Positions 1-64,000 of a stretch of 64,000 bases of DNA are shown piece by piece. This stretch comes from Candidatus Cloacimonetes bacterium HGW-Cloacimonetes-1. Its GTDB lineage: Bacteria > Cloacimonadota > Cloacimonadia > Cloacimonadales > Cloacimonadaceae. Position 1 is the first letter of the stretch. Each line of letters opens with the position of its first letter. Where the stretch lies: NCBI GenBank assembly GCA_002841975.1, contig PHBQ01000017.1, positions 33,695-97,694 of the forward strand, in the 5' to 3' direction. Under the pieces are notes generated by a model. The model searched no databases and was not told the origin of the DNA. It saw only the letters and a list, made by a program, of their open reading frames with translations. The position numbers and the translations under genes were made by a program.

Positions 1-660
1 ACGGTTCCTGCCATGCCTTCCATCACTCCGATGCATGGTGCCAAGATGTTGATGGCTATGAGCAGTTATTATCCTCCCAATAACGATTGGCTGATCTCGC
101 CCGGCATGACTCTGGGCAGTAGTCCGGCAATCACTTTCAGTGCCCGCTCCTATACCGTGGCGTATGGTGCGGAGCGGCTCAAGGTTCTAATCTCTACCAC
201 AGATGCCAATCCCGGCTCTTTCACCGAGATCAGTGCAACCCCCTATATCTCCGTCCCTGCTACGTGGACAGACTATCAAATCGACCTCGGTGCTTATCAA
301 AATCAGCATGTCTATCTGGCTTTGCAATGCGTTTCATGGGACGCCTTTGCGCTCTTTTTGGATAACATTGTCATCACAGGAGCAGGTGGATCAGTGCCCG
401 TGGAAGACGATCTGATCGCCCCCCTCCGCTACAGGATCTATCCCAATCCCAGCACCTCCCACTTTCGGATTGAGACCAATGGCAAAACCGCCTTTGATCT
501 AGCTATCTACGACCTGCGTGGACGCAAGCTGGAAAGCAGCAAACAGATCACGGAGTATGAAAGCAGAAATCAAAACCTGAAGCTGAGCCCCGGACTCTAT
601 TTCTTGCGTTTGGTGCATGACGGCCGTTCTGAAACTCACAAGTTTGTAGTCGTAAAATAG
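1..660 (+). CDS. Secreted protein, C-terminal fragment (choice-of-anchor-J/MAM-like domain plus T9SS/Por C-terminal sorting domain); 5' end lies outside the window
   Basis: Frame 1 is open from nt 1, with no stop before the first Met at 13. The C-terminus (YPNPSTSHFRIETNG...LSPGLYFLRLVHDGRSETHKFVVVK) matches the pattern of Por secretion C-terminal sorting domains. The same tail type occurs in two other ORFs in this window. Confidence 0.7.
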   Translation, partial: TVPAMPSITPMHGAKMLMAMSSYYPPNNDWLISPGMTLGSSPAITFSARSYTVAYGAERLKVLISTTDANPGSFTEISATPYISVPATWTDYQIDLGAYQNQHVYLALQCVSWDAFALFLDNIVITGAGGSVPVEDDLIAPLRYRIYPNPSTSHFRIETNGKTAFDLAIYDLRGRKLESSKQITEYESRNQNLKLSPGLYFLRLVHDGRSETHKFVVVK

Positions 661-3222
661 ATGAATATCATCAGCCCCATCGAGAGCTTTATCCAGAGCG
701 TCAGCACTGATTCACGCTACGCCCCCAATATCATTGCCGATCAGGTCACAGAGGCCAAAGCAGCCACCTGGGACGATATTCCCCCCGGCATCCGTCCTGA
801 ACTCAAAACCCTACTGGGCAAACTGGGTATTTCTCGCCTCTTTAGCCACCAGACGGAAGCCATGACTGCCATTCTGAAACGACAAAATATCGTACTCAGC
901 AGTGGTGTTGCCAGCGGGAAAAGCCTCTGTTACCAGATTCCCATCCTCAACGAATTGCTAAACTTACCGGCTTCCCGCACCTTTCTTCTCTTTCCTACCA
1001 AGGCATTGGCACAAGATCAATTTGGCAAGATGAACCAAATGCTCTCCCTTTTTAAACAGGGATTACCCGCTGCTGCCAAGTTTTCCGCCGGTATTTATGA
1101 TGGAGACACGGGGACGGACTCCCGCTCCAATATTCGCAAAAACTCCTCTCTGATCTTCACGAATCCCGATATGTTGCATCTGGGAATTTTACCCAATCAC
1201 AGCCTGTGGTCGAGCTTTTTTGCCAATCTCCGCTATGTAGTATTGGACGAAGTACACATCTACCGGGGTGTCTTTGGCTCCAACGTCGCCAATATCATCC
1301 GCAGGCTTCGCCGTATCTGCCGTTTCTATGGCTCCGATCCGCAGTTCATCTGTACCTCTGCCACTCTTGCCAATTCTATTGAGCTTTCCGAAAATCTCAC
1401 GGAAACAGCGATGCTGTCTCTCACCGAGGATGGATCTCCCCACGGCAAGCGCGTTTTTTATATTCTCAATCCGCCCATGATAGATCCTCAGCTGGGGATT
1501 CGCCGTAGTGCAGTCATCGAATCCACTTCCCTGGCCAAGCGTTTCCTCAAAACCGGCTGTCAAGCCATCCTCTTTTCAGAGACGCGTCGCAACGTCGAGA
1601 TCCTGTTCCGTTATTTAATGGACAAGGCATGGGACAAAGAACGCATTCGCAGTTACCGTAGCGGTTATCTGGCAGAAGATCGCCGCCAAATCGAGAGTGA
1701 TCTGCGCGACCGCAAGATCGACATCGTGGTTTCCACCAATGCCTTGGAGCTCGGGATCGATATCGGTGGGTTGGACGCCGTATTTATCAACGGTTATCCC
1801 GGCACTATCTGTGGTACCCGCCAGCAATCCGGACGCGCCGGAAGAAAGGGCAGCACGGCGCTCACAGTCCTCGTTGCCACCGCCAACCCCCTGGATCAAT
1901 ATATCTGCAGCCATCCCGAATACCTCTTTGAAAACAGTCCGGAGCGAGCCTTGATCGATCCTGATAATCCGGAAATCCTACTCCGGCAAGTTCTCTGTGC
2001 GGTGTACGACATGGCGATGCTGGATACGGAATCATTTGGCTCACTGAGCTGTGCCCAAATCTTGCCAATCCTGCAAATGCTGATCGATGAAGGCAAGATC
2101 CGTAAAGTCGGAACCCGTTATATCGGCATTTTAGGAAAATACCCTTCCGCAGATGTTTCGATCCGCAATCTCTCGTCCCAATATAGGCTTATGAATGGAG
2201 CGGAAATGATCGGTTACGTCGATGCCGTGAGCGCAAATTGGATGACCCATCCCAATGCCATCTACCTTCATCAGGGTGATACCTGGATCGTGAATAACCT
2301 GGATCATGACCAAAAAAGAGTCGATCTGCAACCCACTGACGCAAATTATTACACCCAAGCTGCCAAAACCACGGAGATAGATCTCAATGAACTGACGCAC
2401 TCCGAAGCCATTCCCGGGGGCAAAAAATATATCGGCAAGGTCACGGTTACATCGCTCATCACCGGCTTCAAAAAGCTACGTTTTTTTACTCAGGAACTGC
2501 TCGGCATGGAAGAACTGGAGATGGCTCCCTCCATCCTGCCCACTGTCGCATGGTGGATCGCTCTCTCTCCCGCCACAGTGCAGACCGTTCGGGATCAAGG
2601 TCTGTGGCGTAATCATAACAACGACTATGGCAAAGCATGGACAGTCCTCACCCGTCTTATTCGGGAAAGAGATCAATTCCGCTGTGTCCATTGCGGAGTT
2701 ATGGAAGCAGAGCGCGCCCACGACGTTCATCACATCACGCCCTTTCGCAAGTTTGCGGATGCCGATGCTGCCAATAGTCCCGAAAACCTTGTCACACTCT
2801 GCCCCCGCTGTCATCGCATGGCAGAGTCTTCCGTCCAGATCCAGAGCGGCTTGGCAGCTGTGAGCTACCTACTGGGCAACCTTGCTCCATTTTTCGTGAT
2901 GTGCGAACAAAAAGATATCGGAGTTCATTCCGAAGATAAATCCGCTTTGGCAGATGGTAATCCTGTGATAGTGATGTATGACTCCACTCCGGGGGGGATC
3001 GGTTTATCCAAAAAGCTCTATTCCATCGAGACGGAGCTGCTCCATGCGGCAATCGATGCCGTGAGTAATTGTCCTTGTGAGGCAGGCTGTCCCTCTTGCG
3101 TGGGTCCAATTGCCGAAAACGGGGAAGGAGCCAAAGAACACGGCCTCGCCATTCTCACCGAATTGTGCAAAACTACGGTCTCCACGACTCAGATCATAGA
3201 TTTTCCGAGCCCCACTGAATAG
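661..3222 (+). CDS. DEXH-box helicase of the MrfA/YprA (DUF1998-containing) type carrying an inserted HNH nuclease motif
   Basis: 853-aa ORF. Walker A GVASGKS, DEVH box (VLDEVHIY), helicase C motifs (QQSGRAGRKG). The C-terminal Cys cluster NCPCEAGCPSC is typical of the DUF1998/MrfA Zn-binding domain. Just before it lies CVHCG...HDVHHITPF...NLVTLCPRCH, a Cys4 HNH beta-beta-alpha-Me signature. Confidence 0.85.
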   Translation: MNIISPIESFIQSVSTDSRYAPNIIADQVTEAKAATWDDIPPGIRPELKTLLGKLGISRLFSHQTEAMTAILKRQNIVLSSGVASGKSLCYQIPILNELLNLPASRTFLLFPTKALAQDQFGKMNQMLSLFKQGLPAAAKFSAGIYDGDTGTDSRSNIRKNSSLIFTNPDMLHLGILPNHSLWSSFFANLRYVVLDEVHIYRGVFGSNVANIIRRLRRICRFYGSDPQFICTSATLANSIELSENLTETAMLSLTEDGSPHGKRVFYILNPPMIDPQLGIRRSAVIESTSLAKRFLKTGCQAILFSETRRNVEILFRYLMDKAWDKERIRSYRSGYLAEDRRQIESDLRDRKIDIVVSTNALELGIDIGGLDAVFINGYPGTICGTRQQSGRAGRKGSTALTVLVATANPLDQYICSHPEYLFENSPERALIDPDNPEILLRQVLCAVYDMAMLDTESFGSLSCAQILPILQMLIDEGKIRKVGTRYIGILGKYPSADVSIRNLSSQYRLMNGAEMIGYVDAVSANWMTHPNAIYLHQGDTWIVNNLDHDQKRVDLQPTDANYYTQAAKTTEIDLNELTHSEAIPGGKKYIGKVTVTSLITGFKKLRFFTQELLGMEELEMAPSILPTVAWWIALSPATVQTVRDQGLWRNHNNDYGKAWTVLTRLIRERDQFRCVHCGVMEAERAHDVHHITPFRKFADADAANSPENLVTLCPRCHRMAESSVQIQSGLAAVSYLLGNLAPFFVMCEQKDIGVHSEDKSALADGNPVIVMYDSTPGGIGLSKKLYSIETELLHAAIDAVSNCPCEAGCPSCVGPIAENGEGAKEHGLAILTELCKTTVSTTQIIDFPSPTE

Positions 3223-3299
3223 GTACTAAAACACCTAAAATCCCATTTGTATCACAGTTCCGGAGATCATTGCTTCTTAAATTTCCGACTTGTCTTGAG

Positions 3300-3390
3300 C
3301 ATGTGCTTCCCTGGCGATTCCCTCGTGGCGACAAGGGCTTCACGAGGGAAGTACGAGGGCATCACCTGAGATTGGAGTTAGGAGCAAGTG
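3300..3390. repeat. Intergenic palindromic repeat, family A (cacgaggg element), copy 1
   Basis: gtgcttccctggcgattccctcgtggcgacaagggcttcacgagggaagtacgagggcatcacctgagattgg. Similar elements recur at 13268-13392, 21481-21565 (inverted), 55440-55545 and 61830-61935 (inverted). It contains the internal inverted repeat ccctcgtg...cacgaggg and lies between convergent genes. Confidence 0.75.
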
Positions 3391-3396
3391 GAGATA

Positions 3397-4257
3397 TTAG
3401 TTCTCCAATTCTCCGGAGAGAAGATTTGTCTTAAAAATCCTGGCACCCAAGTCTATCTTTGCCGTGCCTTCCCCGAAGGAAACATTGATATCTCGATGGA
3501 CAATGCGCTCGACATAGGTGTCACCACTGCTGAAGGTAATGGTGGCATCAAAAGTACCGGTCAGCGTTCCGCTCACAGCATTGTAATAGTGGAGAGTATA
3601 TCCCCGGGGGAGAATTACGTTTTCCAGTTCCACCGCCAGAGTATTTACAGAAACCCTGGTGCTATTGTAACCGGTGATCGTATCATGAGCTTGGCGATTG
3701 TACGTTCCGTTGACAACCACTGAATCTGTATTTGCTTTGGTGACTATCCATGCGCCGGTCAAAGCATCCAAGTTTTGGTGAACATTGCGCGTAATGTGTT
3801 CGCCACTACCACTGATAATATTGAAAATCACCGTCCTGGCAGTGTCATTGTTGGTGACATAATATTTCTGAAAATCTCCGGTTTCATTGCGATATTGGAG
3901 GGTGTAGTTGCGAGTAATGTTGGCATAGGGATGGCTTCCGGCAAGGCCTCTTTCCCGAGTGAGCAGAATGTTCCAATAGCCGGTACTAATATTATAGGTC
4001 ATCACGATCCCTTTGTCCGGATTGAGCCTTTGGAGAGCGGATTTGCTATCAGCGACCAAGAGAGCACTCAGATCCGCCATTTGATCCACGGCACCGCCGG
4101 TGTTGTATGAAACTGAAGCTCCGATGGACTGTGCACCGTCATAATTTGCACCGAATTCGGATTCCGTGCTGCTGTCACCACAAGCGGTGATAGTGAAGAT
4201 AATAAATAAAGAGAGAGCCATCAAATACAGCGGGATAAGCTTGTTTGTCTTGCACAT
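3397..4257 (-). CDS. Hypothetical lipoprotein
   Basis: 286-aa ORF. The N-terminus MCKTNKLIPLYLMALSLFIIFTITAC has a hydrophobic signal followed by a lipobox-like Cys. I recognise no family. Confidence 0.6.
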   Translation of the reverse strand: MCKTNKLIPLYLMALSLFIIFTITACGDSSTESEFGANYDGAQSIGASVSYNTGGAVDQMADLSALLVADSKSALQRLNPDKGIVMTYNISTGYWNILLTRERGLAGSHPYANITRNYTLQYRNETGDFQKYYVTNNDTARTVIFNIISGSGEHITRNVHQNLDALTGAWIVTKANTDSVVVNGTYNRQAHDTITGYNSTRVSVNTLAVELENVILPRGYTLHYYNAVSGTLTGTFDATITFSSGDTYVERIVHRDINVSFGEGTAKIDLGARIFKTNLLSGELEN

Positions 4258-4687
4258 ACGAACTCCTTGAAATCATTTGCATCGCATCTTATTTTAAATT
4301 TATTTTACCTTTGGATCACGATTGTGCAGATCAATACAAAGTCAAGATATTTCCCTACTGATGGATGTAAATACATTTGAACATAACACCTTAGTATCAC
4401 ATACAGGAATATTGCCCGGGTGGCACAAAATGTGAAGCTACTTCCTTGCTGAATTGGATTGATAATTGCTTATACTATTAGTGTGTTAGCTTCGTAGAGA
4501 TGAGAAAGATTTCAGATATTTAACGCTCATCCAAAATTAATGCTTCACAAAAAACACATTCTTGAATTCTTATGATTCTGTGCTAAATACCTTTTAAAAT
4601 AGTATGTTGAGAGTGGGATGCCGAGCTGAAACCGCATCGGATCCCGTATATTAAATAACAATAATCTAATAAAACTCAAGGAGAATA

Positions 4688-7600
4688 GTGATGAGAAACA
4701 AGCTAGTTAGAATCGCTTTGACGATTCTATTCACCTTGGGAGTGTTATCGGTATTTGGACAAGTATCGGAATACTCTTTCACTCAAACAGCAGCTACCTA
4801 TACGGAGCTGACGGCCCCGACTATGCTTCACGATGTCAACATCGATGATGCCCAATCTCCAGTTACAAATATCGGGTTTTCATTTTTGTATGATGGCGTA
4901 AGCTATACTCAATTCAAGGCAAGTTCAAACGGATTTGTCACCTTGAATGCTACGTCGACTACTTCACAATCAAACGTGTTATCATCCCAGTTGTTAATCC
5001 TGGGTGGTTTTTGGGATGACTTGAAAACAGATGCAACAGATTCTGCTGTTTCGTATTTGTTGACAGGAACAGCCCCCAACCGAATCCTCAAGGTCCAATA
5101 CAAGAACTTGAAATGGTATTACAATGTATCCCCGGTCAACCTGATCAATTTCCAGATCTGGTTGAGTGAAGGCACAAACACGGTCAAATTCGTATATGGT
5201 ACCATGGGAACTGCGCCCGGTACCACTGCCTCTGCTTCCATCGGTATTTCCGGTGGCGTGGCAGGACAATATCTTAGTCTCACTCCTGCCAACCCAACTG
5301 CTACTGCATCGTCTATTGCAGAATTTAATACCATCAATGCTACTCATGTGCCTTTCCTGACAGGCAAAATGTATACTTTTGCTCCCCCAGTGGCAAATCA
5401 ACCACCCAATCCTGCAAATGTAGGAGCTCCTGCCAATAATGCTACTTTGGTAGCTTTGGCCACAAACCTTTCCTGGAGTTCGGGCGGTGGTTTACCCACC
5501 GGTTATCGCTTGTTTTTTGGCACCAATAACCCCCCTACAAATCTGGTAAATGGAACAGACATGGGTGCCGTAGCTCTTTATGACCCACCCACAGACCTGC
5601 TTCCCACCACCACATATTATTGGAAAGTAGTTCCTTACAATGCTATTGGCAATGCCGCAAACTGCCCGGTTTGGCAGTTTACTACCCATGGTAACCCCAC
5701 AGTTACTACTTTGCCTTATAATCAGAACTTCGATTTGGTCACAGCACCTGCTATGCCTTTTGACTGGACCACGATTTATGAATCTACCTCCACTGCAGGG
5801 TATGTCAAAACTGTCACAACTACTCCCCAGAGCACTCCGAATTGCGTAGGGTTAGCCAATTCCGCTGATGCTGCTGCAATCGCAATGTTAGTGGGCCCCC
5901 CATTGGCAAACACTATTGCTCCGAACACAACCAGAGTGAAGTTTTATGCCAAAGGTGGAGCAAATTACCTGCTTTCAGTCGGTATGATGACCAATGGTAG
6001 CTCGGCTGCCACTTTTACAGAAGTGCAGTCTATCACCTTGACTTCGACCTGGACCCAATATGTCGTCACCTTTGCCGGTTATACCGGTACCGGACGCACC
6101 ATTGCCTTCAAGCATGGTCTGGGTGGAACGTATCGTACAATGTACATTGATAATGTCGAAATCGAACTGATCTCTCAGAACGATCTTGCCGTTACAGATT
6201 TGACCGGAAATACCACTCCTTCCGTAAACAGCGCTACTACCTATACTGCCTCCGTGTTTAACTGGGGTTCAGTAGCACAGAGCACCTATACGGTCAAACT
6301 GTTCAATGCAAATAATGTGCAGCTTGCCACCGCTAATGGCGTTACCGTGGCTCCCGGTGCTACGGTGCAGGTTCCAATTTCATGGACACCTACCACCCAA
6401 GGACCCGTCACCATATATGCAAAGGTCGTCTTAACCGGTGATCAGAACGCTACAAACGATCAGTCTCCCAACCTCAGTATCAGCGTGATGCCTGCGGGAA
6501 TGATCGTAGTAACCGTAGGTGAAGGAAATCTCCAGGAAGGTATCCCACTGGAATTTTTCTATAAAAACAGTTTATTTGAGACTCTGTATTATCAAAACGA
6601 GATCGGGATGTATGGAAACATCACAACCCTGTCTTTCTATAACAACTTCGCAACAGATCTTCCCAATAAGCCTACCAAAATCTGGCTGGGAACTACCAAT
6701 GAACCAGACCTGAGCGCCGGTTGGATACTTCCTCCCCAGCTTACTTTGGTCTATGATGGAAATGTGAACTATCCTTCGGGAGAAAACACAATCACCATCC
6801 CGCTCCAGACCGTCTTCCCCTACACCGGTGGAAACCTGGTACTGTATGCAAATCGTCCGATGGATACTGTGTATTTCAGTTCTTCCGACAATTTTGCAGC
6901 CCAGACCGTCGGCACCAACCGTGCCAGAAAGTTAATCTCGGATAGCACAGAGTATGATCCCAATGCTCCATCGGCAGCGGGTACGCTCTCCGGAACATTC
7001 CCCAAGACTACCTTCCACATGACACCGATGGGGCCAAACCCAATCTTCAGTGTCAATCCTCCCAGCAAAGACTTTGGTACAGTATTGATGAACAGTACTT
7101 CAAACCAAACTTTCACGGTAACCAATGCAGGTGGTGGAACCCTGACTATCAGCAATATCACTATTGCCGGAAGTCCTTTCTTTACACTGCAAAGCGTTCC
7201 GACTATGCCGGTTAACCTTGCCACTGCACAGACTACGACTTTTGTGGCTAGATATCTGCCGACTGCTGCCGGAACTCATAATGCCACAATATCTATTACA
7301 GATAATACTACACGCGTCGTACGCACTGTTGCTTTAACGGGCACCAGTATCAATGTTAACCTGAATACCCTGCCTTATGCTCAGAACTTTGATGCAGTTA
7401 CAGCACCGGCTTTACCTCTGGACTGGAACTTTATCTATCAAGGTACGGTAACTACAGGTTATGTACGAACTGTAACAACCACTCCGCAAAGCACTCCCAA
7501 CTGCGTGGCATTGTACAATTCTACTGATGCCAATGCCAACACAATGCTAATCGCACCTCCTCTGGGAACTGCTTTTGCACCAAATACTACCAGAGTGAAA

Positions 7601-10600
7601 TTCTATGCCAAAGGTATTGCCGGATATACTCTATCCGTTGGTGCCATGACCAACTATCTGGACGCAGCTACATACACTCAGGTCCAGAGCATAGATCTTA
7701 CCAATACCTGGACACAATATGTGGTTAGCTTTGCCGGTTATACCGGAGCAGGAAGACATATCACCTTCAAGCATGGCTTGGGTGGAACTTCCAGAACCAT
7801 TTATATCGATAATGTCGAAATTGAAGTCATCCCTCAGAATGACCTCGCTGTAACAGCACTGGCCGGTAACGTCACACCTTCCAATGGTAGTGCCACTACC
7901 TATACCGCTTCAGTTTATAACTGGGGTTCCGTAACTCAGAGCACCTATAGCGTGAAACTATATAACTCAAACAATGTGCAGCTGGCAACAGCCGCCGGAA
8001 CCAGTGTCGCTGCCGGTGCCACTGTACAGGTTCCGATCTCCTGGACACCTTCTGCTGAAGGTCCTGTCACCATATATGCCAAGGTGGTCTTGACCGGTGA
8101 TCAGAACACTACAAACGATCAATCACCTAATCTCAATATCACTGTAATGCCATCCGGCATGATCGTGGTTACCGTCGGTGAGGGCAACCTCCAAGAAGGT
8201 ATCCCGGTAGAGATGTACTATAAAAACAGCTTGTTTGAGACACTGTACTATCCCACTGAAATGGGCTTGTTTGGAAACATCACTGCTTTGTCATTCTACA
8301 ATAACTTTGTGACAAACCTTCCCAATAAACCTACCAAAGTATGGCTCGGAACTACCACCCAAGCTGACCTCAGTGCAGGATGGGTTCCAGCTTCACAGAT
8401 GACCTTGGTTTATAATGGCAACGTAAACTATCCCAGCGGAGAAAATACTGTAATTATACCATTGCAGACTCCTTTCACTTACACTGGTGGAAACCTTGTA
8501 ATGCTGGTACAACGTCCGATGGATACTGAATATTTCAGTTCCTCAGACAATTTTGCCGCTCAGACTGTTGGAACCAACAGAGCCTTGAAACTATACTCTG
8601 ACGGTACTGAATACGATCCCAACGCCCCTACCGGTGGTACACTCTCCGGAACATTCCCCAAAACTACCTTCCATATGACTGCGATCGGACCAAACCCCAT
8701 ATATAGCGTTAATCCGGGCAGTAAAAACTATGGTACGGTATTGCTAAACAGTACTTCCAACCAAACCTTCACCGTAATGAACGGTGGTGGCGGTACCTTG
8801 ACTATCAGCAATATTACGATTGCAGGAAGTCCCTTCTTTACCCTGCAAAACGTTCCAACCCTGCCTGTAAACCTGGCAACAGGACAGACAATGACCTTCG
8901 TTGGTCGTTACAATCCTACCGCTGCCGGTGGACCTCACACAGCTACCATTACAGTCACAGATAATATGGCTCGCAGCGGTGGACGCGAAGAAAGAACCAG
9001 ATTGGCTCATACTATTGCGCTGACCGGTAATTGTATTGATACTACTATCAATACCCTGCCATACACTCAGCTCTTTGATGCAGTGACAGCTCCGGCATTA
9101 CCTCCGGACTGGGGATTCTTGTACCAAGCTACAACAACCGCTGGTTATGTGAGAACAGTAACTACTACTCCGCAAAGCACACCCAACTGCGTAGCATTGT
9201 ACAATTCTACAGATGCCAACGCCAATGTGATGCTGATTGCTCCACCCCTGGGTAACTCGATAGCTCCAAATACCACTAGAGTGAAATTCTACGCCAAAGG
9301 CGTTGCCGGATATACACTCTCGGTCGGTATGATGACCAACTATCTGGATGCTGCGACCTTTGCCCAAGTCCAGAGCATTACACTTACTAGTACCTGGACA
9401 CAGTATGTCGTAACATTTGCAGGATATACCGGAGCCGGAAGATACATCACCTTCAAGCATGGCTTGGGTGGAACTTCCAGAACTATGTATGTCGATAATG
9501 TCGAAATCGAATTGACTCCTCAAAATGACCTCGCAGCTATATCTATCACCGGAAACCAGACACCTTCCAATGGTATGCTGTCAAACTACACAGTGAGCGT
9601 CTTTAACTGGGGAACCAATGCCCAAAATACTTACACAGTAAAGCTCTTCAAGCAAGGCGATGTCGAGATCGGATCTGTACCCGGAACTAACATTGCTCCT
9701 GGTGCCACAGTCCAAGTGACTGTCCCCTGGACACCATCTGCAGAAGGTGCAAATACAATTTATGGCAAAGTGGTACTTGCCGGCGATCAAAACGCTACAA
9801 ACGACCAAACATCAAACTTGGCCGTTGTCGTTCAGCCTGCAGGATTACTCCTGATAACCATCGGCACAGGTGACTTAACCGAAGGTATTCCTCTGGAATT
9901 CTATTACAAGAATAGCCTCTTTGAAACCTTGTATTACCCTGCCGAACTCCAGAATACCATAGGAACCATCTATGGTCTCTCCTTCTATAACAACTTCGTA
10001 ACAAATCTTCCGGCCAAGCCGACTAAGATTTGGATGGGAACTACCACCAATGCTGACCTCAGTGCCGGTTGGATCCCTTCCACACAGCTTACTCTCGTGT
10101 ATGACGGAACGATAAACTATCCATCAGGTGAAAACACGGTTTATATTCCATTCCAAGCTCCCTTCCTCTATCTGAATGGTCAAAACATCGTGATGATGGC
10201 AAATCGCCCGATGGATACCGAGTACTTTAGCAGTTCTGACAATTTCTTGGCCCAGACTGTCGGAACCAGCCGTTCAATCAATATTTACTCCGATAGTACA
10301 CCTTACGATCCTGCAGCACCTCCAGTGCCTACAGCGACTCAGATTACGGGTAAATTCCCCAAAACCACCTTCCATATAATCCCCGGTGGTGTGGGTCATT
10401 TGAATGGTACAATCCTCGGCGTCGGTGGACAACCTCTGGCCGGTGTGGCAGTTCAATTTGCTACCGGTGGTTATTCCACTACTACCAATGCTCAGGGTCA
10501 ATATAGTATCCAAAACATCATACATGAAACATACCAAGTGAGCTTTAGTCGTTATGGCTATCTCACCACTACCCAAACTGTCGTGATCCCCGAAGATCAA

Positions 10601-12442
10601 ACTGTGGTTCTCAACCTCACATTGCAACAAATGCCGGTTGTGAACGTAACAGGTACGATCCTTGCCAGCGACACCGGTGCCGGTCTTGCCGGAGCAGGAA
10701 TCCATTTAACAGGCTATGAAACCTATACTGTGACTACAAATACAGCTGGTCTATTCACTATTCCTGCCGTATATGCAAACAACGGATATAGCTATACCAT
10801 CGTCTGTCCCGGATACCAAAATGCCGGTGGTGACATCACTGTTGGCACCACTAACTATTCAATGGGCAATATCACTCTCAGTGAGGTCGCCTATGCACCC
10901 AGACATCTTACCGCTGCTATCAATGGAACCAACACTGTGGTAACAGTTGCGTGGGAAGCACCGGATCCTACAGCTTTGGATCTTTCCGAAGGTTTTGAAG
11001 CTGCCACCTTCCCTCCTGCAGAGTGGACTCGTACGGTTACAAACACCGGACCTGCAAATACTGCGGGCATATTCCCCACCTGGTGTAGCTTTGGTAATAT
11101 CTCCGTCGACGGCACTCCTGTAAACCCAACTGAAGGGTTCAAACAAGCCGGCTTATGGTGGAGCTACGACCATCAGGATGAATGGTTGATCACACCTCAA
11201 TTCAACTGCCCTCCTGCTGCATATCTGACATTTGATACCTATGCCACCCTGGGATCTGCCAACGGTGATCACTATTATGTCAAAGTCAGCAGCAACAACG
11301 GAACTAACTGGACAGTGCTGTGGGATGCTTCAGCTCAAACTGCAGGTAGCAACAATTACTCTGCACCTATATCGATAGACCTCTCCCTGTACGAAGGTCT
11401 CGCAATTAAAATTGCTTGGCATGCTGTGGATCCTCCATCAAATGATGGTCTCTGGAGCCCGTGGTTCATCGATAATGTCTATATTGGTAATGAAGTTACT
11501 TCACTCCAGTTTGCTACAGAATCTATGACAACACGTTCGGGATCACAAAGAAGTGATTTCAGAGCTCCAATACCTACAACCCACGCCTCACGTGCTGTAG
11601 AAATGGGACTTGCCAGAACTCCAAAATCAACCCCTGTATTGACAAATATGCGTGCTATCGCTCCAAACCCACGTTCCTTAACCGGATACAAGGTTTGGCG
11701 TTTGGTAGCTGGTCAAGAAGGTACAGAGGCTTCTTGGACACTGATCACTCCGCAAGCCGTTACTGTTCTCACAGCTAACGATGCCGGATGGGCAACCCTA
11801 GCTAATGGTACTTACCGTTGGGCAGTGAAAGCTGTCTACACGGGCAATGTACTTTCAGTGCCTGTCCTCTCGCTCCCCTTAGTGAAAGAAGTAGTCAATG
11901 GTAGTGTCGCAGGTGTATGCCGTAACCCTCAAAATCAACCTGTACCCGGTGTTACCATTACTGCCGGTGCATTCACCACCACTACCACCACCTCTGGTGC
12001 TTATAACCTCTCCTTGCCGGTTGGTACTTACACTGTACGTGCCGCCAAGAATGGCTATCTGAGCGTAGTGACCCCCAACGTAATAGTAAATGCCAGTGCC
12101 GTGACAACTCTGAACTTCACGATGGTCCCCGGCGTCGGAAACGACGATCAGTTGACCCCGATCGTAGCGACCGAGTTAAACGGCAACTATCCCAACCCCT
12201 TCAATCCTGAAACTACTATCAGTTATGCGATCAAAGACAGAACTAATGTCCGTCTTGAGATCTATAATACCAAAGGTCAATTGATCCGTACTCTGGTAAA
12301 TCAGGAACAGCCAACCGGACGCTATGACATCGTCTGGAACGGCAAGGATAACAATAACAATGCAGTGAGCAGCGGGATGTATTTCTACCGTATGAATGCC
12401 GGCAGCTATGCCAGCACTCGCAAAATGCTGCTAATGCAATAA
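4688..12442 (+). CDS. Giant secreted surface protein (2584 aa) with three tandem ~555-aa modules, CarboxypepD_reg-like and choice-of-anchor-J-like domains, and a T9SS C-terminal sorting domain
   Basis: One uninterrupted ORF. The signal peptide is MMRNKLVRIALTILFTLGVLSVFG. An AAGGAG Shine-Dalgarno sits at about 4678-4683, so ATG 4691 is the more likely start than GTG 4688. The C-terminus YPNPFNPETTISYAIKD...GMYFYRMNAGSYASTRKMLLMQ is a Por/T9SS sorting domain. Confidence 0.9.
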   Translation: MMRNKLVRIALTILFTLGVLSVFGQVSEYSFTQTAATYTELTAPTMLHDVNIDDAQSPVTNIGFSFLYDGVSYTQFKASSNGFVTLNATSTTSQSNVLSSQLLILGGFWDDLKTDATDSAVSYLLTGTAPNRILKVQYKNLKWYYNVSPVNLINFQIWLSEGTNTVKFVYGTMGTAPGTTASASIGISGGVAGQYLSLTPANPTATASSIAEFNTINATHVPFLTGKMYTFAPPVANQPPNPANVGAPANNATLVALATNLSWSSGGGLPTGYRLFFGTNNPPTNLVNGTDMGAVALYDPPTDLLPTTTYYWKVVPYNAIGNAANCPVWQFTTHGNPTVTTLPYNQNFDLVTAPAMPFDWTTIYESTSTAGYVKTVTTTPQSTPNCVGLANSADAAAIAMLVGPPLANTIAPNTTRVKFYAKGGANYLLSVGMMTNGSSAATFTEVQSITLTSTWTQYVVTFAGYTGTGRTIAFKHGLGGTYRTMYIDNVEIELISQNDLAVTDLTGNTTPSVNSATTYTASVFNWGSVAQSTYTVKLFNANNVQLATANGVTVAPGATVQVPISWTPTTQGPVTIYAKVVLTGDQNATNDQSPNLSISVMPAGMIVVTVGEGNLQEGIPLEFFYKNSLFETLYYQNEIGMYGNITTLSFYNNFATDLPNKPTKIWLGTTNEPDLSAGWILPPQLTLVYDGNVNYPSGENTITIPLQTVFPYTGGNLVLYANRPMDTVYFSSSDNFAAQTVGTNRARKLISDSTEYDPNAPSAAGTLSGTFPKTTFHMTPMGPNPIFSVNPPSKDFGTVLMNSTSNQTFTVTNAGGGTLTISNITIAGSPFFTLQSVPTMPVNLATAQTTTFVARYLPTAAGTHNATISITDNTTRVVRTVALTGTSINVNLNTLPYAQNFDAVTAPALPLDWNFIYQGTVTTGYVRTVTTTPQSTPNCVALYNSTDANANTMLIAPPLGTAFAPNTTRVKFYAKGIAGYTLSVGAMTNYLDAATYTQVQSIDLTNTWTQYVVSFAGYTGAGRHITFKHGLGGTSRTIYIDNVEIEVIPQNDLAVTALAGNVTPSNGSATTYTASVYNWGSVTQSTYSVKLYNSNNVQLATAAGTSVAAGATVQVPISWTPSAEGPVTIYAKVVLTGDQNTTNDQSPNLNITVMPSGMIVVTVGEGNLQEGIPVEMYYKNSLFETLYYPTEMGLFGNITALSFYNNFVTNLPNKPTKVWLGTTTQADLSAGWVPASQMTLVYNGNVNYPSGENTVIIPLQTPFTYTGGNLVMLVQRPMDTEYFSSSDNFAAQTVGTNRALKLYSDGTEYDPNAPTGGTLSGTFPKTTFHMTAIGPNPIYSVNPGSKNYGTVLLNSTSNQTFTVMNGGGGTLTISNITIAGSPFFTLQNVPTLPVNLATGQTMTFVGRYNPTAAGGPHTATITVTDNMARSGGREERTRLAHTIALTGNCIDTTINTLPYTQLFDAVTAPALPPDWGFLYQATTTAGYVRTVTTTPQSTPNCVALYNSTDANANVMLIAPPLGNSIAPNTTRVKFYAKGVAGYTLSVGMMTNYLDAATFAQVQSITLTSTWTQYVVTFAGYTGAGRYITFKHGLGGTSRTMYVDNVEIELTPQNDLAAISITGNQTPSNGMLSNYTVSVFNWGTNAQNTYTVKLFKQGDVEIGSVPGTNIAPGATVQVTVPWTPSAEGANTIYGKVVLAGDQNATNDQTSNLAVVVQPAGLLLITIGTGDLTEGIPLEFYYKNSLFETLYYPAELQNTIGTIYGLSFYNNFVTNLPAKPTKIWMGTTTNADLSAGWIPSTQLTLVYDGTINYPSGENTVYIPFQAPFLYLNGQNIVMMANRPMDTEYFSSSDNFLAQTVGTSRSINIYSDSTPYDPAAPPVPTATQITGKFPKTTFHIIPGGVGHLNGTILGVGGQPLAGVAVQFATGGYSTTTNAQGQYSIQNIIHETYQVSFSRYGYLTTTQTVVIPEDQTVVLNLTLQQMPVVNVTGTILASDTGAGLAGAGIHLTGYETYTVTTNTAGLFTIPAVYANNGYSYTIVCPGYQNAGGDITVGTTNYSMGNITLSEVAYAPRHLTAAINGTNTVVTVAWEAPDPTALDLSEGFEAATFPPAEWTRTVTNTGPANTAGIFPTWCSFGNISVDGTPVNPTEGFKQAGLWWSYDHQDEWLITPQFNCPPAAYLTFDTYATLGSANGDHYYVKVSSNNGTNWTVLWDASAQTAGSNNYSAPISIDLSLYEGLAIKIAWHAVDPPSNDGLWSPWFIDNVYIGNEVTSLQFATESMTTRSGSQRSDFRAPIPTTHASRAVEMGLARTPKSTPVLTNMRAIAPNPRSLTGYKVWRLVAGQEGTEASWTLITPQAVTVLTANDAGWATLANGTYRWAVKAVYTGNVLSVPVLSLPLVKEVVNGSVAGVCRNPQNQPVPGVTITAGAFTTTTTTSGAYNLSLPVGTYTVRAAKNGYLSVVTPNVIVNASAVTTLNFTMVPGVGNDDQLTPIVATELNGNYPNPFNPETTISYAIKDRTNVRLEIYNTKGQLIRTLVNQEQPTGRYDIVWNGKDNNNNAVSSGMYFYRMNAGSYASTRKMLLMQ
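5708..10377 (+). repeat. Three in-frame tandem repeats (units start at 5708, 7367 and 9053; the third is truncated near 10377) inside the giant surface protein gene
   Basis: Each unit begins TLPY(N/A/T)Q(N/L)FD.VTAPA.P.DW and contains TVTTTPQSTPNCV, NTTRVKFYAKG, FKHGLGGT.RT.Y.DNVEIE, VVLTGDQN.TNDQ and FPKTTFH. The periods are 1659 and 1686 nt. Units 2 and 3 share long near-identical nucleotide runs. Confidence 0.9.
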
Positions 12443-12487
12443 TAAATCACTCCCGGATTGTTCTGCAGTCCGGGATTTTCTTTCTCA

Positions 12488-12514
12488 GCCTCCGGAATCC
12501 CGGAGGCTTTTTTT
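12488..12514 (+). terminator. Rho-independent terminator after the giant surface protein gene
   Basis: gcctccgg-aatc-ccggaggc: an 8-bp GC-rich stem followed by ttttttt. Confidence 0.8.
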
Positions 12515-12680
12515 GTGGGAATATCCTTACGGGATTGATCGATTAACTGCATTTGATGCTACTTCTGCTTTGTTTTCAGCTCAATTGCAATAGTATATAA
12601 ACAGAATGTTCCAATCCGGAGCACAATTACGGTAAGCTCCGAGATTTGAGAGCATTCCATCCCACAAAGAAGGAAACATT

Positions 12681-13226
12681 ATGAAAATTTACCTGATATT
12701 AGCCTTATTACTTGTCGTTATGAGCGTTTTAGAAGCAAAGCGAGCACCCCTGAATACCGTTGAAAACGTAGATCTGGACCGTTATTTAGGCCGCTGGTTT
12801 CAGCTCGCTTATTTCCCCAATTCATTCCAGCCCAAAGGCGCTGCCGTTACTACTGCAGAATACTCGCTGGATCCCAAAGGTAATATTATCGTACACAACA
12901 CCAGCTGGGCAGATCCGGATATGAAAGGTGTGTACAAAGAGATTACCGGCAAGGCTTTTCGGGTCAAAGGCAGTACAGCAAAGCTGAGGGTACAGTTCTT
13001 CTGGCCCTTTAGGGGCGACTATTGGATCATCAGTCTGGATCAAAAAGACTACAGTTATGCAGTTGTGAGTGAGCCCAAACAGAAATATTTATGGATCTTG
13101 ACCAGAGAACAAAGTATGGATAGCGCTATTTACATTGAGATCCTTCGAGACCTGAAAAACAGAGGGTTTGACCTCAGTAAACTAGTAATAACGGGGAAGA
13201 TAGTAAAGAACAATCCAAAACGATAG
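12681..13226 (+). CDS. blc: Bacterial lipocalin (Blc-like outer membrane lipocalin)
   Basis: 181 aa. It has a signal peptide, then VDLDRYLGRWFQLAYFPNSFQ (lipocalin SCR1, G-x-W) and the KYLWILTR motif typical of Blc-type lipocalins. Confidence 0.85.
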   Translation: MKIYLILALLLVVMSVLEAKRAPLNTVENVDLDRYLGRWFQLAYFPNSFQPKGAAVTTAEYSLDPKGNIIVHNTSWADPDMKGVYKEITGKAFRVKGSTAKLRVQFFWPFRGDYWIISLDQKDYSYAVVSEPKQKYLWILTREQSMDSAIYIEILRDLKNRGFDLSKLVITGKIVKNNPKR

Positions 13227-13267
13227 ATAATTTAGTATTGAGCATTTAGCTGCCGCTTTGCCATTAT

Positions 13268-13392
13268 CAATCTCTCATGCCGACGTGGTGCTTCCCACGC
13301 GATTCCCTCGTCGCGACGAGGGCTTCACGAGGGGATCACGAGGGAAGCACCTGAGATTGAAGTAGGAGCGAATAGAGCTTCACCCGATTTGC
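13268..13392. repeat. Family A intergenic palindromic repeat, copy 2
   Basis: caatctctcatgccgacgtggtgcttcccacgcgattccctcgtcgcgacgagggcttcacgaggggatcacgagggaagcacctgagattgaagtaggagcgaat..., aligned by eye to copies 1, 3, 4 and 5. Confidence 0.75.
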
Positions 13393-13560
13393 CGACACCC
13401 CTTACAAAAGCCAACACATCAGATTGCCTCACACCATAATCGATGAAATTCCAGATGGGATGGCATGGGGGGAAGGCAGAGTGTATAGCAAACCTTGACA
13501 AAAATACAAGCCATGAATTCTAGTGAACGGTTAATTAACAGTTTTAATAGTGAGAGAAAA

Positions 13561-14205
13561 ATGGCGTTATTACTCAAGACAACCAAGTTTATCGAAACCC
13601 AAATAGACCAGTTTCTGGATGTAGTCAGCGATGCTGCCTTATTGTTTCAATTGGCCATGGAAGACTACTTGATGGGAAGAAACAGCCAATTTGAAGAACG
13701 GCTGGCTCAGATCCGGGAACGGGAACAAAAAGCCGACGATTTACGAGTGGCAATCGAAAGGTATCTGTATGAACGGACCCTGATCCCGGAGAATCGCGGA
13801 GATGTATTGGCCATTTTGGAAAATACCGATGAAGTGATCGACAATATCAAGGATTCACTCCTGCAGTTTTCGATCGAAATGCCCGTCATCAATCCTGAAC
13901 TAAATGACCTGTGGATGCAGACTACGCGTGCTTCGGTCTCTGCCGTGGAACAGCTGGTGAGTGCCGTGCGTTCCTTTTTCCAAGATCTGCCTGCAGTGAA
14001 CAATTATATTCACAAAGTCTATTTCTTTGAGCGAGAAGCCGATCAATTGGGTGAAAAACTCAGACGTTTGATCTTTAGTTTGGATATTGAGCTTTCTCGC
14101 AAAAGCCAATTACGCTTTTTTGCCATTCATATCGAGAAGATCTCGGATTATGCTCAAGCCGTGTGTGACCGTCTGGCAATTTATACGATCAAAAGACAGT
14201 TGTAA
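13561..14205 (+). CDS. DUF47 / PhoU-like phosphate transport regulator (TIGR00153-type partner of PiT)
   Basis: All-helical ~215-aa protein lying directly upstream of a PiT transporter, which is the classic pairing. The track starts at TTG 13495. ATG 13561 (MALLLKTTKF) gives the usual family length, so it is preferred. Confidence 0.75.
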   Translation: MALLLKTTKFIETQIDQFLDVVSDAALLFQLAMEDYLMGRNSQFEERLAQIREREQKADDLRVAIERYLYERTLIPENRGDVLAILENTDEVIDNIKDSLLQFSIEMPVINPELNDLWMQTTRASVSAVEQLVSAVRSFFQDLPAVNNYIHKVYFFEREADQLGEKLRRLIFSLDIELSRKSQLRFFAIHIEKISDYAQAVCDRLAIYTIKRQL

Positions 14206-14232
14206 CATCACTCACAAGGATATTGACTGAAT

Positions 14233-15723
14233 ATGATATTTATCTATCTGCTGAGTGGTTTATTTTTGGGCTGGTCTCTGGGTGCCAATGACACAGGCAA
14301 CATCTTTGGTGCTGCGGTGGAGACGCGCATGTTGCGTTTCAAACAAGCCGCCCTGATTGCAGCTATTTTTATTACCCTGGGAGCAATGATCGAGGGTAGC
14401 GGACCTTCCGGTACTTTGGGACGCCTGGGTTCTGTCGATGCCTTGGGTGGAGCCTTTACTGTGGCCCTGGCTGCTGCTGCTGCCATCACCGTGATGATCC
14501 GGATCCGAATTCCGGTTTCCACTTCCCAGACCATCGTAGGTGCCCTGATCGGGTGGAATTATTTCTGTGGCAGGCTGACAGATTTCCGCTCTTTGGTCAC
14601 CATTGCCTCCAGTTGGGTAGTAGCCTTTGTGCTCTCCGGTGTGATTGCTGCCGTCATATTCGTACTATTCAATAGCTATCTCAAACGCGCCAAAATCCAT
14701 CTTTTGGAACTGGACGCCTACACCCGTTGGGGCTTGATCGTGGTGGGAGCCTTTGGAGCTTATAGTCTGGGCGCCAACAATATCGCCAATGTCGTCGGCG
14801 TATTTGTCCCGGTCTCTTCTTTTAAAGACCTCAATATCGGCAGTCTATTTGTCTTTGGAGGCATTTCTCAGCTTTACTTCATGGGTGCTCTGGCAATTGT
14901 GGCAGGTATCTACACCTATTCACACAAAGTAATGCGAACCATCGGCAAAGACCTCTTCCACCTCTCTCCCTTGACTGCCTTGATCGCAGTTTTGGCAGAG
15001 GCGATTGTGCTCTTCCTTTTTGCGTCACGCGGGCTTTACAATTTGCTGCTGAATGCCGGATTACCTACTATCCCGTTGGTGCCGGTTTCATCCTCACAAG
15101 TCATCGTGGGAGCCGTGGTTGGGATTGGCTTGGTCAAAGGTGGCAAAAACCTCAAATACAACATCCTTGGCAAGATTTCACTGGCCTGGGTCATCGCTCC
15201 GGTGATGGCATTCTTCTTCTCTTTTATAGCCCTCTTTATCATCCAAAATGTGTTTGAACAAACCGTCTATCAGAACATAGAATACACTTTCAACAACAAA
15301 ACCATGAACAAAATCAAAGAACTGGGCTATGACACCGATGGTCTCTCCATGGTAAATGGACGCATGCTGGAAAATGAACGGGCAGTATATTCACAGCTCA
15401 CCCGCACCAAGGAATACAACAAAGCCCAGATCATGGAGATCATCCGGATTACCGAGCTGTTTCCCATGGAGGTCGATCTCTCTATCCTGCGAACCAAGGG
15501 CTTGATCAAGCGATTTTCTAAGGAACGGATCAAATGCCTCGAAACACTTTCCGGTCATAAATACAAGCACAAATGGGAGCTGCAGGAGATCTTGACTGCT
15601 ATGCCCGAGTGGAAGCTCTACGATAAACCCGAAAACGAGTTTCAAAAGAACCACAACAAGATCATCCGTGAACAATTAGCACTCCTGTACCGCAGTTTTA
15701 GCGTTCCGGGGGATAAAAAGTGA
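14233..15723 (+). CDS. pitA: Inorganic phosphate transporter, PiT family, with a ~150-aa hydrophilic C-terminal extension
   Basis: Duplicated PiT signature GANDTGNIFG and LGANNIANVVG, with multiple TM helices. The tail from about residue 340 (EQTVYQNIEY...SVPGDKK) is charged and non-membrane. Confidence 0.9.
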   Translation: MIFIYLLSGLFLGWSLGANDTGNIFGAAVETRMLRFKQAALIAAIFITLGAMIEGSGPSGTLGRLGSVDALGGAFTVALAAAAAITVMIRIRIPVSTSQTIVGALIGWNYFCGRLTDFRSLVTIASSWVVAFVLSGVIAAVIFVLFNSYLKRAKIHLLELDAYTRWGLIVVGAFGAYSLGANNIANVVGVFVPVSSFKDLNIGSLFVFGGISQLYFMGALAIVAGIYTYSHKVMRTIGKDLFHLSPLTALIAVLAEAIVLFLFASRGLYNLLLNAGLPTIPLVPVSSSQVIVGAVVGIGLVKGGKNLKYNILGKISLAWVIAPVMAFFFSFIALFIIQNVFEQTVYQNIEYTFNNKTMNKIKELGYDTDGLSMVNGRMLENERAVYSQLTRTKEYNKAQIMEIIRITELFPMEVDLSILRTKGLIKRFSKERIKCLETLSGHKYKHKWELQEILTAMPEWKLYDKPENEFQKNHNKIIREQLALLYRSFSVPGDKK

Positions 15724-16622
15724 GCCCATTTATTGAAAAGATAATACCCTTGATCCTGGCTTTCTTTATCGGGCTTCTGGCAAAACGACTCAAAATGCTG
15801 GATAAAAAAGATGCTCCGGTGATGCTGCGCCTGGTGCTTGCAATCACGCTGCCAGCCCTCACTATTCTCTCTATCTACAAAGCGGAACTGACTTTGAACA
15901 TGGCTTTTATCCCCGTCTCCGCAATGCTGATAGTCTTTATCATCTACTTTATCTCGTACCACGTCGGTAAATTGCTCAAACTGCCCCAAGGCACCTTTGG
16001 GAGTTTCCTGGTCGGTACTATGATCATGAATACCGCTTTTGTCCTGCCCTTCTTTTGGGCAGCTTACGAGAATGAAGGCCTGGTGAGAGCTTCCCTCTTT
16101 GATATTGGTAATAGCCTCTTGATCTTTACCTTCATCTACTACAATGCCATAAAATATGGGGATAATGCCAAGACCGACAAGATCGACTGGAGCAAGTTCC
16201 TGAAGCTTCCTCCTCTGTGGGGAATGATTATCGCTTTTGTGATCAAAGGTCTCGGAGTCACGATCCCCAATGCGGGATTGAACTTCCTGAGCCTGGTCGG
16301 ACAGCCCACCACTCCCCTGATCATGATAGCCTTGGGATTGTATTTTGAACCAAAGCTCAAAAACATCGGCTATGCCTCCCTCGCAATATTTATCCGTATG
16401 GGCGTGGGTCTTGCGATCGGATGGGGCTTGGCTACTCTATTTGGATTGCAAGGTATCTCCCGCACCGTCGTGATCGTCAGTGCTGCTGCACCTTGCGGGT
16501 TTAACACTTTGATTTTTGCCAATCTGGAGAATATGGATCGGGAGTTTGCCGCTACCATCGTCTCGATCTCGCTGCTGATAGCGCTCTTCTTTATCCCGCT
16601 GCTGATCTATCTCTGCGGCTGA
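15720..16622 (+). CDS. AEC (auxin efflux carrier) family transporter
   Basis: 300 aa with about 10 TM segments. The GTG start overlaps the PiT stop (gtga). The sequence style (MSPFIEKIIPLILAFFIGLLAKR...) is typical of PF03547 membrane transport proteins. Confidence 0.75.
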   Translation: MSPFIEKIIPLILAFFIGLLAKRLKMLDKKDAPVMLRLVLAITLPALTILSIYKAELTLNMAFIPVSAMLIVFIIYFISYHVGKLLKLPQGTFGSFLVGTMIMNTAFVLPFFWAAYENEGLVRASLFDIGNSLLIFTFIYYNAIKYGDNAKTDKIDWSKFLKLPPLWGMIIAFVIKGLGVTIPNAGLNFLSLVGQPTTPLIMIALGLYFEPKLKNIGYASLAIFIRMGVGLAIGWGLATLFGLQGISRTVVIVSAAAPCGFNTLIFANLENMDREFAATIVSISLLIALFFIPLLIYLCG

Positions 16623-16646
16623 TCTTCCGTCACTTTTCAGACAAAC

Positions 16647-16674
16647 AAAAAGCCCCGACAAGCGGGGCTTTTTC
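16647..16674. terminator. Bidirectional intrinsic terminator between the convergent AEC transporter and serS genes
   Basis: aaaaagccccg-acaag-cggggcttttt: a GC stem flanked by an A-run and a T-run. Confidence 0.75.
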
Positions 16675-16736
16675 ACAAGATCTATCCTCAGGAATATTGG
16701 GGCATAGAGCCCCTTCCATCTGAGGGTGGGGTAACA

Positions 16737-17996
16737 TTATACTTTGAGGTCAAACCACGGCCGCAGCACTTGCGGTACCCTGAAGCTGCCATCCGCATTT
16801 TGATATGTCTCGAGGATTGCGATCACGAGGCGCGGAGTAGCCACTCCGGAACCGTTCAGCGTATGTACAAAACGAACTTTCCCTTCACTATCGCGATAGC
16901 GGATATTGGCACGACGAGCTTGGAAATCCACGAAATTACTCACGGAAGATACTTCCAGATAGCGCTTGGCACCCGGAGCCCATACTTCGATATCATAGGT
17001 CTTGGCAGCAGCAAAACTGAGATCACCCGTGCAAAGCTCGACCACTCGATAGTGCAATCCAAAAGCTTGCAATATCTCTTCGGCATCAATCAGCATCTCT
17101 TCCAGGGCTGCATAGGATACTTCCGGCTCTACAAAACGTACCATCTCGACTTTGTTAAATTGGTGGAGACGTTGCAAACCTTTGGTATCTTTGCCATACG
17201 ATCCGGCTTCCCTACGAAAGCAAGGCGTGTATGCCACATACTTGATGGGCAATTGAGCAAGGGGCAGGATCTCGTCCATGTGCATATTGGTGACCGGAAC
17301 TTCGGCAGTAGGGATCAAAAACAGGTCGTCTTCGGTGCAGAGATACATGTCGTTTTCCAGTTTGGGCAGCTGGCCGGTGCCGGTCATGGCTTTACGATTT
17401 ACGATAAAGGGAGTCCCCAGTTCTTCATATCCATGCTTTTGCAAGTGATACTCGAGCATGAAGTTGATGACAGCGCGTTCCAGCTTGGCACCTTGACGGG
17501 TATAGACCGGGAAACCACTGCCTGTAATCTTGGCACCGCGTGCCATGTCCAGGAGATCGTTGGTCGTGGCTATCTCGATATGTTCTTTGGGCTCAAAGTC
17601 AAAGGCAGGAGGAGTTCCGTGCACTCGTATCTCTTTGTTCGATGCTTCGTCTCTACCGATCGGAACGCTCTCGAAGGGAACGTTTGGCACAGTAAGCAGG
17701 ATGGCTTCAAACTCGTTATTGATAGCCGTCAGTTCACTATTGATGACTTTGATCTCATCTGCCACGCCGCTCATTTGAGCGATCAAAGCTGTGGCATCTT
17801 CCTTGTTCTTTTTGTGTGCGGCTATTTGGCCGGACACTTGGTTTTGCAGGGCTTTCTTGTTATCAAACTCAAACTGGAGTTTGCGGCGTTTATCGTCGAT
17901 CATGAGTAGTTCGTCGATATCTGCCTTTTCATTTTTATTTGTAATTGCTGCCTTCACAAGGTCAGCGTTTTCGCGAATAAACCTGATGTCGATCAT
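16737..17996 (-). CDS. serS: Seryl-tRNA synthetase
   Basis: 419 aa. N-terminal coiled-coil arm (MIDIRFIRENADLVK...), class II core and motif 3 region TLNGSGVATPR. Confidence 0.95.
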   Translation of the reverse strand: MIDIRFIRENADLVKAAITNKNEKADIDELLMIDDKRRKLQFEFDNKKALQNQVSGQIAAHKKNKEDATALIAQMSGVADEIKVINSELTAINNEFEAILLTVPNVPFESVPIGRDEASNKEIRVHGTPPAFDFEPKEHIEIATTNDLLDMARGAKITGSGFPVYTRQGAKLERAVINFMLEYHLQKHGYEELGTPFIVNRKAMTGTGQLPKLENDMYLCTEDDLFLIPTAEVPVTNMHMDEILPLAQLPIKYVAYTPCFRREAGSYGKDTKGLQRLHQFNKVEMVRFVEPEVSYAALEEMLIDAEEILQAFGLHYRVVELCTGDLSFAAAKTYDIEVWAPGAKRYLEVSSVSNFVDFQARRANIRYRDSEGKVRFVHTLNGSGVATPRLVIAILETYQNADGSFRVPQVLRPWFDLKV

Positions 17997-18775
17997 TTAT
18001 CTCTCCGTGTATTCAATATCTCGTTTGCGGTGTTGATCATTGCTATAAACTGCTCCACGTTGAGGGATGCACCGCCGATCAAGCCACCGTCTATATCCTT
18101 CTGCATCAGCAGAGATCCGATGTTTTCCGGCTTAGCACTGCCACCATATAGCAGGTGAATATTTTCCGCCGCATCCTTGTCGTAATGATCAAAGATCCAG
18201 CTTCGGATCATGGCATGCACCGTCTGTGCCTGGTCCGGAGTCGCAGTCCTGCCGGTGCCGATAGCCCAAATAGGCTCATAGGCAATGATGAGGTCGCTGA
18301 TATCGGTAATGCCTTTGAGGCAGCCTTCCAGCTGAGCCACGATCACGGCATTGGTTTCGTTGGCATCACGCTGTGCCAGAGTTTCCCCTATACACAGGAT
18401 CGGTGTGATATTCTGTGCCCAGAGCTCGAGCATCTTAGCCCGTACAATATCGTCCGTTTCCGCATGATACTGACGGCGTTCCGAATGCCCCACAATGCAA
18501 ACTACTACACCCAATGAGGACAGCATAGATGCGGAAACTTCACCAGTGAACGCTCCATCTTTGTGCACACTCACATCCTGAGCTGCCACTTCCACCGGAG
18601 TATAAGTCAAAACATCGCTTGCACTTTGGAGAAAAGGATAGGGCGGAGCTACGATCACACCCACCATGTCGTCTTCATAATTGCTAAAATACTCGGCCAG
18701 AGTATTACAGAACTCATCGGTTGAAATCATATCCTTGTTCATCTTCCAGTTACCGGCTATTATGATATTTCGCAT
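17993..18775 (-). CDS. tpiA: Triosephosphate isomerase
   Basis: IIAGNWKMNK, VGHSERRQY and AYEPIWAIGTG signatures. It overlaps the serS start by 4 nt. Confidence 0.95.
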   Translation of the reverse strand: MRNIIIAGNWKMNKDMISTDEFCNTLAEYFSNYEDDMVGVIVAPPYPFLQSASDVLTYTPVEVAAQDVSVHKDGAFTGEVSASMLSSLGVVVCIVGHSERRQYHAETDDIVRAKMLELWAQNITPILCIGETLAQRDANETNAVIVAQLEGCLKGITDISDLIIAYEPIWAIGTGRTATPDQAQTVHAMIRSWIFDHYDKDAAENIHLLYGGSAKPENIGSLLMQKDIDGGLIGGASLNVEQFIAMINTANEILNTRRDK

Positions 18776-18942
18776 TGGTCACCTCATTTGTAATAGTTTA
18801 TTGTCCACAATAGGAAATCCGACCTTTAGTCAAGCAATTCTTTGCAATTGGTCTATACTCCATGTCATAGCAGAGTATAGATCTGCAGTTGAGTGCTGTG
18901 CCTAAAGACCGGTATGGATCGAACTCGAACTACGCTAAGTGT

Positions 18943-19749
18943 TTAGAGATAGCGCAGCATTTCCCGGTCCGTAACTCCGGCGTACAGCTCGATATAGGGT
19001 TTGACGGGACTGATATTGATCTTGGGGAAAAAGACTTCCTCGATCTGGAAAAAGCCAACTGAGGCGTTCATTTCGACCGTGATCGAGATCGGTTTTTCTT
19101 TGCCCTTGGCGATCTTCACTTTTTGGATAGCGCTGGCACTGGTGCGGTGAATATCTCCGGCACGGGGCTCCATCGAGAGGATAGAAGGTATTCTGGCGCG
19201 ACCTTTTTCCATATCGCTGCCGTCCCCGATCAGGACTAGACCGGCTTCCAAGGAGTGAATCTTGCGGGTTGCCATGTGCCCGAAGATACCTTCGATAGCC
19301 ACAGATCGCACTGCAGCCTTGAGCAGCATTTCTTCTTTGGCATAGATTTGATCCAAGATATTGTCGATGATTGGCATCGCCAGCTGAATACTCAAGTACT
19401 CGTGCTGATCGCGGGTGATCATCATGCCCAGATCGTGCAACAGCGCGGCAAAAAGCACAGACACCAACGAATCGTCCGCAGTACCCACGTGTTCCTTTTC
19501 CAGATTCATCTCAATCCCTGCCTCATGCAGCAGATTGAACATCTTGATCGAATAATAGGTAGCCTTGCGCATGTGGACAGGGCCATGATCGTTGTAACCG
19601 AGGCGTTTGATCGAAACTATATTGGCATACTCATGCATCGCCTGCAATTGTTCATCTTCAAAGAGCAGGGTCGCTGCCATGAGTGGCTTGCCGGATAATA
19701 ATTTTATGATTCTCTCTTCCAGAGAGCTTTGTTTTACTGATTTGTTCAT
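18943..19749 (-). CDS. HD-domain phosphohydrolase
   Basis: 268 aa with H...HD metal-binding residues (HGPVHM ... ALLHDLGM). Confidence 0.75.
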   Translation of the reverse strand: MNKSVKQSSLEERIIKLLSGKPLMAATLLFEDEQLQAMHEYANIVSIKRLGYNDHGPVHMRKATYYSIKMFNLLHEAGIEMNLEKEHVGTADDSLVSVLFAALLHDLGMMITRDQHEYLSIQLAMPIIDNILDQIYAKEEMLLKAAVRSVAIEGIFGHMATRKIHSLEAGLVLIGDGSDMEKGRARIPSILSMEPRAGDIHRTSASAIQKVKIAKGKEKPISITVEMNASVGFFQIEEVFFPKINISPVKPYIELYAGVTDREMLRYL

Positions 19750-19815
19750 TGTATTTCTCCTAATAAGTGATAATATAGTGCACTAATGGCTAAATCCCAC
19801 TGTGCTTTAGCTTTG

Positions 19816-21390
19816 TTATCGCAGATACTTCAGGATATCGGGACTCAGACCCAATACTTCCGCAATTTTGATGGCACATAGGGGTGGTGCCTGACGAGTG
19901 CGTAACCTCATGATCCGATAGTCCATCGCATCATTCAATATCTGAAGCCGGAGTTTCAGATCCATCGTGTTTTCCAAGCTTGTAAATACATCCTCGGAAA
20001 AGCCTGTGATCGCATATTGCACAATATGCGGTAGTCTGGTAGGGGCTGTGTAATGGGTAGCCGCAAAGCACTGATGCTTGGTAGTTTGCAAATAGCGCAA
20101 AACTGCTGTGGCAATGGCTTCACCTTCGGAAGGATTTGTACCTTTACCAAATTCATCGAGCAAGATCAATCCCCGCCCCCGATGCTTGAGCGCTTGGGAC
20201 AGCGAGACCGTTTCTCTACCAAAGCTACTGAGATCGGCACTGTCTGTTTCGTCATCCAGATTGTACCAGATAAAATCAAAGAGCGGAATATCGGCAGCAG
20301 CACAGGGTAGTGGAATTGCATGTTTTGCCATTTGACACAGCTGCCCCAGAGTCTTGAGGGCAGTGGTTTTACCACCCATATTGGGACCTGTGAGGATATT
20401 GACCTTGGAACTCAGTTCCAAATCCAGCGCTTGCAGATGTCGCCCCGTATTATCCAAATGCTCCTGCAACGGCAGGTTGATTGCTCCCGTGATCCGGATC
20501 ACAGATTTTGAGGAGATGCGCGGTGTGATACAGCCATGCAGAGATCCAAATTCTGCTCGGGCAAAGTCCCAATCTATATTCGTAATCGCCGATATTGCAG
20601 TTTCTATGCGGCTTAAGTGTTTTTTTATACGAAGATTCAGTTTGGCCAGCACTGCTGCTTCGACCGTTTTGAGTCGTTGACGTAACCGATAAATCTTTGC
20701 CTTCAGAGTTCTGATTGCTTTGGAATCACTCAGAGTAAATGTGACGTTTGCCATGTTTTCGGAACTGATTACAAAATACGAACTTTGGGAGAGCTGTTCA
20801 ATCAAGCTCCCTTGCATCCGTGAAATTACAAATTGGGCTTTGAGATTGGGCATTTGTAGATTATCTCTGGCATTCACGAGATGCTGATGCTCCTTGTGAC
20901 GCAGTTCCAGGCTCGCCTGTTGGAGTGCTGCCAAGGTCTGAGCCAAACTGGCTGAATAGACAGGACTGAGCTGAAATACCGGCATCTGCAAACGATCCGG
21001 ATCCAATATTTCATAGACTTTGTGCAAGTCCGGCAGCGTGTGCAGAGACTTCAGATTGGATCGAATGTATAGGTTCCTGATCTTTGTGTAATAGTGCACA
21101 AATAGCTTCAGCTCAAAAAGGTCGTGCAATTCCAGTTCCCGTTCTGCACTGGGGCTAATGAGAGCCGGGATGTGAGCCAGATAATCACGGAGTTCGTCTC
21201 TCAACCCGGGCTGCTGTGCAAACCCCTCCATCAGCAATTGAATGCGCTGGTACTGCGTTTTGATCTCCCGGGCAGTGGGTGCTACTGTGTGCAGAGTCTT
21301 TCTCTTCAAAGACTTCCCATGATCCGTCTGGGGGACTATTTGCGCATAGATTTGATCGAGATTGAGTGCCTTAATATTGCTCTGTTGCAT
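19816..21390 (-). CDS. MutS-family ATPase (MutS2-like) lacking an Smr nuclease domain
   Basis: 524 aa. MutS domain V Walker A is TGPNMGGKTT, followed by LLDEFGKGTNP. The protein ends shortly after the ATPase core, and no Smr or N-terminal mismatch-binding domain is evident. Confidence 0.8.
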   Translation of the reverse strand: MQQSNIKALNLDQIYAQIVPQTDHGKSLKRKTLHTVAPTAREIKTQYQRIQLLMEGFAQQPGLRDELRDYLAHIPALISPSAERELELHDLFELKLFVHYYTKIRNLYIRSNLKSLHTLPDLHKVYEILDPDRLQMPVFQLSPVYSASLAQTLAALQQASLELRHKEHQHLVNARDNLQMPNLKAQFVISRMQGSLIEQLSQSSYFVISSENMANVTFTLSDSKAIRTLKAKIYRLRQRLKTVEAAVLAKLNLRIKKHLSRIETAISAITNIDWDFARAEFGSLHGCITPRISSKSVIRITGAINLPLQEHLDNTGRHLQALDLELSSKVNILTGPNMGGKTTALKTLGQLCQMAKHAIPLPCAAADIPLFDFIWYNLDDETDSADLSSFGRETVSLSQALKHRGRGLILLDEFGKGTNPSEGEAIATAVLRYLQTTKHQCFAATHYTAPTRLPHIVQYAITGFSEDVFTSLENTMDLKLRLQILNDAMDYRIMRLRTRQAPPLCAIKIAEVLGLSPDILKYLR

Positions 21391-21480
21391 CTTTTTGTTC
21401 CTTGCTATTCCGTTAGAACATTATCCTTGTTTAAACGTAAATTGTGTCAATTCTTTTTTTGCTTGCTCCGGCCAATATCT

Positions 21481-21565
21481 GGTGCTACCCTCGTGCTTCC
21501 CTCGTGATTCCCGGGTGCGACGAGGGGATCACGAGGGAATCGCCTCGCCAGCATGAGAGATTGCA
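21481..21565. repeat. Family A intergenic palindromic repeat, copy 3 (inverted relative to copy 2)
   Basis: ggtgctaccctcgtgcttccctcgtgattcccgggtgcgacgaggggatcacgagggaatcgcctcgccagcatgagagattg. Its reverse complement aligns with copy 2, including caatctctcatgc. Confidence 0.75.
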
Positions 21566-21573
21566 AGATCAGC

Positions 21574-23877
21574 TTAGTTTTGATAATGGATTATACTGCC
21601 ATCTGCAGTAATGCGATAGCGGATTTGATGATGGTTCAGACGCTCGGTAGTCTGGCTATGCGGAAAGCCGTATCTATTATGCAAGGAGGTGCTAATCCAC
21701 GCTTCCCGGGGGTGTACAGTCTCCAGAAAGAGATCACTGCCAGAACTTTTACTGCCATGATGCGGGATCTTGATGTATTGTGCCGCCAGCTCCATTGGAT
21801 AGTGGTCCAGCAGATATTCCTCGGCATCCTTTTCGATATCGCCGGTAAAGAGATAACGCTGGGTTCCATGACTGAGTCGTAACACTATAGAGCGATTGTT
21901 TTCGTTGCTGGTAAAATAGCTATTATCGGGATGCAGAAATTGGAGGCGGCTCTTCCCCGCATAGTAGCTGATAGTATCGGAGATCACGTGTACGGTGCTA
22001 CCTTTCAAGTAGCCCCAGCTCTGCCACGCATTCCAGGCGGCAGTTTGTATTGTTTCATCCGTTACTGCTATATTTTTCACGGGGAGTGTGGTAACCAGTG
22101 CCGGGAAACCACCATAATGATCGACGTGCATATGGCTCAAGATCAGCCAATCTATCTGTTTTACATTGTTACGCAGCAGCCAGCTTAGGAGTTTGCGTCG
22201 CATCCAGCTTGCTTGCAAGAATTCGTCCGGGGTAGTGGTGGCATCATCGGTCCAGCCCACACCCGTATCGATCATGATGTTTTCCCCGGTGGGGAGCTGA
22301 ATCAGGCTACAATCTGCCAGACCAGCATTGAAGACTATGACTTTAAAGCTATCCGGCTGCAGGTATCTGGGCAGGAGCACTACCAAAAGCGAGATCACCG
22401 TTACGGGGATCAAAGCCAGCTTCAGAAGCCGCCATTTGCGGTTGAGAGCCATATATAAAAGGACTATCAACTGCAGTGAGATCACCAGTGCGGCGGTACT
22501 GAAATAAACTCGATCAAAATATAGGGGTAAGCGCGCGCAGATATCTACCCATTTGCCGAATAGCATGAAGATCCATTCATAGCTCAAGTGTAAGGCTTCA
22601 AATACGGTGTTTCCGGCAGGAATCAGCATTAGCAGGAAGGATAGCGGTAGCAAAAGTCCGATCAGTGGTACTCCCAGGATGTTACCAATAATCCCGTTTA
22701 AGGATGCTTGATTGAAATAGTAGAGAGTGATGGGGAATACTCCGATACCTACCAACAGGGAAAGGACTATATAGTTAAATTGCGCGTTTACAAAGCGTCG
22801 AGCCATGGATCTCTCGGTTCGTTCAGCATGCCATAACTGCACACGAGGCAAGGCAAAGAGAATAATCCCGACACAGATGTAAGAGAGTTGCAAACCTACC
22901 GAGAATAATTGCCGGGGAGCAATGATCGTGATAATGAAGAGCGATACTGACAAGATCTGGAGCTTTGAAAGAGGCCGGCTGAACCATCTGGAAACAATGA
23001 ATATCGCAATCATCAACACCGATCTTACAACCGATGGAGCCCAGTTGTTGAGAGCCGTAAAGCATAGTGCCACAATCAAGAAGATCAGTTCCGCCAGCCT
23101 GCGGGGCAAAAACAGATTGAATAGAACCATCAACATCAAATAGATAAACCAGACGTGCAGACCACTCACCACCACCAGGTGGATCATCCCACCGCGGGTG
23201 AGCCTGTCTTTCATTTCATACTTGGCGGAGCTATCACTCAATAGTAGTGCCTTTGCCAGCCCGGAGTGTTCCCCAATCTTAGAGTCTGCAAGCTGTAGTA
23301 AATCGTTGCGTAGCATTGGCAAGCTCCGAGCCAGCTGTCTCTGCCAATGGGCAGAGGCCGGGATCAGATGAGCTTCACCCACCACATACGCTTTGGCTGG
23401 ATACCTGCGAAAACCGTTGTCCAGCAGATCGTCTTGGCGCAGGGGTTGCAGATCCGCCATTGCCCGATATGCCGAGCCTACTGTTAATTTAGCTTTTCCA
23501 TATAGAATGATCTGCTCTTGCAGGGGAGCACCCGCCAGGCTGTCCACCCGTACGATATAGGAATCAAATTCCTGGTTGTGCACGGATCGTACTTCAAATA
23601 CCACGTTCTGCCGGATGTTTGATTTGGTGTAAAACAGATGGTCAAATACAGATGGATGTTGAGAAGTCAGATCTAAGCGTTGATAACCCAAGACAAGGAT
23701 GAGCAGGAGCAAGAGATAGAGGCGCAAACGCGGAAAAAACCACGCAGCAGCGGCAAATACCAGCCCGATTATCCAGGCATAGGATTGCCCCGGAATAGCA
23801 AACGCCACTCCTATCCCGATGATCCAAAATAACACCGGTAAGAGGAGTGGCGAAGGTAAAGCTATAGAGTCTTTCAC
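21574..23877 (-). CDS. comEC: DNA internalization-related competence protein ComEC/Rec2
   Basis: 767 aa. Polytopic competence domain plus a C-terminal metallo-beta-lactamase domain (LSHMHVDHYGG ... HHGS). Confidence 0.9.
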   Translation of the reverse strand: MKDSIALPSPLLLPVLFWIIGIGVAFAIPGQSYAWIIGLVFAAAAWFFPRLRLYLLLLLILVLGYQRLDLTSQHPSVFDHLFYTKSNIRQNVVFEVRSVHNQEFDSYIVRVDSLAGAPLQEQIILYGKAKLTVGSAYRAMADLQPLRQDDLLDNGFRRYPAKAYVVGEAHLIPASAHWQRQLARSLPMLRNDLLQLADSKIGEHSGLAKALLLSDSSAKYEMKDRLTRGGMIHLVVVSGLHVWFIYLMLMVLFNLFLPRRLAELIFLIVALCFTALNNWAPSVVRSVLMIAIFIVSRWFSRPLSKLQILSVSLFIITIIAPRQLFSVGLQLSYICVGIILFALPRVQLWHAERTERSMARRFVNAQFNYIVLSLLVGIGVFPITLYYFNQASLNGIIGNILGVPLIGLLLPLSFLLMLIPAGNTVFEALHLSYEWIFMLFGKWVDICARLPLYFDRVYFSTAALVISLQLIVLLYMALNRKWRLLKLALIPVTVISLLVVLLPRYLQPDSFKVIVFNAGLADCSLIQLPTGENIMIDTGVGWTDDATTTPDEFLQASWMRRKLLSWLLRNNVKQIDWLILSHMHVDHYGGFPALVTTLPVKNIAVTDETIQTAAWNAWQSWGYLKGSTVHVISDTISYYAGKSRLQFLHPDNSYFTSNENNRSIVLRLSHGTQRYLFTGDIEKDAEEYLLDHYPMELAAQYIKIPHHGSKSSGSDLFLETVHPREAWISTSLHNRYGFPHSQTTERLNHHQIRYRITADGSIIHYQN

Positions 23878-23898
23878 ACCCGGGAGCAGCGGCGTGGG

Positions 23899-24429
23899 TT
23901 ATTTGCGGTTAAAGAATCCCAGGATCAGTCCCAAAACCACAGACCACAAGGCTGCCAGCCCTATCCGAAAGTCTTCTGCTAACATAAAAGTCATCGTGTG
24001 TGCAGGTATCCAAAACCAGATCAAAGACATCATGCCTTTGTCCAAACCCTTCCAGTTCTTTACTTTGAGGGGGATATTGTCCAGCACGCGATGCAAGATC
24101 ACGAGGGTTAAACCAAACTGCAGATTCATCAAGGCGGAAATAGTGAAAGCCTTGCCAAATTTACTCAGTTCCGGCAGCATCTCATGCTCCACGAGGTAAT
24201 CCGTAAATCCTATAAATCCCTTGAATGCATACTTGATGCCGATTGCCAGGATAGCCCAGACTATCATCTTCCAAATGGTCATCCCCAAACTAAATGGGAA
24301 TTTGGTGTTTTTGTTGATAATCCACTTGGATAAGATCTCACCAAAGGTGCCCAAAATTGCAAACTGGATCATTGCCATTGTTAGTGGATAAGCATGAACA
24401 TAATCGATATAGACCTGTAGCAGGTTCAT
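23899..24429 (-). CDS. Hypothetical integral membrane protein
   Basis: About 176 aa with 4-5 hydrophobic helices. ATG 24429 is preceded by GAGGAG, so it is preferred over the track's TTG at 24450. Confidence 0.55.
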   Translation of the reverse strand: MNLLQVYIDYVHAYPLTMAMIQFAILGTFGEILSKWIINKNTKFPFSLGMTIWKMIVWAILAIGIKYAFKGFIGFTDYLVEHEMLPELSKFGKAFTISALMNLQFGLTLVILHRVLDNIPLKVKNWKGLDKGMMSLIWFWIPAHTMTFMLAEDFRIGLAALWSVVLGLILGFFNRK

Positions 24430-24446
24430 AATACTCCTCTCCGCAA

Positions 24447-25589
24447 TCAATACGCCAACATCAATAGAGATTCGATGTCGGATGCGGTAAATCTACTGAT
24501 AGATCCCACAATTGGCATCACCATGATTATGTCAACTATCTTGGAGAGGTCTGCTTTTCTGATGCCCAGGTCGCGCAGTCTGCCTGCGGAACCCCAGGCC
24601 TCTATTTTGTCCCTGAATCTGCGTAGAGCTCGGGATGGGTTGTCTTCCTGCCACACTTCGCGCGACCAGCGGTGAAACTTGGCAGGCTCCCGTTCGGACA
24701 TAAATTCGATCCAAGCTGGGAATATCACTCCTAGGCCTTCACCATGCGAAATCTTGGGATACAATGCCGAGAGGGCATGCTCGATTTGATGACAAGCCCA
24801 ATCACCACCTTTCAGCCCAATGCTGGAGATCCCGTTCAAAGCCAGGGTTGCACTCCAGGCAAGGTTTCCCCGCGCTACCAGATCACAAGGATTTGCTTTG
24901 AGCAGATCGGTCATTTCTATAATTGTCCTCAGGATGGACTCATCAATTCTCAAGGTCACGAGTGGATTGGTATCGACAAAATAATATTCCAGGATATGTG
25001 CCGTGGCATCCAAAGCCCCATTCACAGTCTGTTGAAAAGGTAAACTGCACTGCACTCCGGGATCTATCACGGTGGCTGTGGGATACAATACTGGAGAGGC
25101 AATTGCCCACTTTTTTTGCTCTTCCGGATTGGTGATGACGGCATTGCCGTTCATCTCGGAGCCTGTAGCAGAGATGGTTAGAACGGTGTATATTGGTAGA
25201 GCCTGTAAAATCTCTTCCTTACGACAAAAGGCATTCCAGACATCATTGAGGAAAAAACCTGCCGCCACGGATTTGCCTGTATCAATCACGCTGCCACCCC
25301 CGACAGCCAAGACGGCCTGCACGTTCTCTTGCTTGGCCACTGCGATCAATTCCCGTACTCTTGTTACGGTCGGATTCGCTTGCACGCCCCAGCCTTCCAC
25401 CCAAGTAATGCCGTGTTTCTGCAGTGATTCCGTCACTTGTTTATAGACGCCATTTGTTTTTATCGAGCCGCTTCCGGCAATGAGCAGTACTCGTGATAGT
25501 CCCGCATCGGCTATTTCTTTGCCGATAACGCTGATCTGTCCTGCGCCAAAGTGAATCCGAGTAGGATTGTGAAAACTAAATGAGTTCAT
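24447..25589 (-). CDS. Iron-containing (group III) alcohol dehydrogenase, butanol dehydrogenase/YqhD-like
   Basis: AVGGGSVIDTGK NAD(P)-binding motif and His-rich metal site (HQIEHALS...HGEGLG). The likely start is MNSFSFHNPTRIHFG at 25589. Confidence 0.9.
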   Translation of the reverse strand: MNSFSFHNPTRIHFGAGQISVIGKEIADAGLSRVLLIAGSGSIKTNGVYKQVTESLQKHGITWVEGWGVQANPTVTRVRELIAVAKQENVQAVLAVGGGSVIDTGKSVAAGFFLNDVWNAFCRKEEILQALPIYTVLTISATGSEMNGNAVITNPEEQKKWAIASPVLYPTATVIDPGVQCSLPFQQTVNGALDATAHILEYYFVDTNPLVTLRIDESILRTIIEMTDLLKANPCDLVARGNLAWSATLALNGISSIGLKGGDWACHQIEHALSALYPKISHGEGLGVIFPAWIEFMSEREPAKFHRWSREVWQEDNPSRALRRFRDKIEAWGSAGRLRDLGIRKADLSKIVDIIMVMPIVGSISRFTASDIESLLMLAY

Positions 25590-25688
25590 TAAAAAACCTC
25601 CAGTATTCAAACCCCAATATAGAATTTCTGTAACTCCCCTAATATCAATATAAGGCGATTGAGGTCTATTGCAAGTGTGAGTTTGAAG

Positions 25689-25839
25689 TACCGGAGCTTC
25701 TCAGACCTCGGTATTGGCTTGTATTTCTGCGGAGGATCGGCATCCTCCGGCTACGTGGTCTCTTAGCGGAGCTTGCTGAAGCTCCGTTTTGCTTTTTCTT
25801 TTTTGCTTTTTGCGGAGGATCGGCATCCTCCGGCTACGT
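25689..25839. repeat. Two tandem copies of a composite two-hairpin intergenic element (family CB)
   Basis: The unit is a cggagcttgctgaagctccg hairpin, a T-rich spacer and a gcggaggatcggcatcctccggctacg hairpin. The unit recurs at 42616-42677 and, diverged, at 46660-46720. A half copy is at about 56629-56646. Confidence 0.75.
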
Positions 25840-26188
25840 ACCGGTGTCGCCCGTGAAGGGCTCAGGCTGTGAACAATGTGCCATTGGTACGTTAAGCGCG
25901 GGCGGTGGATCAGGGGTGGCAAATTCCGCTTTGCCACAGCGACCGCAGGTCGCTAAAGACATAGAACTGCGTTCTATCTGCCGAAGCGGAATTCGGCAGC
26001 CCTAACCTGCACTTTTCAAAATCTTGTTGAATGCCTAGTATATAAAGAGCTGTCAATGGTAGAGAAGACTTTGTCAACAATCTGCGCCCCTATAGGGCTT
26101 AGTCTGTCTGATGTTGCCATCCTGATAGATTATAGCCGGAGGGTGTGACTCCTCCGGCTAAACTGACAATAGCTATGCAGGTAATCTC

Positions 26189-29100
26189 TTAGCGGATTCC
26201 CACAGCCTGATAGAATTTAGCTCGTTGGACCACGGGACCAAAGTTCCAGCGGGTAGGAATGGTAAAACTACCGGAACTTGTTACTTCTGTGAATGGTCCA
26301 GCGGGGGTATCAGCCGCAAACACTTTGTATGTAGTCGCTCCGGAAACAGTTGTGATATCGAGCACGATGTCATTACCCTGGATACTTGCTGTGAGTGGAC
26401 TCTCTACGTAGGCGGTGATAGGCAGCACATTACTGCTGAGGGTTACAGCCGGGCTCAGCTCTACAGCGTTGATACTAACACTAAAATTACTGATATTGGT
26501 ATCGAAATCAGTTCCATCAAAGGAAAGTGTAATCGTGGCATGTGTGCTGTTTGTGTATGTCAAATTACCGATACTGACACCACTAGGAGCATTATTGAGG
26601 ATGAAGTTTACGGGCAATAATATCGCATCCGCAAAAGTACAATTTGTCAAAGTAACCGTTAGAGGTCGTTGTTGCAGATTCCCTTCGTTCAATGCATCGG
26701 CACTGATCCCGACAGTTCCTGCGGAGACCAGCGAGACACTGCCAACGGGTGAATACATGCTGACTCCAGAAGTGAAATAGGAGCGCAGACGATAGTAATA
26801 AGTGGTATTCGGACTGAGACCCGTGATGGACTTGGATGTAGTGAGACCGGCATCATAATTGGAGTATCCGCTTACAAATCCGGTGAAATTGCTATCGGTG
26901 GCAACATCCAGATAATACTTTGTGGCTGTGATAGGAGTAGACCAATTGACTGTAAATCCGGTGCTGCTGATATTGGTAGCCGCTGTCGGAACCGGGGTCC
27001 AGATATACTGAGCGTATTGAGGTGAGTCGATAAAGGGATTGCGATTGCCTTGACGTTCCTGGATGCGGTTGTTACGCTGCATCTCACGGGCATCGGGCGG
27101 ATCACTAACATGCCATTGTAACAACGTGGAAAGCTTACCATAATTGGGACCAGAGGTATTCGTCGCATCCACGATTTCGAGATTGTAGGAAGTGTCTGTC
27201 CCTTCGTAACGGACTGCCATATACATGATCATGCGGGCTACATCACCCTTGTCTTCAGGGCGGGGTTCCCAAGTATAAGTGGAGGTATAGCAGCCTGTGG
27301 CACCGGGATATCCGGTGTATGGCGAAGCATCTGTGTAGAGCGTACCGCCATTATCAAAATCCTTGTTACCTTTGGCAGAATTGACGGTCACGTCCGCTGG
27401 GCGCAGATGATGCAAGTCTGTGCCGGCAGGGGCTGTTTCGCCAAAGTCACCGTGACTCTTGGACCAGGTGTGTTCACGGTTCCATTCCGTGACAGCACCA
27501 CCATAATTGGTCTTGGGTACAGACCAGCCGGTATAGAGTTCGATCACATTGCTGGTATTATTGGGATCTTCATCCGTGTAGGGAAGCTGTGTCCACAGAG
27601 CATCATAGGAATAACGAGTGGTATGAGTAGTACGGATCAGTGTATGCAGTGATGCTTTGAGTGATGCTCCGTAACCAGTGATGCCAGTATAGTAGCCATT
27701 ACTAACTGTGTGTGTAGTGGTGGCACTGCGCGGATTGTTGACGGCAGTAACGGTCGTATATTTCGTCGTCGTACCGCTGCCATTGTATTCGTAAACACGC
27801 AGCCAATATGTGGTTTGCGTAGCAAGGCCTGTCACGGTCACTCCATTGAATACCGATCCTTCGATAATCTGAGATGCTCCGTTGTAGATCACCTGCTCGC
27901 CACTGCCACTATAAACTGTATTTACAGCAGGATCTGTGCCATCGACAGGATTTGTAAAGCTATTTGCAGTATTCATCTTCACGAGCCGTTTAGCTCCATT
28001 GCCGGGTGTCCATTCCGCCACTATGGATGTATCACCGGGATACATGACAAGGGCAGAGCTTTGGATAGTGGGGGCTGTGACCGTCGTAGATGTTCCATTG
28101 AACTGATGCGAGCCCAGATAACTGAACGTATCAACGGGGTAGGAAGTCCAATCTGCAGGACTGTAAGTCAGAGTGGGGGTGCTGATAGAGGCGTTGCGTA
28201 CCATGGTAACATCTCTTCCCCAGAATTCTGTGTTGTCGACATATCCCACGAGATCGATCATGACACCGTTTTTAAAGAGAGCCGTCGCATCGTTGCCATT
28301 AAAGCTCATAGCGGCAGCCGTCGTGGCTAGATCGACGTAGGCACTGCCAACCAAGTTTGTGCCACCGACTGTTGAAGATACCACTACATAAACGTCGCGA
28401 TCTGCCAGAGTTCCGGTTAAATTCAATAAATCATCGAAACCACCCGCTCCATTTGTCTGTTTTCTGATACTATAACCGGCGAGATTGACGGCAGCACCCG
28501 TGCCATTGAAAATCTCGATAGCTTTGTTGTAAGACGACCCTTCTACGTATTCGGAGATGATGAGGTCGGTGGCATTGGAGCCGGTATTTGCGGTCACCGT
28601 TCCTGCCACATTGAGTGTAACTGTCGGTGCACCGGTGCTACTGTGTACGATCTGACCTCCGATGATGCCGACATCAGCTCCGGTCATACGGACGTAGATG
28701 GTGCCGTTAAAGGCCGTGGATACACTGCCGGTAGCACTGTAATTGGCACCGCCGTCGGTGGATATCTCAAAGCCTGTGGGAGCTGTGAGCGAGATCGGAG
28801 AGGTGAGATCGATGCTGCTGAGAGTGTAAGCCTGAGCAGCTGAGACACTACCCTGATCTGTACTGAAAGTACTGAAGCTTCCTGTGGTCAGGATCTGCGG
28901 GTTGGTCTGCACAGAGGAACTGACGGAAACGTTCGTGAAGCCGATCTGGCGTCTGGTGCCAATTGTACCGGTACTCGTGGTAAACCACCGGATCACGATC
29001 TGTTGATCGGGAAGAATGTTCAAGCCACTCACCAAGGCACTGCGGGAGGCGTTGATACCATCTGCTGTGGAATATTCCAAGCCGGGGACGACTACACCAT

Positions 29101-30289
29101 TGACGGAAACAACCCACTTGGGTGTACCGGTAAGGGTATCACGGGCCAGCATGCCAAAATAGGAGATCTCCAGAGCTGTAACTGTGGTACCGGTATCGTT
29201 GTCCAGAGTCAATGTTGCCGTGAGGCTATCGTATGGTTCGGTGCTGATAAGCTGGATCCCCAGGCATCCATTGCCCAGGATTCCACCACTGGAGCCACTC
29301 CCAAAAGTTCCCAAATAGGTGTAAGTATCGCTGAGATACCATCCACTGGGGAGAGTAGCCATGCTGATAAAAGATGCAAAATTCTCGGTATATCCACTAC
29401 CCGTGAGTGGCATGCTGGGGATGCCTACGGTTCCATTTGCCGTCAATGTGACGCTGGTATTACCTCCGGTGCAGATCACGCTCTCGCCATTGTAGTCACC
29501 ACCGCTGAGACCGGCTTTGAGCCGAATATAGGCGGTGGTAGCGGGTAGCACTGCAAGGGTGTAAGGGATGATTTGAGTACTGGCAAATGTTACATTATCC
29601 CGCGATACTTCAAAGGCAGCAGAACCGGAGATTGTGATATTGCCGGCTGCAGGATTCAGGTTGATACCACTGAGATTAAACGCTTGCGACAACGAGGGGC
29701 CAGTCCCTACATTGTAGTTGAAACCGGATAGTGTAGCAGGGTTGACGCTGAGCAGAGGTTGTACATTGATAAAATCTGTGATTGTGATGTCATCTATGTT
29801 GATGCGTCTGTCATTACTGGCATTGATGGCATTACAGCGGAAACGAATGCGGATGTCACCTGCGACATTGACCTCTTCCGAAAAGGTTTGAACAACATCC
29901 GTAGCCAGAAAATTTGCACCTACTTGAGTCCAGGTAGCTCCGTTGTTGGCGGTATATTCCACAATCCATTGGGCTTGGGTGTCTATGGTATTGTATCGCT
30001 TGTATAAAAATGAGAGGGTTCCGATGCCGTTGGATTTGTTTTGTAGCATCGAAACTGATGTGGTGTTATATCCTCTGATCCGGGTAGAACGAACGCCATT
30101 CATAATATCGGAAGCTGTGCCTACGATTACGGCTTCGGTGAGGTTCCAATTTAAGCCACTTAAGTTTACGTTTCCGGAGGCATAAGCGCTTTTAACCTCT
30201 CCGACCCCTTCAAAATTCACGATATAATCTGCATAAGCCATACAGAAAGCCAAGATAATTACTGCCATTAGTACAATCTTTTTCAACAT
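26189..30289 (-). CDS. Large secreted multidomain nuclease: lamin-tail domain plus endonuclease I (EndA/NucM) domain plus FN3/Ig-like repeats
   Basis: The signal peptide [20 protein letters not shown] starts at ATG 30289, preceded by AAGGAG. LTD-like [33 protein letters not shown]. Endonuclease I blocks [10 protein letters not shown]...[18 protein letters not shown] and [12 protein letters not shown]. Confidence 0.85.
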   Translation of the reverse strand: [1366 protein letters not shown]

Positions 30290-30395
30290 TGTTCTACTCC
30301 TTGTGTATAAAATAGTGGGCTTGTTTTGGGTAGTGATGCTCAATACAAAATAGTCATTATTCATGATATCCGTCAATTGATTTTATATATCTGGT

Positions 30396-33300
30396 TTAGG
30401 AATTGCTCATGGATTTGAAAGTGGAACGAAGTTCACTGATGTGGAATGGCTTTGATACCACGGCATCGATGCCTTGCTTGCTAAAGTCCGCAGAAGAGCT
30501 TTTGGTGATCATATCACCCGCCAGGACAATCTTGACAGTGGAACTGATGGTGCGGAGCTCTGTCACGATGGTATTGATATATTCGTTGTTATGTACACTC
30601 AAGTCCATCATCAGAGCACTAAAGGAATTTCCTCCGACCTGAGATATCTTGAACCATTCCATCATATCTACCAAGCTGGCAGTAATCACCACGTCCATAT
30701 TGAGGGGAGCCAGAGCTTTTTTGATCAAGTTCTGGAGAGTTTGATCGTTTTCATAGCAGAGGATCCGGTATGAAGTATCAGCAGTTTCATCGGCTTTGAT
30801 AACTATCTCGTCATCTTGTTCGGATATGGGAAAATAGAGATTAACCATGGTCCCTTCCTGGTACTTGGAATTGATGGTGATATGACCATTGTGCTTTTTT
30901 AGGAGCGATAGTACAGAGGTCAGCCCTAAGCCGGAGCCGGTATTTTTGGTCGTGTAATAGGGGTCAAAGACCTTGCCGATCACGCTGCCCGGTATCCCTT
31001 CTCCCGTATCGGAAATAGATATCAAGGCATATTCACCACTCTCAAGTGGTAAATTGGAGTTCTGGTCGATAACGGTATTTGATGCAGTAATAGAGATCAA
31101 TCCCTCTCCGTTCATAGACTGCTTGGCATTGAGGATGACATTGCTGATAATCTCTGTAAAGACACCTTCTGCCATCTGAATCTTTTTGAGCCCGACGGCA
31201 ATATCTATCTTGTGCTTTATCTTACTACCCTGCATCAAGAAGGCTACGTCATCACGCAGAAGATTGACAATGCTGGAGCTCTTTTTTTCTACCACGCCAC
31301 CCTTGGCATAGACTAGGAGCTGGTTTGTGATATCCTTGCCTTTTTCGGCAGAGGATTCCGCAGCAGTCAAGATCTTGGCAGCTTCTGAATAGTGGGGAAC
31401 CAAGTCCTTTGCTAGGGAAATGTTTCCCATGATTGCAGTTAAAAGATTGTTAAAATCGTGTGCAATACCTGCAGCCAGGAGACTTACTGCTTCCAACCGC
31501 TGTAGTTTTGCTTTTTCTTGCTCGATCTGGATTTTATCACTGTCATCACGGAATACTAGGACCACACCAATGATCTGCCCCTTGTGATTGCGTATGGGGG
31601 AAGCACTATCCGAGATATTGTACTCCACTTCATTTTTATTGATCAGGATACATCCGGGCGCGAGATCTACAGTCTGGTTTGTTTCCAGAACGCGTTTCAA
31701 AGGGCTTTCACAGAAATCACGGGTATCTGATGAGATGATCCGGAATACTTGATCCAGGTCTTTACCATATGCAGTTTGAGCATCCCAACCGGTCAGTTTC
31801 TCGGCGACAGGATTCATCAAGGTCACCAATCCCGTGGGACCGGTAGCTATTACTGCATCGCCGATGCTATTGATCATGGTACGGAGTTTCTCGTGCTCAC
31901 GATTGAATTTGTCGCGTTCCCGCAGATTGAGCATGGCAGAAGTAACGACTCCATTGAGAGTACCCAGCATGCTCTTCTGCTCCGATACGTAGTGCCCGGC
32001 GTTAAAATCAAATCCAAAAGTGATGATGCCAAAAAATTTGTCCTGTTCCAAGAGCGGAAGGCAGAGGAAATATTTCAGATCTGAGTTCTGGATATATTTG
32101 TAAATTTTGTTGTCTTTGATGCTTTCTTTTACATGTACGGAGTTCATGTTTAGCCCGGGATATAGCTGATCCGTGGTCTTGTCTCCATCGTCGATCCCAA
32201 CGCCAAAGACGCGGTATTGTGCCAGCAAATCCATCATCAAGGGGAATCTGTCTTCCGGTATACGCAAATAGTCGTGCATGAGTCTTTTTACGGAGGAATC
32301 GCGATACCATTCGTATTTGCAGTTAAAGACACCTTCTTCTTCATTGAAGATAAAGATATGACTACGTACAGCCTTCAAAAACGTGGCGGCAATATCATGA
32401 ATTTGCTCCATGATCCGGTTTTGGGGACTCTGCTCTTCCCGAATGATCAGATTGGCTATAGATGCAATGCTCTGCTCAAAGCGCAGCCGATAATCTGTAT
32501 CGTCAAACAGGCGTCGGAGTTGGGCTGTCATCAGATTAAAAGCAATAGCCACATCCCCCAATTCGTTTTGCTGGATATTCTCTATTTTTACCCCTAAGTT
32601 TCCGGCGGCTACATCTTTTGCTGCAACGCTGAGTGAATCCAGGGATTTATTGAGCTTCAAATAGACGCTGCGGGACAGGATAAAGGCTAACATCAAAGCC
32701 ACACCAATCGTCAGAATTACCAGGATGATCGTAGTATACATATCCGACCACAGCTCGTGCAAGGGTAGCTCCACAATCAGCATCCAGTTCAGCGTGTTTA
32801 CCCGTTCATAGGTTCCCACGACTTTTTTCCCGTTTAGTCCTTTGTAGATAGTCAATTGCGGCGGGTTTCGCATCAGTTGAATGTAGTCTCTGGCAGTTCG
32901 TAAATCCCCACTCGGAAAATCAACAGGATTTACATTGCTCACCACTATTTCGTTCTGAGGGGTAATTAAATAGCTGTAACCACTGTCACCATAATTCAGT
33001 TTCGAGAGATTAAAGCGTAGATAATCCAAATTGAGTTTAGCACGCAAGACCCCGCTCACTTCGTTGTTGGGCCCCTTCAGAGGATACATGATAGCAATAT
33101 ATGTATTGTCCGGGCTTTGTGTAGTAGCGCTCAGATCTACAGATTCTATCCCGGTTTCCAGCACTTCTCTGACACTCTTTTGTTCAAAAGGAAAACTGGA
33201 GGAACCGGAGAATTTTTGATCCTGCCCTGCTACTATCTGCAGGTCTCTACCGACGATGGCGACATCTTCGATGGCAGCATTACTCTCCACCAGGGAAGTA

Positions 33301-33569
33301 AGTAAGTTCATCTGATACTGAGGTGCTGCTTCCAGTAGCCCATTCACCTGAGATATAAACAAGATTTTACGTAAATGCTCTTCGAACCAAGTGTCGATAT
33401 TGACAGTAGTGTACTGAGTGAAAAACAATTGCTTTTGCATCTGCAGATCCCACAGTTTTTGCCAATTGAAGAGCCCTACCACCAGACCGGTGAATAACAC
33501 ACAGGCCACGGCAACTCCGGAAACGCTGAGGCGTAAACTTTGTTTGAGGCTCTTCGACTTTCTCATCAT
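30396..33569 (-). CDS. Hybrid sensor histidine kinase (Cache-like periplasmic domain, HAMP, GAF, PAS, HisKA, HATPase, receiver)
   Basis: TM-flanked extracytoplasmic domain; HAMP (AAGNLGVKIENIQQNELGDVAIAFNLM); PAS (INSIGDAVIATGPTG); H-box AAGIAHDFNNLL; G-boxes DTGEGIP and GSGLGL; C-terminal receiver with MMDL and SKPF. The start ATGATG at 33569 lies 7 nt after the upstream gene's stop. Confidence 0.9.
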   Translation of the reverse strand: MMRKSKSLKQSLRLSVSGVAVACVLFTGLVVGLFNWQKLWDLQMQKQLFFTQYTTVNIDTWFEEHLRKILFISQVNGLLEAAPQYQMNLLTSLVESNAAIEDVAIVGRDLQIVAGQDQKFSGSSSFPFEQKSVREVLETGIESVDLSATTQSPDNTYIAIMYPLKGPNNEVSGVLRAKLNLDYLRFNLSKLNYGDSGYSYLITPQNEIVVSNVNPVDFPSGDLRTARDYIQLMRNPPQLTIYKGLNGKKVVGTYERVNTLNWMLIVELPLHELWSDMYTTIILVILTIGVALMLAFILSRSVYLKLNKSLDSLSVAAKDVAAGNLGVKIENIQQNELGDVAIAFNLMTAQLRRLFDDTDYRLRFEQSIASIANLIIREEQSPQNRIMEQIHDIAATFLKAVRSHIFIFNEEEGVFNCKYEWYRDSSVKRLMHDYLRIPEDRFPLMMDLLAQYRVFGVGIDDGDKTTDQLYPGLNMNSVHVKESIKDNKIYKYIQNSDLKYFLCLPLLEQDKFFGIITFGFDFNAGHYVSEQKSMLGTLNGVVTSAMLNLRERDKFNREHEKLRTMINSIGDAVIATGPTGLVTLMNPVAEKLTGWDAQTAYGKDLDQVFRIISSDTRDFCESPLKRVLETNQTVDLAPGCILINKNEVEYNISDSASPIRNHKGQIIGVVLVFRDDSDKIQIEQEKAKLQRLEAVSLLAAGIAHDFNNLLTAIMGNISLAKDLVPHYSEAAKILTAAESSAEKGKDITNQLLVYAKGGVVEKKSSSIVNLLRDDVAFLMQGSKIKHKIDIAVGLKKIQMAEGVFTEIISNVILNAKQSMNGEGLISITASNTVIDQNSNLPLESGEYALISISDTGEGIPGSVIGKVFDPYYTTKNTGSGLGLTSVLSLLKKHNGHITINSKYQEGTMVNLYFPISEQDDEIVIKADETADTSYRILCYENDQTLQNLIKKALAPLNMDVVITASLVDMMEWFKISQVGGNSFSALMMDLSVHNNEYINTIVTELRTISSTVKIVLAGDMITKSSSADFSKQGIDAVVSKPFHISELRSTFKSMSNS

Positions 33570-33576
33570 TGGCTCT

Positions 33577-34572
33577 TCAATCCACACGGGATAAATTGGT
33601 GATCCTTTTCTGGATAAGCCGTTTATATACGTCTTTATAGGTTTGGCGTTGCTGAGTATTGAGCTTGTTGATATTGATATCAAAGAACATCACACCTTCG
33701 ACCAAGCCCAAATTGTATATTTTGCCTTCCCACTTGCCCTGTAAATACAGATCTACTCCATAGCGCAGCAAATTGTAGTTATCTATCACAATCGAACCGA
33801 TTACAGTATTGGGGAATTTCTCTTTGGAATTCGTGACTACAGAGATCGTCTTGATATTCATATCAGTTGCATACTTGTGGATATCATCGTTGGCATGGTC
33901 CACATTCACCACCAGGATATCGACATTGGATCCGATCAAATCTTTGGCGACTCGCAGGGACTCCAGCTTGTTGTTCCAGCTACCTACGTATTGGTTCAGA
34001 ACCCTAATCTCCGGATTGATATCCTGGACACCTTGTTCTAAGCTAGCATTCTCGGCACGAGTATGAGTTAAATCCTCTCCGGTGATAATCCCGATGACAT
34101 TGCTTTTAGTGTTGAGAGCAGCAAAGACTCCCGCCAGATGAAAGGCACCCCTTTTGGTAGATAGACAACCGTAGTTTTTCCCATTTCCGGGATAATTTCC
34201 TACGAGGGCAAATTCCATTTGAGGATAGCGGATGGCCTCTTGCTCCAGTGCCGCAGAGTACTCCCCTCCAAAGCCTATAATAAATACAGATTTTTCTTTG
34301 GCATAAGCGGAGACTAGCGACTCTATGTCTTGCACTTGGACATTTTGATGATATTGAGTGGCAATCTTGAATTCATCTTTGATTCGTACCAATGCCTCGT
34401 AACCGGATTGGCTCCAGCTACCATCCGTGATGGGACCCGGTAATATCATGACTACCTTAAAGGGCAGTTCAGACACGACCGATTCTTGCCGATCACCTCT
34501 GGCGTTAACAATCACAAACGTTATGATTATCAACAAGATACAAATCACAAATACATAAAGATACTTCTTCAT
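33577..34572 (-). CDS. BMP-family (PnrA/Med-like) periplasmic ligand-binding protein
   Basis: 331 aa with an N-terminal signal anchor. The block FKVVMILPGPITDGSWSQSGYEAL...YPQMEFALVG matches the BMP/basic membrane lipoprotein pattern. Confidence 0.75.
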   Translation of the reverse strand: MKKYLYVFVICILLIIITFVIVNARGDRQESVVSELPFKVVMILPGPITDGSWSQSGYEALVRIKDEFKIATQYHQNVQVQDIESLVSAYAKEKSVFIIGFGGEYSAALEQEAIRYPQMEFALVGNYPGNGKNYGCLSTKRGAFHLAGVFAALNTKSNVIGIITGEDLTHTRAENASLEQGVQDINPEIRVLNQYVGSWNNKLESLRVAKDLIGSNVDILVVNVDHANDDIHKYATDMNIKTISVVTNSKEKFPNTVIGSIVIDNYNLLRYGVDLYLQGKWEGKIYNLGLVEGVMFFDININKLNTQQRQTYKDVYKRLIQKRITNLSRVD

Positions 34573-34670
34573 AGACTCCTAACTTATGGGTTCGAGCATT
34601 TAATCGTGAATCCTATTCACTGTCAACAAATAAATTACGCTCGTTGTCCGAGTATCTAACTGTAAATCAC

Positions 34671-35654
34671 TCATATCCGAAATCTCATTTTTTGCCCGAT
34701 ATCCAGTTTAAATCGGGTTTTCCTCAGGAATTGCGGGACTTTATGGGAATTCCCCTGCTCGATCACAATATGGTGATAATCCTGATATTTCACGGCTACC
34801 AGCGTATCTTTCAAACTGCCGGCAAACACCAGTAATATGATGTGGTCTCTATCAGCAGTAAGGCTATCAAACTGCTTTCCCAAAATAGGCAATACTACAG
34901 CCGGTGCCTGATAAATAGTCAAAAGTGAATCACGTAAGGCAAATGCAGCGGTGCTATCCGCCAGACTTGCCACGATCACGGGCTGAAACGGATACTCTGC
35001 CAAGTCCAGGAGATATGTGTTTTTCTCGTGTTGATGCTCTTGGTACACATGATGGAGATTGAACACTCCCTGGTAGATAAACCAGAGTGCTATCAAAATC
35101 GAAGCGATCCGAGCCAGCACTTTCACCTCTTTCAAGATGCTCAAGTAACTGCTCAGAGCCAGAGGCAACAAAAATACTGATGTCCCAAAGAAAAAGCCCA
35201 AAAAGACTTCCATACCGGACACCACTCCCCCCAGATTAACTGCCGATGATAGCGCGATCAGGAAGGAAGGACAGAAATTGATCCCCGTAAACAAACCCAA
35301 GAGAAATGCCGATTTGGAGACAGTCACCACTCCCGGAATACGGCAGGACTTGCCCTCACGGTGAGTACGAAACGCGTTGAGCACCAGAAATGCAGAGAGC
35401 AAGATATAGGAAATACCGGTGAACAACTCTCGACTGAGGGGTTCGATATTTGAACCAAAATAGCCGGCCAGTGCTCCAAATAATATATACGCCACAAAAC
35501 GTCCGGCGGAGATCTCCAGCAATCTCTGCAGAGATTTCCAAATACCCCTTTGTTCCGTCATCATCCACGGCAGATAGATCGGGGCACAGGTTACAAAGCA
35601 TACCGTGCCGGTGGATAACCCTAAGGCGAGACCTTCGATCAGCGGTTTAAACAC
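34671..35654 (-). CDS. Polytopic membrane protein (TauE/DsbD_2-like) with paired Cys in TM1 and a ~110-aa soluble C-terminal domain
   Basis: The N-terminus GLALGLSTGTVCFVTCAPIYLPW is followed by about 6 TM helices. The C-terminal part (LLDLAEYPFQPVIVASL...) is hydrophilic. The family assignment is by eye only. Confidence 0.55.
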   Translation of the reverse strand: MFKPLIEGLALGLSTGTVCFVTCAPIYLPWMMTEQRGIWKSLQRLLEISAGRFVAYILFGALAGYFGSNIEPLSRELFTGISYILLSAFLVLNAFRTHREGKSCRIPGVVTVSKSAFLLGLFTGINFCPSFLIALSSAVNLGGVVSGMEVFLGFFFGTSVFLLPLALSSYLSILKEVKVLARIASILIALWFIYQGVFNLHHVYQEHQHEKNTYLLDLAEYPFQPVIVASLADSTAAFALRDSLLTIYQAPAVVLPILGKQFDSLTADRDHIILLVFAGSLKDTLVAVKYQDYHHIVIEQGNSHKVPQFLRKTRFKLDIGQKMRFRI

Positions 35655-35668
35655 ACATATTCACTTTA

Positions 35669-36961
35669 TTAAAACCGCATTTGGGTGCCGATCGTATAGG
35701 AAGTGTGCCGATATGGATTGGCGGGATCTCCCTGATTACTATCGTATTGAGTCATTTGTACGTGCACTTCGCTGATCGGATTGAAGTGATAGGTCAGCTT
35801 GCCACTATACTCGTCCCTATACTCTTTCATAAGGTTCATATTTCCTCCCAGATAGAGGCCGCAACCCAGCTTGAAATCTGTTTCTAAAAAATAGGCTGTG
35901 TTACTTGGGTGAAAAGCATCAAGATTTTCGGGGCGCGATTTGACGCCTGCCAGGATGTAGGAACAGGCACTCAGGTCATAGGGCATGCTATACTGCAGAT
36001 GAGCCCGCAAGTAGTTTGCCAGCAAATAGATATCCTCTCCGGGATCAGCAAAACAGGAGCGATTGATATAGGACACAAATCCTGCCAGTTCTGGCACGAT
36101 GCGATGCCCCAGACGCAATTCACTCACCACTTGATTGGTCAAAATATCCCGATAATCGGGTTGATTACTGTTATAGATAGTAGTGGCAGCAAAGAGATTG
36201 AATACACTTAAAATATCCTTTTCGATACCGATGCCTACGTGCGTAGTAGTGCGGTCAAAATAGCTCCCACCAACGTGTTGCTTCAGATCCACTCCTATCT
36301 TGCAAGAGATATCTTGCGGCAATTTCATCACCACTTCTGCGCCGGCGTAGAGATCATCATTGATCTTTTCCAAGACCACGGAAGTTTCGCTATATACCAA
36401 GGTGGGGTCGCTATACATACGGCGGCCATAGGCATAGGAAGAGAGTGCCAGGAATCCCAGCTCATACTTCCCTGTCAGATTTGCCTGATGCATGAAGCGG
36501 TTGCGATATTTGATGAAATTCACTGAATTGGGATTGAGGTTGATATCGGTCATTTCTGCATTGTCAAATGCAGTTCCAAAATAGCTGCTGCGTACCGTGA
36601 AGCCATAGTTTTGCCAACGATGTAGCAAGGCAAGACGATTGTACAGCTTTTGCTTGTTGCCGGTCAAAATGTAGTCCGACCATACGAGGTCGTCCTTGAG
36701 TTCCAGACTTTGGTGAGTTGAGAGATCCACCGTCATGCCCAGCTTTTGCACCAATTGAGCTATGTCATTACTGCCATTTGTATCGTACATGCGGAAATCC
36801 TGATCGATAAAAGCCTGCGCATATACTCTCATAGTCAATAGCATAAATACCATACACGCCACTACTCGGGTGGAAACATGAGCACGGGATGCGGAATGTA
36901 CTCTTTTTAATATACTGCGTTTTGTGGACATACCGGCACACACTCCCCGCATTGTCTGCAT
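35669..36961 (-). CDS. Putative outer-membrane beta-barrel protein
   Basis: Signal-like MVFMLLTMRVYAQA, alternating beta-strand-like sequence rich in Y/G/N, and a C-terminal ...GTQMRF ending in Phe as in OMPs. The start is uncertain: ATG 36961, 36931 or 36853. The longest version overlaps the upstream ferredoxin gene. Confidence 0.5.
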   Translation of the reverse strand: MQTMRGVCAGMSTKRSILKRVHSASRAHVSTRVVACMVFMLLTMRVYAQAFIDQDFRMYDTNGSNDIAQLVQKLGMTVDLSTHQSLELKDDLVWSDYILTGNKQKLYNRLALLHRWQNYGFTVRSSYFGTAFDNAEMTDINLNPNSVNFIKYRNRFMHQANLTGKYELGFLALSSYAYGRRMYSDPTLVYSETSVVLEKINDDLYAGAEVVMKLPQDISCKIGVDLKQHVGGSYFDRTTTHVGIGIEKDILSVFNLFAATTIYNSNQPDYRDILTNQVVSELRLGHRIVPELAGFVSYINRSCFADPGEDIYLLANYLRAHLQYSMPYDLSACSYILAGVKSRPENLDAFHPSNTAYFLETDFKLGCGLYLGGNMNLMKEYRDEYSGKLTYHFNPISEVHVQMTQYDSNQGDPANPYRHTSYTIGTQMRF

Positions 36962-37173
36962 TTACTTTGGTCTATTACTGCCTTTTGATCGGAGTCATAA
37001 ATTATGGCATCATAGGGACAGGCTTGAATGCAATTACCACAGCCGTTACATGATGCCCGGTCGATATGATATTCAGTGACTGTCGCTTTTTTGCATGCTG
37101 AAAAGCCAAAGACCATGCCTAGCACCAGCAACGTAACAGTTACGTATAACAATAGACTTCTATACTTGTGCAT
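36907..37173 (-). CDS. Small 2x[4Fe-4S] ferredoxin-domain protein with a lipoprotein-like signal
   Basis: 88 aa. LLVLGMVFGFSAC is followed by CNGCGNCIQACP and CRQCGECVPVCP. Confidence 0.75.
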   Translation of the reverse strand: MHKYRSLLLYVTVTLLVLGMVFGFSACKKATVTEYHIDRASCNGCGNCIQACPYDAIIYDSDQKAVIDQSKCRQCGECVPVCPQNAVY

Positions 37174-37180
37174 AAATCAC

Positions 37181-37435
37181 CTATTTTGGTACGCGAATCG
37201 CCTGATAGGTGCAGGTCTTCACGCATAATTTACAATTGATGCAGAGCGAATCTGTGATGACAGCCCGGCCATCTGTGATACTGATCGCACCGGTGGGACA
37301 GCTTTTGGTGCAATCCCCACAGCCTACGCAGCTATATTTGTCCACAAAGGGTAGAGTCCTGATGGCGGAAAACAACGATCCTATCAAGATTATCACCGCC
37401 ATTACAATCACGATACGTTTCTTCTGAGTACTCAT
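37181..37435 (-). CDS. Small 2x[4Fe-4S] ferredoxin-domain protein with an N-terminal membrane anchor
   Basis: 84 aa. [21 protein letters not shown] is followed by [12 protein letters not shown] and [11 protein letters not shown]. Its start overlaps the pyrF stop (ATGA). Confidence 0.75.
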
Positions 37436-38256
37436 AACAATTCCTCAATACTCTCTTTGAGCTTTCTGGTTTCTTCACCCGCGATATAATCAAATCTGGT
37501 GCTATGATCGCGAAAAATGATTCCCCGTGAGGAATTGATCAGGATATCCGGCTTTTCTTTGCTATCGACCGCATACTTCATCACAGCTTCCAGGGATCCG
37601 CCCTGAGCACCAATTCCGGGAATCAAGAAGATCCGCTGGGGCAGCAATTTTCTCATACGTGCCAAATCCGGAGTTTGAGTGGCACCCACCACACATCCCA
37701 TTTGTGCTTTGGGATACGTTGTGACTAGTTCCGCAATGTGTTCACACAGGTTTTGCTGTTGCAAAAAATCTGCGGCAGACGGGTTTGATGTGAGGGTGAG
37801 CACAAAGCCAAAGCCATTATCACGCTTCGCCAGACTATCGAGTACATCTCGTCCCATCAGGGGATTGACCGTAATCGAATCTGCTCCGATAGTTTCCAGA
37901 AACGCCCAGACATAGCTGTCCATCGTATTTCCGATATCTCCTACCTTGCAATCCAGGATCGTAGGTATTTCGGGCGGAATATATTCCATTGTTTTGATCA
38001 AAGCATCCAGCCCCCGGAGTCCGTCCGAGAGATAGAAAGCCAGGTTGGGCTTGTAACACGCGGTATATTCCTGAGTGCTGTCGATAATGCGGCGATTAAA
38101 TTCCCAGATTGGATTTTCACTGTACTTCAGGCAATCCGGTAGCAGCTTGATATCCGAATCCAGACCGACGCAGACCAGTGACCCGGTCTGCATCCATCTT
38201 TCTTGATATTTATACCAGAACGATTTTAACGGAGTCTTCACCGTCGGTTTCCTCAA
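37432..38256 (-). CDS. pyrF: Orotidine 5'-phosphate decarboxylase (type 2)
   Basis: LVCVGLDSD and [12 protein letters not shown] signatures; 274 aa. It overlaps the pyrR 3' end by 47 nt if the longest start is used. Confidence 0.85.
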
Positions 38257-38746
38257 ATGCTACTTTAATGATTTCTTCTTTGGAGGTCGGTACGTTTTTG
38301 CCCACGTAATCCGCTTTGACAGGTAGCTCACGATGACCACGATCAATCAAAACAGCCAGTTGTATCTGCTTGGGACGTCCAAAATCCAGAAGTGCATCGA
38401 TGGCGGCGCGTACGGTTCTGCCTGTGTACAGCACGTCATCCACCAGGATAATGATGGCATCTTCGATGTCAAAATCCAATTGACTGCCCTTGATCACCGG
38501 CTGATGCGAGATCGTGGAAAGATCATCACGATAGAGCGTAATATCCAGGATTCCCACAGGGATCTCCTGATTTTCTATTACTTTGAGATAGTTCGATAAT
38601 CTATCGGAAAGTGGTACTCCACGGCTGCGTATTCCTACCAAACGGATCTTTTCCAGGCCGCGATTTTGCTCGATGATCTCGTGCGCCATGCGGTGGATGG
38701 AGCGTTCCATCTGGGCTTTGTCCATGATCTGACTTTTGGTCTGCAT
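38210..38746 (-). CDS. pyrR: PyrR bifunctional pyrimidine regulatory protein / uracil phosphoribosyltransferase
   Basis: 178 aa with PRPP-binding loop [16 protein letters not shown]. The AAGGAG Shine-Dalgarno overlaps the stop codon of the upstream 5S gene. Confidence 0.9.
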
Positions 38747-38756
38747 TTTACACTCC

Positions 38757-40718
38757 TTATACAGGTTTGATCACTGCCAGTACTTGTCCCTTGCCTACAT
38801 TATCTCCGGCAGTAAGGGGTAGTGAAACCACGATACCTTTGACGGGGCAGGGAATATTATTATACATCTTCATAGCTTCCAAGACCAGTATTGTCTCACC
38901 CAGTTCTATCGTATCACCCACTTGCTTTTCATATTTGACCAGCATGCCGGGCATTGGCGCATTGACTGAAGTTCCGCCCTCAACATTTACCACCGGAGCT
39001 GGTGCAGCAGGTTTGGGAGCCGGTGCCGCAGGGGCAACGGGCTTGACCGCAGCTGGAGCAGTGCTCACGATCCGCGGAGTTCCACCCTTTTCGTTTACTT
39101 CCACCAGGAAATAATCATCATCGACATAGACGTCAAATTGACGGATTCCTTCCGGCTTGGCAGGGGCGACTTTCTCGGATTTTTCGACCAACTTTCCGGC
39201 TTTTGCCTTTTCCATGAGTTCGAGTTCCAGCTTTGCCGCTTCCAGGGTCTTGGGTTTCATATCTTCCGGCATCGGTTCCTTGCCATACTTGATTTTGAGG
39301 AATTTCTTACCGGTGAGGTTGTATAGAGCTGTGATCAATTCATCATCGAGGTCTTTGGCAAGGTCTTTCATCTCGGCATGAACACCGGGCATGGCAGGTT
39401 CGAGCACATCACCGGGACGGCAGGTAATCGGCTTTTCACCACGGGGATATCCCACCAAAGCTCGGGCTTGGACGTCCGGATCCATTGGCAGTGTGGTTTT
39501 GCCATAAAGGCCGTAGCAAAGGTCCTTTACTTGTTCTGTAAACCGGGCATATTCACCGTCTTTGGTGTCAAAGAGGGCATTATTGACTGCCTGAATACCC
39601 ACGATCTGGCTGGTGGGTGTCACCAACGGAATCATTCCCAGATCCTTGCGGACTTTGGGGATTTCCTTGAACACATCATCCAGTTTGTCCAGTTCATCCA
39701 TCTGACGCAATTGATTTACCAGATTGGACAGCATTCCGCCCGGAGTCTGATGAATGATCACATCGGTATCGATGATGGAATATTTGGTATTATCGGCAAA
39801 TTGGAGGTATTTGGGAATATCTTTTTCCATTTCTTTGCCGATGGCATTGAGCAATTTGATATCAAGGCCGGTATCGCGATTGGTGCCCAAGAGGGTATTG
39901 ACCAAAGGCTCGACCGCAGGATGTGAGGTGCGATAGGCATAGGGAGCCATGCAAGTATCGATGATGTCGACACCGGCTTCGACGGCTTTGAGCAATGCCA
40001 GATCTCCCATCCCGGAGGTGAAATGCGTGTGCAAATGAATCGGTACCGCGACGTTGACTTTGAGTGCCCGTACCAGATTGTATGCATCATAAGGGGCTAC
40101 CAGGCCTGCCATATCTTTGATGCAGATCGAATCTGCACCCATATCTTCGAGGATTTTGGCTTTGTTTACATAATACTCGACGTTATATACATCCCCGCCC
40201 ATCCGTTGTTCGGTCAGCGAGTAGCAGATGGTTCCCTGAAAGTGTTTGCCGTTCTTTTTGATGATCTTGACGGCGGTTTCGAAATTGCGGAAGTCATTGA
40301 GTGCATCAAAGACGCGGAAAATATCGATCCCGTTATCGCAAGCTCTCTGCACAAAGGCTTCTACCACATCGTCTGCGTAGTTCTGATAGCCTACCAGGTT
40401 CTGTCCGCGGAGGAGCATCGAAAAAGGAGTATTCTTGATATACTTTTTGAGAGTGCGGATGCGTTCCCAAGGATCTTCACCCAGGTAACGGTGCATGGTA
40501 TCAAAGGTCGCACCACCCCATACTTCCATGGAATGGAACCCCACGGAATCCATCTGTTCTGCCACCTTGATCATGTCTTCGGTTCTGCCACGAGTCGCAA
40601 ATAGGGACTGGTGACCGTCACGGAAGGTCAGATCTTGAATCTTGATCGGATTAGCTGCTTTGGGGCGATTCGGCTCATAGCGCATCGCTGTCATTTCCAA
40701 GACGCCGTGTTTATCCAT
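38757..40718 (-). CDS. Carboxyltransferase 5S subunit (oxaloacetate decarboxylase alpha / pyruvate carboxylase B type) fused to a biotin carboxyl carrier domain
   Basis: [14 protein letters not shown]-like TIM barrel, Pro/Ala linker [22 protein letters not shown] and biotinyl-lysine motif VLEAMKMYN. Confidence 0.9.
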
Positions 40719-40730
40719 AAATAGCTCCTT

Positions 40731-40928
40731 TTATCTCGTTCTTTTGATTATTCTGCGTTGGGTGATATCCCGATATTGCATGGTCTGCGTCCTGCCATAG
40801 GCACTCCAAGGAGTGGGCAGGGTCGGGGCCACGGTCGGAACATACGTTTCTGTGGGTTCATTCGATAAATATGCAATGACACCGGAGAGTGCCGCCACTT
40901 GCTTTTTTCTATCTTCCATTTCCACCAT
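40731..40928 (-). CDS. Small hypothetical protein packed between the 12S and 5S carboxyltransferase genes (possible small subunit)
   Basis: ATG 40928 follows the 12S stop (40930-40932) by 1 nt. The product MVEMEDRKKQVAALSGVIAYLSNEP... is reminiscent of small decarboxylase/transcarboxylase accessory subunits. The longer track ORF (to 41000) would overlap the 12S gene. Confidence 0.45.
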   Translation of the reverse strand: MVEMEDRKKQVAALSGVIAYLSNEPTETYVPTVAPTLPTPWSAYGRTQTMQYRDITQRRIIKRTR

Positions 40929-40929
40929 C

Positions 40930-42483
40930 CTATACCGGGATGTTTCCATGTTTCTTGGGAGGTAGGCTTTCGCTCTTGGTACACAGCACTTCGAGGGCAT
41001 CGATCAGGCGTTTACGCGTCTCGGAAGGACGGATCACGGCATCGACATAGCCACGGGAGGCTGCTACATAAGGATTGTTGAACTGTTCTTCATAGATGCC
41101 GATCATCTCTGCCCGTTTGGCGACCTTGTCCGCGGCGGAATTGATCTCTTTGCGGAAGATGATATTGGCGGCACCTTGGGCACCCATCACTGCGATTTCT
41201 GCACCCGGCCAGGAAAAGACCATGTCTGCTCCCAAATGGCGGGAACTCATGGCGATGTACGAACCACCATAATCCTTGCGGGTCACCACTGTCAGCTTTG
41301 GCACTGTGGCTTCGGAATAGCACCACAAGAGCTTGGCTCCGTGACGAATGATGCCGTTCCATTCCTGATGCGTACCGGGCAAATAGCCGGGAACATCGAC
41401 CAGAGTGAGCAGCGGAATATTAAAAGAATCACAGAAACGGATAAAGCGGGTCGCCTTGTCCGAGGCATCTATGTCGAGGCATCCTGCCAGCACTGCGGGT
41501 TGGCTGGCGATAATCCCCACCACGCGTCCATTCAAACGGCAAAATCCCACCAGGATATTCTGTGCGAACAGCTCGTGAGGCTCAAAGAATGTACCGTTAT
41601 CCACAATACTGCGGATCACGTCACGCATGTTGTAGCTCATCCGCGGATCATCCGGAATGATGCTATCGAGTTCGGGGCACAAGCGCCAGGGATCGTCCGT
41701 AGGCTCGAGGCGCGGCGGATCTTCCATGTTGTTCGAAGGCAGGTAACTCAATAAAGTTTTGATCTGGTCTATGGCATCGGCATCGCTTTCACAGGCAAAG
41801 TGAGCATTTCCGCTCTTCGTGTTGTGCGCAATTGCTCCGCCCAACTCTTCCTGAGTGGTCTCTTCACCGGTAACGGTACGGATCACGTCCGGACCTGTGA
41901 TAAACATAAAACTGGTGTTTTTGACCATGAAGACATAGTCCGTCATGGCTGGTGAATATACGGCTCCCCCAGCACAGGGTCCCATGATCGCTGTGAGCTG
42001 TGGGATCACGCCACTGGCACGGGAATTGCGGAAAAAGATGTCACCATAACCACGCAGGGCATCAACGCCTTCCTGGATCCGGGCTCCACCCGAATCGTTG
42101 ATTCCCACCACCGGCACACCGGAGCGAAGTGCCAGATCCATCACCTTGCAGATCTTGGCGGCGTGCATTTCACCCAGGCTACCACCGCGGGCAGTGAAGT
42201 CCTGTGAAAATGCAAAGACCGGACGGCCATTCACCAGTCCGTGTCCTGTTACCACTCCATCCGAAGGGATTTCGATCTTTTCCATACCAAAATTGTCGCA
42301 ACGATGCTGGACAAACATATCCAGTTCACGAAAAGTCCCGGCATCAAATAGCAGATCCAGACGCTCGCGCGCCGTCAGCTTACCACCGTCATGTTGTTTT
42401 TGGATTGCTGCTGCTCCACCCATCTGCAAGATTTTTGCTTCTTTTTCGATGAGCTTGCTAATTGCATCTTTTCCAGATTGCAT
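40930..42483 (-). CDS. Methylmalonyl-CoA carboxyltransferase 12S subunit / propionyl-CoA carboxylase beta-type carboxyltransferase
   Basis: The sequence is typical of acyl-CoA carboxyltransferase ([51 protein letters not shown]). ATG 42483 is preceded by AAGGAG, so it is preferred over the track start at 42585. Confidence 0.9.
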
Positions 42484-42615
42484 ATCAACTCCTTTAAGCT
42501 GCTTGTATATCAATTTATTACAAATCAAGGTATAGGAATTTTCCTGTAGAGCTGTATCCCATATCTTTTCAGAATCGTCAAGCAAAATCTCTGGGAGGCT
42601 GTTGCACTCTTCGTA

Positions 42616-42962
42616 CCGGAGCTTGCTGAAGCTCCGATCTTTCTTCTTTTGCGGAGGATCGGCATCCTCCGGCTACGAAAAAGGTTCTGCCCACCGAGCT
42701 TGGGAGCGAGAACCTGCTCCCTCTCCAGTTCTGGAAGTCTGGGTCCCCAATCGTCAACTTGTTGGCTGTAGGTGTTTGGGGTGAAGAGAGCTGGGGTGAG
42801 TGAAGCCTAAGGTGGAGCGCAGCGGAACCTCAGGAAACACACACCCAACACAGTTTTAGTCCTGGAGGGGCGGCACAAACGTGGTTTGGGAAAAGGGCAG
42901 ACATGCAGGTCTGCCCCTATGGTAAACTCTGTGTTACTATAGCAGGAACGGCGTCCTGCTCG
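42616..42962. repeat. Mosaic repeat block on the left flank of the AT-rich island
   Basis: Its order is a CB two-hairpin unit (42616-42677), aacctgctccctctccagttctgg (42711-), gggaaaagggcagacatgcaggtctgcccct (42888-42918), gtgttactat, then aggaacggcgtcctgctc. The same modules occur in the same order at 46478-46656. Confidence 0.75.
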
Positions 42963-43125
42963 ATTTGGATTACCTTTGTTTCCGGAGTCGATCCAGGTTG
43001 TCGCTTTATCTCTGCCATGACAGGTTCGTTGTACCAAGGTCTATGCCCAGTATCCTCACGGGCTTGCCGCACTTAGATGACACAAACACGCTAGTCATAC
43101 AAATCTCCCAAAATCATATACCTCA

Positions 43126-44067
43126 TTACTGTGTTCTGGTAATTATCCAATTAGCCAACCCCGCTGACATCGCCAGTTTAGCAATCTCTTCCGCAAACAG
43201 TAAGTTCGCATTTGTATTAGCAGTTTCTTTTTTGTATTTGATCAGATTCTTAGCAGGGCTATGTGCGAAAAAGAAGAGTTTTCCATTGTCAGGCAACGCA
43301 TCTTTGTACTCTTCATATTCCTTTTTGGTCGCCCTAGATTTAACTTGAACCCATGCCCTATCTCCAGTTAATGGGTCAACTAAGTCAATATCTAATGTCT
43401 TCTGAGTTCCACCAACCTTTGAAACCCTTTCCCATCCCACATGGCGTATAATCAGATCAATGAGGAGCTCAAAATCGCTCCAAGTCAGGGATTGGATCAA
43501 GGGCATTAACGCCTTCTCAAGATCTTGAAAACACTCATTTGCCATGTCGTTGTGCTCTGTCCTGCGTCCATTGATTTTGCGAATAATGTAGTCTGTATCT
43601 GTTAAATCATACTCGCAAATTGTTCCAAGAAATCCTCTTTTTGCTGTTATCCGACCGTTGATATTGCTCATGTACAAGATGTTTCCATTAATGTCCCTAT
43701 CACTCCAACCAAGAGGAGATGATTTGATCTTCAGGTTTTCTGATATTTGCTCAATGTCTTTGTCGGCTTTGCACCACCACATTTTGTTGTCATGAAAAGT
43801 AATCCATATTGTCTCTGAATTAGCTGTATAGAAATACTTCACTTGTTTTACGTGATTTTTCGCTGTAGTTATGTTTGTTTTCATCCCATCGACGAAGTGT
43901 TTTATGACTCCATCCCACTTTTGATCTACACATAATTGATGATCCACCTCTCGATAATCGAGCATGACTTGACCATTGTTTCTGCACTTTTCAAAGAAAG
44001 AGCTTCCTTTACCAAGCCTAATAAATAGTGCATTTGATGCTGTTACTTCTTTGTCTCTTGTTTTCAT
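43126..44067 (-). CDS. Unknown N-terminal domain (~190 aa) fused to an Mrr-type PD-(D/E)xK restriction endonuclease domain
   Basis: The C-terminal block LTWSDFELLIDLIIRHVGWERVSKVGGTQKTLDIDLVDPLTGDRAWVQVKSR fits the Mrr_cat pattern (W.DFE.L ... D.D ... Q.K). I do not recognise the N-terminal half. Confidence 0.7.
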   Translation of the reverse strand: MKTRDKEVTASNALFIRLGKGSSFFEKCRNNGQVMLDYREVDHQLCVDQKWDGVIKHFVDGMKTNITTAKNHVKQVKYFYTANSETIWITFHDNKMWWCKADKDIEQISENLKIKSSPLGWSDRDINGNILYMSNINGRITAKRGFLGTICEYDLTDTDYIIRKINGRRTEHNDMANECFQDLEKALMPLIQSLTWSDFELLIDLIIRHVGWERVSKVGGTQKTLDIDLVDPLTGDRAWVQVKSRATKKEYEEYKDALPDNGKLFFFAHSPAKNLIKYKKETANTNANLLFAEEIAKLAMSAGLANWIITRTQ

Positions 44068-44107
44068 TATTACTCCTTTGTTTGCCTGGTTAATTGTAAC
44101 ATATTCT

Positions 44108-44854
44108 TTAGATCGTCCGCGCTTTTATGTGGTAGTCTATGCTTTTCATCCGACAGAAATCTATAACTATATCTACTGAATCATTATAGAAATCTTGAAA
44201 TCCCTTGTAGGCTGATACCAACTTATTATAGTGCAATCTCCCAAAGATAATCCTATCAGTGAAGGAAACTTGACTAAGTAAAGATCCCAGGTCTTGCTTA
44301 ACTATATTTGGTGTGGGATACGGCTCTATACTCACCCATGTTTTACAACCCATGTCGTGCAAGTTCTTCATGCTTGCCAATCGAGTGTGATAATCTGCAG
44401 AAAAGGGCTCGTACTGCTTTCTAAAGCCTTCATCGAAAGAAACCAAAGAAATGCCCCACTCATGCTTTCTATCAGACTTCGAAAGCTCGTGAGGGAGAAC
44501 TCCCTTAGTAAGAGCAGTGCATTTTATACCATAATGATCCAATAGCTTGATGATCTCCAGGCTCATTTCAGTTACTTCAGGATATCCATACATAAATGGG
44601 TCGGTGGTAAAGCAAAGATGCACGGATTTGATACTTTTCTGCTTCTTGGGAATCTCTTTCTTTAACAGATCGAGAGCGTTTTCAACGAGCTTGGGTTCCA
44701 GCCAATCTTGATAATCTTTTACCCTGCCGAATCTGCGAGCCATCATGTAAGCATAACAGGGATATGTGCAACCATGAGAACAACCCAACACGTGGTTAAT
44801 TGTGTAGTCGCCGTATTCAACACCGGTTTTGTATAGTAAGGTTTTTCTTATCAT
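44108..44854 (-). CDS. Radical-SAM-like TIM-barrel protein with a three-Cys motif (SPL/COG1533 or Gp37/Gp68 DUF5131 type)
   Basis: 248 aa. Cys triad GCSHGCTYPCYAY near the N-terminus. Downstream blocks HLCFTTDPF, ALTKGV, ISLVSFD and WVSIEPYP resemble SplB-like/Gp37-like proteins. The start lies 2 nt after the TcmP-like gene's stop. Confidence 0.65.
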   Translation of the reverse strand: MIRKTLLYKTGVEYGDYTINHVLGCSHGCTYPCYAYMMARRFGRVKDYQDWLEPKLVENALDLLKKEIPKKQKSIKSVHLCFTTDPFMYGYPEVTEMSLEIIKLLDHYGIKCTALTKGVLPHELSKSDRKHEWGISLVSFDEGFRKQYEPFSADYHTRLASMKNLHDMGCKTWVSIEPYPTPNIVKQDLGSLLSQVSFTDRIIFGRLHYNKLVSAYKGFQDFYNDSVDIVIDFCRMKSIDYHIKARTI

Positions 44855-44856
44855 GT

Positions 44857-45957
44857 TTAATAAATCTCAATTATGTCTTTTTTGGTCGGTTTACTGCTTT
44901 GCCTCATCGATGATACACGCACTATGTTCGCCAAATTGTTATTATACAGATTCAAAACAGCAAAAGATATGTCTTTGCCAAGATATGGTGTGGTATCTAT
45001 CATTTTATCAAGCAGTTCATCGAATGATAATCGTAACTTCTTGAAGTTAGTACAAATATACGATTCGATCTCTTGAACAGGATCTTCAATTAGATCGAAA
45101 ATGAAACTCTGGTTCTGATTTTTACCTATATACTCTATCTTTCCATGATTCAACTCGGCAAAACAAGCCTTCATGATCTCACATCCACGTATATGATTAG
45201 TTAAATGAATCATGTAAAAGTAAGTCCGATCTATCGCTGGAAAACAAATCCTATATGGGAGGACATATCTCGAGAACTGCTTGAATTGGTTCCTTATCAA
45301 GTCTATAATGCACGCTTCTCGTTCAATTCCGTGAAGCTGTTGGCAATCCCTCCATTCAGTGCAACCGAATAGTTCATCCATTGTGTTGTCAACTTTCCCC
45401 GAACTAATGCCTCTATTAACAGCATTGAACATAAAATTGAAATATACTTCGCTGTTTTTAACCTCCATTAGGCGTTTTATTGTATTTATCTTGATTTTAT
45501 ACCCATATGGATCAACTAAAAAGAAAGTAGGATATAGCTTCTTTCCTTCATTGCTAAGATTCGTAAGTAAACTGTTTATGTAAGTATCGAAATCATCATT
45601 GTATAACTCGTACTCGCAAATACAGTTGAAATACTTAAAAGCATGGGGGATGTTATCAGTACATCTCTTGTCGGTATCGAGTATTGTGATACAGCAATCT
45701 CTATCCAGAGTTCGCGCATTGTTTTCAATGACCTCTGCCGCTATTATCGGGCTACCTGGGTGCAGAACACTGTCCTTATCATACATACCACATCCCCCAA
45801 AACAATCGATGAAATTTAACGCACCTGCATGCCCCACTATTTTGACCCATTTATCGAAGTATGATTTGAAGACTTGATGCTTAATCATTGTCTGCTCCTC
45901 ATATACAAAAGCAAAATAGGGCTTTCCAGGGTATTTAATAACGTCGTGAGTCGCCAT
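44857..45957 (-). CDS. TcmP-like protein (three-Cys-motif partner protein, methyltransferase-like fold)
   Basis: 366 aa. The motif series FIDCFGGCGMY ... GSPIIAAEV ... FFLVDPYGYK ... FNFMFNAVNR ... LFGCTEWRD matches my recollection of TIGR04474. D-x-F-x-G-x-G resembles SAM-binding motif I. Confidence 0.6.
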   Translation of the reverse strand: MATHDVIKYPGKPYFAFVYEEQTMIKHQVFKSYFDKWVKIVGHAGALNFIDCFGGCGMYDKDSVLHPGSPIIAAEVIENNARTLDRDCCITILDTDKRCTDNIPHAFKYFNCICEYELYNDDFDTYINSLLTNLSNEGKKLYPTFFLVDPYGYKIKINTIKRLMEVKNSEVYFNFMFNAVNRGISSGKVDNTMDELFGCTEWRDCQQLHGIEREACIIDLIRNQFKQFSRYVLPYRICFPAIDRTYFYMIHLTNHIRGCEIMKACFAELNHGKIEYIGKNQNQSFIFDLIEDPVQEIESYICTNFKKLRLSFDELLDKMIDTTPYLGKDISFAVLNLYNNNLANIVRVSSMRQSSKPTKKDIIEIY

Positions 45958-45974
45958 AATTCTTACTAAACCTC

Positions 45975-46184
45975 CTAATTATCGAATGTCCTTGCTTTGC
46001 GCAGTCTATTTGCAGTAAGTTCCAGTAACCCGGCATAGAGAGCTTTGATCTCTGGCTCCGTCAATCCCAGGGCAGCAAAGACCACATCATCCAAGGCCTT
46101 TCTATCCGGCAAGGGATTGGCATTCATAAAAGAGCTGGACTCAGGATCAACCTGCAACTCATGAAAAATACTATTCATAATCAC
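45975..46184 (-). pseudogene. Probable C-terminal remnant of a DNA methyltransferase (type IIG / N6-MTase style tail)
   Basis: 69-aa ORF. The motif RKALDDVVFAALGLTEPEIKALYAGLLELTANRLRKA resembles the conserved C-terminal (E/K)LD..V....GLT..E...(V/L)Y.....L...R..KA tail of many R-M methyltransferases. No catalytic part exists upstream; repeats and a hairpin follow instead. Confidence 0.45.
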
Positions 46185-46359
46185 CTCTTATACTTATATC
46201 AATATTTTTCCCTATTTATGTCAAGTAATTTTAATGCTGCTCAAACCAGCTGAAGATGGTGGACCAACCGGCTAAAGCCAGCGTTACCCATACGGGGCGG
46301 TCACTTTCAGCGTTCTGCGGACTCTGGAACATCCCCATTCCATGAAGCTTCCTTATTGA

Positions 46360-46428
46360 GTTGTGGCTATGATGTGGCTATGCCGCCCTATGATTCATGG
46401 GGCGGCATAGCCACATCATAGCCACAAC
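46360..46428. repeat. 29-bp perfect inverted repeat (long hairpin) with an 11-nt loop
   Basis: gttgtggctatgatgtggctatgccgccc (46360-46388), loop tatgattcatg, then gggcggcatagccacatcatagccacaac (46400-46428). I verified the arms base by base as exact reverse complements. Confidence 0.9.
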
Positions 46429-46477
46429 TAAGTAAGGGAGCGGTAGTTTTCGGAAAGGCTGAATGCCGGGCTTGCAA

Positions 46478-46720
46478 AACCTGCTCCCTCTCCCGTTCTG
46501 GGAGTCGGGGTGTTTTGGGAAAAGGGCAGACACGCAGGTCTGCCCCTACTGGAAAATCCGTGTGAATCCGTTTCATCCATATTATCCGTGTTACTATTCC
46601 ATTATCATTTTTCTTTACTGCCATGACACTCAGTAGGATCGGCGTCCTGCTCTACAGCGTAGCGGAGCTTTCTGAAGCTCCGAGTCTTTTCCTTTAGTAG
46701 GATCGGAATCCTACTCTACG
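46478..46720. repeat. Mosaic repeat block on the right flank of the AT-rich island
   Basis: aacctgctccctctcccgttctgg, gggaaaagggcagacacgcaggtctgcccct, gtgttactat, aggatcggcgtcctgctc, then a diverged CB unit (gcggagctttctgaagctccg ... gtaggatcggaatcctactctacg). It has the same orientation as 42616-42962. Confidence 0.75.
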
Positions 46721-46867
46721 GGGGAAGAAATAATTTATTCCTTGACCGCATATCAATTGTTATAAATAATGGCATTGCACATCTGAAAGTATTGTGTCAC
46801 ATAGATGTAGAACGCTTTCATCAATTTGAAAACGAATGTAATATCACAAATATCATAAGGAGGACTT

Positions 46868-47314
46868 ATGACAATCATCACGAAAATCAAAACTGCCACA
46901 GAACTCGAGCAATTCGCCTCATTGGAGGCAACTGTCGATTTTCTGCATCAGCATCTCGGCAAATTCCGCGACGAAAAAACTGCCATCGCCAAAGCGATCG
47001 AATATATATTCTCTGATCCCACCGGAAACAAAGGCTTTCTCATGCTCGCCACCCAGGAATCTCAGATAGTAGGTTGCCTGGTCATGAACGGCACCGGCAT
47101 GGATGAATATATCCCCGCCAATATCCTGGTCTATATCGCTGTGCATGAAGACATGCGCGGCAAAGGCATTGGCAAGCAGATCATAGAAGCCTCCCAAAAG
47201 GAAGTAAATGGCTCAATTGCTCTGCACGTGGAATACGATAATCCCGCCCAAAATCTCTATAAACGCCTGGGATTTTCCAGCAAATATGCCGAAATGAGGT
47301 GGGCACGGAACTGA
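46868..47314 (+). CDS. GNAT family N-acetyltransferase
   Basis: 148 aa. Acetyl-CoA motif A is HEDMRGKGIGKQII. AAGGAGGA Shine-Dalgarno upstream. Confidence 0.85.
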   Translation: MTIITKIKTATELEQFASLEATVDFLHQHLGKFRDEKTAIAKAIEYIFSDPTGNKGFLMLATQESQIVGCLVMNGTGMDEYIPANILVYIAVHEDMRGKGIGKQIIEASQKEVNGSIALHVEYDNPAQNLYKRLGFSSKYAEMRWARN

Positions 47315-47315
47315 T

Positions 47316-48395
47316 ATGGCAGTCCTGAAAATCAACCTTCCCAAGATCCAGAAAAACATAGCGACCTTGGACGAAATCTTTAGCCGGAACAATGTCGGCT
47401 GGTCTCTGGTCGTAAAAATCCTGGGAAATAATACCGAAATCCTCAAAGCCATCTTGAGCGACGACAGCCTGAACAATTTTCACTCCGTTGCCGGTTCGCA
47501 TTGGCAAGAACTGCGCATGGTGAAGGAAATCAATCCCGAGATCACGACCATGTTTATCAAGCCTCCCGCCATCCGGAATGCGGGGAACGTCGTACGCTAT
47601 GCCGATATCTCGCTGAATACATCCAAGTATACCATCGAGGTGCTCAATGAGGCTGCCCGCAAGCAAAAGCGCACGCACAAGGTCATCATCATGATCGAGA
47701 TGGGCGAGCTGCGGGAAGGCATCCATCGCGAAGGTTTGGTAGAGTTTTATGACAGCATCTTTCAGCTATCCAATATCGAGGTGGTGGGCTTGGGCACCAA
47801 TCTGGGCTGTATGCACGGCCTGCGCCCGACCTATGACAAATTGATCCAATTGGTGCTGTATCAACAACTGCTGGAATCGAAGTTCAACCGCAGTTTACCC
47901 ATCATCTCCGGTGCCAGTTCGATCACGATCCCCTTCCTGCTGAAAAAGACCATCCCCCGCGGAATCAACCACTTCCGCATCGGTGAAGCCGCCTTTTTGG
48001 GGACAACTCCGCTCACAAACCGCCCCTTGAAACATCTCAATACGGATTGCTTTGAGTTTGAAGCCCATATCGTGGAACTGTCGCTCAAAGATACCACTCC
48101 CGATGGCGAGATCACGGAAGCTGCGATCGGCCACACATCCGATTTCAAGCCCACACAGGAGAAGTCTTACAAAGCACTGCTGGACTTTGGGATCCTGGAC
48201 GTGGACGCACATAACCTCTTCCCCATAGACGAGAGTGTTCGCTTCTTTGGCAATAGCTCCGACCTCACAGTTTATGATTTGGGAGACAATGCCCATGGCT
48301 ACAAAGAGGGTGATGTCATCACTTTCAAAGTAAACTATATGGCAGTGGCAAAACTGATGACTTCCCGCTACATCGAAAAATCCATCATCCGGTAA
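47316..48395 (+). CDS. Alanine/ornithine racemase family PLP-dependent enzyme (YhfX/Orr-like)
   Basis: 359 aa. N-terminal TIM-barrel with a VVK PLP-lysine context (WSLVVKILGNN) and a C-terminal beta domain. The start is 1 nt after the GNAT stop. Confidence 0.75.
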   Translation: MAVLKINLPKIQKNIATLDEIFSRNNVGWSLVVKILGNNTEILKAILSDDSLNNFHSVAGSHWQELRMVKEINPEITTMFIKPPAIRNAGNVVRYADISLNTSKYTIEVLNEAARKQKRTHKVIIMIEMGELREGIHREGLVEFYDSIFQLSNIEVVGLGTNLGCMHGLRPTYDKLIQLVLYQQLLESKFNRSLPIISGASSITIPFLLKKTIPRGINHFRIGEAAFLGTTPLTNRPLKHLNTDCFEFEAHIVELSLKDTTPDGEITEAAIGHTSDFKPTQEKSYKALLDFGILDVDAHNLFPIDESVRFFGNSSDLTVYDLGDNAHGYKEGDVITFKVNYMAVAKLMTSRYIEKSIIR

Positions 48396-48409
48396 TCCAT
48401 GGTAAAGAC

Positions 48410-48667
48410 TTGAGAACCGGAAAACTGATCGATATCGAGTGTGGCTGTGGCTTTGTGCTCTTTCGCTATTTCAAAGCCGGCAAGGGCAAGCTGATCAAAT
48501 GTATGATTAGCCGTCTCACCGCAGATTACGTGGGCCTCACAGGTGCCGCGACCTTCAGTAAACCGCTCTGCCCCTCTTGTGGCAAAGAACTTGGCATCAT
48601 CATGATGATCCATGGCGAGCCTGCCCTCAAGCTAAACCAAGGAACTATCAAAAGTATCAGGCTCTAA
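48410..48667 (+). CDS. Small hypothetical Cys-rich (zinc-ribbon-like) protein
   Basis: 85-aa ORF with CGCG ... CPSCG pairs. It has only a TTG start and no clear Shine-Dalgarno. Confidence 0.35.
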   Translation: MRTGKLIDIECGCGFVLFRYFKAGKGKLIKCMISRLTADYVGLTGAATFSKPLCPSCGKELGIIMMIHGEPALKLNQGTIKSIRL

Positions 48668-48759
48668 AAGCCTATTCGGAACATTTCCGCTTGACAAAAA
48701 GCCATAAATCCACATATTATGGTGTAAAGAAATATAACTAAATGAGCATGGGAGGAATT

Positions 48760-49242
48760 ATGTCCGCTTATTCTGTAAATGAAATCATCGAAATGGCCGT
48801 TTCCATCGAGAAAAATGGTTATGCCTTCTATCATGAAGCCACCAAACGTAAAGATATCGACGATAAAGCCCGCGAATTCATCACTTTTTTAAGAGATCAG
48901 GAACTCAATCACGAAAAGACTTTTTTGAATCTTCGTGACGATGCAGACATCCAGATCCTGGAACTATCCCCGGATTGGGAAATGGTCTCCGCCTACTTGA
49001 CCTCGATCGTGGATGGACGCCTCTTTAACAATGAGCATTCTGCCATCAAAATGGCTACCGAAGCCAAAGACCTCAAGACCCTGGTGGATCATGCAATCAC
49101 TTTTGAAAAAGACACTCTGCTTTATTTTCATGCCATCAACGATGTGATCACCAATCCCAAAGCCAAAGATGCGCTGCGCCGTATTATCAACGAAGAAGTG
49201 TCACACGTACTGAAGCTTAACGACTTCAAAAAGTCTCTGTAA
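48760..49242 (+). CDS. Ferritin-like/rubrerythrin-family di-iron protein (no rubredoxin domain)
   Basis: Two E..H motifs (DQELNHEK, NEEVSHVL) in a four-helix style sequence. ATG 48760 is preceded by GGGAGG. Confidence 0.75.
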   Translation: MSAYSVNEIIEMAVSIEKNGYAFYHEATKRKDIDDKAREFITFLRDQELNHEKTFLNLRDDADIQILELSPDWEMVSAYLTSIVDGRLFNNEHSAIKMATEAKDLKTLVDHAITFEKDTLLYFHAINDVITNPKAKDALRRIINEEVSHVLKLNDFKKSL

Positions 49243-49345
49243 ACGGTTTACTGCCCTGGAAATCTTAAAGCATATATATTCCGTAGCTCTCCGCAGGTAC
49301 GGGCAACGGCTGCTTGCTCAAGGAAAGCGGGAGAAAGCGCGTCGT

Positions 49346-49921
49346 TTGTTGGTGTCGGCAAACCGCTATGAACCCAGCGACGAAAACGCCTTTAACCTGG
49401 CTTTGATCGAGCTCAACCTCTGCCATTACCAAACAGCAAACCGGATCATGGAAGAGCTACGGAGCAGGGTGACCAACAATCCCATGCTCCTGGTGAGCCT
49501 GGGACAGAGCTATCTGCTCCTCAACCGTTGGGACGACGCCACGGATGCCTTTGGGGAACTGACGAAGCTCTACCCCCATAACGCTACCTTTGCGAGCCTA
49601 CTCAGCCTCTCCGTAGATGCGATCTTAAGAGATAAATACCGAATGTGTCTGGACTTGCAATATCAGGCCAGTATCCTGGCAGATAGCGGGAAGGCGGAGG
49701 AAGCATTGGAACAGCTGAAAACAGCAGCGGATCTGGCACCCCAGGATGCAGTCTTGATGAACAACATCGGCGTCTTGATGCTGCGGCTGAAGAAAGATCC
49801 AAAAGCCACCCTGCATTACTTTGCCAAGGCCGTGGAGCTATCCCCAAATAACGATAATTTTAAAAGAACCTATCGAAAAGTATGGCAAAAACAAAAGCCG
49901 CAAAACAAACCTTCATCCTGA
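49346..49921 (+). CDS. TPR-repeat protein (start uncertain)
   Basis: TPR-like helical repeats (LGQSYLLLNRWDDATDAFGELTKLYPHN, NNIGVLMLRLKKDPKATLHYFAKAVELSPNN). The frame is open from 49214 with a plausible TPR-like sequence but no ATG or GTG. Confidence 0.6.
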   Translation: MLVSANRYEPSDENAFNLALIELNLCHYQTANRIMEELRSRVTNNPMLLVSLGQSYLLLNRWDDATDAFGELTKLYPHNATFASLLSLSVDAILRDKYRMCLDLQYQASILADSGKAEEALEQLKTAADLAPQDAVLMNNIGVLMLRLKKDPKATLHYFAKAVELSPNNDNFKRTYRKVWQKQKPQNKPSS

Positions 49922-50385
49922 TCTGCGTCTTCCTGCTGCTGGCACTGATCCTGGTCTTCAATCCGATCTCGGTACGGCTCATGACAGTCGGAATGGCAGT
50001 GTATTACGACCTTGATCCCGGTATCTTTTATCGCCTGATCAGGGCGGAGAGTTCCTTCCGGAGCTTTGCTATATCTCCCCAACGGGCTATCGGGCTCGGA
50101 CAAATGATCGAGTCCACCGCCTATTATGTACACAAAAAACATAAGCGGGGCTGGCTCTTTGTTCCGTTTTACAATCTACGCTTATCGGCAAAATACATAA
50201 AGTATTTGCAAAAGCGATATGACAATAACTGGAGCCTGGTGCTGGCTGCCTACAACTGGGGTGAAACCAATGTGGACCGCAGGATCAAAGGCATGGAGAT
50301 CGATCCCAAAAAGGACTATCGGGAACGTTTTCGAGATATTCGGGAGACCTATCAGTACATTGATAAAATCTTGAAGCAGAAATAA
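49882..50385 (+). CDS. Lytic transglycosylase (SLT domain) with an N-terminal membrane anchor
   Basis: Catalytic AESSF, GLGQM and AAYNWGE motifs. Confidence 0.85.
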   Translation: MAKTKAAKQTFILICVFLLLALILVFNPISVRLMTVGMAVYYDLDPGIFYRLIRAESSFRSFAISPQRAIGLGQMIESTAYYVHKKHKRGWLFVPFYNLRLSAKYIKYLQKRYDNNWSLVLAAYNWGETNVDRRIKGMEIDPKKDYRERFRDIRETYQYIDKILKQK

Positions 50386-50445
50386 ATCTTGACGAGATAG
50401 CCACATTGAAAAGTGTATTTACTATAAACTAATCAGGAGTGACTT

Positions 50446-51096
50446 ATGTTGCGTAATCAGAGAGGATTCTCGGTTTATACCATAATTAGCATCGTGCTCT
50501 TTGCAGCACTCGTATTTATACTTGCATTGCCCAATTTCTTCAATCTGGACAAAGAAAAGAATATTGAAGACTGTATCAACAATATGAAGACCATTTGGGT
50601 AGCTGCAACAGACTACGTGCGTGATACCAGTGCCGACTATGACGGAGATCTGGACAAATTAACCGGAACCAAAAAAGCCCGGGATCCCAAAAACTACTAT
50701 ATGCAAACGATTCCCTTCTGCCCCGAAACACGTACCAAAGAAAACTACATCGTTTTTGGTAAATACGTAGAGGACAAAATCGGAACCGAAATCAAGCAAA
50801 ACTATGGCGTGATAGTAGTTTGTCCCAATCTGATCAAATACCCCAAACACTTTATCCCCAAGGCTTTTTACGAAAACATGGATCCCACTCAACTGCAGAA
50901 CTATATGATCGACGATCTGGATTATATCGACAGTCAGACCGGTTCTACAGGTGCCAAAAAGATGGAAGCCCTCATGAGCTACATCAAGATCTGGAAAGAA
51001 AATCCCAATGCCTTCCAAATCCGCAAGGGCGATCCCAATGGCCTCAAAGCCCTGGTCTTTCCCGAGCTTTTCCCAAACATGAATGCACCTAAGTAA
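50446..51096 (+). CDS. Pilin/pseudopilin-like protein with an atypical prepilin leader
   Basis: MLRNQRGFSVYTIISIVLFAALVFILALPNF has a short basic leader, G-F and a hydrophobic helix as in type IV pilins, but it lacks the Glu at +5. Confidence 0.5.
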   Translation: MLRNQRGFSVYTIISIVLFAALVFILALPNFFNLDKEKNIEDCINNMKTIWVAATDYVRDTSADYDGDLDKLTGTKKARDPKNYYMQTIPFCPETRTKENYIVFGKYVEDKIGTEIKQNYGVIVVCPNLIKYPKHFIPKAFYENMDPTQLQNYMIDDLDYIDSQTGSTGAKKMEALMSYIKIWKENPNAFQIRKGDPNGLKALVFPELFPNMNAPK

Positions 51097-51137
51097 TTCA
51101 CATCTGTGAAGTGCTAACAGCATACAGAAATTTATTA

Positions 51138-51164
51138 ATGTCGCCTTGCGGGGCGGCATTTTTT
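51138..51164 (+). terminator. Rho-independent terminator upstream of folC
   Basis: atgtcgcc-ttgcgg-ggcggcat: an 8-bp stem with one G-U pair, followed by tttttt. Confidence 0.7.
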
Positions 51165-51185
51165 ATATAAGAAGAGGTTTTAATT

Positions 51186-52475
51186 ATGCAATATCAAGAG
51201 TTTTTGGACCACATATATCAAAAGTACTCTGGGAATGTGAAGCTGGAGCTGGACCGCATGGTCGGCATTCTGGCAGATTTGAATGAACCCCAAAAAGCCT
51301 ATCATGGCATCCACGTCGCCGGTACTAACGGCAAAGGCTCCGTCTGCGCCACCACCGAGGCTTTGGCTTTGGCACACGGCTTGAACACCGGGCTCAATAC
51401 ATCGCCGCATTTGATAGACTATACGGAACGCTTTCGTATCTCCGGAAAAGACCTGGAGTTTGAAACCATCCTGGATAGCTTTCAAAAGCATGAAAGCATC
51501 TTTGAAAAGTGGGATGCATCCTTCTTTGAGATCACCACGGCTATTGCATTTGACCTCTTTCGCGAGGCTGGGATCGATACTGCGGTGATCGAGGTAGGCT
51601 TGGGCGGCAGATTGGATGCCACTAACCTTTTTTGTCCGGATGTGGCAGCGATCACGACGATCGGACTGGATCACATCAAAACCCTGGGCGGCACCGTCGA
51701 GATTATAGCCGCTGAAAAGGCAGGGATCATCAAAGCCGGAATACCAGTCGTGCTCGGCAAGATCGATCCATCTCCTCTGCAAGTGATTACAGATATCGCT
51801 GCCGAACGCAAAGCTCCCATCTATCTCTATAATCATGAATATTTTGTGAATGTAATCCAGAACAGCATAGATGGCATCACCTTTGACTATCGCTTCGAGG
51901 ATCACGCGTATAGTGGCTTGAAGGCAAATCTGATCGGCAGTCACCAAGCCAATAACATCGCCACTGCACTCACTGCTTTTATCCTCTATTGCAGAGCTCG
52001 GGATATTACATTGTCCGAAGCTGCTATCCGGCAGGCTTTGAACAGTATCAACTGGCGGGGCAGAATGCAGCTCGTGAGTCGCAAGCCTTTGGTGATTGCG
52101 GACGGTGCCCACAACGTGCAAGGAATCCAAGCTCTTTCCGCAAACCTGAAGGAGATGTTCAGGGGCAATAAAGTCCGCTTTGTATTATCTATTCTGGCAG
52201 ATAAAGATTTTAAGGAGATGGTGAAATTGATCTGTGAAGAAGCGGATATGATCTATGTGGCGCAGAATAAATCGGATCGTGCCGCCACCATCGATCAGCA
52301 GACATTTGAGATTGTAAAATATTGCATCCCCTTCCAGACTGCCGATAGCGTCAAAGCAGCTTTTGCCCTGGCACTATCGGAAGCCGAAGCGGATGATATA
52401 ATTATTTGCGGGGGTTCACTTTATACAGTGGGGGAAGTGCTCAGTTCTGCAGCAGAACTTTCTTTGCAGCCATAG
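51186..52475 (+). CDS. folC: Bifunctional folylpolyglutamate synthase / dihydrofolate synthase
   Basis: Mur-ligase P-loop HVAGTNGKGS, the DHIKTLG block and the C-terminal GSLYTVGEVL. Confidence 0.9.
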   Translation: MQYQEFLDHIYQKYSGNVKLELDRMVGILADLNEPQKAYHGIHVAGTNGKGSVCATTEALALAHGLNTGLNTSPHLIDYTERFRISGKDLEFETILDSFQKHESIFEKWDASFFEITTAIAFDLFREAGIDTAVIEVGLGGRLDATNLFCPDVAAITTIGLDHIKTLGGTVEIIAAEKAGIIKAGIPVVLGKIDPSPLQVITDIAAERKAPIYLYNHEYFVNVIQNSIDGITFDYRFEDHAYSGLKANLIGSHQANNIATALTAFILYCRARDITLSEAAIRQALNSINWRGRMQLVSRKPLVIADGAHNVQGIQALSANLKEMFRGNKVRFVLSILADKDFKEMVKLICEEADMIYVAQNKSDRAATIDQQTFEIVKYCIPFQTADSVKAAFALALSEAEADDIIICGGSLYTVGEVLSSAAELSLQP

Positions 52476-53478
52476 CCTTGTCGGAGAGGATGCGGATCAT
52501 ATAAACACCGGAAGCACATTTGCGGCTCTCGGAGTCCATACCGTCCCAAGTGATGCTGTGGGCTCCGGATGAAGCCTTGCTCTCGGTAAAACTACGTACC
52601 AATTGGCCTTTGACGTTGTACACCTGGATATTGACATCGGAAGATGATTTGAGGTTATAACCGATGCTGGTGCTGCTCACAAAGGGATTGGGATAGGGTT
52701 CATCAATCGTAAGCTCAAAAACTGGGCTATTGGTTTCGTCGTCATTGGGCACAGGTCCCCATATTCTTTGCACAAATTCCGGATGATCCACATAGGGATT
52801 GCGGTTGTGCTGAAAAACGTATATACTCTGGTTTCTGGCACGTTCCTGATCATCTACGGGATCCAGATTGTGCCACGCGATCAAGGTCTCCATCATGTTT
52901 ACGTTTTGTTGATTGAGTGAATCATTGTAGCGGGTATTGAAATACAACAAAGCTCTGGCGAGATTGCCTTTATGCTGGTTTGCAGGCTCAAAGACTGTGG
53001 TTCCCTGGGAAGTAGTTCCACGCTTGGAGACATAGCCATTGTAGCTGACATAGGTGGCATTTGAATTGATCACAGTTCCAAAGGGGAGATTGCCACGGCT
53101 GGAATTAACTCCGGCATTGGTGGGAAACAAGTGATGCAGATCTGCCTTTTTCTTGCTGGAATCGGTACTGCTAAACCAGCTTTGAGCATAGGTGTGCTCG
53201 CAGTTAAAGTTATTCTGGTTTGGCATTCCGCCCACCGGCACAGACCAGTCTTGGCCAGTGTAAACACAGCGCACTAAGCCATTCGTATTGTCCATATATC
53301 CAAACATGTGTTCTTTGGAACCATCGTAACTGGTGTTTGTATTTGTAGAAATTAAGGTACGCAACCCAAAATAGAGGGATTGCCCGGTCAGATTGATCAC
53401 TCCATCGTAATAGTCCGCAAATGCAAAGACTACTATGAACAGGAATAATGAAGTAAGTAGTATCTTACGCATTTTCAT
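52441..53478 (-). CDS. Secreted endonuclease I (EndA/NucM family) with a T9SS C-terminal sorting domain
   Basis: Signal peptide, CEHTYAQSW...DLHHLFPTNAGVNSSRGN, HNRNPYVDHPE, then YPNPFVSSTSIGYNL...GVYMIRIL...KKVLLQN. Confidence 0.85.
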   Translation of the reverse strand: MKMRKILLTSLFLFIVVFAFADYYDGVINLTGQSLYFGLRTLISTNTNTSYDGSKEHMFGYMDNTNGLVRCVYTGQDWSVPVGGMPNQNNFNCEHTYAQSWFSSTDSSKKKADLHHLFPTNAGVNSSRGNLPFGTVINSNATYVSYNGYVSKRGTTSQGTTVFEPANQHKGNLARALLYFNTRYNDSLNQQNVNMMETLIAWHNLDPVDDQERARNQSIYVFQHNRNPYVDHPEFVQRIWGPVPNDDETNSPVFELTIDEPYPNPFVSSTSIGYNLKSSSDVNIQVYNVKGQLVRSFTESKASSGAHSITWDGMDSESRKCASGVYMIRILSDKAMAAKKVLLQN

Positions 53479-53559
53479 AATGTTCAGTCCTTTCTTTCAA
53501 ATTAGCATGCAAGTTTGTGCGCTTGACGTTGTAGTCAAGTTTTATCGTAACACTTGCTA

Positions 53560-55254
53560 TCAAGAAAGATAGAGGAAACGCTTAATCTTCTGAGTCGGGG
53601 TCTTCTCAAAGGGTTCTTTTTGCTCGATGATCTTGTGGATCACAGAGAAGGACGACACATTCTGATTTACGTGCTTGCGGATATCAGACAGCAGTTTTTC
53701 GATATGTTTTTCTGCTACCACACTGTTCATTTTGGAGATGCCATAAGTCTTGTCCATCATCTCATAATTGAGGTAAACCCTTGCCACGATCTTGCTTTCC
53801 ATTTCGTAAACCAGGGATTCCAGAACTATTTCACTTTCATTGATCTTGCCCTCGATTTCCTCAGGATAGATGTTTTCTCCACTGGGGCCGATGATCACGT
53901 TCTTGATTCTACCTTTGATGTAGAGATAGTTCTTTTTTGCCAATACGCCCAGATCTCCGGTCTTGAACCAGCCATCGGCAGTAAAGCACTCATCCGTGCG
54001 GGCTTTATCGCGGTAATAACCTTTCATCACGGTATCGCCTTTGACCTGGATCTCGCCTTCACCGGTCTTGGGATCTGGGTGGAAGATACGGCATTGCAAA
54101 CCCGGTAAAGTGACACCGGTCGCCCGGAACTTGACCACGGATGGACTGCATCCGGCGATCAGCGGAGAAGTCTCCGTCAAGCCATACCCGATCGCATAAG
54201 GGAATTTGGCTTCATATAAAAAGCGTTCAACTTCGGCAGAAAGCATAGCGCCTCCCACTCCAAAGAAATGTAATTTGCCACCAAATGTCTTCATCAGTTT
54301 GGCACCTGCAACTTTGTGCAGTGCTTTACGCATAAAGGGGATGCGATACAATTCGCGCATCATGGCATTCTTGGTTAATTGCGGATGGATCTGGAGCTTG
54401 AAAATCTTTTCGATCACGAGGGGTACAGCCATGATCATGGTGGGCTGGATCTTTTGCATGGCAGGGACCAGAACTCGTGCCGTGGGCGGTTTATCCAGAT
54501 AAAACACGCATGCGCCTTGCATCATGGGTATCAGGAAACCGATAGTCGCTTCGTAGGTATGTGCCAGCGGCAGAATGGAGATCAAACGGTCCATTTCGTT
54601 CACTTTTTGGATGTATAACGTAATATGGGCATCATAGACGAGGTTTTTATGGCTCAGCATCACGCCTTTGGAACTACCGGTGGTGCCGGAGGTATAGATA
54701 ATCGCTGCAAGGTCGTCTTCCTGTACCTCAGGAGATATCAATCCTACCGCCTTCATGGCCTTTTCTTTGAGTCTCGTCAGCGTAGCATTACCGTCTTTGA
54801 GGGCATCCTTGAGCTTGTCCTTGGTGGTCTCCGGCGGGATCAAGCTAAAAGTATCGATCAACACCATTTCCGGGCGTACTTCAAAATCTTCATAGGATAT
54901 CTTTTCGTAGAGAGTCGTGGAAATAAATATCAGCTTGGCACCGGAATGACGGAGAATCTGATTTACTTCGTTGGTGTGAAAATCCGTGAGAATCGGGACC
55001 ACGACGGCACCCATGGTGGTAATGGCAAAATAGGCAATTCCCCAATGCGGGCAATTCTCGCTCAGGATGGCGACTCTATCACCTTTGATGATACCTTGCT
55101 GGCTCATAAACACTTGGAGTGCTTTCACTCGTGAGTTTAGCTCTGAATATGTGAAGGGTTCTTCTTCTACCATCGATAAAGCCGGACGGTTCGGGAAATT
55201 CTCCACAGTTCTTTGCAACAACTTATGTAATGTGTATTTCGTTAATGCTTCCAA
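53560..55254 (-). CDS. Long-chain-fatty-acid--CoA ligase (AMP-dependent synthetase)
   Basis: AMP-binding signature IIYTSGTTGSSKGV, GYGLTET, GWFKTGDLG and the C-terminal PTQKIKR. Confidence 0.9.
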   Translation of the reverse strand: MEALTKYTLHKLLQRTVENFPNRPALSMVEEEPFTYSELNSRVKALQVFMSQQGIIKGDRVAILSENCPHWGIAYFAITTMGAVVVPILTDFHTNEVNQILRHSGAKLIFISTTLYEKISYEDFEVRPEMVLIDTFSLIPPETTKDKLKDALKDGNATLTRLKEKAMKAVGLISPEVQEDDLAAIIYTSGTTGSSKGVMLSHKNLVYDAHITLYIQKVNEMDRLISILPLAHTYEATIGFLIPMMQGACVFYLDKPPTARVLVPAMQKIQPTMIMAVPLVIEKIFKLQIHPQLTKNAMMRELYRIPFMRKALHKVAGAKLMKTFGGKLHFFGVGGAMLSAEVERFLYEAKFPYAIGYGLTETSPLIAGCSPSVVKFRATGVTLPGLQCRIFHPDPKTGEGEIQVKGDTVMKGYYRDKARTDECFTADGWFKTGDLGVLAKKNYLYIKGRIKNVIIGPSGENIYPEEIEGKINESEIVLESLVYEMESKIVARVYLNYEMMDKTYGISKMNSVVAEKHIEKLLSDIRKHVNQNVSSFSVIHKIIEQKEPFEKTPTQKIKRFLYLS

Positions 55255-55439
55255 ATCAAACTCCTTTAACTCTCATACCAATGTAACGATAGCTCAGTTT
55301 TCAGTCAAGTCCAATTATTTTTCAGTATGATACGAGACAAACTGAATGCCGCTCATTGATGTATTGTTATGAACTGGCGAATGATACAGTAGGGAATATC
55401 TGGCGATGTGTTTGTTAGATTAAACTCTGGTATCGGCGA

Positions 55440-55545
55440 GACGTAGGCGGCGCGATTCCCTGGTGGCGACCCGGGGTTCACGAGGGAATCACGAGGGAAT
55501 CACCTCGGATTGCTGTAGGGGCGAATGGTGGTTCGCCCGTTTTAC
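55440..55545. repeat. Family A intergenic palindromic repeat, copy 4
   Basis: gcgattccctggtggcgacccggggttcacgagggaatcacgagggaatcacctcggattgctgtaggggcgaatggtggttcgccc. Confidence 0.75.
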
Positions 55546-55620
55546 AGAATGGAGGTTTGTATCGTCCTAAAATAGGCTGAACATCTAAGCGGTTTATGAG
55601 ATATTTATGCAGTCAACTTT

Positions 55621-56541
55621 TCAGCTACGATTTTGGGTTCCGAGGGCATACGTGGTCAAGCGCCGGATGTCTTTGATCTGGGAAATCAGGAGTCCCACAA
55701 TGGTGAGCACCAGTCCGATCATCGTTTTCGCCGTTATCACGTCCCGCAGAATCAAGTAAGCAAGGATCACGGTGAAGACTGGGATCAGATTTGTAAAGAT
55801 GTTGGACTTGATCACGCCCAGTTCGCGGATCACTCCGGTGAAGAGCATAAAGGCACCGACCGAGGCAAAGAGGCTCATCGCCGCAATAGTGAGCAGTCCC
55901 ATTCCTGAATGCTGCATAGTGCTAAAATGGCGAAAATCGGTAACCATGAATACCGGGATAAAATAGATGAGGCCAAAGAAACTCTGCCACGTCACAATGG
56001 TGAGAGTCCGATACTTCAGCGTCAATCCCCGTACGGTGATGCCATAAAACATCCCGGATATCACCGCCAGCAGTAGAAATAACACACCTTTAAAGGTGGC
56101 ATGCAGGTCAGTACTTTGCAGGCTGAGGAAAGTAACGCCCGCAAAGGAAACCACCAGTCCGATAATCAGGGCAGGAGTGATCTTTTCTTTGAGTAAGAGC
56201 CACGCTCCAAAAGCCGTGACAATCGGGATGATGGAAATTATCAAAGAGCCCAAGGTCGAGGATACATACTGCATCCCGTTTGCCTCCCCTATAAAGTAAC
56301 AAAATGGCTCACAAAATGCCACCAGCATAAACTGCAAAAAGTCATTTTTTTGGATGCGTTCCGTGTGCCGTGTCACCAACATTACGATGAACAAGAGCCC
56401 GGAAGCCAGTACCAAACGCAGCACTACGATCTCGATCGGGTGGTACCATTTTAGGGCAATTTTGATCCAGACAAAGGTGATCGACCAGCAAAACATAGCC
56501 AGCATAGCTTTACCATAGGGCAGGGCGTTTTTGATTTTCAT
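55621..56541 (-). CDS. DMT superfamily (EamA-like) transporter
   Basis: 306 aa with 10 predicted TM helices in two EamA-like halves. Confidence 0.8.
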   Translation of the reverse strand: MKIKNALPYGKAMLAMFCWSITFVWIKIALKWYHPIEIVVLRLVLASGLLFIVMLVTRHTERIQKNDFLQFMLVAFCEPFCYFIGEANGMQYVSSTLGSLIISIIPIVTAFGAWLLLKEKITPALIIGLVVSFAGVTFLSLQSTDLHATFKGVLFLLLAVISGMFYGITVRGLTLKYRTLTIVTWQSFFGLIYFIPVFMVTDFRHFSTMQHSGMGLLTIAAMSLFASVGAFMLFTGVIRELGVIKSNIFTNLIPVFTVILAYLILRDVITAKTMIGLVLTIVGLLISQIKDIRRLTTYALGTQNRS

Positions 56542-56734
56542 ATCGTTGTTTTAATCCAGTTTATGTATTTTGATGCATAGCCACGATTGGTATGCGCAAT
56601 GTCAAGAGAATTGTGTGAAGGGGAGATTGGCATCCTCCGGCTACTCATATAGTCTCTCATACAAATAGCTTTTTCTGCTTGACACTATGTAAGAACCTTA
56701 TTGGGATGCAAAATACAAAAATAAGGAGAATGAT

Positions 56735-58273
56735 ATGTTAAAAGTTTCTATTGCTCCCGATGGCAAGGAATATGCACTGCCAACCCCTGAAGACAGTGCC
56801 AAAGAACGCGAAATACTCACACAAATTACGATCGAACAGCGCAAGCTGGGTCGTAAGATTGTGGCAGTTCAAGGCTTAGGATTTGTCGGTTGCGTGATGG
56901 CAACTGTCGTGGCAGATGCTGAAGACAGCAACGGGAAGCCCATTTATTATGTTCATGGTCATCAAAGAGCTTCCGGAAGATCCTTTTGGAAGATTCCGGT
57001 CATCAATTCCGGTGTCGCACCGGTAAGCAGTTCGGATCCCGAAGTTCCGGCGATTTTCAATCGTTGTGTGGTGGAAAAGAAAAACTTCCGTGCCACCTCC
57101 GAAGATTATGTATATGAACTGGTGGATGTGGTAGTGGTGGACATTCAATTAGATGCCACTAAACCTGCTTTCGGCGAAGCCGAAAAAGGATATTGTGATA
57201 TCTCCGCTTTCCGTGAAGGCATCCGTACCCTAGGTAAGCATATCAAGCCGGAATGCCTGATCCTGGTCGAAACCACTGTCCCTCCCGGAACTTGCGAGAA
57301 AGTGGTCAAACCTATTATCGAAGAAGAATTTACCAAACGTGGCATCGACATCATTGCCAATCCCCCACTTATTGCCCACAGCTATGAACGCGTGATGCCG
57401 GGAGCCAAATACGTGGCTTCCATCCGTGATTTTTGGCGGGTGTTTTCCGGTATCAATCAAAAGAGTATAGATCTCTGTCGTGCGTTTTTGACAGATGTGC
57501 TCAATGTCGAGAATTTCCCCCTGACTCAGCTCGATCACACCAATGCCTCCGAGCTGTCCAAAGTGATGGAAAACTCCTATCGTGCCACCAACATCGCCCT
57601 AACCCTCGAATGGGCAAAATTTGCCGAGCAGATCGGCGTCGATATCTTCAAGGTGCGGGATGCCATCCGCAAACGCAAAGGAACGCATGACAACCTGTTA
57701 CGTCCCAGTTTGGGTGTAGGCGGATATTGCCTCACCAAAGATCCGGTGCTGGCAAATTGGTCGATGGGTGCACTCTTTGGACTGGAAGGTTCTCTGGATG
57801 TGGCAATCCGTTCCGTCAATATCAACGATACCATGCCGCTGCATACGATAGAACTGATCGAAGCCGAATATGAGAACATTCTCAACCTCAAAATCACCAT
57901 TTTGGGCGTTTCATATCTGGAAGATCTGGGTGATACCAGACACTCTCCCACCAAGACCTTAGTGGAGTTTTTGCGCAAAGACCTCGCCCTCGTCCGCGTT
58001 CACGATCCGTATGTGGAATATTGGGCAGAGCTGGAAGAAATCAAAGTACTGAACAATCTTGCCGATGCCCTGGCCGGTGCGGAAGTAGTGGTCATGGCCG
58101 TTGGTCATGCCGAATACCATGCCATCAAGCCCCAAGATCTGGTCGCCATGTGTGGCACCAAGCCTCTCATCATAGACTGTTCAAACTTCTTTGATGATGC
58201 CAAGATCAAGCAGTATCTGGCTTTGGGATGCAAAGTCAAGGGTATTGGTAAAGGGCATATCTCTCAGTTGTAA
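56735..58273 (+). CDS. Nucleotide-sugar dehydrogenase (UDP-glucose/GDP-mannose dehydrogenase family, long form)
   Basis: Rossmann motif VQGLGFVGCVMA and catalytic Cys block GVGGYCLTKDP, with a C-terminal UDP-binding domain. Confidence 0.85.
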   Translation: MLKVSIAPDGKEYALPTPEDSAKEREILTQITIEQRKLGRKIVAVQGLGFVGCVMATVVADAEDSNGKPIYYVHGHQRASGRSFWKIPVINSGVAPVSSSDPEVPAIFNRCVVEKKNFRATSEDYVYELVDVVVVDIQLDATKPAFGEAEKGYCDISAFREGIRTLGKHIKPECLILVETTVPPGTCEKVVKPIIEEEFTKRGIDIIANPPLIAHSYERVMPGAKYVASIRDFWRVFSGINQKSIDLCRAFLTDVLNVENFPLTQLDHTNASELSKVMENSYRATNIALTLEWAKFAEQIGVDIFKVRDAIRKRKGTHDNLLRPSLGVGGYCLTKDPVLANWSMGALFGLEGSLDVAIRSVNINDTMPLHTIELIEAEYENILNLKITILGVSYLEDLGDTRHSPTKTLVEFLRKDLALVRVHDPYVEYWAELEEIKVLNNLADALAGAEVVVMAVGHAEYHAIKPQDLVAMCGTKPLIIDCSNFFDDAKIKQYLALGCKVKGIGKGHISQL

Positions 58274-58298
58274 ATCACCAGTACATTATAGATCAATC

Positions 58299-58330
58299 AG
58301 GCTGCTGACTTGTGTTGGCAGCCTTTTTTT
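58299..58330 (+). terminator. Rho-independent terminator after the nucleotide-sugar dehydrogenase gene
   Basis: aggctgc-tgacttgtgttg-gcagcct followed by tttttt. Confidence 0.7.
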
Positions 58331-58372
58331 ACCTTGGATAAAGGCAGTTACAAAGAGCTGCGATCCTGGAGA

Positions 58373-59641
58373 TTAAATTGTACTCAAGCGGTGATAGAGC
58401 TGGGTCAATTGCTGGGAGCGTTCATACTCCGGGGGAATTTGGTAGGATCGGGGATTGGGAGATTTGAGGTCTTCCAAACAGCGGCTGAGGGCTGCCTCGA
58501 TAGTGGATGCGGATTCCATGGCACATATATAATCGTGGCCACAACTGCGGAGCAATTCGGCAGCTTCTTTGGCAGCAGGCACCATAGCCAGGATCGGTCT
58601 TTGGCTACGGATGTATTCAAAGATTTTGCTGGTGAGAGTGCCATAAGGGCTACTACTATTGATGTTTAACACCAGTACATCTGCTTGCATCATTTGTGCA
58701 AGGGCTTCCCGATGTTGAAGCTGGGGCACTACTTCGATGAGATCGGATATCCCGCTGGCTTCGATATCCGCATAAGTTTCCACAAAGTAGTTTCCATAGA
58801 GGCGGAGCTTGGTATCCGGGGGTAGCAACTCCTGTTGCCGAAGCGATAGCAGTGCTGCATAGAGGTTTTTCATGCTGCGTCTGGCATAGATCGCACCATA
58901 ATAGGCAATTTCAAATCCGCAATTCTTTGCACTAGAGGTCGGCAGGTTTTGAAAATCTTCTTCATCCCAACCATTGTAAACAGTCATTTGACGATCTTCC
59001 AACCCCTCTCCAAAGGCAGCACAGAGGTCTCTGCCAATTCCGGAGGTAGCTGTGACGAGCAGGGCCGACTGGCGCAGAATCCGTCTTTCCCAATAGCTGC
59101 TGATGCCTCGATGCAGCTTGGTGATGCCCTGATTATAATCGCTTAAAAGAGTCCAATAATCCCGATAGTCCACGACCAAAGGGAGATGAAAGCGAGATGC
59201 GAGATAGGACGCCGCAATGGCAGAGGAGAACGGACCGCAGGACACATAGATCAGGTCATAGGAGCGAGCTTGGCAAGCCGTGATCCCGGCAGCTATGACA
59301 AAGGGAACCCAGGCAATCTTGTCGTCCACGGGGATCATGCCCCGAATCAGTCTTTTCATCCGTTCAGATGTCCCTAGGTAGAGGGATCTGGAATTGATGG
59401 CACCGCTCTGGGAGAGTTTTTTGGTGATTGCCATGGGATCCAGAGACGCAGTGCGGATCAGTTCCCGTTCGCGACATTCGGACAGCAGACTGTTGTCCTC
59501 CAGGAGATATTCAATCTCACGGACAGTGATGACATCGATATTGGCACCTAATGAGCTCAAATATTTTACAGCCTTGGTATTACGAAAAGTGGCAGGCCCT
59601 CCCAAGGGGGGGTAAAAATAGCTGATATAGAGGATGTCCAT
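58373..59641 (-). CDS. Glycosyltransferase (GT-B fold, GT4/GT1-like)
   Basis: 422 aa. The C-terminal nucleotide-sugar binding block is GTLTSKIFEYIRSQRPILA. Confidence 0.75.
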   Translation of the reverse strand: MDILYISYFYPPLGGPATFRNTKAVKYLSSLGANIDVITVREIEYLLEDNSLLSECRERELIRTASLDPMAITKKLSQSGAINSRSLYLGTSERMKRLIRGMIPVDDKIAWVPFVIAAGITACQARSYDLIYVSCGPFSSAIAASYLASRFHLPLVVDYRDYWTLLSDYNQGITKLHRGISSYWERRILRQSALLVTATSGIGRDLCAAFGEGLEDRQMTVYNGWDEEDFQNLPTSSAKNCGFEIAYYGAIYARRSMKNLYAALLSLRQQELLPPDTKLRLYGNYFVETYADIEASGISDLIEVVPQLQHREALAQMMQADVLVLNINSSSPYGTLTSKIFEYIRSQRPILAMVPAAKEAAELLRSCGHDYICAMESASTIEAALSRCLEDLKSPNPRSYQIPPEYERSQQLTQLYHRLSTI

Positions 59642-59650
59642 AAACCTGGT

Positions 59651-60805
59651 TTATTTGCCGGGGGCGAGAGTTTGGATGATGCGGAGCAGCTCCGGTTCCA
59701 TAGCTTCCCAGTTATATTTTTCTTCCACGATGTGGGAACATGCCCGGCTCATGACATCATAATCCGGCTCAGACAGTTCGAGCAGTGAAGCGATGGCAGT
59801 TGCCAGTTTTTGGGGCTGATAATCCGTACAAATGCCCAGATGATTAGCTTTGATCAGGGCATTCATGATCTCGGTTTTGATCGTGATGAGCGGCAGACCA
59901 GCGGAAAGATATTCCAGAACTTTGAGCGGCAGGGCGTTTGCCATGCGTTTATTGGCGGGATTAAAGATCCACAAGCCCAGCTTTGCTCTTTTGAGCAGCA
60001 CTCCGATCTTCTCTGCCGGTAACCATGCCTGGTAGTACAGCACCGAATTGAGATTCAGGGTATTGATCTTGGCATAGAAGGTCTTTTCGACGTCTTCGTT
60101 ATGAAATCTCCCCACGATCAGGACTTTGACATAAGGATGTACTTTCCTCAGCAGAGCTATACTTTCCAGGATCACGAAAATACCACGGTCCACCGTGAGG
60201 CCACCGATATATATCAGGTCAAATTCCATTTCGCAGATGGGATGAATCGAATGGGGTATTTCACAATTGTAATCCCATACGTTTTTCACGGGATAATTCG
60301 GCAAGACATGCGCATTGGACCACGGCTTACTTCCCGTCAATTGCTTCAGGATCAGATGGTTTACGCCAAACACATAGTCCACGCGACGTGCCAGCCAGCG
60401 TTCTGCGCTCAGATAGCTTCTGTATGCCAGATAACGCAAGACGGGAGTGAACCTTTCGGCATAGGCATCGGCAAAAAACTCATGCACATCAAAAACGATC
60501 TTGGTGCGTTGAAATCTGCGGAGCGCAAAACCTACAAAGAGGGTGAGTGGCTCGACACAGATCACGACATCCGGACGGATCTTGCTGGCTTTGAGATACA
60601 ATTGATATAGGGCAACCCATTTTGATTCGGAGGAAACCACACATTGGCGAGGGTTTTGATCCTTGTTCGTAAGCCCAGCTGTGGAAATGAGATAGACCTC
60701 TCCGATCTTCGCCAAACTCTTCGCGATCTTATAATAGAGCCGCACATCGTTTGTGGGATGCGAATTTGAAACAATACATATCTTGACATTACTATCCTTC
60801 TGCAT
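59651..60805 (-). CDS. Glycosyltransferase family 4/1
   Basis: 384 aa. LPLKVLEYLSAGLPLIT is the typical GT-B E-x7-E region. It lies 9 nt upstream of the next glycosyltransferase gene. Confidence 0.8.
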   Translation of the reverse strand: MQKDSNVKICIVSNSHPTNDVRLYYKIAKSLAKIGEVYLISTAGLTNKDQNPRQCVVSSESKWVALYQLYLKASKIRPDVVICVEPLTLFVGFALRRFQRTKIVFDVHEFFADAYAERFTPVLRYLAYRSYLSAERWLARRVDYVFGVNHLILKQLTGSKPWSNAHVLPNYPVKNVWDYNCEIPHSIHPICEMEFDLIYIGGLTVDRGIFVILESIALLRKVHPYVKVLIVGRFHNEDVEKTFYAKINTLNLNSVLYYQAWLPAEKIGVLLKRAKLGLWIFNPANKRMANALPLKVLEYLSAGLPLITIKTEIMNALIKANHLGICTDYQPQKLATAIASLLELSEPDYDVMSRACSHIVEEKYNWEAMEPELLRIIQTLAPGK

Positions 60806-61128
60806 TGGTACACTTCGCTATTCTTGTACATATTTAGTCAAGACTTTTGTTAAAGGTTCTCAGTTCTGTGGTTTGGAGGTGGGTAATGTGCATTTACACA
60901 GAGAGGGATCCCTGTAGTGTTTTGATCTTGTTTATAGGCTAAAAACCGGCGAAAGCCAGTGATACTGCCGGCTGAAGCCAGCGCTACCCAGTGTTTACAG
61001 CTCTGTTTTGATAACAATTTATCGCTACCTGTGATGCTACGTCGGCAAGATATATCTTGACAGGAATATTGTATGCGTGGAATATGATCCCTGTAAAGCA
61101 TGCTTATACTAAATACTGGAGGTACACC

Positions 61129-61665
61129 ATGAGTGTTACATCTGCTGAAGCCGCATTACTCGGTCTTTTGAGCGAAGGAGCAAAACATCCGTATCACATC
61201 GAAAAGGATGTTCAATATCGGGACATGAGATTTTGGACAGAGCTCTCAATGTCTGCAATTTACAAGGCTCTGACGAAATTGGAATTTATGAATTTCGTGG
61301 AATCTACTACTGAAATCAGTGAAGAAAATCGAGCCCGTAAGGTCTATCAGCTCACGCCGGATGGGATGCTGGCATTCAAAGAAAAGCTCACAGAGTTGCT
61401 AAAGGAGCCGGAGCATTTACGCTGGCAAGCGGATATCGCCTTTTACAATCTGGCAGTATTTACTCCGGAAGAGCAGGTAAACTTGCTGAGTGCCTACAAA
61501 GAGGCTATCCTCAAAAGCATCCAAAGCTATCGGGAATTGGAAGCCTTTATGCAGGAGGGAGAGTGCAGCAAGTACCATCTCAGCGTATCCCTGCGCCCGA
61601 TCTATCTGATGGAAGGCGAATTGAAGTGGGTCGATGATTTCATCGGGCAAATCAAGAATCCGTAA
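61129..61665 (+). CDS. PadR family transcriptional regulator
   Basis: Winged-helix N-terminus ALLGLLSEGAKHPYHIEKDV...RKVYQLTPDG. ATG 61129 is preceded by GGAGG, so it is preferred over the track start at 61057. Confidence 0.8.
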   Translation: MSVTSAEAALLGLLSEGAKHPYHIEKDVQYRDMRFWTELSMSAIYKALTKLEFMNFVESTTEISEENRARKVYQLTPDGMLAFKEKLTELLKEPEHLRWQADIAFYNLAVFTPEEQVNLLSAYKEAILKSIQSYRELEAFMQEGECSKYHLSVSLRPIYLMEGELKWVDDFIGQIKNP

Positions 61666-61829
61666 ACAACACTACTAAAGAAATACGTCTGTTTGGGGTT
61701 AAGATTTCCTTAGCCCCAGACGCAAACAAGTGTAGTTTGGCTTACGTCTATCCATAGCATATTAAGCCTGTAAAACCCTGGTAAACTATGCTTCTGGACC
61801 GCAAATCGAGTTTGGGAAAGCAGTGCTTT

Positions 61830-61935
61830 CGGGCGAACCGCCGTTCGCCCCTACTCCAAGCTCAGGTGCTGCCCTCGTGATCCCCTCGTGAAGCCCTTGT
61901 CGCGACGAGGGAATCGCCACGGAAGCACGTGAAGA
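61830..61935. repeat. Family A intergenic palindromic repeat, copy 5 (inverted relative to copy 4)
   Basis: gggcgaaccgccgttcgcccctactccaagctcaggtgctgccctcgtgatcccctcgtgaagcccttgtcgcgacgagggaatcgc is the reverse-complement counterpart of copies 1, 2 and 4. Confidence 0.75.
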
Positions 61936-62104
61936 GGACAAGGTGGATAAATATGAGACCGTTGAATAGTTGGGTTGTAGGGCAAAGCCCTACCCAAAAA
62001 AGGGGGTGGTGGGCGGGAATAGATTATAAAATTGACAGTTTTCGAGGCTTTTATCTACCAAACTGATAAATTACAACTTATGTGCAACGCTCTTATATGC
62101 CAAC

Positions 62105-64000
62105 TCAAGCTTTGAGTAGCTCACGGCATATGGCGATTTGCTCGTTTACCAGGTCATCATAGATGGCTGAATTGGCTTTATGAAAGCAGCGTTGAGCTGC
62201 TTGGAGCTTGCTAAGTGACAGCTCTGCATTTCCCATAGAGAGGGATGCCATAGCGGAATTGAAATAAGCTCTGCCCTCTCCATCAATATCGCCGATCTCA
62301 TGGCATATTTTCAAGTTTTGTTCATAATACTCGAGTGCTTTGGGAAAATCGTCGCGATTGGTAGCAATGTTTCCCAGGTTCCCGAGGCTATGCGCCTCAC
62401 CCTCGAGGTCGTTGATACTGCGCTGATATTCCAGGTTGTTTTGATAGTATTGTTCGGCTTTGTCGATGTCATCCCGAGCCATCCAGAGATCGCCCAGGGC
62501 ATCATTGGCATAGCTGATTCCCAGACTATCGGAGATTTCGATAGCTATCTCCAGAGCCGCATGAAAGCTCTTTTCCGCCTCATCCAGTTGATCCTGCTGG
62601 TATTGCATTTCCCCCATATTGTAGAGGACGTTTTCCTGTTGAGCTTTGTTGCCCATCATTACAGCCATGCTCAGACTTTTTTGATATGCCTCCAGCGCAA
62701 TATCGTACTTGCCCTGTTGACGATACAAAATGCCGATATCCATGATTACTTTCAAATAGCCAAAACGATCTCCGATCTTCTCTGCGAGGGTGCGAGCCCT
62801 TTCATAGTAACTCATGGCTTTGGTGTGTTTTCCGGCTTTGCGCATGATATTCCCCAGTGAGTGTAAGGAGATCCGGGTGGCGATATTGTCCTGGAGTATG
62901 TGGGAAAGAGACATTACGCGCCGAAAGTGCTTTTCAGCTTCCCGATATGCTCCCCGGTCGTAACTGAGCTGCCCATAAATCCCCTCTATTTTGCACAAAT
63001 AATAGAATTGCGGGGTGTCTTCCACAGAGATCGCACGTTCCTGAAGCGTGGTTTTGAGATCCGAAAAATCCTGCTCGGAGTAACTGATATTTACATTTTG
63101 GGAAGTACTGAGTTGGTGGTTGATATTGTCGATCAAGCGTTGTAACACGTGTTCCAACTCGGTGGTGTTGTTCACAATCCGCAGAGAATCCGCATAAAAG
63201 ATCATGCACAGATAGTAATAGTGATCGAGACTGGGACATTCGATACAGGCATTCACGAGTTGTGCCACTTTGGCATACTCCGCTTGCAAATACAGAGATT
63301 TTGCCATGAGATAGATATATTTGGAATAGATCGGTACTCGCGGTGTAGGCTTGGTAATACTGTTTAAGAGCCGATTTGCCTCCTCCACTTCCGTGTGGTA
63401 AAACAGCGATTCTACCAAAGCTAACTGAAGCTCGATTTTGCGGGATTGAAGGTGGCAAAACCGTAGGGCTACTTCATAGTAATAGCTGCTTTCCTCATAG
63501 TTTGCCAGCGCATAGTTTTTTTCTGCTGCCAGAATGCTATATTCATATGCTTTGATAGCGTTTTCTGCCAGAATATAGTGATTTGTGATAATTTCCAGAT
63601 TGCTGTTATCACCTGCTTTCAGCATTTGGACATAGTGATCGGCTATTTGCTGATGGAGTCCCTTTTTTTCGGAAAGCAAAATGGTTTTGTAAATCGCTTC
63701 CCGCATCAGGTTGTTGGAAAAGATATAGACCAGATCGGGAGTGATGTTGGTTCTGGAAAAGACTTGATCCGTATCCAGACTGTCCAGCAGCTCGAGCACT
63801 TTGGTTTTGATGTTTTGGCTATCGATTATTGCCAGTTCAGCAATCGTGAAGGCTTTGCCAATGATGGCTGCCAGCTTCAGGATGTACTGTGTCTCATAGT
63901 TAAAATAGGTCAGGCGATTCACAAAGAGGTTCTCGATCGAATTGGGCAGATGTCCGCGTCGCTCTACATCGTGCAGATCTGCCAAGGTTATAAGCCGATT
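62105..64000 (-). CDS. TPR-repeat protein, C-terminal part of a larger (likely STAND/AAA-ATPase-TPR) regulator; N-terminus lies outside the window
   Basis: The frame stays open to nt 64000. The region ...HLPNSIENLFVNRLTYFNYETQYILKLAAIIGKAFT resembles the post-ATPase helical segment of ATPase-TPR signalling proteins. Many TPR units follow (ALEAYQKSL, AEQYYQNNLEY, ALEYYEQNLKI). Confidence 0.7.
   Translation of the reverse strand, partial: NRLITLADLHDVERRGHLPNSIENLFVNRLTYFNYETQYILKLAAIIGKAFTIAELAIIDSQNIKTKVLELLDSLDTDQVFSRTNITPDLVYIFSNNLMREAIYKTILLSEKKGLHQQIADHYVQMLKAGDNSNLEIITNHYILAENAIKAYEYSILAAEKNYALANYEESSYYYEVALRFCHLQSRKIELQLALVESLFYHTEVEEANRLLNSITKPTPRVPIYSKYIYLMAKSLYLQAEYAKVAQLVNACIECPSLDHYYYLCMIFYADSLRIVNNTTELEHVLQRLIDNINHQLSTSQNVNISYSEQDFSDLKTTLQERAISVEDTPQFYYLCKIEGIYGQLSYDRGAYREAEKHFRRVMSLSHILQDNIATRISLHSLGNIMRKAGKHTKAMSYYERARTLAEKIGDRFGYLKVIMDIGILYRQQGKYDIALEAYQKSLSMAVMMGNKAQQENVLYNMGEMQYQQDQLDEAEKSFHAALEIAIEISDSLGISYANDALGDLWMARDDIDKAEQYYQNNLEYQRSINDLEGEAHSLGNLGNIATNRDDFPKALEYYEQNLKICHEIGDIDGEGRAYFNSAMASLSMGNAELSLSKLQAAQRCFHKANSAIYDDLVNEQIAICRELLKA

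Follow-up and report, generated by a model that had tools for sequence, protein, structure and literature searches.

Bacillus subtilis MrfA (YprA) and MrfB (YprB) form a mitomycin C repair pair (PDB 6ZNP/6ZNQ/6ZNS and 8UN9), and the MrfAB pathway of bacterial excision repair, parallel to UvrABC, was recognised recently. Published models describe lesion recognition followed by unwinding and exonucleolytic removal, and leave the enzyme that opens the strand unnamed. The model of Burby and Simmons names no incision enzyme, and reports that MrfB prefers linear DNA and shows slight activity on nicked plasmid. Manthei 2024 allows for other unknown partners in the pathway, and a 2026 review counts at least one of its factors as still unknown. 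Only two helicases of this kind, B. subtilis MrfA and Mycobacterium smegmatis SftH, are known to have 3'-5' activity, while a role in mitomycin C repair is established only in Bacillus. According to Roske et al. (PMC7797055), the MZB, CON, OB and RecA2 domains make up a funnel for entry of the tracked strand's 5' side, and the displaced strand probably passes between RecA2 and MZB.

Several other groups of helicases are related to MrfA or resemble it in design. SftH and the TIGR03817 proteins, actinobacterial DECH-box DUF1998 helicases, have a related core and constitute a family without HNH. DISARM DrmA/DrmB, Druantia DruE, ARMADA and DpdJ of Dpd share the SF2 core and the OB-CON-DUF1998 modules and are nuclease-associated; the nucleases of these defence YprA systems, PLD and others, are C-terminal fusions or separate genes (PMC12458937). 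None of them is an HNH at the CON/MZB boundary, the arrangement found in the protein described here. The design principle of a translocating helicase bearing a nuclease that cuts the tracked DNA is also shared by Cas3 (HD and SF2), by CasDinG-HNH of type IV CRISPR, in which HNH is fused to an SF2 helicase (PMC12345164), and by Staphylococcus aureus DinG, with its N-terminal DEDD exonuclease. These enzymes belong to other helicase families, have other polarity and carry the nuclease as a terminal fusion, whereas the HNH of MrfA-HNH is internal, and the protein retains its separate exonuclease partner. We found no paper describing an HNH-bearing MrfA, nor any published assay of one.

A MrfA-type helicase

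The gene, which we call mrfA(HNH), lies in a stretch of 64,000 nucleotides from a Cloacimonadota genome (the window). The reading frame is open throughout, and its features are as follows.

661..3222, forward strand: mrfA(HNH), complete ORF, 853 aa; predicted MrfA/YprA-type SF2 DNA helicase with inserted HNH
844..1380 (aa 62-240), forward strand: RecA1 / DEAD domain; PF00270, 103 bits, above cut-off
1546..1851 (aa 296-397), forward strand: RecA2 / Helicase_C; PF00271, 62 bits, above cut-off
1954..2574 (aa ~432-638), forward strand: winged-helix, OB and connector (CON); unbroken YprA alignment through residue 635
2575..2844 (aa 639-728), forward strand: insert of ~90 aa at the CON/MZB boundary; alignment gap against YprA 635-646
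2683..2823 (aa 675-721), forward strand: HNH endonuclease core; PF01844, 36.2 bits against a cut-off of 21.4, E 6.6e-9
2845..3165 (aa 729-835), forward strand: MZB / DUF1998 zinc-binding domain; PF09369, 75.8 bits, aa 735-814; aligns with YprA 646-749

The closest PDB sequence match of the product is B. subtilis MrfA/YprA (6znp, E 5e-169), and the alignment runs end to end. RecA1 contains motif I (GKS, 86-88) and motif II (DEVH, 196-199), and motif III (SAT) occupies residues 233-235; S85, G86, K87, D196, E197, H199 and all of motif III are invariant among 53 homologues. The same 53 proteins leave Q388, G391, R392, G394 and R395 of motif VI (QQSGRAGR, 388-395) unchanged. Beyond RecA2, a weak match to WHD_HRQ1 (PF22982) covers residues 432-503, and long beta strands fill residues 507-635 of the AF2 model; the names used here for the helicase modules are those of Roske et al. 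(PMC7797055). The four cysteines of the MZB cluster (C804, C806, C810 and C813, within CPCEAGCPSC, 804-813) are invariant in both the close and the deep homologue alignments.

The AF2 model of the whole protein has a pLDDT of 87.1 and a pTM of 0.83, and its best Foldseek matches are the MrfA structures 6znp and 6znq (E 3e-76; TM 0.80-0.82, normalised to the target). Judged by alignment and predicted fold, the protein is a member of the MrfA family with the architecture NTR, RecA1, RecA2, WH, OB, CON and MZB, which, like the four-Cys zinc site, it has in common with B. subtilis MrfA. A first-pass annotation made from the letters had proposed a MrfA/YprA-type DEXH helicase with a DUF1998 zinc cluster, and the profile matches bear this out.

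The best NCBIfam model is TIGR03817, matched at 605.6 bits, below its cut-off of 874.1, over profile positions 7-620 of 742, and the match is interrupted exactly at the HNH insert. By this score the product is a relative of the TIGR03817 equivalog that falls outside its membership. HNH-bearing MrfA proteins at present carry no annotation more specific than 'DEAD/DEAH box helicase'.

The HNH insert

Residues 17-638 of the product align with YprA 14-635 and residues 729-834 with YprA 646-749. The HNH is a true insertion, because about 90 residues stand where YprA has a CON/MZB linker of about 10; this is the point at which the protein departs from the plan of B. subtilis MrfA. In the alignment to YprA the insert lies where the first MZB helix begins, and it contains, in order, a leader helix, the conserved residues W649, Y656-G657 and W660, the pair R670-D671, and the HNH fold. 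The first-pass annotation had placed a complete Cys4 HNH within the same polypeptide, ahead of DUF1998, and the three motifs are found where it put them (CVHCG, 675-679; HDVHHITPF, 687-695; NLVTLCPRCH, 709-718). The predicted zinc ligands are C675, C678, C714 and C717, accompanied by H690-H691, N709 and H718. A second Pfam model, HNH_2 (PF13391), matches the same region at 22.2 bits against a cut-off of 21.

The conservation of these residues is complete in the homologues compared. No substitution of C675, C678, H690, H691, N709, C714, C717 or H718 occurs in any of the 120 close homologues or of the 18 deep representatives, the latter with 34-49% identity across the region. The full pattern CxxC...HH...N...CxxC[HN] is kept in 38 of the 40 HNH-bearing clusters formed at 50% identity. 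Mean pairwise column identity is 0.536 for the insert, compared with 0.515 for NTR and RecA1, 0.567 for RecA2 and 0.576 for MZB; by this alignment measure the insert matches the RecA domains in conservation among proteins that are 44-65% identical. In the AF2 model the region has a beta-beta-alpha layout (strands 688-691 and 710-713, helix 715-724; pLDDT of the block 74-87), followed by a hinge at 724-727 with pLDDT below 50.

A profile of the HNH region built from the 18 deeply diverged homologues matches the HNH protein of phage GVE2 (5h0m, E 7e-9), IscB (9k2z, 2e-6) and McrA (6ghc, 5.5e-5), so the likeness is beyond chance and the segment a real HNH. The likeness to GVE2 HNH, IscB/Cas9 HNH, McrA and the En domain of group II introns, which is also among the matches of the profile, extends over the leader helix (W..R..RD) and the CxxC...HH...N...CxxCH core. 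Those domains are free-standing or belong to unrelated proteins, whereas this one forms part of MrfA. Several of them cut one strand per active site. The motif pattern and its conservation lead us to predict that the domain is catalytically intact and stabilised by zinc, its nuclease activity being what we infer from them. In one lineage, seen in a single representative (P0155), the insert is retained but Tyr replaces two histidines, one from the His-His pair and the last His, and the insert falls below the Pfam HNH threshold; loss of the catalytic residues therefore need not entail loss of the HNH domain.

The partner exonuclease

A DEDDh exonuclease of the MrfB type with a TPR tail is encoded in the same genome on another contig (C110, 18030-19313). 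Its product has the domains RNase_H_2 (PF13482) and TPR and matches PDB 8un9 (E 1e-25), with the blocks of the DEDDh motif aligned. In this it resembles the B. subtilis partner. Since the genome keeps this exonuclease elsewhere, the helicase is not self-contained, and the proposal of a self-contained repair enzyme in the first-pass annotation does not survive.

The two genes are inherited together. Among 151 Cloacimonadota genomes, 96 have both mrfA(HNH) and mrfB, 52 have neither, one has MrfA only and two have MrfB only; tallies made family by family agree with joint presence and absence. The MrfB-like gene in this genome and its phylum-wide co-occurrence with mrfA(HNH) rule out the idea that the HNH replaces MrfB. 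Of 29 genomes from outside the window's own family, 23 have the two genes side by side, and in Anaerolinea thermophila they overlap by 4 nt; adjacency or overlap, as in the B. subtilis MrfAB system, is thus found in many relatives. In the window's genome and family, unlike in B. subtilis, mrfA and mrfB are unlinked, so evidence for an operon does not come from the window's genome itself. The best reading of these distributions is that MrfA-HNH would work with the MrfB 3'-5' exonuclease.

Each of the two genes is preceded by a T9SS surface-protein gene, the two T9SS genes being paralogous, and we considered whether segmental duplication had split a mrfA/mrfB operon. This was judged a coincidence. 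Matches to the T9SS surface-protein family number 12 in this genome and are spread over at least 7 genes, which argues against segmental duplication; the two T9SS genes upstream of mrfA and mrfB are only 28% identical, and the gene upstream of mrfB is conserved in only one of five relatives.

Distribution and neighbourhood

mrfA(HNH) is a single-copy gene present in 67 of the 68 genomes of the window's family, and the gene upstream of it is syntenic in 10 of 11 relatives. Its neighbours encode a surface protein with a T9SS tail, a lipoprotein and a surface protein of 2584 aa. No defence partner genes (methylases and the like) were found nearby, there are no operon partners of the DrmB, DrmC, methylase or DruH type, and the distribution is not of the patchy or island type seen with defence YprA genes. 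A search of phage sequences returned no matches, and a plasmid search returned distant matches only, each below 60% identity and the best at 40%. mrfA(HNH) is thus a chromosomal gene with a housekeeping-type distribution, and this distribution and the synteny, together with the searches for phage and plasmid matches, lead us to reject location in a defence island or mobile element. The same genome also carries uvrB and uvrC.

HNH-bearing MrfA proteins make up about one quarter of the nearest 150 sequence clusters and occur in Cloacimonadota, Chloroflexota and Fidelibacterota. A tree restricted to the helicase core shows strong clustering of the HNH-bearing forms, and an AU test under LG+G4 neither rejects nor establishes a single HNH-bearing clade (p = 0.116).

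A proposed incision step and its alternatives

Given the architecture, the conservation of the HNH residues, the co-inheritance with MrfB and the housekeeping-type distribution observed here, we consider it somewhat more probable than otherwise that this is a MrfAB repair system with a predicted nicking nuclease built into its helicase. Because the gene is still co-inherited with its exonuclease partner, the extra HNH domain may supply the 'first cut' of the MrfAB pathway, as against forming part of a stand-alone or anti-phage enzyme. A more specific version, to which we give a little less than an even chance, makes the inserted HNH the incision nuclease of a two-protein, UvrABC-independent excision-repair machine, with MrfA as helicase and endonuclease and MrfB as exonuclease. 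In the repair system favoured here MrfA-HNH would act as a 3'-5' SF2 DNA helicase in an excision-repair pathway alongside UvrABC, and would engage or stall at DNA damage. The HNH would be held by flexible linkers at the rim of the funnel through which DNA enters, in keeping with its attachment at the start of MZB, one of the funnel domains, and would nick one strand close to the junction of single strand and duplex. From the 3'-OH end at the nick, MrfA would unwind the damaged strand while MrfB degrades that same strand. Nicking as opposed to double-strand cutting, the choice of strand and the kind of lesion are, like the nuclease activity, what we infer in this scheme. The HNH is not required for the MrfAB pathway in general, since systems that lack it, such as that of B. 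subtilis, function.

The alternative closest to this scheme differs from it solely in the substrate: a general helicase-nuclease acting at stalled forks, flaps, R-loops or recombination intermediates, in which the HNH would cut branched DNA and MrfB would cooperate. The evidence from architecture is identical for the two, the type of lesion cannot be read from sequence, and the tight coupling to MrfB fits excision and resection equally. Burby and Simmons saw no complementation of B. subtilis by distant MrfAB homologues and concluded that function has diverged. None of the present results counts against this alternative in particular; we regard it as rather unlikely. Somewhat less likely again is a mainly non-catalytic role, in which the domain would serve as a zinc- and DNA-binding module for recognition of lesions or junctions, or would stabilise the MZB 'drum', and would not cut. 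It draws on P0155, on the Cys4 site and the leader residues W649, Y656, G657 and W660, which are conserved equally to the catalytic-type residues, and on Burby and Simmons, who speculated that MrfA uses its zinc domain to recognise lesions. On the other hand, H690, H691, N709 and H718 do not vary in either the close or the deep alignment, an invariance needless for a purely structural role, and all but two of the HNH-bearing clusters keep the full motif pattern.

The two remaining readings set the protein, or its insert, apart from repair. HNH genes are frequent mobile elements, and the insert could be a selfish, homing-endonuclease-derived sequence tolerated in frame and without host function; its nearest solved relative is indeed a phage HNH, and the group II intron En domain matches too. 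The insertion site is fixed, however, the insert equals the RecA domains in conservation, its key residues hold across deep divergence, and the HNH-bearing forms cluster in the core tree without rejection of a single clade. The fixed site, the conservation and the clustering argue for long vertical co-evolution of HNH and helicase, and the selfish origin is in our estimate the least probable of all. Scarcely more credible, and very improbable in itself, is a one-gene helicase-nuclease directed against phages or plasmids, akin to those of the DISARM, Druantia, ARMADA and Dpd branches. The PADLOC models DruE, BrxHI and DrmA do match the helicase, and the NCBIfam ZorE model weakly matches the HNH region (32 bits against a cut-off of 600), but the PADLOC matches are partial and confined to the helicase core, and repair MrfA is by far the best match. 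The presence of the gene tracks lineage and MrfB, its copy number, conserved upstream neighbour and surface-protein neighbours are not those of a defence locus, phage matches are absent and plasmid matches distant, and in the Koonin-lab tree (PMC12458937) the 'YprA only' and MrfAB forms fall in the repair branch. The domain reading of the first-pass annotation thus stands, while its two functional conclusions, the second being a single-gene defence-type protein, do not hold as stated.

Implications

HNH-bearing MrfA is a large and old subfamily that still occurs with MrfB, and is a concrete candidate for the missing step of the MrfAB pathway. It also offers a compact putative helicase-nickase for biochemistry and structure, for example from the cultured Anaerolinea thermophila. 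If the incision reading is true, the 'unknown factor' of the pathway would be named for the HNH-bearing lineages, and systems without the HNH, such as that of B. subtilis, would recruit a separate endonuclease.

HNH domain within a MrfA-type helicase

The gene mrfA(HNH) is a single open frame of 853 codons (window 661-3222, + strand). The closest PDB relative of its product, the query here, is the Bacillus subtilis helicase YprA/MrfA (6znp, E 5e-169), and Pfam places an HNH domain directly before DUF1998. Both results agree with the first-pass annotation, which had described a MrfA/YprA-type helicase of this arrangement and quoted four motifs, each found at its place.

Domains and motifs of the mrfA(HNH) product (amino acid positions)
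62-240: DEAD domain (Pfam)
296-397: Helicase_C domain (Pfam)
675-721: HNH domain, PF01844 (score 36.2 bits, cut-off 21.4; E 6.6e-9)
675-679: motif CVHCG
687-695: motif HDVHHITPF
709-718: motif NLVTLCPRCH
735-814: MZB/DUF1998 domain, PF09369 (Pfam)
804-813: motif CPCEAGCPSC

In the PDB search, query residues 17-638 align with YprA 14-635 and residues 729-834 with YprA 646-749, so that about 90 residues of the query (639-728) occupy the place of about 10 in YprA. The insertion site corresponds to the CON/MZB boundary in the published domain scheme of YprA (CON 557-630, MZB 631-749; Roske et al., PMC7797055). An AlphaFold2 model based on 53 homologues reaches high confidence (mean pLDDT 87.1, pTM 0.83), has MrfA crystal structures as its top structural matches (TM 0.80-0.82 normalised to the target), and predicts within the insert a beta-beta-alpha unit with strands at 688-691 and 710-713 and a helix at 715-724. 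Values of pLDDT below 50 are limited to the C-terminal tail and a hinge at 724-727, the latter suggesting that the HNH domain may be mobile.

A search with the C-terminal part of the query gave 120 homologues, all with PF01844 in their precomputed annotation. C675, C678, H690, H691, N705, N709, C714, C717 and H718 are identical in every one, including the His and Asn residues on which the first-pass annotation had made its reading depend. W649, Y656, G657, W660 and R670 of the leader are likewise identical in 120/120, and D671 in 117/120; this W..R..RD leader helix falls inside the profile match of the insert region to solved HNH nucleases, namely those of phage GVE2 (5h0m, 7e-9), IscB (9k2z, 2e-6), McrA (6ghc, 5.5e-5) and the En domain of a group II intron maturase (6me0, 3e-4). 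The four Cys, the His-His pair, N709 and H718 are also invariant in 18 far more distant representatives, which share 34-49% identity with the query over this region and two of which carry His at N705. Mean pairwise column identity is 0.536 for the insert and 0.558 for the HNH core, on a par with both RecA domains (0.515, 0.567) and with MZB (0.576), and above WH and OB/CON (0.47). The HNH domain is both real and maintained, and the refuting outcome set by the first-pass annotation, a lack of HNH similarity or of conserved His and Asn, did not come about.

One representative cluster, P0155 (855 aa), keeps the insert with Tyr in place of one of the His-His pair and of the last His (HVYH..., CGACY). 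With a score below the Pfam HNH threshold, its insert looks like a nuclease domain that has decayed; because it is kept despite Tyr at two His positions, the module may also serve a non-catalytic role.

Spread and phylogeny

The first-pass annotation had proposed a survey of how common the insertion is. In a full HMMER scan of 1.84 billion representatives at 50% identity there were 2,610 matches at E <= 1e-30. Of the best 150, 40 have the insert in the same place according to an HMM built from it, and 38 of the 40 retain the complete CxxC...HH...N...CxxC[HN] pattern. Named carriers are Cloacimonadota, Fidelibacterota, Anaerolinea, Anaerolineales, Chloroflexota and Thermoflexus. In trees built from the helicase core alone, leaving out the insert and MZB, HNH-bearing sequences group strongly: one clade (support 98) holds 20 of them, among them the query and Anaerolinea and Fidelibacterota sequences, a second (support 99) holds 17 together with three HNH-less sequences, and two stragglers lie outside both. 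HNH presence requires 6 changes on the tree versus about 34 with shuffled labels, and the starred branches of the IQ-TREE analysis force only 2. An AU test under LG+G4 did not reject a single clade for all HNH sequences (p = 0.116). The data are compatible with one old insertion followed by a few losses, and do not prove it.

Other C-terminal elaborations occur among the representatives. Twelve HNH-less YprA proteins of 930-1000 aa (P0184, P0212, P0219, P0226, P0233, P0244, P0247, P0251, P0254, P0258-P0260) extend about 220-280 aa beyond the MZB zinc cluster, with no Pfam match in the extension of the two scanned, P0226 and P0184, and P0256 (1426 aa) is a helicase-exonuclease fusion with a C-terminal RNase_T DEDD domain.

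Co-inheritance with MrfB

Whether the HNH domain makes the helicase a self-contained repair enzyme, as first proposed, turns on the exonuclease partner MrfB. The window's genome (2.78 Mb, 128 contigs, 99% complete) has mrfA(HNH) as its sole MZB gene and encodes, outside the window, a MrfB-type exonuclease of 427 aa with a TTG start, an RNase_H_2 core and a TPR tail (G000:C110:18030-19313, equivalent to L002:1174-2457). Its PDB match is B. subtilis MrfB (8un9, E 1.2e-25), with which its DEDDh blocks align (idlETTGlg, fNGktFD, HnqhDv).

A phylum sample of 151 genomes, including the window's own, was searched with both proteins, MrfA being scored as a contiguous match through the HNH domain. MrfA(HNH) was found in 97 and a MrfB-like protein in 98.

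Genomes with each protein, by family of the phylum sample
f1 (the window's own family): MrfA 67/68, MrfB 67/68
f2: MrfA 5/6, MrfB 5/6
f4: MrfA 11/31, MrfB 12/31
f5: MrfA 2/2, MrfB 2/2
f6: MrfA 9/9, MrfB 9/9
f7: MrfA 2/6, MrfB 2/6
Remaining nine families: MrfA 0, MrfB 0

Both are present in 96 genomes and neither in 52, with MrfA alone in one (G128) and MrfB alone in two (G074, G145); no p-value is attached, since kindred genomes are not independent. Joint presence and absence within f2, f4 and f7 shows that mrfA and mrfB were repeatedly lost together. Outside the window's own family the genes are same-strand neighbours in 23 of the 29 genomes with both (for example G045:C1 810119-812563 and 812598-813749), and in cultured Anaerolinea thermophila the HNH-bearing mrfA and mrfB share 4 nt (L022 6001-8535, 8532-9773). 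They are adjacent in none of the 66 own-family genomes having both, and are unlinked in the window's genome. Since MrfB is kept and co-inherited, the HNH domain is an addition to the MrfAB pair, not a replacement for the exonuclease, and the proposal of a self-contained enzyme does not hold.

On one metagenome contig (ERZ25039515, L023:8572-9894) an AbiEii/AbiEi toxin-antitoxin pair and a small ORF lie between HNH-bearing mrfA and mrfB, breaking up an operon whose genes overlap elsewhere; on a further metagenomic contig the two genes are not adjacent.

Repair or defence

The other initial proposal, a single-gene defence-type protein, does not hold either, given several observations. Of the 68 own-family genomes, 67 carry one copy of the gene each (51-65% identity). 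Window 1-660 (+) encodes the C-terminal portion of a surface protein sorted by T9SS (Por_Secre_tail) and stops at the base preceding the mrfA start codon; this gene is found immediately upstream of mrfA in 10 of 11 relatives. A search of phage records gave no match, the relatives in plasmid records all fall below 60% identity, with 40% for the best, and the PADLOC matches DruE, BrxHI and DrmA span only parts of the helicase core. A census of about 52,000 YprA-like proteins from the Koonin laboratory sets a repair branch ("YprA only" and MrfAB) apart from defence branches (PMC12458937); with MrfA as its best match, the mrfA(HNH) product belongs with the former. The genome also has uvrB and uvrC, so that MrfAB comes on top of canonical excision repair, as it does in Bacillus. 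The observation of the first-pass annotation is confirmed, and its interpretation partly supported.

A longer YprA-like frame accompanies mrfA(HNH) in two family genomes (1550-1592 aa, 35-36% identity over residues 18-642; G059:C4:72719-74593, G038:C30:67144-69015) and may be a defence-branch helicase. Two relatives have, directly downstream of mrfA(HNH), a further SF2 helicase frame that shares about 24% identity with residues 45-494 (L012:4115-5158, L014:3864-5084). In the window's genome the upstream surface protein is one of a paralogue family that gives 12 matches, spread over at least seven genes. Downstream of mrfA(HNH) there are genes for a lipoprotein and a 2584-aa surface protein; a palindromic intergenic element lies just past the mrfA stop between convergent genes (window 3300-3390).

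Proposed role of the HNH domain

HNH nucleases normally cut one strand per active site, leaving a 3'-OH. The insert is tethered at the N-terminus of the first MZB helix, at whose far end K751 is, by the PDB alignment, the counterpart of the Asn through which YprA contacts the 5'-terminal nucleotide. MrfA is a 3'-5' helicase and MrfB a 3'-5' exonuclease that favours linear DNA and has only slight activity on nicked plasmid; in the published model MrfA parts the adducted strand and MrfB degrades it, the incision enzyme not being named (Burby and Simmons). RecA2, OB, CON and MZB of MrfA form a funnel that admits the 5' side of the tracked strand; for the displaced strand, a path between MZB and RecA2 has been proposed (Roske et al., PMC7797055). 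These points lead us to propose that the HNH domain would nick at or just ahead of the junction as the helicase engages or stalls, creating the end that MrfA and MrfB need.

Full-text literature searches found no paper describing the HNH-bearing MrfA/YprA/DUF1998 architecture, whose proteins are labelled "DEAD/DEAH box helicase" in public records. HNH is mentioned nowhere in the MrfA structure paper (Roske et al., PMC7797055), and in the YprA census (PMC12458937) only in the reference list and one unrelated supplement row. The window contributes a Cloacimonadota case of HNH-bearing MrfA, its near-perfect co-inheritance with MrfB across the phylum sample, and the persistence of this pairing in an entire family whose operon is split.

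Follow-up and report, generated by a model that had tools for sequence, protein, structure and literature searches.

Inspection of a 64,000-nt stretch of DNA (here called the window) revealed three adjacent genes for TcmP (the three-Cys-motif partner protein), a radical-SAM enzyme (here named rSAM) and a two-domain Mrr-type nuclease. Our preferred reading, to which we give roughly an even chance, is that of a small defence islet which was acquired horizontally and recombined from two modules: a self-contained TcmP-rSAM pair and a stand-alone Mrr-type nuclease. The pair is a widespread, uncharacterised two-gene enzyme pair that probably marks DNA; a functional study of the pair or of the trio was not found in the literature searched.

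The three ORFs lie on the minus strand and are separated by 2 nt (TcmP/rSAM) and 40 nt (rSAM/nuclease), as an earlier note on this DNA had described and the ORF coordinates in the window confirmed (Table 1). The 40-nt gap suggests that TcmP, rSAM and nuclease are cotranscribed, which is probably the case at this locus, and a good Shine-Dalgarno sequence, AAAGGAG, lies ahead of the ATG of the nuclease gene.

Table 1. Features of the islet, its flanks and its encoded proteins (nucleotide positions within the window)
Feature	Position	Strand	Size, residues or basis
Right-flank mosaic of short REP-like hairpin modules	42612..42964	.	repeat families D1-D5, direct sequence reading
3.2-kb block (remnant, TcmP, rSAM, nuclease, ~170 bp beyond)	42954..46154	.	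blastn to L097/L098
Two-domain Mrr-type nuclease	43126..44067	-	313 aa
Nuclease, conserved Trp-rich alpha/beta domain matching no known family			residues ~1-185
Nuclease, Mrr-type PD-(D/E)xK core			residues ~190-313; E200, D226, Q241-x-K243
Radical-SAM enzyme (rSAM)	44108..44854	-	248 aa
TcmP (three-Cys-motif partner protein)	44857..45957	-	366 aa
TcmP, N-terminal class-I SAM-dependent transferase fold with RlmJ-like motifs			K26-H27, D51-x-F-G-G-x-G57-x-Y, G68-S-P, D149-P-Y-G
TcmP, C-terminal winged helix-turn-helix			GMT-wHTH (PF22560) matched by 24/25 relatives
MmeI-like type IIG R-M enzyme, C-terminal remnant	45975..46184	-	69-aa ORF
Left-flank mosaic, REP-like hairpin modules as on the right	46478..46719	.	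repeat comparison

The 366-aa protein scored 151.5 bits against TIGR04474 (E = 4e-44, 260 of 263 profile positions) at a curated cutoff of 53 bits, which upholds its earlier assignment to TcmP from the strings FIDCFGGCG, GSP, FFLVDPYGY and LFGCTEW, all of which are present; PADLOC profile PDC-M30A matched at 64 bits. The suggestion that TcmP is a SAM-binding, methyltransferase-like protein also holds at the level of the fold. Its AF2 model (pLDDT 89.1) yielded 78 Foldseek matches in the PDB at E <= 0.001, practically all of them class-I SAM enzymes, with RlmJ (7p9i) reaching the highest TM-score (0.42/0.54). This 23S rRNA m6A2030 methyltransferase (PDB 4BLU, 7P9I) shares with TcmP the class-I methyltransferase fold and the order of motifs: K-H near the N terminus, D-x-x-x-G-x-G-x-Y, G-S-P-(L/I)-I-A and D-P-aromatic after beta-4. 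The two differ in motif IV, which is D-P-[YF]-G in TcmP and D-P-P-Y in RlmJ; moreover, TcmP is missing the helical insert of RlmJ and has, beyond it, a C-terminal winged helix-turn-helix (wHTH) and an rSAM partner. Sequence-level support was weak, as hhalign aligned TcmP and RlmJ over motif I only (21 columns, E = 0.07), and a sequence-profile search of TcmP against the PDB gave no match. Among 71 very divergent TcmP partners, K26, Y33, D51, G57, G68, D149, P150 and R182 are each at least 85% conserved, and motif I/IV-type residues are kept although the median identity is only 26%. The substrate could be RNA, RlmJ being an rRNA enzyme, or a small molecule instead of DNA.

The 248-aa protein matched PF04055 (Radical_SAM) over residues 19-188 with 33.8 bits, which exceeds the gathering score (29.5 bits). 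Its motif GCxHGCx[YF]PCYA is invariant, with the cysteines at C25, C29 and C33, and so is the Pro before the third Cys in 22 of 22 aligned relatives. The Cx3Cx3C spacing, present in all aligned relatives, departs from the canonical Cx3Cx2C cluster motif; variant cluster spacings are known in the radical-SAM superfamily (PMC9477430). The family has 7581 homologues, at least 597 loci in species-representative genomes of many phyla, at least 59% identity across phyla and a mean column identity of 67% in an alignment of 22 sequences.

The earlier note had compared this protein both with COG1533 and with the phage-borne Gp37/Gp68 type, and it proved closer to the former. The NCBIfam families Rv2578c, PA0069 and radical SAM mobile pair B matched residues ~16-196 at E values of 1e-11 to 6e-10, with scores of 43-44 bits for Rv2578c and PA0069 against cutoffs of 430 and 360. 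By these matches, the protein is a homologue of COG1533-type families and not a member of the Rv2578c/PA0069 equivalogs. Since a sequence-profile search of the PDB gave 0 matches at E <= 1, solved SPL included, the label "COG1533-like" rests on the sub-cutoff NCBIfam matches. Like the SPL/COG1533 enzymes, rSAM has an N-terminal predicted cluster site with a GCxHGC start. In contrast to them, it has an extra residue in the cluster motif, is smaller and obligately paired with TcmP, and scores only 39-44 bits, far under the equivalog cutoffs of 360-430. Several relatives are labelled "DNA repair photolyase" (COG1533) by JGI. Membership in DUF5131 (Gp37/Gp68) was rejected: PF07505 scored 22 bits at a gathering score of 28.9 bits, with an alignment limited to the first 80 residues (profile positions 2-85 of 243), and the cysteine spacing is Cx3Cx3C instead of Cx6Cx2C. 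PADLOC profiles PDC-M30B and PDC-M41B gave marginal, partial matches (24-26 bits, ~80 N-terminal residues only). Judged by sequence, rSAM is related to DUF5131 without being a member and is closer to COG1533-type families.

In 71 of the 74 loci of other species that could be assessed, TcmP lies immediately upstream of and co-oriented with rSAM, and the two are also joined in fusion proteins (~640 aa; P0178, P0179, P0182, P0184), so that the synteny expected by the earlier note is strongly borne out for the pair. The gene downstream is on the opposite strand in 28 of 72 loci, and the pair therefore stands alone there. While it is true that no characterised system has the composition of the trio, as had been stated, pairs of TcmP with a three-Cys protein are already listed by PADLOC, as candidates only (PDC-M30 and PDC-M41; TIGR04474 with PF07505). 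These pairs, of which locus L127 holds a canonical TcmP/DUF5131-type example, have in common with the window pair that TcmP is directly upstream of a three-Cys Fe-S/SAM-type enzyme and that they occur in defence islands and prophages. The window pair differs in its partner, which is not DUF5131, carries Cx3Cx3C instead of Cx6Cx2C and passes PF04055. In the literature searched, function was tested for neither kind of pair.

Across the same 71 loci, the median pairwise identity is 64% for rSAM versus 26% for TcmP. We propose that TcmP, as a SAM-binding, RlmJ-like protein with a winged helix, would bind nucleic acid, most likely DNA, and present the target base in its D-P-aromatic-G pocket. The tightly bound rSAM with its Cx3Cx3C cluster would convert SAM to a 5'-deoxyadenosyl radical, which would then drive C-H chemistry on the presented nucleotide. 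The output of the pair would be a covalent DNA mark, with its specificity provided by the fast-evolving TcmP and its chemistry by the ultra-conserved rSAM. Tentatively, and with considerable doubt, this can be extended to a new rSAM-dependent, sequence-specific DNA modification, in which TcmP confers specificity and presents the base, rSAM is the catalyst, the product is an add-on mark to restriction-modification (R-M) systems and the Mrr-type nuclease reads or complements it. If true, the mark could act as a second identity label, other than methylation, that ties in with R-M systems methylating one strand (type III, type IIG, ISP), and in the window the neighbouring nuclease would read or complement it.

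The disparity in identity is also typical of a diversifying sensor with a conserved effector. TcmP would then sense a phage component, and rSAM would act on a universal small molecule or nucleotide (viperin-like) or damage nucleic acid indiscriminately, which would suit the defence-island setting and the existence of radical-SAM defence enzymes such as OpnA of Ophion. We consider this unlikely, since the strongly conserved SAM-binding and motif IV-like residues together with the wHTH make TcmP look like a nucleic-acid enzyme and not a pure sensor; in addition, rSAM is homologous to COG1533-type families.

The TcmP-rSAM pair sits in defence islands. R-M genes of type III, type IIG+SNF2 or ISP-like systems were found within five genes of the pair in 19 of 77 loci, and in L057 the pair separates the mod gene of a type III system from its res gene. 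Further neighbours include SoFic, AIPR and PADLOC candidate matches. Genes of mobile elements are also present, with a serine recombinase or Mob_Pre nearby in 10 of 77 loci, integrases in others and a terminase small-subunit gene directly downstream of the pair in L049. Together with the spread of the family across phyla, this would fit a pair carried as cargo, i.e., an orphan anti-restriction modification module that shields element DNA from host restriction. Such a role is improbable, as about one-quarter of the loci have the pair in an operon with a complete R-M system and as searches of 50,697 phage and 72,556 plasmid records yielded only two metagenomic phage contigs and one distant plasmid match.

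The nuclease had been described as carrying a clear Mrr_cat domain, which was overstated for the 313-aa protein itself (18.9 bits over profile positions 1-57 of 115, below the PF04471 gathering score of 21 bits) and is correct for its family. Mrr_cat matched 21 of 21 and 36 of 41 relatives (best E values of 1.8e-6 and 8.6e-8, respectively), in which E200, D226 and Q241 do not vary and K243 is at least 90% conserved. At the family level, the sequence-based assignment as an Mrr-type nuclease is solid. The family comprises 1604 representative clusters, and weak matches to PADLOC PDC-S02 were obtained. The N-terminal domain had no Pfam match, neither Mrr_N nor SRA. Foldseek searches with the AF2 model (pLDDT 88.5) returned MspJI, NucS/EndoMS and AspBHI as top PDB matches, with MspJI first (E = 2.3e-4, 331 aligned columns, TMq 0.30) and NucS/EndoMS about equal. 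The type IV, modification-dependent enzymes Mrr and MspJI/AspBHI share with the nuclease a C-terminal (E)-D-QxK core; the N-terminal domain of the nuclease, a candidate recognition domain like theirs, is neither Mrr_N nor SRA, and the structural match with MspJI is a modest one (E = 2e-4, TMq 0.30). On the model of Mrr and MspJI, the nuclease probably has its own N-terminal sensor domain and acts in a type IV-like manner, cutting foreign modified DNA. The earlier proposal that it restricts unmodified invader DNA fits poorly, because its best fold matches (MspJI, AspBHI) are modification dependent.

Furthermore, we analyzed whether the three genes belong together in other genomes. The nuclease was present in 0 of 77 rSAM loci from other species, and among 80 metagenomic loci with nuclease relatives, rSAM was found in none and TcmP in one. 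On these counts, a conserved three-gene TcmP-rSAM-Mrr system was rejected, and with it the earlier expectation of a co-conserved trio. Relatives of the nuclease are solitary neighbours of GmrSD, HsdR, Mrr and AIPR genes, and the pair is missing around those with 65% and 71% identity. DNA homology to locus L014 ends at the 3' end of rSAM (44122), and homology to the nuclease-only loci L099 and L088 begins ~10 nt upstream of the nuclease ATG. The recombination junctions are gene boundaries, and the nuclease gene moves independently of the pair.

Outside the source lineage, the complete trio was seen only in one close Cloacimonadota relative, where it is accompanied by the methyltransferase remnant and located at a different site. 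The 3.2-kb block has 79% DNA identity (blastn) to L097/L098, where it is flanked by an EcoO109I-type R-M system and peptidase genes instead of the carboxyltransferase genes of the window; the trio is thus carried as one block at at least two genomic sites. In sister Cloacimonadota loci, the gene in third position encodes a different protein of 360 aa that is fused in-frame to rSAM; a functional link between this position and the pair can therefore exist. The recurrent block, the 40-nt gap and these fusions suggest that the third position matters functionally.

The same observations, along with the co-orientation of the genes, the 2-nt gap and the Shine-Dalgarno sequence, would agree with an integrated, R-M-like system in which the pair modifies host DNA and the nuclease cuts unmodified invaders or serves as a dedicated effector. 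We regard this as unlikely, too, in view of the mutual absence of nuclease and rSAM from all 77 and all 80 loci, the loci in which the pair stands alone, the nuclease relatives without the pair and the junctions exactly at gene boundaries. Moreover, the nuclease fold resembles modification-dependent enzymes and not modification-blocked ones.

An MspJI/AspBHI-like architecture next to a putative modifier, with probable cotranscription, would instead match a self-targeting mechanism, in which the pair modifies DNA upon infection and the modification-dependent nuclease then cleaves it. Ambrosia has such a design, with a methyltransferase and a type IV HNH nuclease directed against the modification that the system itself makes (bioRxiv 10.1101/2025.09.30.679545), and likewise combines a DNA modifier (putative in the window) and a modification-dependent nuclease (predicted in the window) in one operon. 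Its enzyme families are wholly different, and it has dedicated regulators, whereas the window block contains no regulator or sensor gene and its modifier and nuclease are not co-conserved. Constitutive coexpression would also be lethal unless controlled. We consider self-targeting very unlikely and retain the reading of an islet recombined from two modules.

The base composition of the locus bears out the earlier remark on its AT richness. GC contents are 0.37-0.41 for the three genes versus 0.50-0.52 for the flanking carboxyltransferase genes, and of all 3-kb stretches in the window, the island has the lowest GC content (0.388 versus a mean of 0.472, standard deviation of 0.022). The islet DNA looks foreign and lies in a defence-island setting. 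A housekeeping or repair function, either as a DNA repair lyase of the SPL type assisted by a helper or as an RlmJ-related rRNA/tRNA modification pair, is suggested by the JGI annotation of rSAM relatives and the TM-score of TcmP with RlmJ. It is highly improbable given this GC minimum, the sporadic, horizontally transferred distribution, the variable flanks rich in defence and mobile-element genes, the very fast evolution of TcmP and the lack of a PDB sequence-profile match between rSAM and SPL.

The mosaic repeats noticed earlier on both sides of the islet are real. Modules of the right-flank mosaic recur in the left-flank mosaic and near 25.73-25.83 kb, and these dispersed REP-like copies near 25.7 kb ruled out island-specific terminal repeats.

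The presumed methyltransferase remnant could be traced to the extreme C terminus of an MmeI-like type IIG enzyme: the 69-aa ORF shares 40% identity over 42 aa with the L017 enzyme of 1163 aa (residues 1120-1161, pairwise E = 5e-8) and shows a weak PADLOC match to a type I specificity subunit. In relatives, an MmeI-like type IIG enzyme accompanied by a PLD-SNF2 helicase is located directly upstream of TcmP, and L005-L007 display the intact order of SNF2 helicase, MmeI/Eco57I methyltransferase, TcmP and rSAM.

The locus consists of three minus-strand genes, for a TcmP protein, a radical-SAM protein (here rSAM) and an Mrr-type nuclease, whose products are annotated as hypothetical proteins in Candidatus Cloacimonetes bacterium HGW-Cloacimonetes-1. 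They are separated by 2 nt (TcmP/rSAM) and 40 nt (rSAM/nuclease), and the sequence AAAGGAG lies 6 nt upstream of the nuclease ATG. An earlier note had described the stretch as AT rich, and base composition bears this out: the GC content of the three genes is 0.37 to 0.41 compared to 0.50 to 0.52 in the adjoining carboxyltransferase genes, and no 3-kb stretch of the window has a lower GC content than the island (0.388; window mean, 0.472; standard deviation, 0.022). The flanking genes belong to ordinary core metabolism, with a biotin-dependent carboxyltransferase set (12S-like Carboxyl_trans and 5S-like HMGL/PYC_OADA/biotinyl genes) on one side and GNAT and alanine-racemase-like genes on the opposite side. 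No tRNA genes were found near the island, and an Rfam scan of the island and its flanks returned sub-threshold hairpin look-alikes only. A promoter/terminator scan gave no information on operon structure, since matches were rarer than in shuffled sequence.

Features of the locus and its surroundings (positions in the window)
Feature	Position	Strand	Remark
TcmP gene, 366 aa	44857-45957	-	intact ORF
rSAM gene, 248 aa	44108-44854	-	intact ORF
Nuclease gene, 313 aa	43126-44067	-	intact ORF
Remnant, 69-aa ORF	45975-46184	-	
Transferred block, 3.2 kb	42954-46154		remnant, TcmP, rSAM and nuclease
Carboxyltransferase set	38757-42585		one side of the island
REP-like hairpin modules, mosaic order	42612-42964, 46478-46719, ~25733-25829		several intergenic regions
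Near-perfect palindrome	46347-46441		intergenic

The three genes had been proposed to form one DNA modification/restriction-type module, but synteny does not support a single conserved system. We examined 80 loci coding for rSAM in species-representative genomes, in which ORFs were called and searched with iterated HMMs. TcmP was encoded co-oriented and directly upstream of rSAM in 71 of 74 assessable loci, and TcmP-rSAM fusion proteins of ~640 aa were also found. The gene 3' of the pair varies (type III Mod, Fic, GNAT, glycosyltransferase, terminase small subunit or unknown proteins) and lies on the opposite strand in 28/72 loci. The nuclease of the window was found in none of 77 rSAM loci; conversely, among 80 metagenomic loci coding for nuclease relatives, rSAM was absent from all and TcmP was present in one. 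In this one locus (L127), TcmP is paired with a canonical DUF5131 protein (Cx6Cx2C) and the pair lies 1.2 kb downstream of the nuclease relative. The stretch from 2712 to 9019 of L127 forms a single defence island with a DUF262/GmrSD-like gene, the nuclease relative and the TcmP-DUF5131 pair. No pair adjoins the nuclease relatives of 65% and 71% identity, and in individual look-ups nuclease relatives lay next to GmrSD, HsdR, Mrr, DUF4145 with AIPR, and type ISP genes. Exceptions to the pairing are rare, and two rSAM loci carry other genes upstream: an HTH_3 and M78-peptidase (ImmA/IrrE-like) protein replaces TcmP directly upstream of rSAM in L062 (1110-2216), and a 483-aa protein of no assigned family is found in L055 (113-1564).

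These distribution data argue against the nuclease as a dedicated component of the pair, although its juxtaposition with the pair, likely cotranscription and joint transfer make some functional coupling conceivable. Such coupling could follow the restriction-modification (R-M) model of the earlier note, in which the pair modifies and the nuclease restricts or acts as effector, or, by analogy, a "mark and cut" logic like that of Ambrosia (bioRxiv 10.1101/2025.09.30.679545). The simplest reading is that the nuclease is a restriction enzyme of the Mrr type, independent of the pair and probably type IV. What had been taken for a three-gene system is recast as two testable modules.

The assignment of the nuclease to Mrr_cat was borne out through its relatives (21/21 close and 36/41 distant ones) but not by the single sequence, which scored 18.9 bits against a threshold of 21. 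The conserved residues are E200...D226...Q241-x-K243; residues 1 to 185 form a conserved, Trp-rich alpha/beta domain for which no match was found in Pfam. The AlphaFold2 model (pLDDT, 88.5) gave MspJI, NucS/EndoMS and AspBHI as top PDB matches (E values of 2e-4 to 3e-3), in each of which a PD-(D/E)xK domain follows a DNA-recognition domain at the N terminus. Exhaustive searching with a profile brought to light a large, uncharacterised family of such two-domain Mrr-type nucleases, with 1604 representative clusters (529 at E <= 1e-30), mostly of 300 to 320 aa. Matches to the PADLOC single-gene candidate PDC-S02 were weak.

The history of the locus was reconstructed from related sequences. A contig of a related organism carries the block comprising remnant, TcmP, rSAM and nuclease at 79% identity and in a different neighbourhood, flanked by an EcoO109I-type R-M system on one side and by peptidase genes on the other. 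The sequence shared with sister Cloacimonadota loci extends over the remnant, TcmP and rSAM and ends at the rSAM 3' end (44122), and that shared with nuclease-only loci begins ~10 nt before the nuclease ATG. The sister loci encode, in this order, a PLD-SNF2 helicase, an MmeI-like type IIG enzyme, TcmP, rSAM and an unrelated protein of 330 to 375 aa. The supposed methyltransferase remnant next to the trio proved to match this type IIG enzyme over its final 42 residues. The locus in the window is therefore a decayed derivative that has lost the upstream R-M genes and in which a nuclease cassette has taken the place of the third gene. The third-position protein (~360 aa) is encoded by a separate gene after rSAM in the sister loci L005 and L017 and is fused in-frame to rSAM in L014 (8001-9833) and L008 (7989-9857), both from Cloacimonadota MAGs, giving proteins of 610 and 622 aa. 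No relationship of this protein to the nuclease family was detected by hhalign and no family was found in Pfam; its conserved PDW...IEVVT..K stretch might be a nuclease motif.

The 248-aa protein was confirmed as a radical-SAM protein (PF04055, 33.8 bits; gathering score, 29.5). Its homology to the COG1533-type families Rv2578c, PA0069 and mobile-pair-B (E values of 1e-11 to 6e-10) comes with scores far under their equivalog cutoffs. DUF5131 (Gp37/Gp68), which the earlier note had kept as an option, can be dismissed, with 22 bits against 28.9 and an alignment limited to the first ~80 residues. The family shows 67% mean column identity and an invariant motif, GCxHGCx[YF]PCYA, whose Cx3Cx3C spacing differs from both the canonical radical-SAM Cx3Cx2C and the Cx6Cx2C of DUF5131 (PMC9477430). 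The family profile (A1) had no match in the PDB, even at E values of 1 to 10. A phage-borne origin is not supported, because rSAM is nearly absent from phage and plasmid collections, with two metagenomic phage contigs and one distant plasmid match only. The pair is not peculiar to one genome: the rSAM family has thousands of members (7581 matches), and at least 597 species-level loci coding for it, all with >=59% identity, were found in species-representative genomes of many phyla, including Cloacimonadota, Bacillota, Spirochaetota, Elusimicrobia, Nitrospirota, Alphaproteobacteria, Parcubacteria and other groups.

The 366-aa protein is TcmP, as previously suggested, with 151.5 bits against a TIGR04474 cutoff of 53. 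Its AlphaFold2 model (pLDDT, 89; pTM, 0.88) adopts a class-I SAM-dependent transferase fold, and the 78 PDB fold matches at E <= 0.001 were essentially all class-I SAM-dependent enzymes. The top TM-score was obtained with the rRNA m6A methyltransferase RlmJ (0.42/0.54), which in the sequence of PDB 4BLU shares the motif order of TcmP (TcmP residue numbers): K26-H27, D51-CFGGCG57-MY, G68-SPIIA and then D149-PYG, the last being DPPY in RlmJ. We treat this as resemblance, and membership in the RlmJ family was not adopted, because an hhalign comparison of the TcmP profile with RlmJ aligned motif I alone (E value of 0.07). The family profile (A3) had no PDB match, even at E values of 1 to 10, and a BFVD fold search returned generic methyltransferase folds only. 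A C-terminal winged helix (PF22560) was detected in 24/25 relatives (best E value of 2.3e-10).

Across the same 71 loci (among L008-L087), median pairwise identity was 64% for rSAM compared to 26% for TcmP, and half of the TcmP-TcmP comparisons gave no alignment that spanned more than 50% of the length. Residues K26, Y33, D51, G57, G68, D149, P150 and R182 of TcmP were kept despite this divergence. Read from this asymmetry and the retained residues, rSAM may be the conserved catalytic subunit of the pair and TcmP a rapidly diversifying, enzymatically competent specificity subunit with a DNA-binding winged helix-turn-helix. The pair would then constitute a two-enzyme nucleic-acid modification module with radical chemistry, whose putative substrate is most likely DNA.

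R-M genes (type III, type IIG plus SNF2, or ISP-like) lie within five genes of the pair in 19/77 loci, and serine-recombinase or Mob_Pre genes occur in 10/77. In L057, from a Treponema MAG (306-7398), the order is PIN, type III Mod, TcmP, rSAM, DUF2442 and type III Res; the pair is therefore embedded within a type III operon, between mod and res. In L036, the order is Mod, Res, TcmP and rSAM. Also found in the neighbourhood are SoFic, AIPR and a number of PADLOC candidates. A PLD(HKD)-SNF2 helicase and an MmeI-like type IIG methyltransferase/REase are encoded upstream in L005-L007, L008, L011, L014, L017 and L082; these genes match the PADLOC models DrmD, DrmMI and "HKD+Snf2" and resemble a DISARM-like or type IIG-helicase system to which the pair is coupled.

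Pairs of TcmP with three-Cys proteins have been named since TIGRFAMs, and the PADLOC systems PDC-M30 and PDC-M41 are untested candidates made of such pairs. What differs here is the partner enzyme, which is a COG1533-type PF04055 protein with Cx3Cx3C in the window, in contrast to DUF5131 in PDC-M30/PDC-M41-type pairs. Literature searches on TcmP, DUF5131, PDC-M30/M41, COG1533 with defence, and RlmJ with radical SAM found no functional study; TcmP came up only in lists of prophage genes and as a gene adjoining Hna in S. meliloti. If the pair writes a radical-derived DNA mark, this would be new epigenetic chemistry and could also explain the extension of some R-M systems. The pair on its own is still a worthwhile experimental target.

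The repeat blocks reported to flank the island are real but not island specific. They are dispersed REP-like hairpin modules (GGGCAGAC..GTCTGCCC, CGGAGCTT.CTGAAGCTCCG and AGGATCGGCRTCCT), each far beyond chance expectation. As island ends they were ruled out, since they are present near 25.7 kb as well and the transferred block terminates inside repeats at 42954 and 46154. Furthermore, a near-perfect palindrome, for which Rfam gave sub-threshold miRNA-precursor look-alikes only, lies just outside the transferred block and has 47-nt arms of 91% complementarity with a 1-nt spacer.

Follow-up and report, generated by a model that had tools for sequence, protein, structure and literature searches.

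Modification-dependent nucleases are phage defenses and also serve in the laboratory to map modified bases; so far, a new specificity has come with every new sensor domain. These enzymes carry an N-terminal sensor followed by a C-terminal HNH, PD-(D/E)xK or DUF3883 domain, and a lack of methyltransferases in the vicinity counts in favor of dependence on modification (Lutz et al. 2019, PMC6765204). Another point of reference is PDC-S02, a PADLOC single-gene candidate known from surveys alone, one representative of which, in E. coli B, was not among the systems protecting against T4, T5 or T7 (bioRxiv 10.1101/2024.09.26.614923). Here we analyze a gene of Candidatus Cloacimonetes bacterium HGW-Cloacimonetes-1 that lies in a window of 64,000 nucleotides, the whole stretch of DNA under study (contig PHBQ01000017.1, positions 33,695 to 97,694). 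On balance, we think that it probably encodes a solitary type IV-like restriction enzyme, with a new N-terminal sensor domain for some DNA feature that the host does not have and an Mrr-type domain that would do the cutting. The architecture is already familiar; the sensor-candidate domain is undescribed.

The open reading frame at 43126..44067 on the minus strand translates exactly into the protein quoted in an earlier, sequence-only reading of this DNA, and its parts and neighbors are collected in Table 1. The gene is present in a single copy in the source genome, and the stretch around it has a G+C content of 37-40%, versus 45-54% in the adjoining kilobases.

Table 1. Position of the nuclease gene, its domains and motif codons, and its upstream neighbors within the window
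Feature	Coordinates	Strand	Basis or remark
Nuclease ORF, 313 aa + stop, ATG start	43126..44067	(-)	N-terminal sensor-candidate domain, linker helix, Mrr-type nuclease
N-terminal domain, residues 1-168, compact alpha/beta	43564..44067	(-)	AF2 model of the domain alone
Linker, residues 169-193, one long predicted helix between both domains	43489..43563	(-)	DSSP on the full-length model, H171-193
Putative Mrr-type PD-(D/E)xK nuclease domain, residues 194-313	43129..43488	(-)	Sub-threshold Pfam Mrr_cat and whole-model Foldseek
Codon of E200, helix acidic residue of the nuclease core	43468..43470	(-)	182/182 conserved
Codon of D226, predicted metal-binding D of the D...QxK motif	43390..43392	(-)	181/182 D, 1 E
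Codons of Q241-V242-K243, QxK of the Mrr-type motif	43339..43347	(-)	Q 182/182, K 182/182
Radical-SAM protein gene, 248 aa, upstream neighbor, 40 nt from the nuclease gene	44108..44854	(-)	Context only
TcmP (three-Cys-motif partner protein) gene, 366 aa, upstream neighbor	44857..45957	(-)	TIGR04474 E 4e-44; PADLOC PDC-M30A; context only
3.2-kb block, methyltransferase 3' fragment + TcmP + radical SAM + nuclease	42954..46154	(-)	blastn, 79% DNA identity to metagenome loci L005/L006

The C-terminal third had been read as an Mrr-type nuclease, and this assignment holds. Against Pfam, the whole protein retrieves Mrr_cat (PF04471) alone, at residues 191-245 with E 0.0017; its 18.9 bits fall below the gathering cutoff of 21 bits, which some relatives pass (P0031, for example, scores 25.9 bits), and many relatives carry a precomputed PF04471 assignment. 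Across 182 full-length relatives of 26-82% identity, E200, Q241 and K243 are each conserved in 182/182 and D226 in 181/182, the single exception being E. The motif thus aligned is the Mrr-type D...QxK variant of PD-(D/E)xK. Nonconserved catalytic residues had been named beforehand as an outcome that would speak against the sequence-only reading, and the opposite was found, with near-invariance throughout the sample.

Structure prediction agrees with this picture. The full-length AlphaFold model has a pLDDT of 89, and its C-terminal elements (H196-210, E213-218, E226-230, E237-246, H248-256, E263-271) are predicted to form the alpha-beta-beta-beta-alpha-beta core of restriction endonuclease-like folds. 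A Foldseek search of the PDB with the whole model returned MspJI, AspBHI, FokI and NucS/EndoMS at E 2e-4 to 5e-3, with TM scores of 0.2-0.3 and rmsd values of 7-20 A (16-20 A for near-full-length alignments). These matches seem to be driven mainly by the nuclease domain and to be uninformative on the N-terminal domain, which was therefore modeled alone.

The N-terminal part had been described as about 190 aa matching nothing recognizable. It does belong to no known family, and its size can be refined to a globular domain of ~165 aa (residues ~6-168) plus the linker helix (171-193). Modeled by itself with AF2, the domain reaches a pLDDT of 96.3 and a pTM of 0.90, with the element order strand, helix, strand, three helices, four-strand meander, helix, strand, helix. 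The AlphaFold and Foldseek check recommended in the sequence-only reading has thus given a confident fold without a significant PDB match: searched alone against the PDB, the domain finds nothing at E <= 0.001. Pfam recognizes no family in this region in the source protein or in 56 homologs, NCBIfam gives nothing on the source protein, PHROGs nothing useful, and searches of PDB sequences with the single protein and with two profiles brought no meaningful match. The alignment of the domain, comprising residues 6-168 of 57 sequences below 80% identity, was drawn from the window and the fetched loci. The domain matches no described family, and the common housekeeping fold that had been named as a counterindication was found in none of the Pfam, PDB profile and PDB fold searches.

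The possibility that comes closest to a known fold is a diverged PUA-like barrel. The best PDB fold match is an EVE-domain protein, 2ar1, which is nonsignificant (E 0.16, probability 0.30, TM 0.37). Among viral models (BFVD), an uncharacterized Myoviridae protein of 336 residues shares the fold (E 2e-5, TM 0.77), and a viral ASCH protein gives a nonsignificant match (TM 0.43, E 0.9, probability 0.18). EVE and ASCH, both of the PUA superfamily, are thus the best global matches to a known fold in both libraries, neither significantly so, and the strand and helix order of the domain is compatible with the PUA-superfamily fold. EVE structures in the PDB other than 2ar1 were not retrieved, and there is no sequence-profile signal. 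When the domain profile was compared by hhalign with EVE, ASCH and SRA alignments built here, probabilities stayed below 1%, although an EVE-versus-ASCH control was equally negative, which makes this comparison insensitive. No significant profile or fold match to the PUA-superfamily readers (SRA, EVE, YTH, ASCH) was obtained. A degenerate second PD-(D/E)xK domain in this region was also considered and rejected, as the ~60-column matches to Hjc and DUF4297 have a probability of <=0.08, with no conserved acidic residues on the matching strands.

Conservation within the domain centers on W121, invariant in 182/182 full-length relatives; the other conserved positions are K/R17, L18, G19, F79, W88, T90, F91, W98, R/K115, T149 and C151. 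The clade of the source protein has K115, and it has L147 versus R in most members (GFRGT to GFLGT). These substitutions may reflect a changed specificity.

A two-domain protein of this kind is not a chance product. A profile search of 1.84 billion cluster representatives (clusters at 50% identity) returned 1,596 at E <= 1e-3 and 526 at E <= 1e-30, and nearly all of the 150 matches listed are 300-330 aa long and aligned end to end; a word-indexed search found 25 relatives. By these sequence comparisons the protein represents a large, conserved family. The architecture and the intact catalytic motif are family-wide. Bacterial genomes with a match belong to Bacteroidota, Ignavibacteria, Planctomycetota, Chloroflexota, Nitrospirota, Patescibacteria, Alpha-, Beta- and Gammaproteobacteria and Cyanobacteria, and archaeal ones to Thaumarchaeota, Methanoperedens and Woesearchaeota. 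The family is found in 116 plasmid records as well, 101 of them from Klebsiella, always annotated "hypothetical protein." The idea of a phage-borne gene was dropped, with no relative in 50,697 phage records and a relative in 2 of 2.9 million viral contigs. In 20 related genomes, a DNA search found the neighbors of the nuclease gene and not the gene itself; an empty site was sought in the same genomes, where the flanks are not syntenic, and none could be shown. The distribution of the family is patchy and mobile.

The N-terminal domain also occurs outside this architecture. A search with its profile, limited to shorter proteins, returned mostly fragments of the family, together with proteins that carry an HNH nuclease after the domain (P0213 and P0248). 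From a search seeded with P0213 and classification of the C termini, 242 proteins with a complete N-terminal domain were assigned a partner: 231 are Mrr-type, 7 McrA-type HNH, 2 NOV_C/DUF3883, 1 HNH_2 and 1 a second, unrelated HNH, counts that the seeds bias toward Mrr. The variety of partners is real despite this bias. It comprises McrA/ScoMcrA-type HNH in seven clusters, the second HNH (P0248), HNH_2 (P0302) and NOV_C/DUF3883 (P0320 and P0331). The domain therefore recurs on other nuclease types, and its junction to at least four nuclease domains besides Mrr resembles, by analogy, the behavior of type IV sensor modules. The McrA-type HNH domain is itself carried by several other N-terminal families, DUF3427 included; hhalign of our domain against the four larger ones among these families gave probabilities below 1%. 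One member of a 67-sequence set that includes the HNH fusions matches the NCBIfam model "phosphorothioated DNA-binding restriction endonuclease."

Genomic context points to a gene that stands by itself. Among 89 loci, no neighboring cluster is common to more than 7, and shared ancestry probably explains those 7, because several are Sphingomonas loci. When 138 neighbors within two genes were scanned at 48 nonredundant loci, the commonest Pfam families were Mrr_cat, N6_N4_Mtase and NA-iREase1, with 3 occurrences each, followed by integrase, resolvase, Mrr_N, T5orf172, DUF4145 and Radical_SAM with 2 each, and many of the neighbors are housekeeping genes. Defense-type neighbors occur in some individual loci: GmrSD, a type I R subunit, canonical Mrr, MmeI, DUF4145 with AIPR, and HD with a reverse transcriptase. 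No cognate methyltransferase accompanies the family, as is characteristic of type IV enzymes, and the family is essentially stand-alone, with neither a conserved neighbor nor a conserved methyltransferase. A second type IV trait, the predicted presence of two independently folding domains in one protein, a nuclease and a separate candidate sensor, follows from the models. The sequence-only reading had placed a reader or specificity module in the N-terminal domain; this gains indirect support from the fusions to at least four other nucleases and from genes without a cognate methyltransferase, whereas an assignment to SRA, EVE or YTH does not stand. The source genome has genes for a C5 methyltransferase and for several N6 methyltransferases, with no N6_N4 type found, and a context-free specificity for m5C or m6A is unlikely because of the C5 and N6 enzymes.

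At the source locus, the nuclease gene is the last of three same-strand genes separated by gaps of 2 nt and 40 nt, and a functional unit with the two upstream genes had been implied. The nuclease could then supply the restriction activity in a restriction-modification-like system of three genes, in which TcmP and the radical-SAM protein would mark host DNA in an unusual way and the nuclease would cut unmarked DNA, or its N-terminal domain would read the mark. Besides this spacing, the explanation draws on the fact that relatives of the TcmP and radical-SAM pair are PADLOC defense candidates (PDC-M30/M41). A literature search on TcmP, DUF5131 and PDC-M30 yielded nothing mechanistic. All three genes are present, in another genomic setting, at a 75% homolog (L005/L006), with 79% DNA homology over 3.2 kb, so the trio has moved as one block at least once. 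Radical-SAM remnants lie upstream of the nuclease in two further close relatives, L112/L113 and probably also L111. At an 82% homolog, the homologous stretch takes in the 3' end of the radical-SAM gene, at the edge of the contig. Across the family, however, the unit is not borne out. Among 93 fetched loci, the pair adjoins the nuclease in L005/L006 only, which is one locus on two overlapping contigs; co-occurrence of the three genes in independent lineages was not observed, the full trio being confined to the window and L005/L006. At the 74%, 71% and 65% homologs (P0006, P0007 and P0008), which lack the pair, DNA homology reaches no further than 9-10 nt ahead of the start codon, with unrelated genes upstream. 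At the 76% homolog (L112), the nuclease gene is intact, the radical-SAM gene ahead of it is missing its first 77 codons, and HaeIII-type fragments occupy the place of TcmP, circumstances that a cutter of unmarked DNA should not survive. In related genomes, moreover, the pair follows Eco57I, N6_Mtase or Type-ISP genes, and what comes after it varies among unrelated genes (DUF1828/DUF1829, a 290-aa protein, or two small ORFs). From this homolog-by-homolog comparison of upstream DNA and the varied genes after the pair, the trio is a recent, clade-limited block, and the nuclease is a gene in its own right that persists where no working TcmP and radical-SAM pair is present. A three-gene system is accordingly improbable, and the pair is not to be assumed to form one system with the adjoining nuclease.

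Two further explanations keep the nuclease as a single gene and assign the N-terminal domain a different role. In a trigger-activated nuclease of the abortive-infection type, the domain would sense a phage protein, a small-molecule signal or an abnormal DNA structure and unleash indiscriminate cleavage. The gene does stand alone in defense islands, in some loci beside Abi-type genes (AIPR, reverse transcriptase), its N-terminal domain has no demonstrable kinship to known base readers, and T4, a phage with modified cytosine, was not restricted by the PDC-S02 representative that was assayed (bioRxiv 10.1101/2024.09.26.614923). A conserved signal-producing partner gene is missing, however, and the other fusions of the domain, to McrA/ScoMcrA-type HNH and DUF3883, are typical of modification-dependent restriction enzymes, which leaves this explanation unlikely, if the more plausible of the alternatives. 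That NucS/EndoMS appears among the whole-model Foldseek matches (E 1.6e-3 to 5e-3) raises the thought of a housekeeping nuclease of DNA repair or recombination, analogous to NucS/EndoMS with its N-terminal DNA-binding and C-terminal PD-(D/E)xK domains. The N-terminal domain alone does not match NucS in the PDB fold search, and the single-copy gene lies on a low-G+C island, escapes DNA search in 20 related genomes where its neighbors are found, is scattered across phyla and plasmids, and has variable neighbors that are often defense genes. Such a repair role seems very improbable to us.

We therefore return to the solitary type IV-like enzyme as the reading that we prefer. In its proposed mechanism, the ~165-residue N-terminal domain would pick the DNA to be cut, probably by binding a feature missing from host DNA, most likely a modified base, which might flip out into a pocket whose walls include the conserved aromatic residues. 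The long helix would couple this candidate sensor to the C-terminal Mrr-type PD-(D/E)xK domain (E200, D226, Q241-x-K243), which would cut the DNA. The gene would move alone between defense islands and plasmids, and in the source genome it would have arrived in, or been captured beside, the TcmP and radical-SAM pair, of which it would be independent. DNA binding by the N-terminal domain, modification dependence and an antiphage role are what we infer. Points that weigh against the reading are the negative result for the PDC-S02 representative with T4, T5 and T7, the nonsignificance of every match between the N-terminal domain and known modified-base readers, the methyltransferases of the host, and the position of the gene 40 nt behind a pair with which it moved as one block at least once.

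A bolder suggestion, which we make tentatively and think doubtful as it stands, is that the N-terminal domain could be a kind of DNA-feature reader not described before, whose fold would be either new or that of a PUA-like barrel too diverged to be recognized, for a modification or other non-self mark outside the range of the SRA, EVE, YTH, DUF3427 and sulfur-binding sensors. If true, evolution would have plugged this one domain into at least five nuclease modules, and there would be a new, abundant family of type IV restriction enzymes, found among other places on common Klebsiella plasmids. The candidate sensor is abundant (~1,600 clusters in Bacteria, Archaea and plasmids) and confidently folded, yet absent from Pfam and NCBIfam. 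Its reuse on Mrr, HNH and DUF3883 nucleases makes for a clear hypothesis that is cheap to test in E. coli.

Comparison with described systems places the family close to known enzymes in its nuclease and apart from them in its putative sensor. With E. coli Mrr and PF04471 it shares the D...QxK catalytic variant and the glutamate of the upstream helix; canonical Mrr has the winged-helix Mrr_N domain, whereas the present family has an unrelated alpha/beta domain instead, and true Mrr_N-Mrr_cat genes are separate neighbors of the family in some loci. The PADLOC candidate PDC-S02 has the same size and architecture. Distant relatives of our protein match PDC-S02 profiles across both domains (for instance, residues 10-227 against profile positions 5-218 of 324), at E 1e-7 to 4e-10, and a single PDC-S02 profile is matched by up to 17/67 diverse relatives, some over both domains. 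The source protein itself does not match over most of its length, as it reaches E 0.0011 at residues 191-275, in the nuclease part only, and it belongs to a sister group of the profiled PDC-S02 set.

The modification-dependent enzymes considered here are MspJI and AspBHI, the SRA-HNH enzymes TagI and ScoA3IV, the EVE-HNH enzyme VcaM4I and the DUF3427-DUF3883 group of McaZI. Like the present family, they are single polypeptides with an N-terminal sensor (a candidate sensor in our case) and a C-terminal PD-(D/E)xK or HNH nuclease, they have no adjoining cognate methyltransferase, and their N-terminal domains are reused on HNH, PD-(D/E)xK and DUF3883. MspJI and AspBHI, both modification dependent, are moreover the top structural matches of the whole model. 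What differs is the N-terminal domain, which is none of SRA, EVE, YTH, ASCH and DUF3427 in searches by Pfam, profile or fold.

The pairing of TcmP with a radical-SAM gene, found upstream of the nuclease in the window, recurs in related genomes, where it is immediately preceded by Eco57I, N6_Mtase or Type_ISP_C genes (loci L101 to L104), with a T5orf172-helicase intervening between the methyltransferase-type gene and the pair at L101. In the window, the 69-aa open reading frame looks like the residual 3' end of a methyltransferase of this kind. Downstream of the pairs at these four loci, the gene varies from one locus to the next and in each case is an unrelated one: a DUF1828/DUF1829 protein (264 aa), a 290-aa protein lacking annotation, or two small open reading frames. 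Within the candidate sensor of the window protein, Leu replaces the usual Arg at position 147, in the GFRGT motif, and Lys replaces Arg at position 115, and both substitutions are shared with relatives at ≥65% identity. As these changes are seen both with and without neighboring TcmP and radical SAM, they do not track that association.

Coordinates of the features discussed (loci L101 to L104 are given as genome:contig)
Feature	Record	Positions
Direct-repeat block, mosaic, one side of island	window	42612-42964
L147 codon	window	43627-43629
K115 codon	window	43723-43725
ORF, 69 aa	window	45975-46184
Inverted repeat, 47 nt	window	46347-46441
Direct-repeat block, mosaic, other side of island	window	46478-46719
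TcmP + radical-SAM pair, L101	G003:C21	
TcmP + radical-SAM pair, L102	G005:C20	
TcmP + radical-SAM pair, L103	G009:C58	
TcmP + radical-SAM pair, L104	G014:C1	
WP_004026570.1, homologue at L146	NZ_MK552109.1 (Klebsiella pneumoniae pKpnU95)	151589-152506

The blocks on either side of the island are made up of direct repeats of 54 nt at 87%, 34 nt at 91% and 38 nt at 82% and also contain 24-nt hairpins. DNA similar to the inverted repeat occurs at a dozen or more further sites on the contigs of this genome, which suggests that the repeat is an element of the REP or MITE kind. On plasmids, a homologue at 32% identity, annotated as a hypothetical protein, is present in 101 Klebsiella records, many of them conjugative; its gene in pKpnU95 adjoins another hypothetical gene, with IS26 and qnrS1 nearby.

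The sole strong structural neighbor of the N-domain, BFVD A0A8S5NVT7 (TM 0.77, 9% identity), is an uncharacterized phage protein of 336 aa from Myoviridae sp. ctEBR14. Some family members carry an additional domain ahead of the sensor candidate, namely P0031 of locus L019 (458 aa), P0130 (470 aa), P0026 and P0057. The extra domain is AIG2/GGACT-like in P0130 and DUF6508 in a Woesearchaeota member, and the extensions of P0026 and P0057 are without annotation; that of P0048 may be a fusion arising from gene calling.

The McrA-type HNH nuclease that partners the N-domain in P0213 has other partners too: in matches retrieved with P0213 as query (P0294 to P0404), it follows N-terminal domains from no fewer than four further families, represented there by 37, 21, 11 and 5 proteins. 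The hhalign comparisons, which are insensitive here, found no relationship between the N-domain and these families. Most of them are missing from Pfam annotation, and together they constitute a reservoir of additional candidate sensor domains.

What the first reader, a model, noticed from the sequence alone, without database searches (positions are those of the whole stretch)
44108..44854. Non-canonical CX3CX3C cysteine triad in the radical-SAM-like protein
The only N-terminal Cys cluster reads G-C-S-H-G-C-T-Y-P-C-Y-A-Y, giving C-x3-C-x3-C spacing. Canonical radical SAM enzymes, including SplB/COG1533 (GC.hGC.YCYA), use C-x3-C-x2-C. As I recall, Gp37/Gp68 proteins use a longer first spacer. 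The extra Pro before the third Cys would change the cluster-binding loop. The protein may therefore bind its Fe-S cluster atypically, or may not perform classical 5'-dA radical chemistry.
Basis: seen in the sequence. Interest (0 to 1): 0.6.

Follow-up and report, generated by a model that had tools for sequence, protein, structure and literature searches.

The report
Radical-SAM enzyme with one-proline-longer cysteine loop
The odd CX3CX3C cysteine spacing is real and is the hallmark of a very large, untested family of mobile radical-SAM-like enzymes that usually sit beside a methyltransferase-like partner (TcmP). Relatives have repeatedly lost the extra proline and returned to the normal spacing, so it most likely still holds an ordinary iron-sulfur cluster.

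Summary
The 248-aa protein (44108-44854, minus strand) reads G-C25-S-H-G-C29-T-Y-P32-C33-Y-A, which is CX3CX3C. It is not a sequencing error: 117/117 full-length homologs at 61% identity or more carry GC.HGC.[YF]PCYA, as do 84 of 104 cluster representatives down to about 35% identity.

The difference from canonical relatives (GC.HGC.YCYA) is one inserted residue, nearly always Pro. A profile-profile alignment to canonical COG1533-type radical SAM proteins (probability 100%, E 1e-44) has one gap in this loop, opposite that Pro.

On an outgroup-rooted tree the basal family members are CX3CX3C. Canonical CX3CX2C members are nested at five or more places. The two spacings therefore interconvert, which argues for the same site-differentiated [4Fe-4S]/SAM site and against new cluster chemistry.

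The predicted fold is radical SAM; spore photoproduct lyase is the widest match.

In 71 of 73 related loci with an abutting upstream ORF, that ORF is TcmP (RlmJ-like methyltransferase fold). In-frame TcmP fusions exist. However, the motif also occurs without TcmP, and TcmP also pairs with canonical proteins.

Function is untested. This scan has noted the same pair at least 37 times on other DNA.

The parts
44108..44854 (-). 248-aa radical-SAM-like protein related to SPL and COG1533-type proteins, carrying the CX3CX3C triad
   Evidence: ORF. Pfam Radical_SAM 33.8 bits, above the 29.5 cut-off. NCBIfam gives only far sub-threshold hits to Rv2578c, PA0069 and rSAM_mob_pairB. AF2 model pLDDT 88.8. 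The significant Foldseek PDB matches (E <= 0.001) are radical SAM enzymes; SPL 4fhc has TMq 0.66. hhalign to canonical relatives gives probability 100%, E 9.9e-45.
44756..44782 (-). Codons of C25-S-H-G-C29-T-Y-P-C33, the CX3CX3C cluster-binding loop
   Evidence: Read directly from the sequence. Conserved as GC.HGC.[YF]PCYA in 117/117 close homologs.
44759..44761 (-). Codon CCC for Pro32, the single inserted residue relative to canonical CX3CX2C relatives
   Evidence: A one-column indel in the family alignment: P in 51 and Q in 1 of 52 x3x3 rows, a gap in 16/16 x3x2 rows. It is the only gap in the Cys loop in the profile-profile alignment. One relative has His at this position (L176).
44857..45957 (-). 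TcmP (three-Cys-motif partner protein), 366 aa. Its stop codon lies 2 nt before the radical SAM start codon.
   Evidence: TIGR04474 151.5 bits against a cut-off of 53. Weak GMT-wHTH at residues 281-345. PADLOC PDC-M30A and M41A. AF2 pLDDT 90.6. Best PDB folds are RlmJ/DUF519 and other class I SAM methyltransferases.
43126..44067 (-). Downstream 313-aa protein with a weak Mrr_cat nuclease signature. It is a neighbour, not a conserved partner.
   Evidence: Pfam Mrr_cat E 0.0017, below the cut-off. No tblastn match in any of 80 related loci. Other loci carry unrelated genes at this position.
42612..42964 (.). Left repeat block bounding the low-GC islet
   Evidence: Direct repeat families D1-D4 are shared with 46478-46719. 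GC falls from about 0.53 to 0.34-0.42 between the blocks.
46478..46719 (.). Right repeat block bounding the low-GC islet

Best explanation
The gene encodes a genuine member of the radical SAM superfamily, on the branch that also holds spore photoproduct lyase and the COG1533-type proteins (PA0069, Rv2578c, 'mobile pair B'). One proline has been inserted in its cluster-binding loop between the conserved aromatic residue and the third cysteine (C-x-H-G-C-x-Y/F-P-C).

Inferred: the three cysteines still ligate three irons of a site-differentiated [4Fe-4S] cluster. The fourth iron binds SAM, which is cleaved reductively to a 5'-deoxyadenosyl radical. The insertion lengthens the loop without changing the chemistry.

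Shown: the insertion is the hallmark of a very large, horizontally mobile family, and it has been lost again several times.

Inferred from gene order, fusions and folds: the enzyme works as the conserved catalytic half of a two-protein unit. Its fast-evolving upstream partner TcmP, an RlmJ-like SAM-methyltransferase fold with a C-terminal winged helix, probably selects a nucleic-acid target. The pair most likely modifies DNA, or possibly RNA, in the restriction and phage-defence arms race.
For: - Motif conservation: 117/117, 84/104, 117/119.
- Single-residue indel: alignments. hhalign to canonical relatives gives probability 100%, E 9.9e-45, 223 columns, with one gap in the Cys loop, opposite Pro. 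It also aligns TTDPF with cDPYqp, LTKG with LTKS, EP..a..R with EP.A..R, and TWVSiEP with TyV.i.P.
- Interconversion: the careful ML tree needs 9 state changes (bootstrap range 9-10). At least 6 are forced by strongly supported branches, and 0 of 200 bootstrap trees allow a single change.
- Polarity: with canonical outgroups the family clade (SH-aLRT 96) has CX3CX3C members at its base and CX3CX2C members nested at five or more places. One example is P0138+P0283 grouped with P0271 at support 98.
- Fold: pLDDT 88.8, with 82-88 over the loop. The significant PDB matches (E <= 0.001) are radical SAM enzymes.
- Pfam Radical_SAM scores above its gathering threshold.
- Pairing: 73/80 loci from many phyla have an abutting same-strand upstream ORF, and 71 of those 73 match TIGR04474.
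- In-frame TcmP-radical SAM fusions P0123 and P0132.
- Conservation asymmetry: the radical SAM protein is 59-87% identical across these loci, whereas TcmP is 11-42% identical in all but one of them, L014 at 83%.
- TcmP fold: RlmJ-like.
- Context: restriction-modification, SIR2, AAA_15/21 and Eco57I/MmeI-type methylase genes.
Against: - No member of this family has been purified or assayed, and no paper in the searchable library describes a CX3CX3C radical SAM motif.
- Model coordinates could not be inspected, so the geometry of the three thiolates is untested.
- The Pro is kept in about 80-98% of members, so it is under selection and may tune something: SAM positioning, redox potential or docking of the partner.
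- One position four residues after Cys3 co-varies with it. It is hydrophobic (M/L) in x3x3 members and K/S/N in x3x2 members.
- The sequence profile finds no solved structure, so the link to characterised enzymes rests on fold and distant profile matches.
- The nucleic-acid target and any defence role are inferred only from context. The PADLOC B-component models match only the first ~80 residues, weakly.
Confidence: 0.7

Rival explanations
1. The longer loop changes the chemistry. The cluster binds SAM in a different geometry, so the enzyme cleaves a different C-S bond (as Dph2 does) or uses the cluster and SAM without forming a 5'-dA radical.
For: The Pro is strongly retained, in 84/104 to 117/117 members depending on the set. 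It sits next to the aromatic residue that in canonical enzymes precedes Cys3 and contacts SAM (general knowledge of the CX3CX-aromatic-C motif). A nearby position co-varies with the indel. No biochemistry exists.
Against: Canonical CX3CX2C proteins arise repeatedly inside the family, keep all other family motifs, and stay 40-57% identical to CX3CX3C members. A switch of reaction mechanism would not be expected to reverse five or more times. From general knowledge, other enzymes with altered spacing that still make 5'-dA are known, such as ThiC (CX2CX4C), HmdB (CX5CX2C) and QueE variants.
Confidence: 0.15
2. The triad is a structural metal site (Zn or a non-catalytic Fe-S cluster) in a protein that no longer uses SAM. 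The catalytic activity of the pair would lie in TcmP.
For: TcmP has a SAM-methyltransferase fold. The Pfam Radical_SAM score is only just above threshold, 33.8 against 29.5.
Against: The radical SAM partner is by far the more conserved of the two proteins, at 59-87% identity across phyla. It has invariant residues throughout the barrel, including D85-P86-F87, T116-K117, E149, R158 and E177-P178, and these align with motifs of canonical relatives. That pattern fits an enzyme, not a scaffold. From direct inspection, TcmP's DP-Y motif is degenerate relative to the DPPY of N6-methyltransferases.
Confidence: 0.1
3. The spacing is a sequencing or assembly error, or a private indel of this genome.
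For: None found.
Against: The same spacing occurs in hundreds of independent assemblies from many phyla. The frame is intact and the protein is 90% identical to P0001.
Confidence: 0.01

Closest known systems
Canonical COG1533-type radical SAM proteins (NCBIfam NF033668 PA0069 family, NF038135 Rv2578c family, TIGR04470 'radical SAM mobile pair protein B'), all functionally uncharacterised
   Same: Homologous over the whole length (hhalign probability 100%, E 9.9e-45). They share GC.HGC.Y.CYA, a TDP motif after strand 2, LTK[GS], EP...R, and a W/Y-V-x-I-x-P strand. Their size is similar, about 250-350 aa.
   Different: They have CX3CX2C. The window protein has one extra Pro and scores far below their curated cut-offs: 44 against 430, 43 against 360, and 39 against 410 bits. 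Most are not next to TcmP; only 2 of 80 loci are.
Spore photoproduct lyase (SplB; PDB 4fhc, TIGR04070)
   Same: It is the widest structural match to the model (TMq 0.65-0.66). It is a radical SAM partial barrel that acts on DNA. JGI labels family members 'DNA repair photolyase'.
   Different: There is no sequence-level match and only 13-15% identity in the structural alignment. SPL is about 340 aa with canonical CX3CX2C, it is not paired with TcmP, and it is a sporulation gene rather than a mobile-islet gene.
TcmP + DUF5131 (phage Gp37/Gp68, PF07505) pairs; PADLOC candidate systems PDC-M30 and PDC-M41
   Same: The same partner family TcmP (TIGR04474; PDC-M30A 64 bits) lies next to a roughly 240-aa three-Cys protein. 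Both are mobile, sit in defence islands and are untested.
   Different: DUF5131 has C-x6-C-x2-C spacing in the one true member examined. The window protein scores below the PF07505 cut-off (22 against 28.9 bits) and only over its first ~80 residues. The PDC-M30B and M41B models match only weakly.
Radical SAM enzymes with known non-canonical cluster motifs: ThiC CX2CX4C, HmdB CX5CX2C, QueE CX14CX2C (from general knowledge, not tested here)
   Same: The spacing of the three cluster cysteines is altered within an otherwise radical SAM fold.
   Different: Those are unrelated subfamilies with different insert positions. No paper describing CX3CX3C as a radical SAM cluster motif was found in the searchable literature.

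Membership tests
Radical SAM superfamily (Pfam PF04055) | Profile score above the curated gathering threshold | tested here: met
   33.8 bits against 29.5, residues 19-188.
Radical SAM superfamily (Pfam PF04055) | CX3CX2C cluster motif with an aromatic residue before the third Cys | tested here: not met
   The motif is C25-x3-C29-x3-C33. The aromatic Y31 is kept but is separated from C33 by P32.
Radical SAM superfamily (Pfam PF04055) | Partial or full (beta/alpha) barrel fold, with the Cys loop after strand 1 | tested here: met
   AF2 pLDDT 88.8. The 29 Foldseek PDB matches at E <= 0.001 are radical SAM enzymes, including SuiB, SPL, HydE, PFL-AE, NifB and viperin.
Radical SAM superfamily (Pfam PF04055) | Binds a [4Fe-4S] cluster and reductively cleaves SAM | not testable with these tools
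   This needs anaerobic biochemistry.
Spore photoproduct lyase (TIGR04070) | Match to the equivalog model | tested here: not met
   There was no TIGR04070 hit at E <= 0.1. Only fold-level similarity was found.
PA0069 / Rv2578c / rSAM mobile pair B (NF033668, NF038135, TIGR04470) | Score above the curated cut-off | tested here: not met
   43, 44 and 39 bits against cut-offs of 360, 430 and 410. The protein is homologous but not a member.
DUF5131 / phage Gp37-Gp68 (PF07505) | Score above the gathering threshold over the full 243-position profile | tested here: not met
   22 bits against 28.9, covering profile positions 2-85 only. The one true member examined has C-x6-C-x2-C.
TcmP-partnered three-Cys proteins (partner of NCBIfam TIGR04474) | Encoded directly beside a TIGR04474 TcmP gene | tested here: met
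   TcmP scores 151.5 bits against a cut-off of 53, and its stop lies 2 nt before the radical SAM start. The same arrangement is seen in 71 of 73 related loci that have an abutting upstream ORF.
PADLOC candidate systems PDC-M30 / PDC-M41 | Both the A and B component models match | tested here: inconclusive
   The A component matches clearly (PDC-M30A 64 bits). The B component matches weakly and only at the N-terminus (26 and 24 bits, residues 9-88).

The most novel reading that the evidence does not exclude
The proline-expanded CX3CX3C loop defines a radical SAM clade with unprecedented nucleic-acid chemistry. TcmP (RlmJ-like fold with a winged helix) would dock on and flip a specific base in DNA. 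The radical SAM partner would then install or remove a modification by radical chemistry, giving a new kind of epigenetic mark or a new restriction or anti-restriction mechanism. The extra Pro would tune the SAM/cluster geometry, or the TcmP interface, for that reaction.
Probability: 0.25. Interest if true: 0.75.

Novelty: new variant of a known kind. Interest (0 to 1): 0.42.

Why it matters
Radical SAM enzymes are usually recognised by the CX3CX2C signature. This family has thousands of sequence clusters across bacteria and archaea, and most of its members break that rule by one residue. No curated NCBIfam family model covers it, and none of its members has been studied. Showing that CX3CX3C supports normal SAM cleavage would widen the working definition of the superfamily. 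The natural CX3CX2C revertants offer ready-made controls for that test. The pairing with TcmP in defence and restriction-modification islands suggests an untested nucleic-acid modification or immunity function. The finding is not new to this scan, and nothing here shows new chemistry.

Tried and rejected
- Sequence and profile searches of the PDB with the protein and with alignment A1 gave no meaningful hit. Only the fold search linked it to solved radical SAM structures.
- Literature searches for TcmP, TIGR04474, DUF5131, PF07505, PDC-M30, GMT-wHTH, CX3CX3C and COG1533 found annotation-table mentions only. The CX3CX3C hits concern sactipeptide substrates, defensins and similar, not radical SAM cluster motifs.
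- The metagenome scan with the canonical-member alignment mostly returned distant PA0069-type proteins rather than the close CX3CX2C sisters. The contexts of the sisters came instead from a second homolog search and look-ups.
- The idea that the motif is specific to TcmP-linked members was rejected.
- The idea that the 313-aa Mrr-like gene is a conserved third component was rejected.
- The idea that the 69-aa upstream ORF is the C-terminus of the N6 methylase seen in locus L005 was rejected. It instead resembles sequence just upstream of TcmP in other Cloacimonadota loci.
- Model coordinates are not exposed to the Python box, so Cys-Cys distances could not be measured.
- The phage and plasmid collections hold almost no close copies: 2 phage records and no close plasmid hit.

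Full report
**1. The observation**

The ORF at 44108-44854 on the minus strand encodes 248 aa beginning MIRKTLLYKTGVEYGDYTINHVLGCSHGCTYPCYAYMM. Read from the DNA, the codons are C25 44780-44782, C29 44768-44770, P32 44759-44761 and C33 44756-44758. The remaining cysteines (81, 112, 170, 234) are scattered.

**2. It is not an error or a private indel**

A search of 5.8 billion proteins gave 7,581 hits at E <= 0.001. All 117 full-length sequences among the best 120 (61-90% identity) carry GC.HGC.[YF]PCYA.

A search of 50%-identity cluster representatives gave 2,025 hits at E <= 0.001. Of the top 150, 104 include the N-terminus. After correcting four regex mislabels by eye, 84 are CX3CX3C and 20 are canonical CX3CX2C.

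The family occurs in Cloacimonadota, Bacillota, Spirochaetota, Alphaproteobacteria, Actinomycetota, Nitrospirota, Elusimicrobiota, Synergistota, Patescibacteria and archaea. It is often 60% or more identical across these groups. That distribution indicates horizontal mobility.

**3. What the difference is**

Aligning family members of both kinds shows a clean one-column indel...GC.HGC.Y-CYA... against ...GC.HGC.YPCYA.... The inserted residue is Pro in 51 of 52 x3x3 rows and Gln in one. One Cloacimonadota-order relative has His.

A profile-profile comparison was run between the family and 15 more distant canonical relatives, whose best NCBIfam matches are the rSAM mobile pair B, PA0069 and Rv2578c models. 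It gives probability 100%, E 9.9e-45, over 223 columns. It has one gap in the Cys loop, opposite the Pro. The post-strand-2 TDP motif, LTK[GS], EP...R and the WVSIEP strand all align.

The aromatic residue that precedes the third Cys in canonical enzymes is retained, but the Pro now separates it from that Cys.

**4. Evolution of the spacing**

A careful ML tree of 68 family members needs 9 changes between the two states (bootstrap 5-95% range 9-10). At least 6 changes are forced by strongly supported branches, and none of 200 bootstrap trees allows a single change.

Nine canonical outgroup rows were then added and the tree was rooted on the two most distant of them. The family forms a supported clade (SH-aLRT 96). 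Its basal members are CX3CX3C, and CX3CX2C members are nested at five or more places. For example, P0138+P0283 sit inside an otherwise x3x3 clade, grouped with P0271 at support 98.

Consistent with this, 117 of the 119 nearest relatives of canonical P0138 are x3x3.

The simplest reading is one insertion at the base of the family followed by repeated loss. Both spacings are therefore viable in the same protein framework. This is the main argument that the cluster site works in the ordinary way.

The Pro is nevertheless kept in most lineages. Position 37, four residues after Cys3, co-varies with it: M/L in x3x3 members and K/S/N in x3x2 members (exploratory). Some tuning role remains possible.

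**5. Fold**

AlphaFold2 with a 36-sequence alignment gives pLDDT 88.8 and pTM 0.88, with an alternating strand-helix pattern.

Foldseek against the PDB returns radical SAM enzymes as its significant matches (E <= 0.001). Spore photoproduct lyase covers the most of the model (TMq 0.65-0.66, 13-15% identity).

Pfam Radical_SAM is just above threshold. DUF5131 is below threshold and matches only the N-terminus. All NCBIfam hits are far below their cut-offs, so no curated NCBIfam family model covers this protein.

**6. The partner**

The upstream gene (44857-45957) ends 2 nt before the radical SAM start. It is TcmP (TIGR04474, 151.5 bits against a cut-off of 53).

- In 80 loci from species-representative genomes, 73 have an abutting same-strand upstream ORF. 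Three of the other seven sit at contig ends.
- Of those 73 ORFs, 71 match TIGR04474.
- The radical SAM proteins in these loci are 59-87% identical to the window's. The TcmPs are 11-42% identical in all but one locus (L014, 83%).
- In-frame TcmP-radical SAM fusions exist: P0123 (634 aa) and P0132 (592 aa).
- The TcmP model (pLDDT 90.6) is a class I SAM-methyltransferase fold closest to RlmJ/DUF519, followed by a winged-helix domain.

This pattern suggests a conserved catalytic subunit paired with a diversifying targeting subunit. That is an inference.

**7. The motif and TcmP are not exclusively linked**

- A CX3CX3C member in Thermoanaerobacterium lies beside a MobL relaxase and type IV secretion genes, with no TcmP.
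- The canonical revertants P0138 and P0283 have no TcmP. P0138 sits in a phage-like run of small ORFs with ParB.
- Two more distant canonical proteins (L090, L138) are TcmP-linked.
- PADLOC lists TcmP with DUF5131-type partners as candidates PDC-M30 and PDC-M41.
- A true DUF5131 member reads C-x6-C-x2-C.

TcmP therefore partners with three-Cys proteins of at least three different spacings.

**8. Local context**

The three genes at 43126-45957 lie in a 3.5-kb stretch of 34-42% GC, within DNA of about 50% GC. The stretch is bounded by directly repeated blocks at 42612-42964 and 46478-46719. No tRNA gene was found in the window.

The downstream 313-aa protein has only a weak Mrr_cat signature and has no counterpart in any related locus. 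Elsewhere that position holds unrelated genes, or a C-terminal extension of the radical SAM protein of about 350 aa (L014, L175).

Neighbours in other loci include type I/IIG restriction-modification genes, SIR2, AAA_15/21 and Eco57I/MmeI-type methylases.

Within the window's own taxonomic family the gene is patchy.

**9. Prior knowledge**

No paper in the searchable library describes a CX3CX3C radical SAM motif or a tested function for TcmP. RadicalSAM.org lists DUF5131, SPL and MJ0683-like proteins as subgroups of one megacluster.

This scan has recorded the same pair at least 37 times in at least 34 genomes, with follow-ups that reached the same general reading. The tree-based result of repeated reversion is not mentioned in the eight follow-up summaries shown.

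**10. Verdict**

The motif is real and conserved, but the evidence favours ordinary cluster and SAM chemistry on a loop one residue longer.
- It is a new variant of a known kind.
- It is moderately interesting as an untested, very large enzyme family in defence-island contexts.

Noticed in passing
window 45975-46184 (-): The 69-aa ORF just upstream of TcmP has counterparts at 40-81% identity in the same position, directly before TcmP, in seven other fetched loci (L007, L010, L011, L014, L017, L175, L179), all Cloacimonadota or kin of the window's genome. In L011 and L014 a 1,050-1,100-aa Eco57I/MmeI-type methylase ORF lies further upstream and ends 60-600 nt before that piece. In the window the large methylase is absent. 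The piece may be a conserved small gene or the detached C-terminus of such a methylase. It does not match the N6 methylase of locus L005.
   Followed up: partly
L014 5001-6833 and L175 1462-3252: In the closest Cloacimonadota relatives the CX3CX3C protein is fused to a C-terminal extension of about 350 aa. The extension has no Pfam match apart from a weak Relaxase_C hit and no similarity to the window's downstream Mrr-like protein.
   Followed up: partly
window 43126-44067 (-): This 313-aa protein has only a sub-threshold Mrr_cat match in residues 191-245 and an unassigned N-terminal half. No homolog was found next to the TcmP pair in any of the 80 related loci.
   Followed up: partly
window 42612-42964 and 46478-46719; hairpin 46347-46441: Mosaic direct repeats (54, 38, 34 and 24 nt; 82-91% identical) bracket the low-GC islet. 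A 47-nt inverted repeat, 91% complementary, lies just inside the right block. No integrase or tRNA gene was seen.
   Followed up: partly
L170 / L171 6001-6855 (Thermoanaerobacterium, CP003184.1): A CX3CX3C family member stands alone, without TcmP, between a ParM-like partition gene and a MobL relaxase plus type IV secretion genes of a conjugative element. This hints at a role during DNA transfer, for example anti-restriction.
   Followed up: no
L176 1429-2226: A relative in the same taxonomic order carries His in place of the inserted Pro (GCSHGCLYHCYA). No TcmP was detected in the 1.4 kb upstream.
   Followed up: no
P0159 (509 aa): A canonical-spacing family member is fused to a C-terminal sigma-70 region 4 DNA-binding domain (Sigma70_r4_2, 25.9 bits). 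This is consistent with a DNA-directed function.
   Followed up: no
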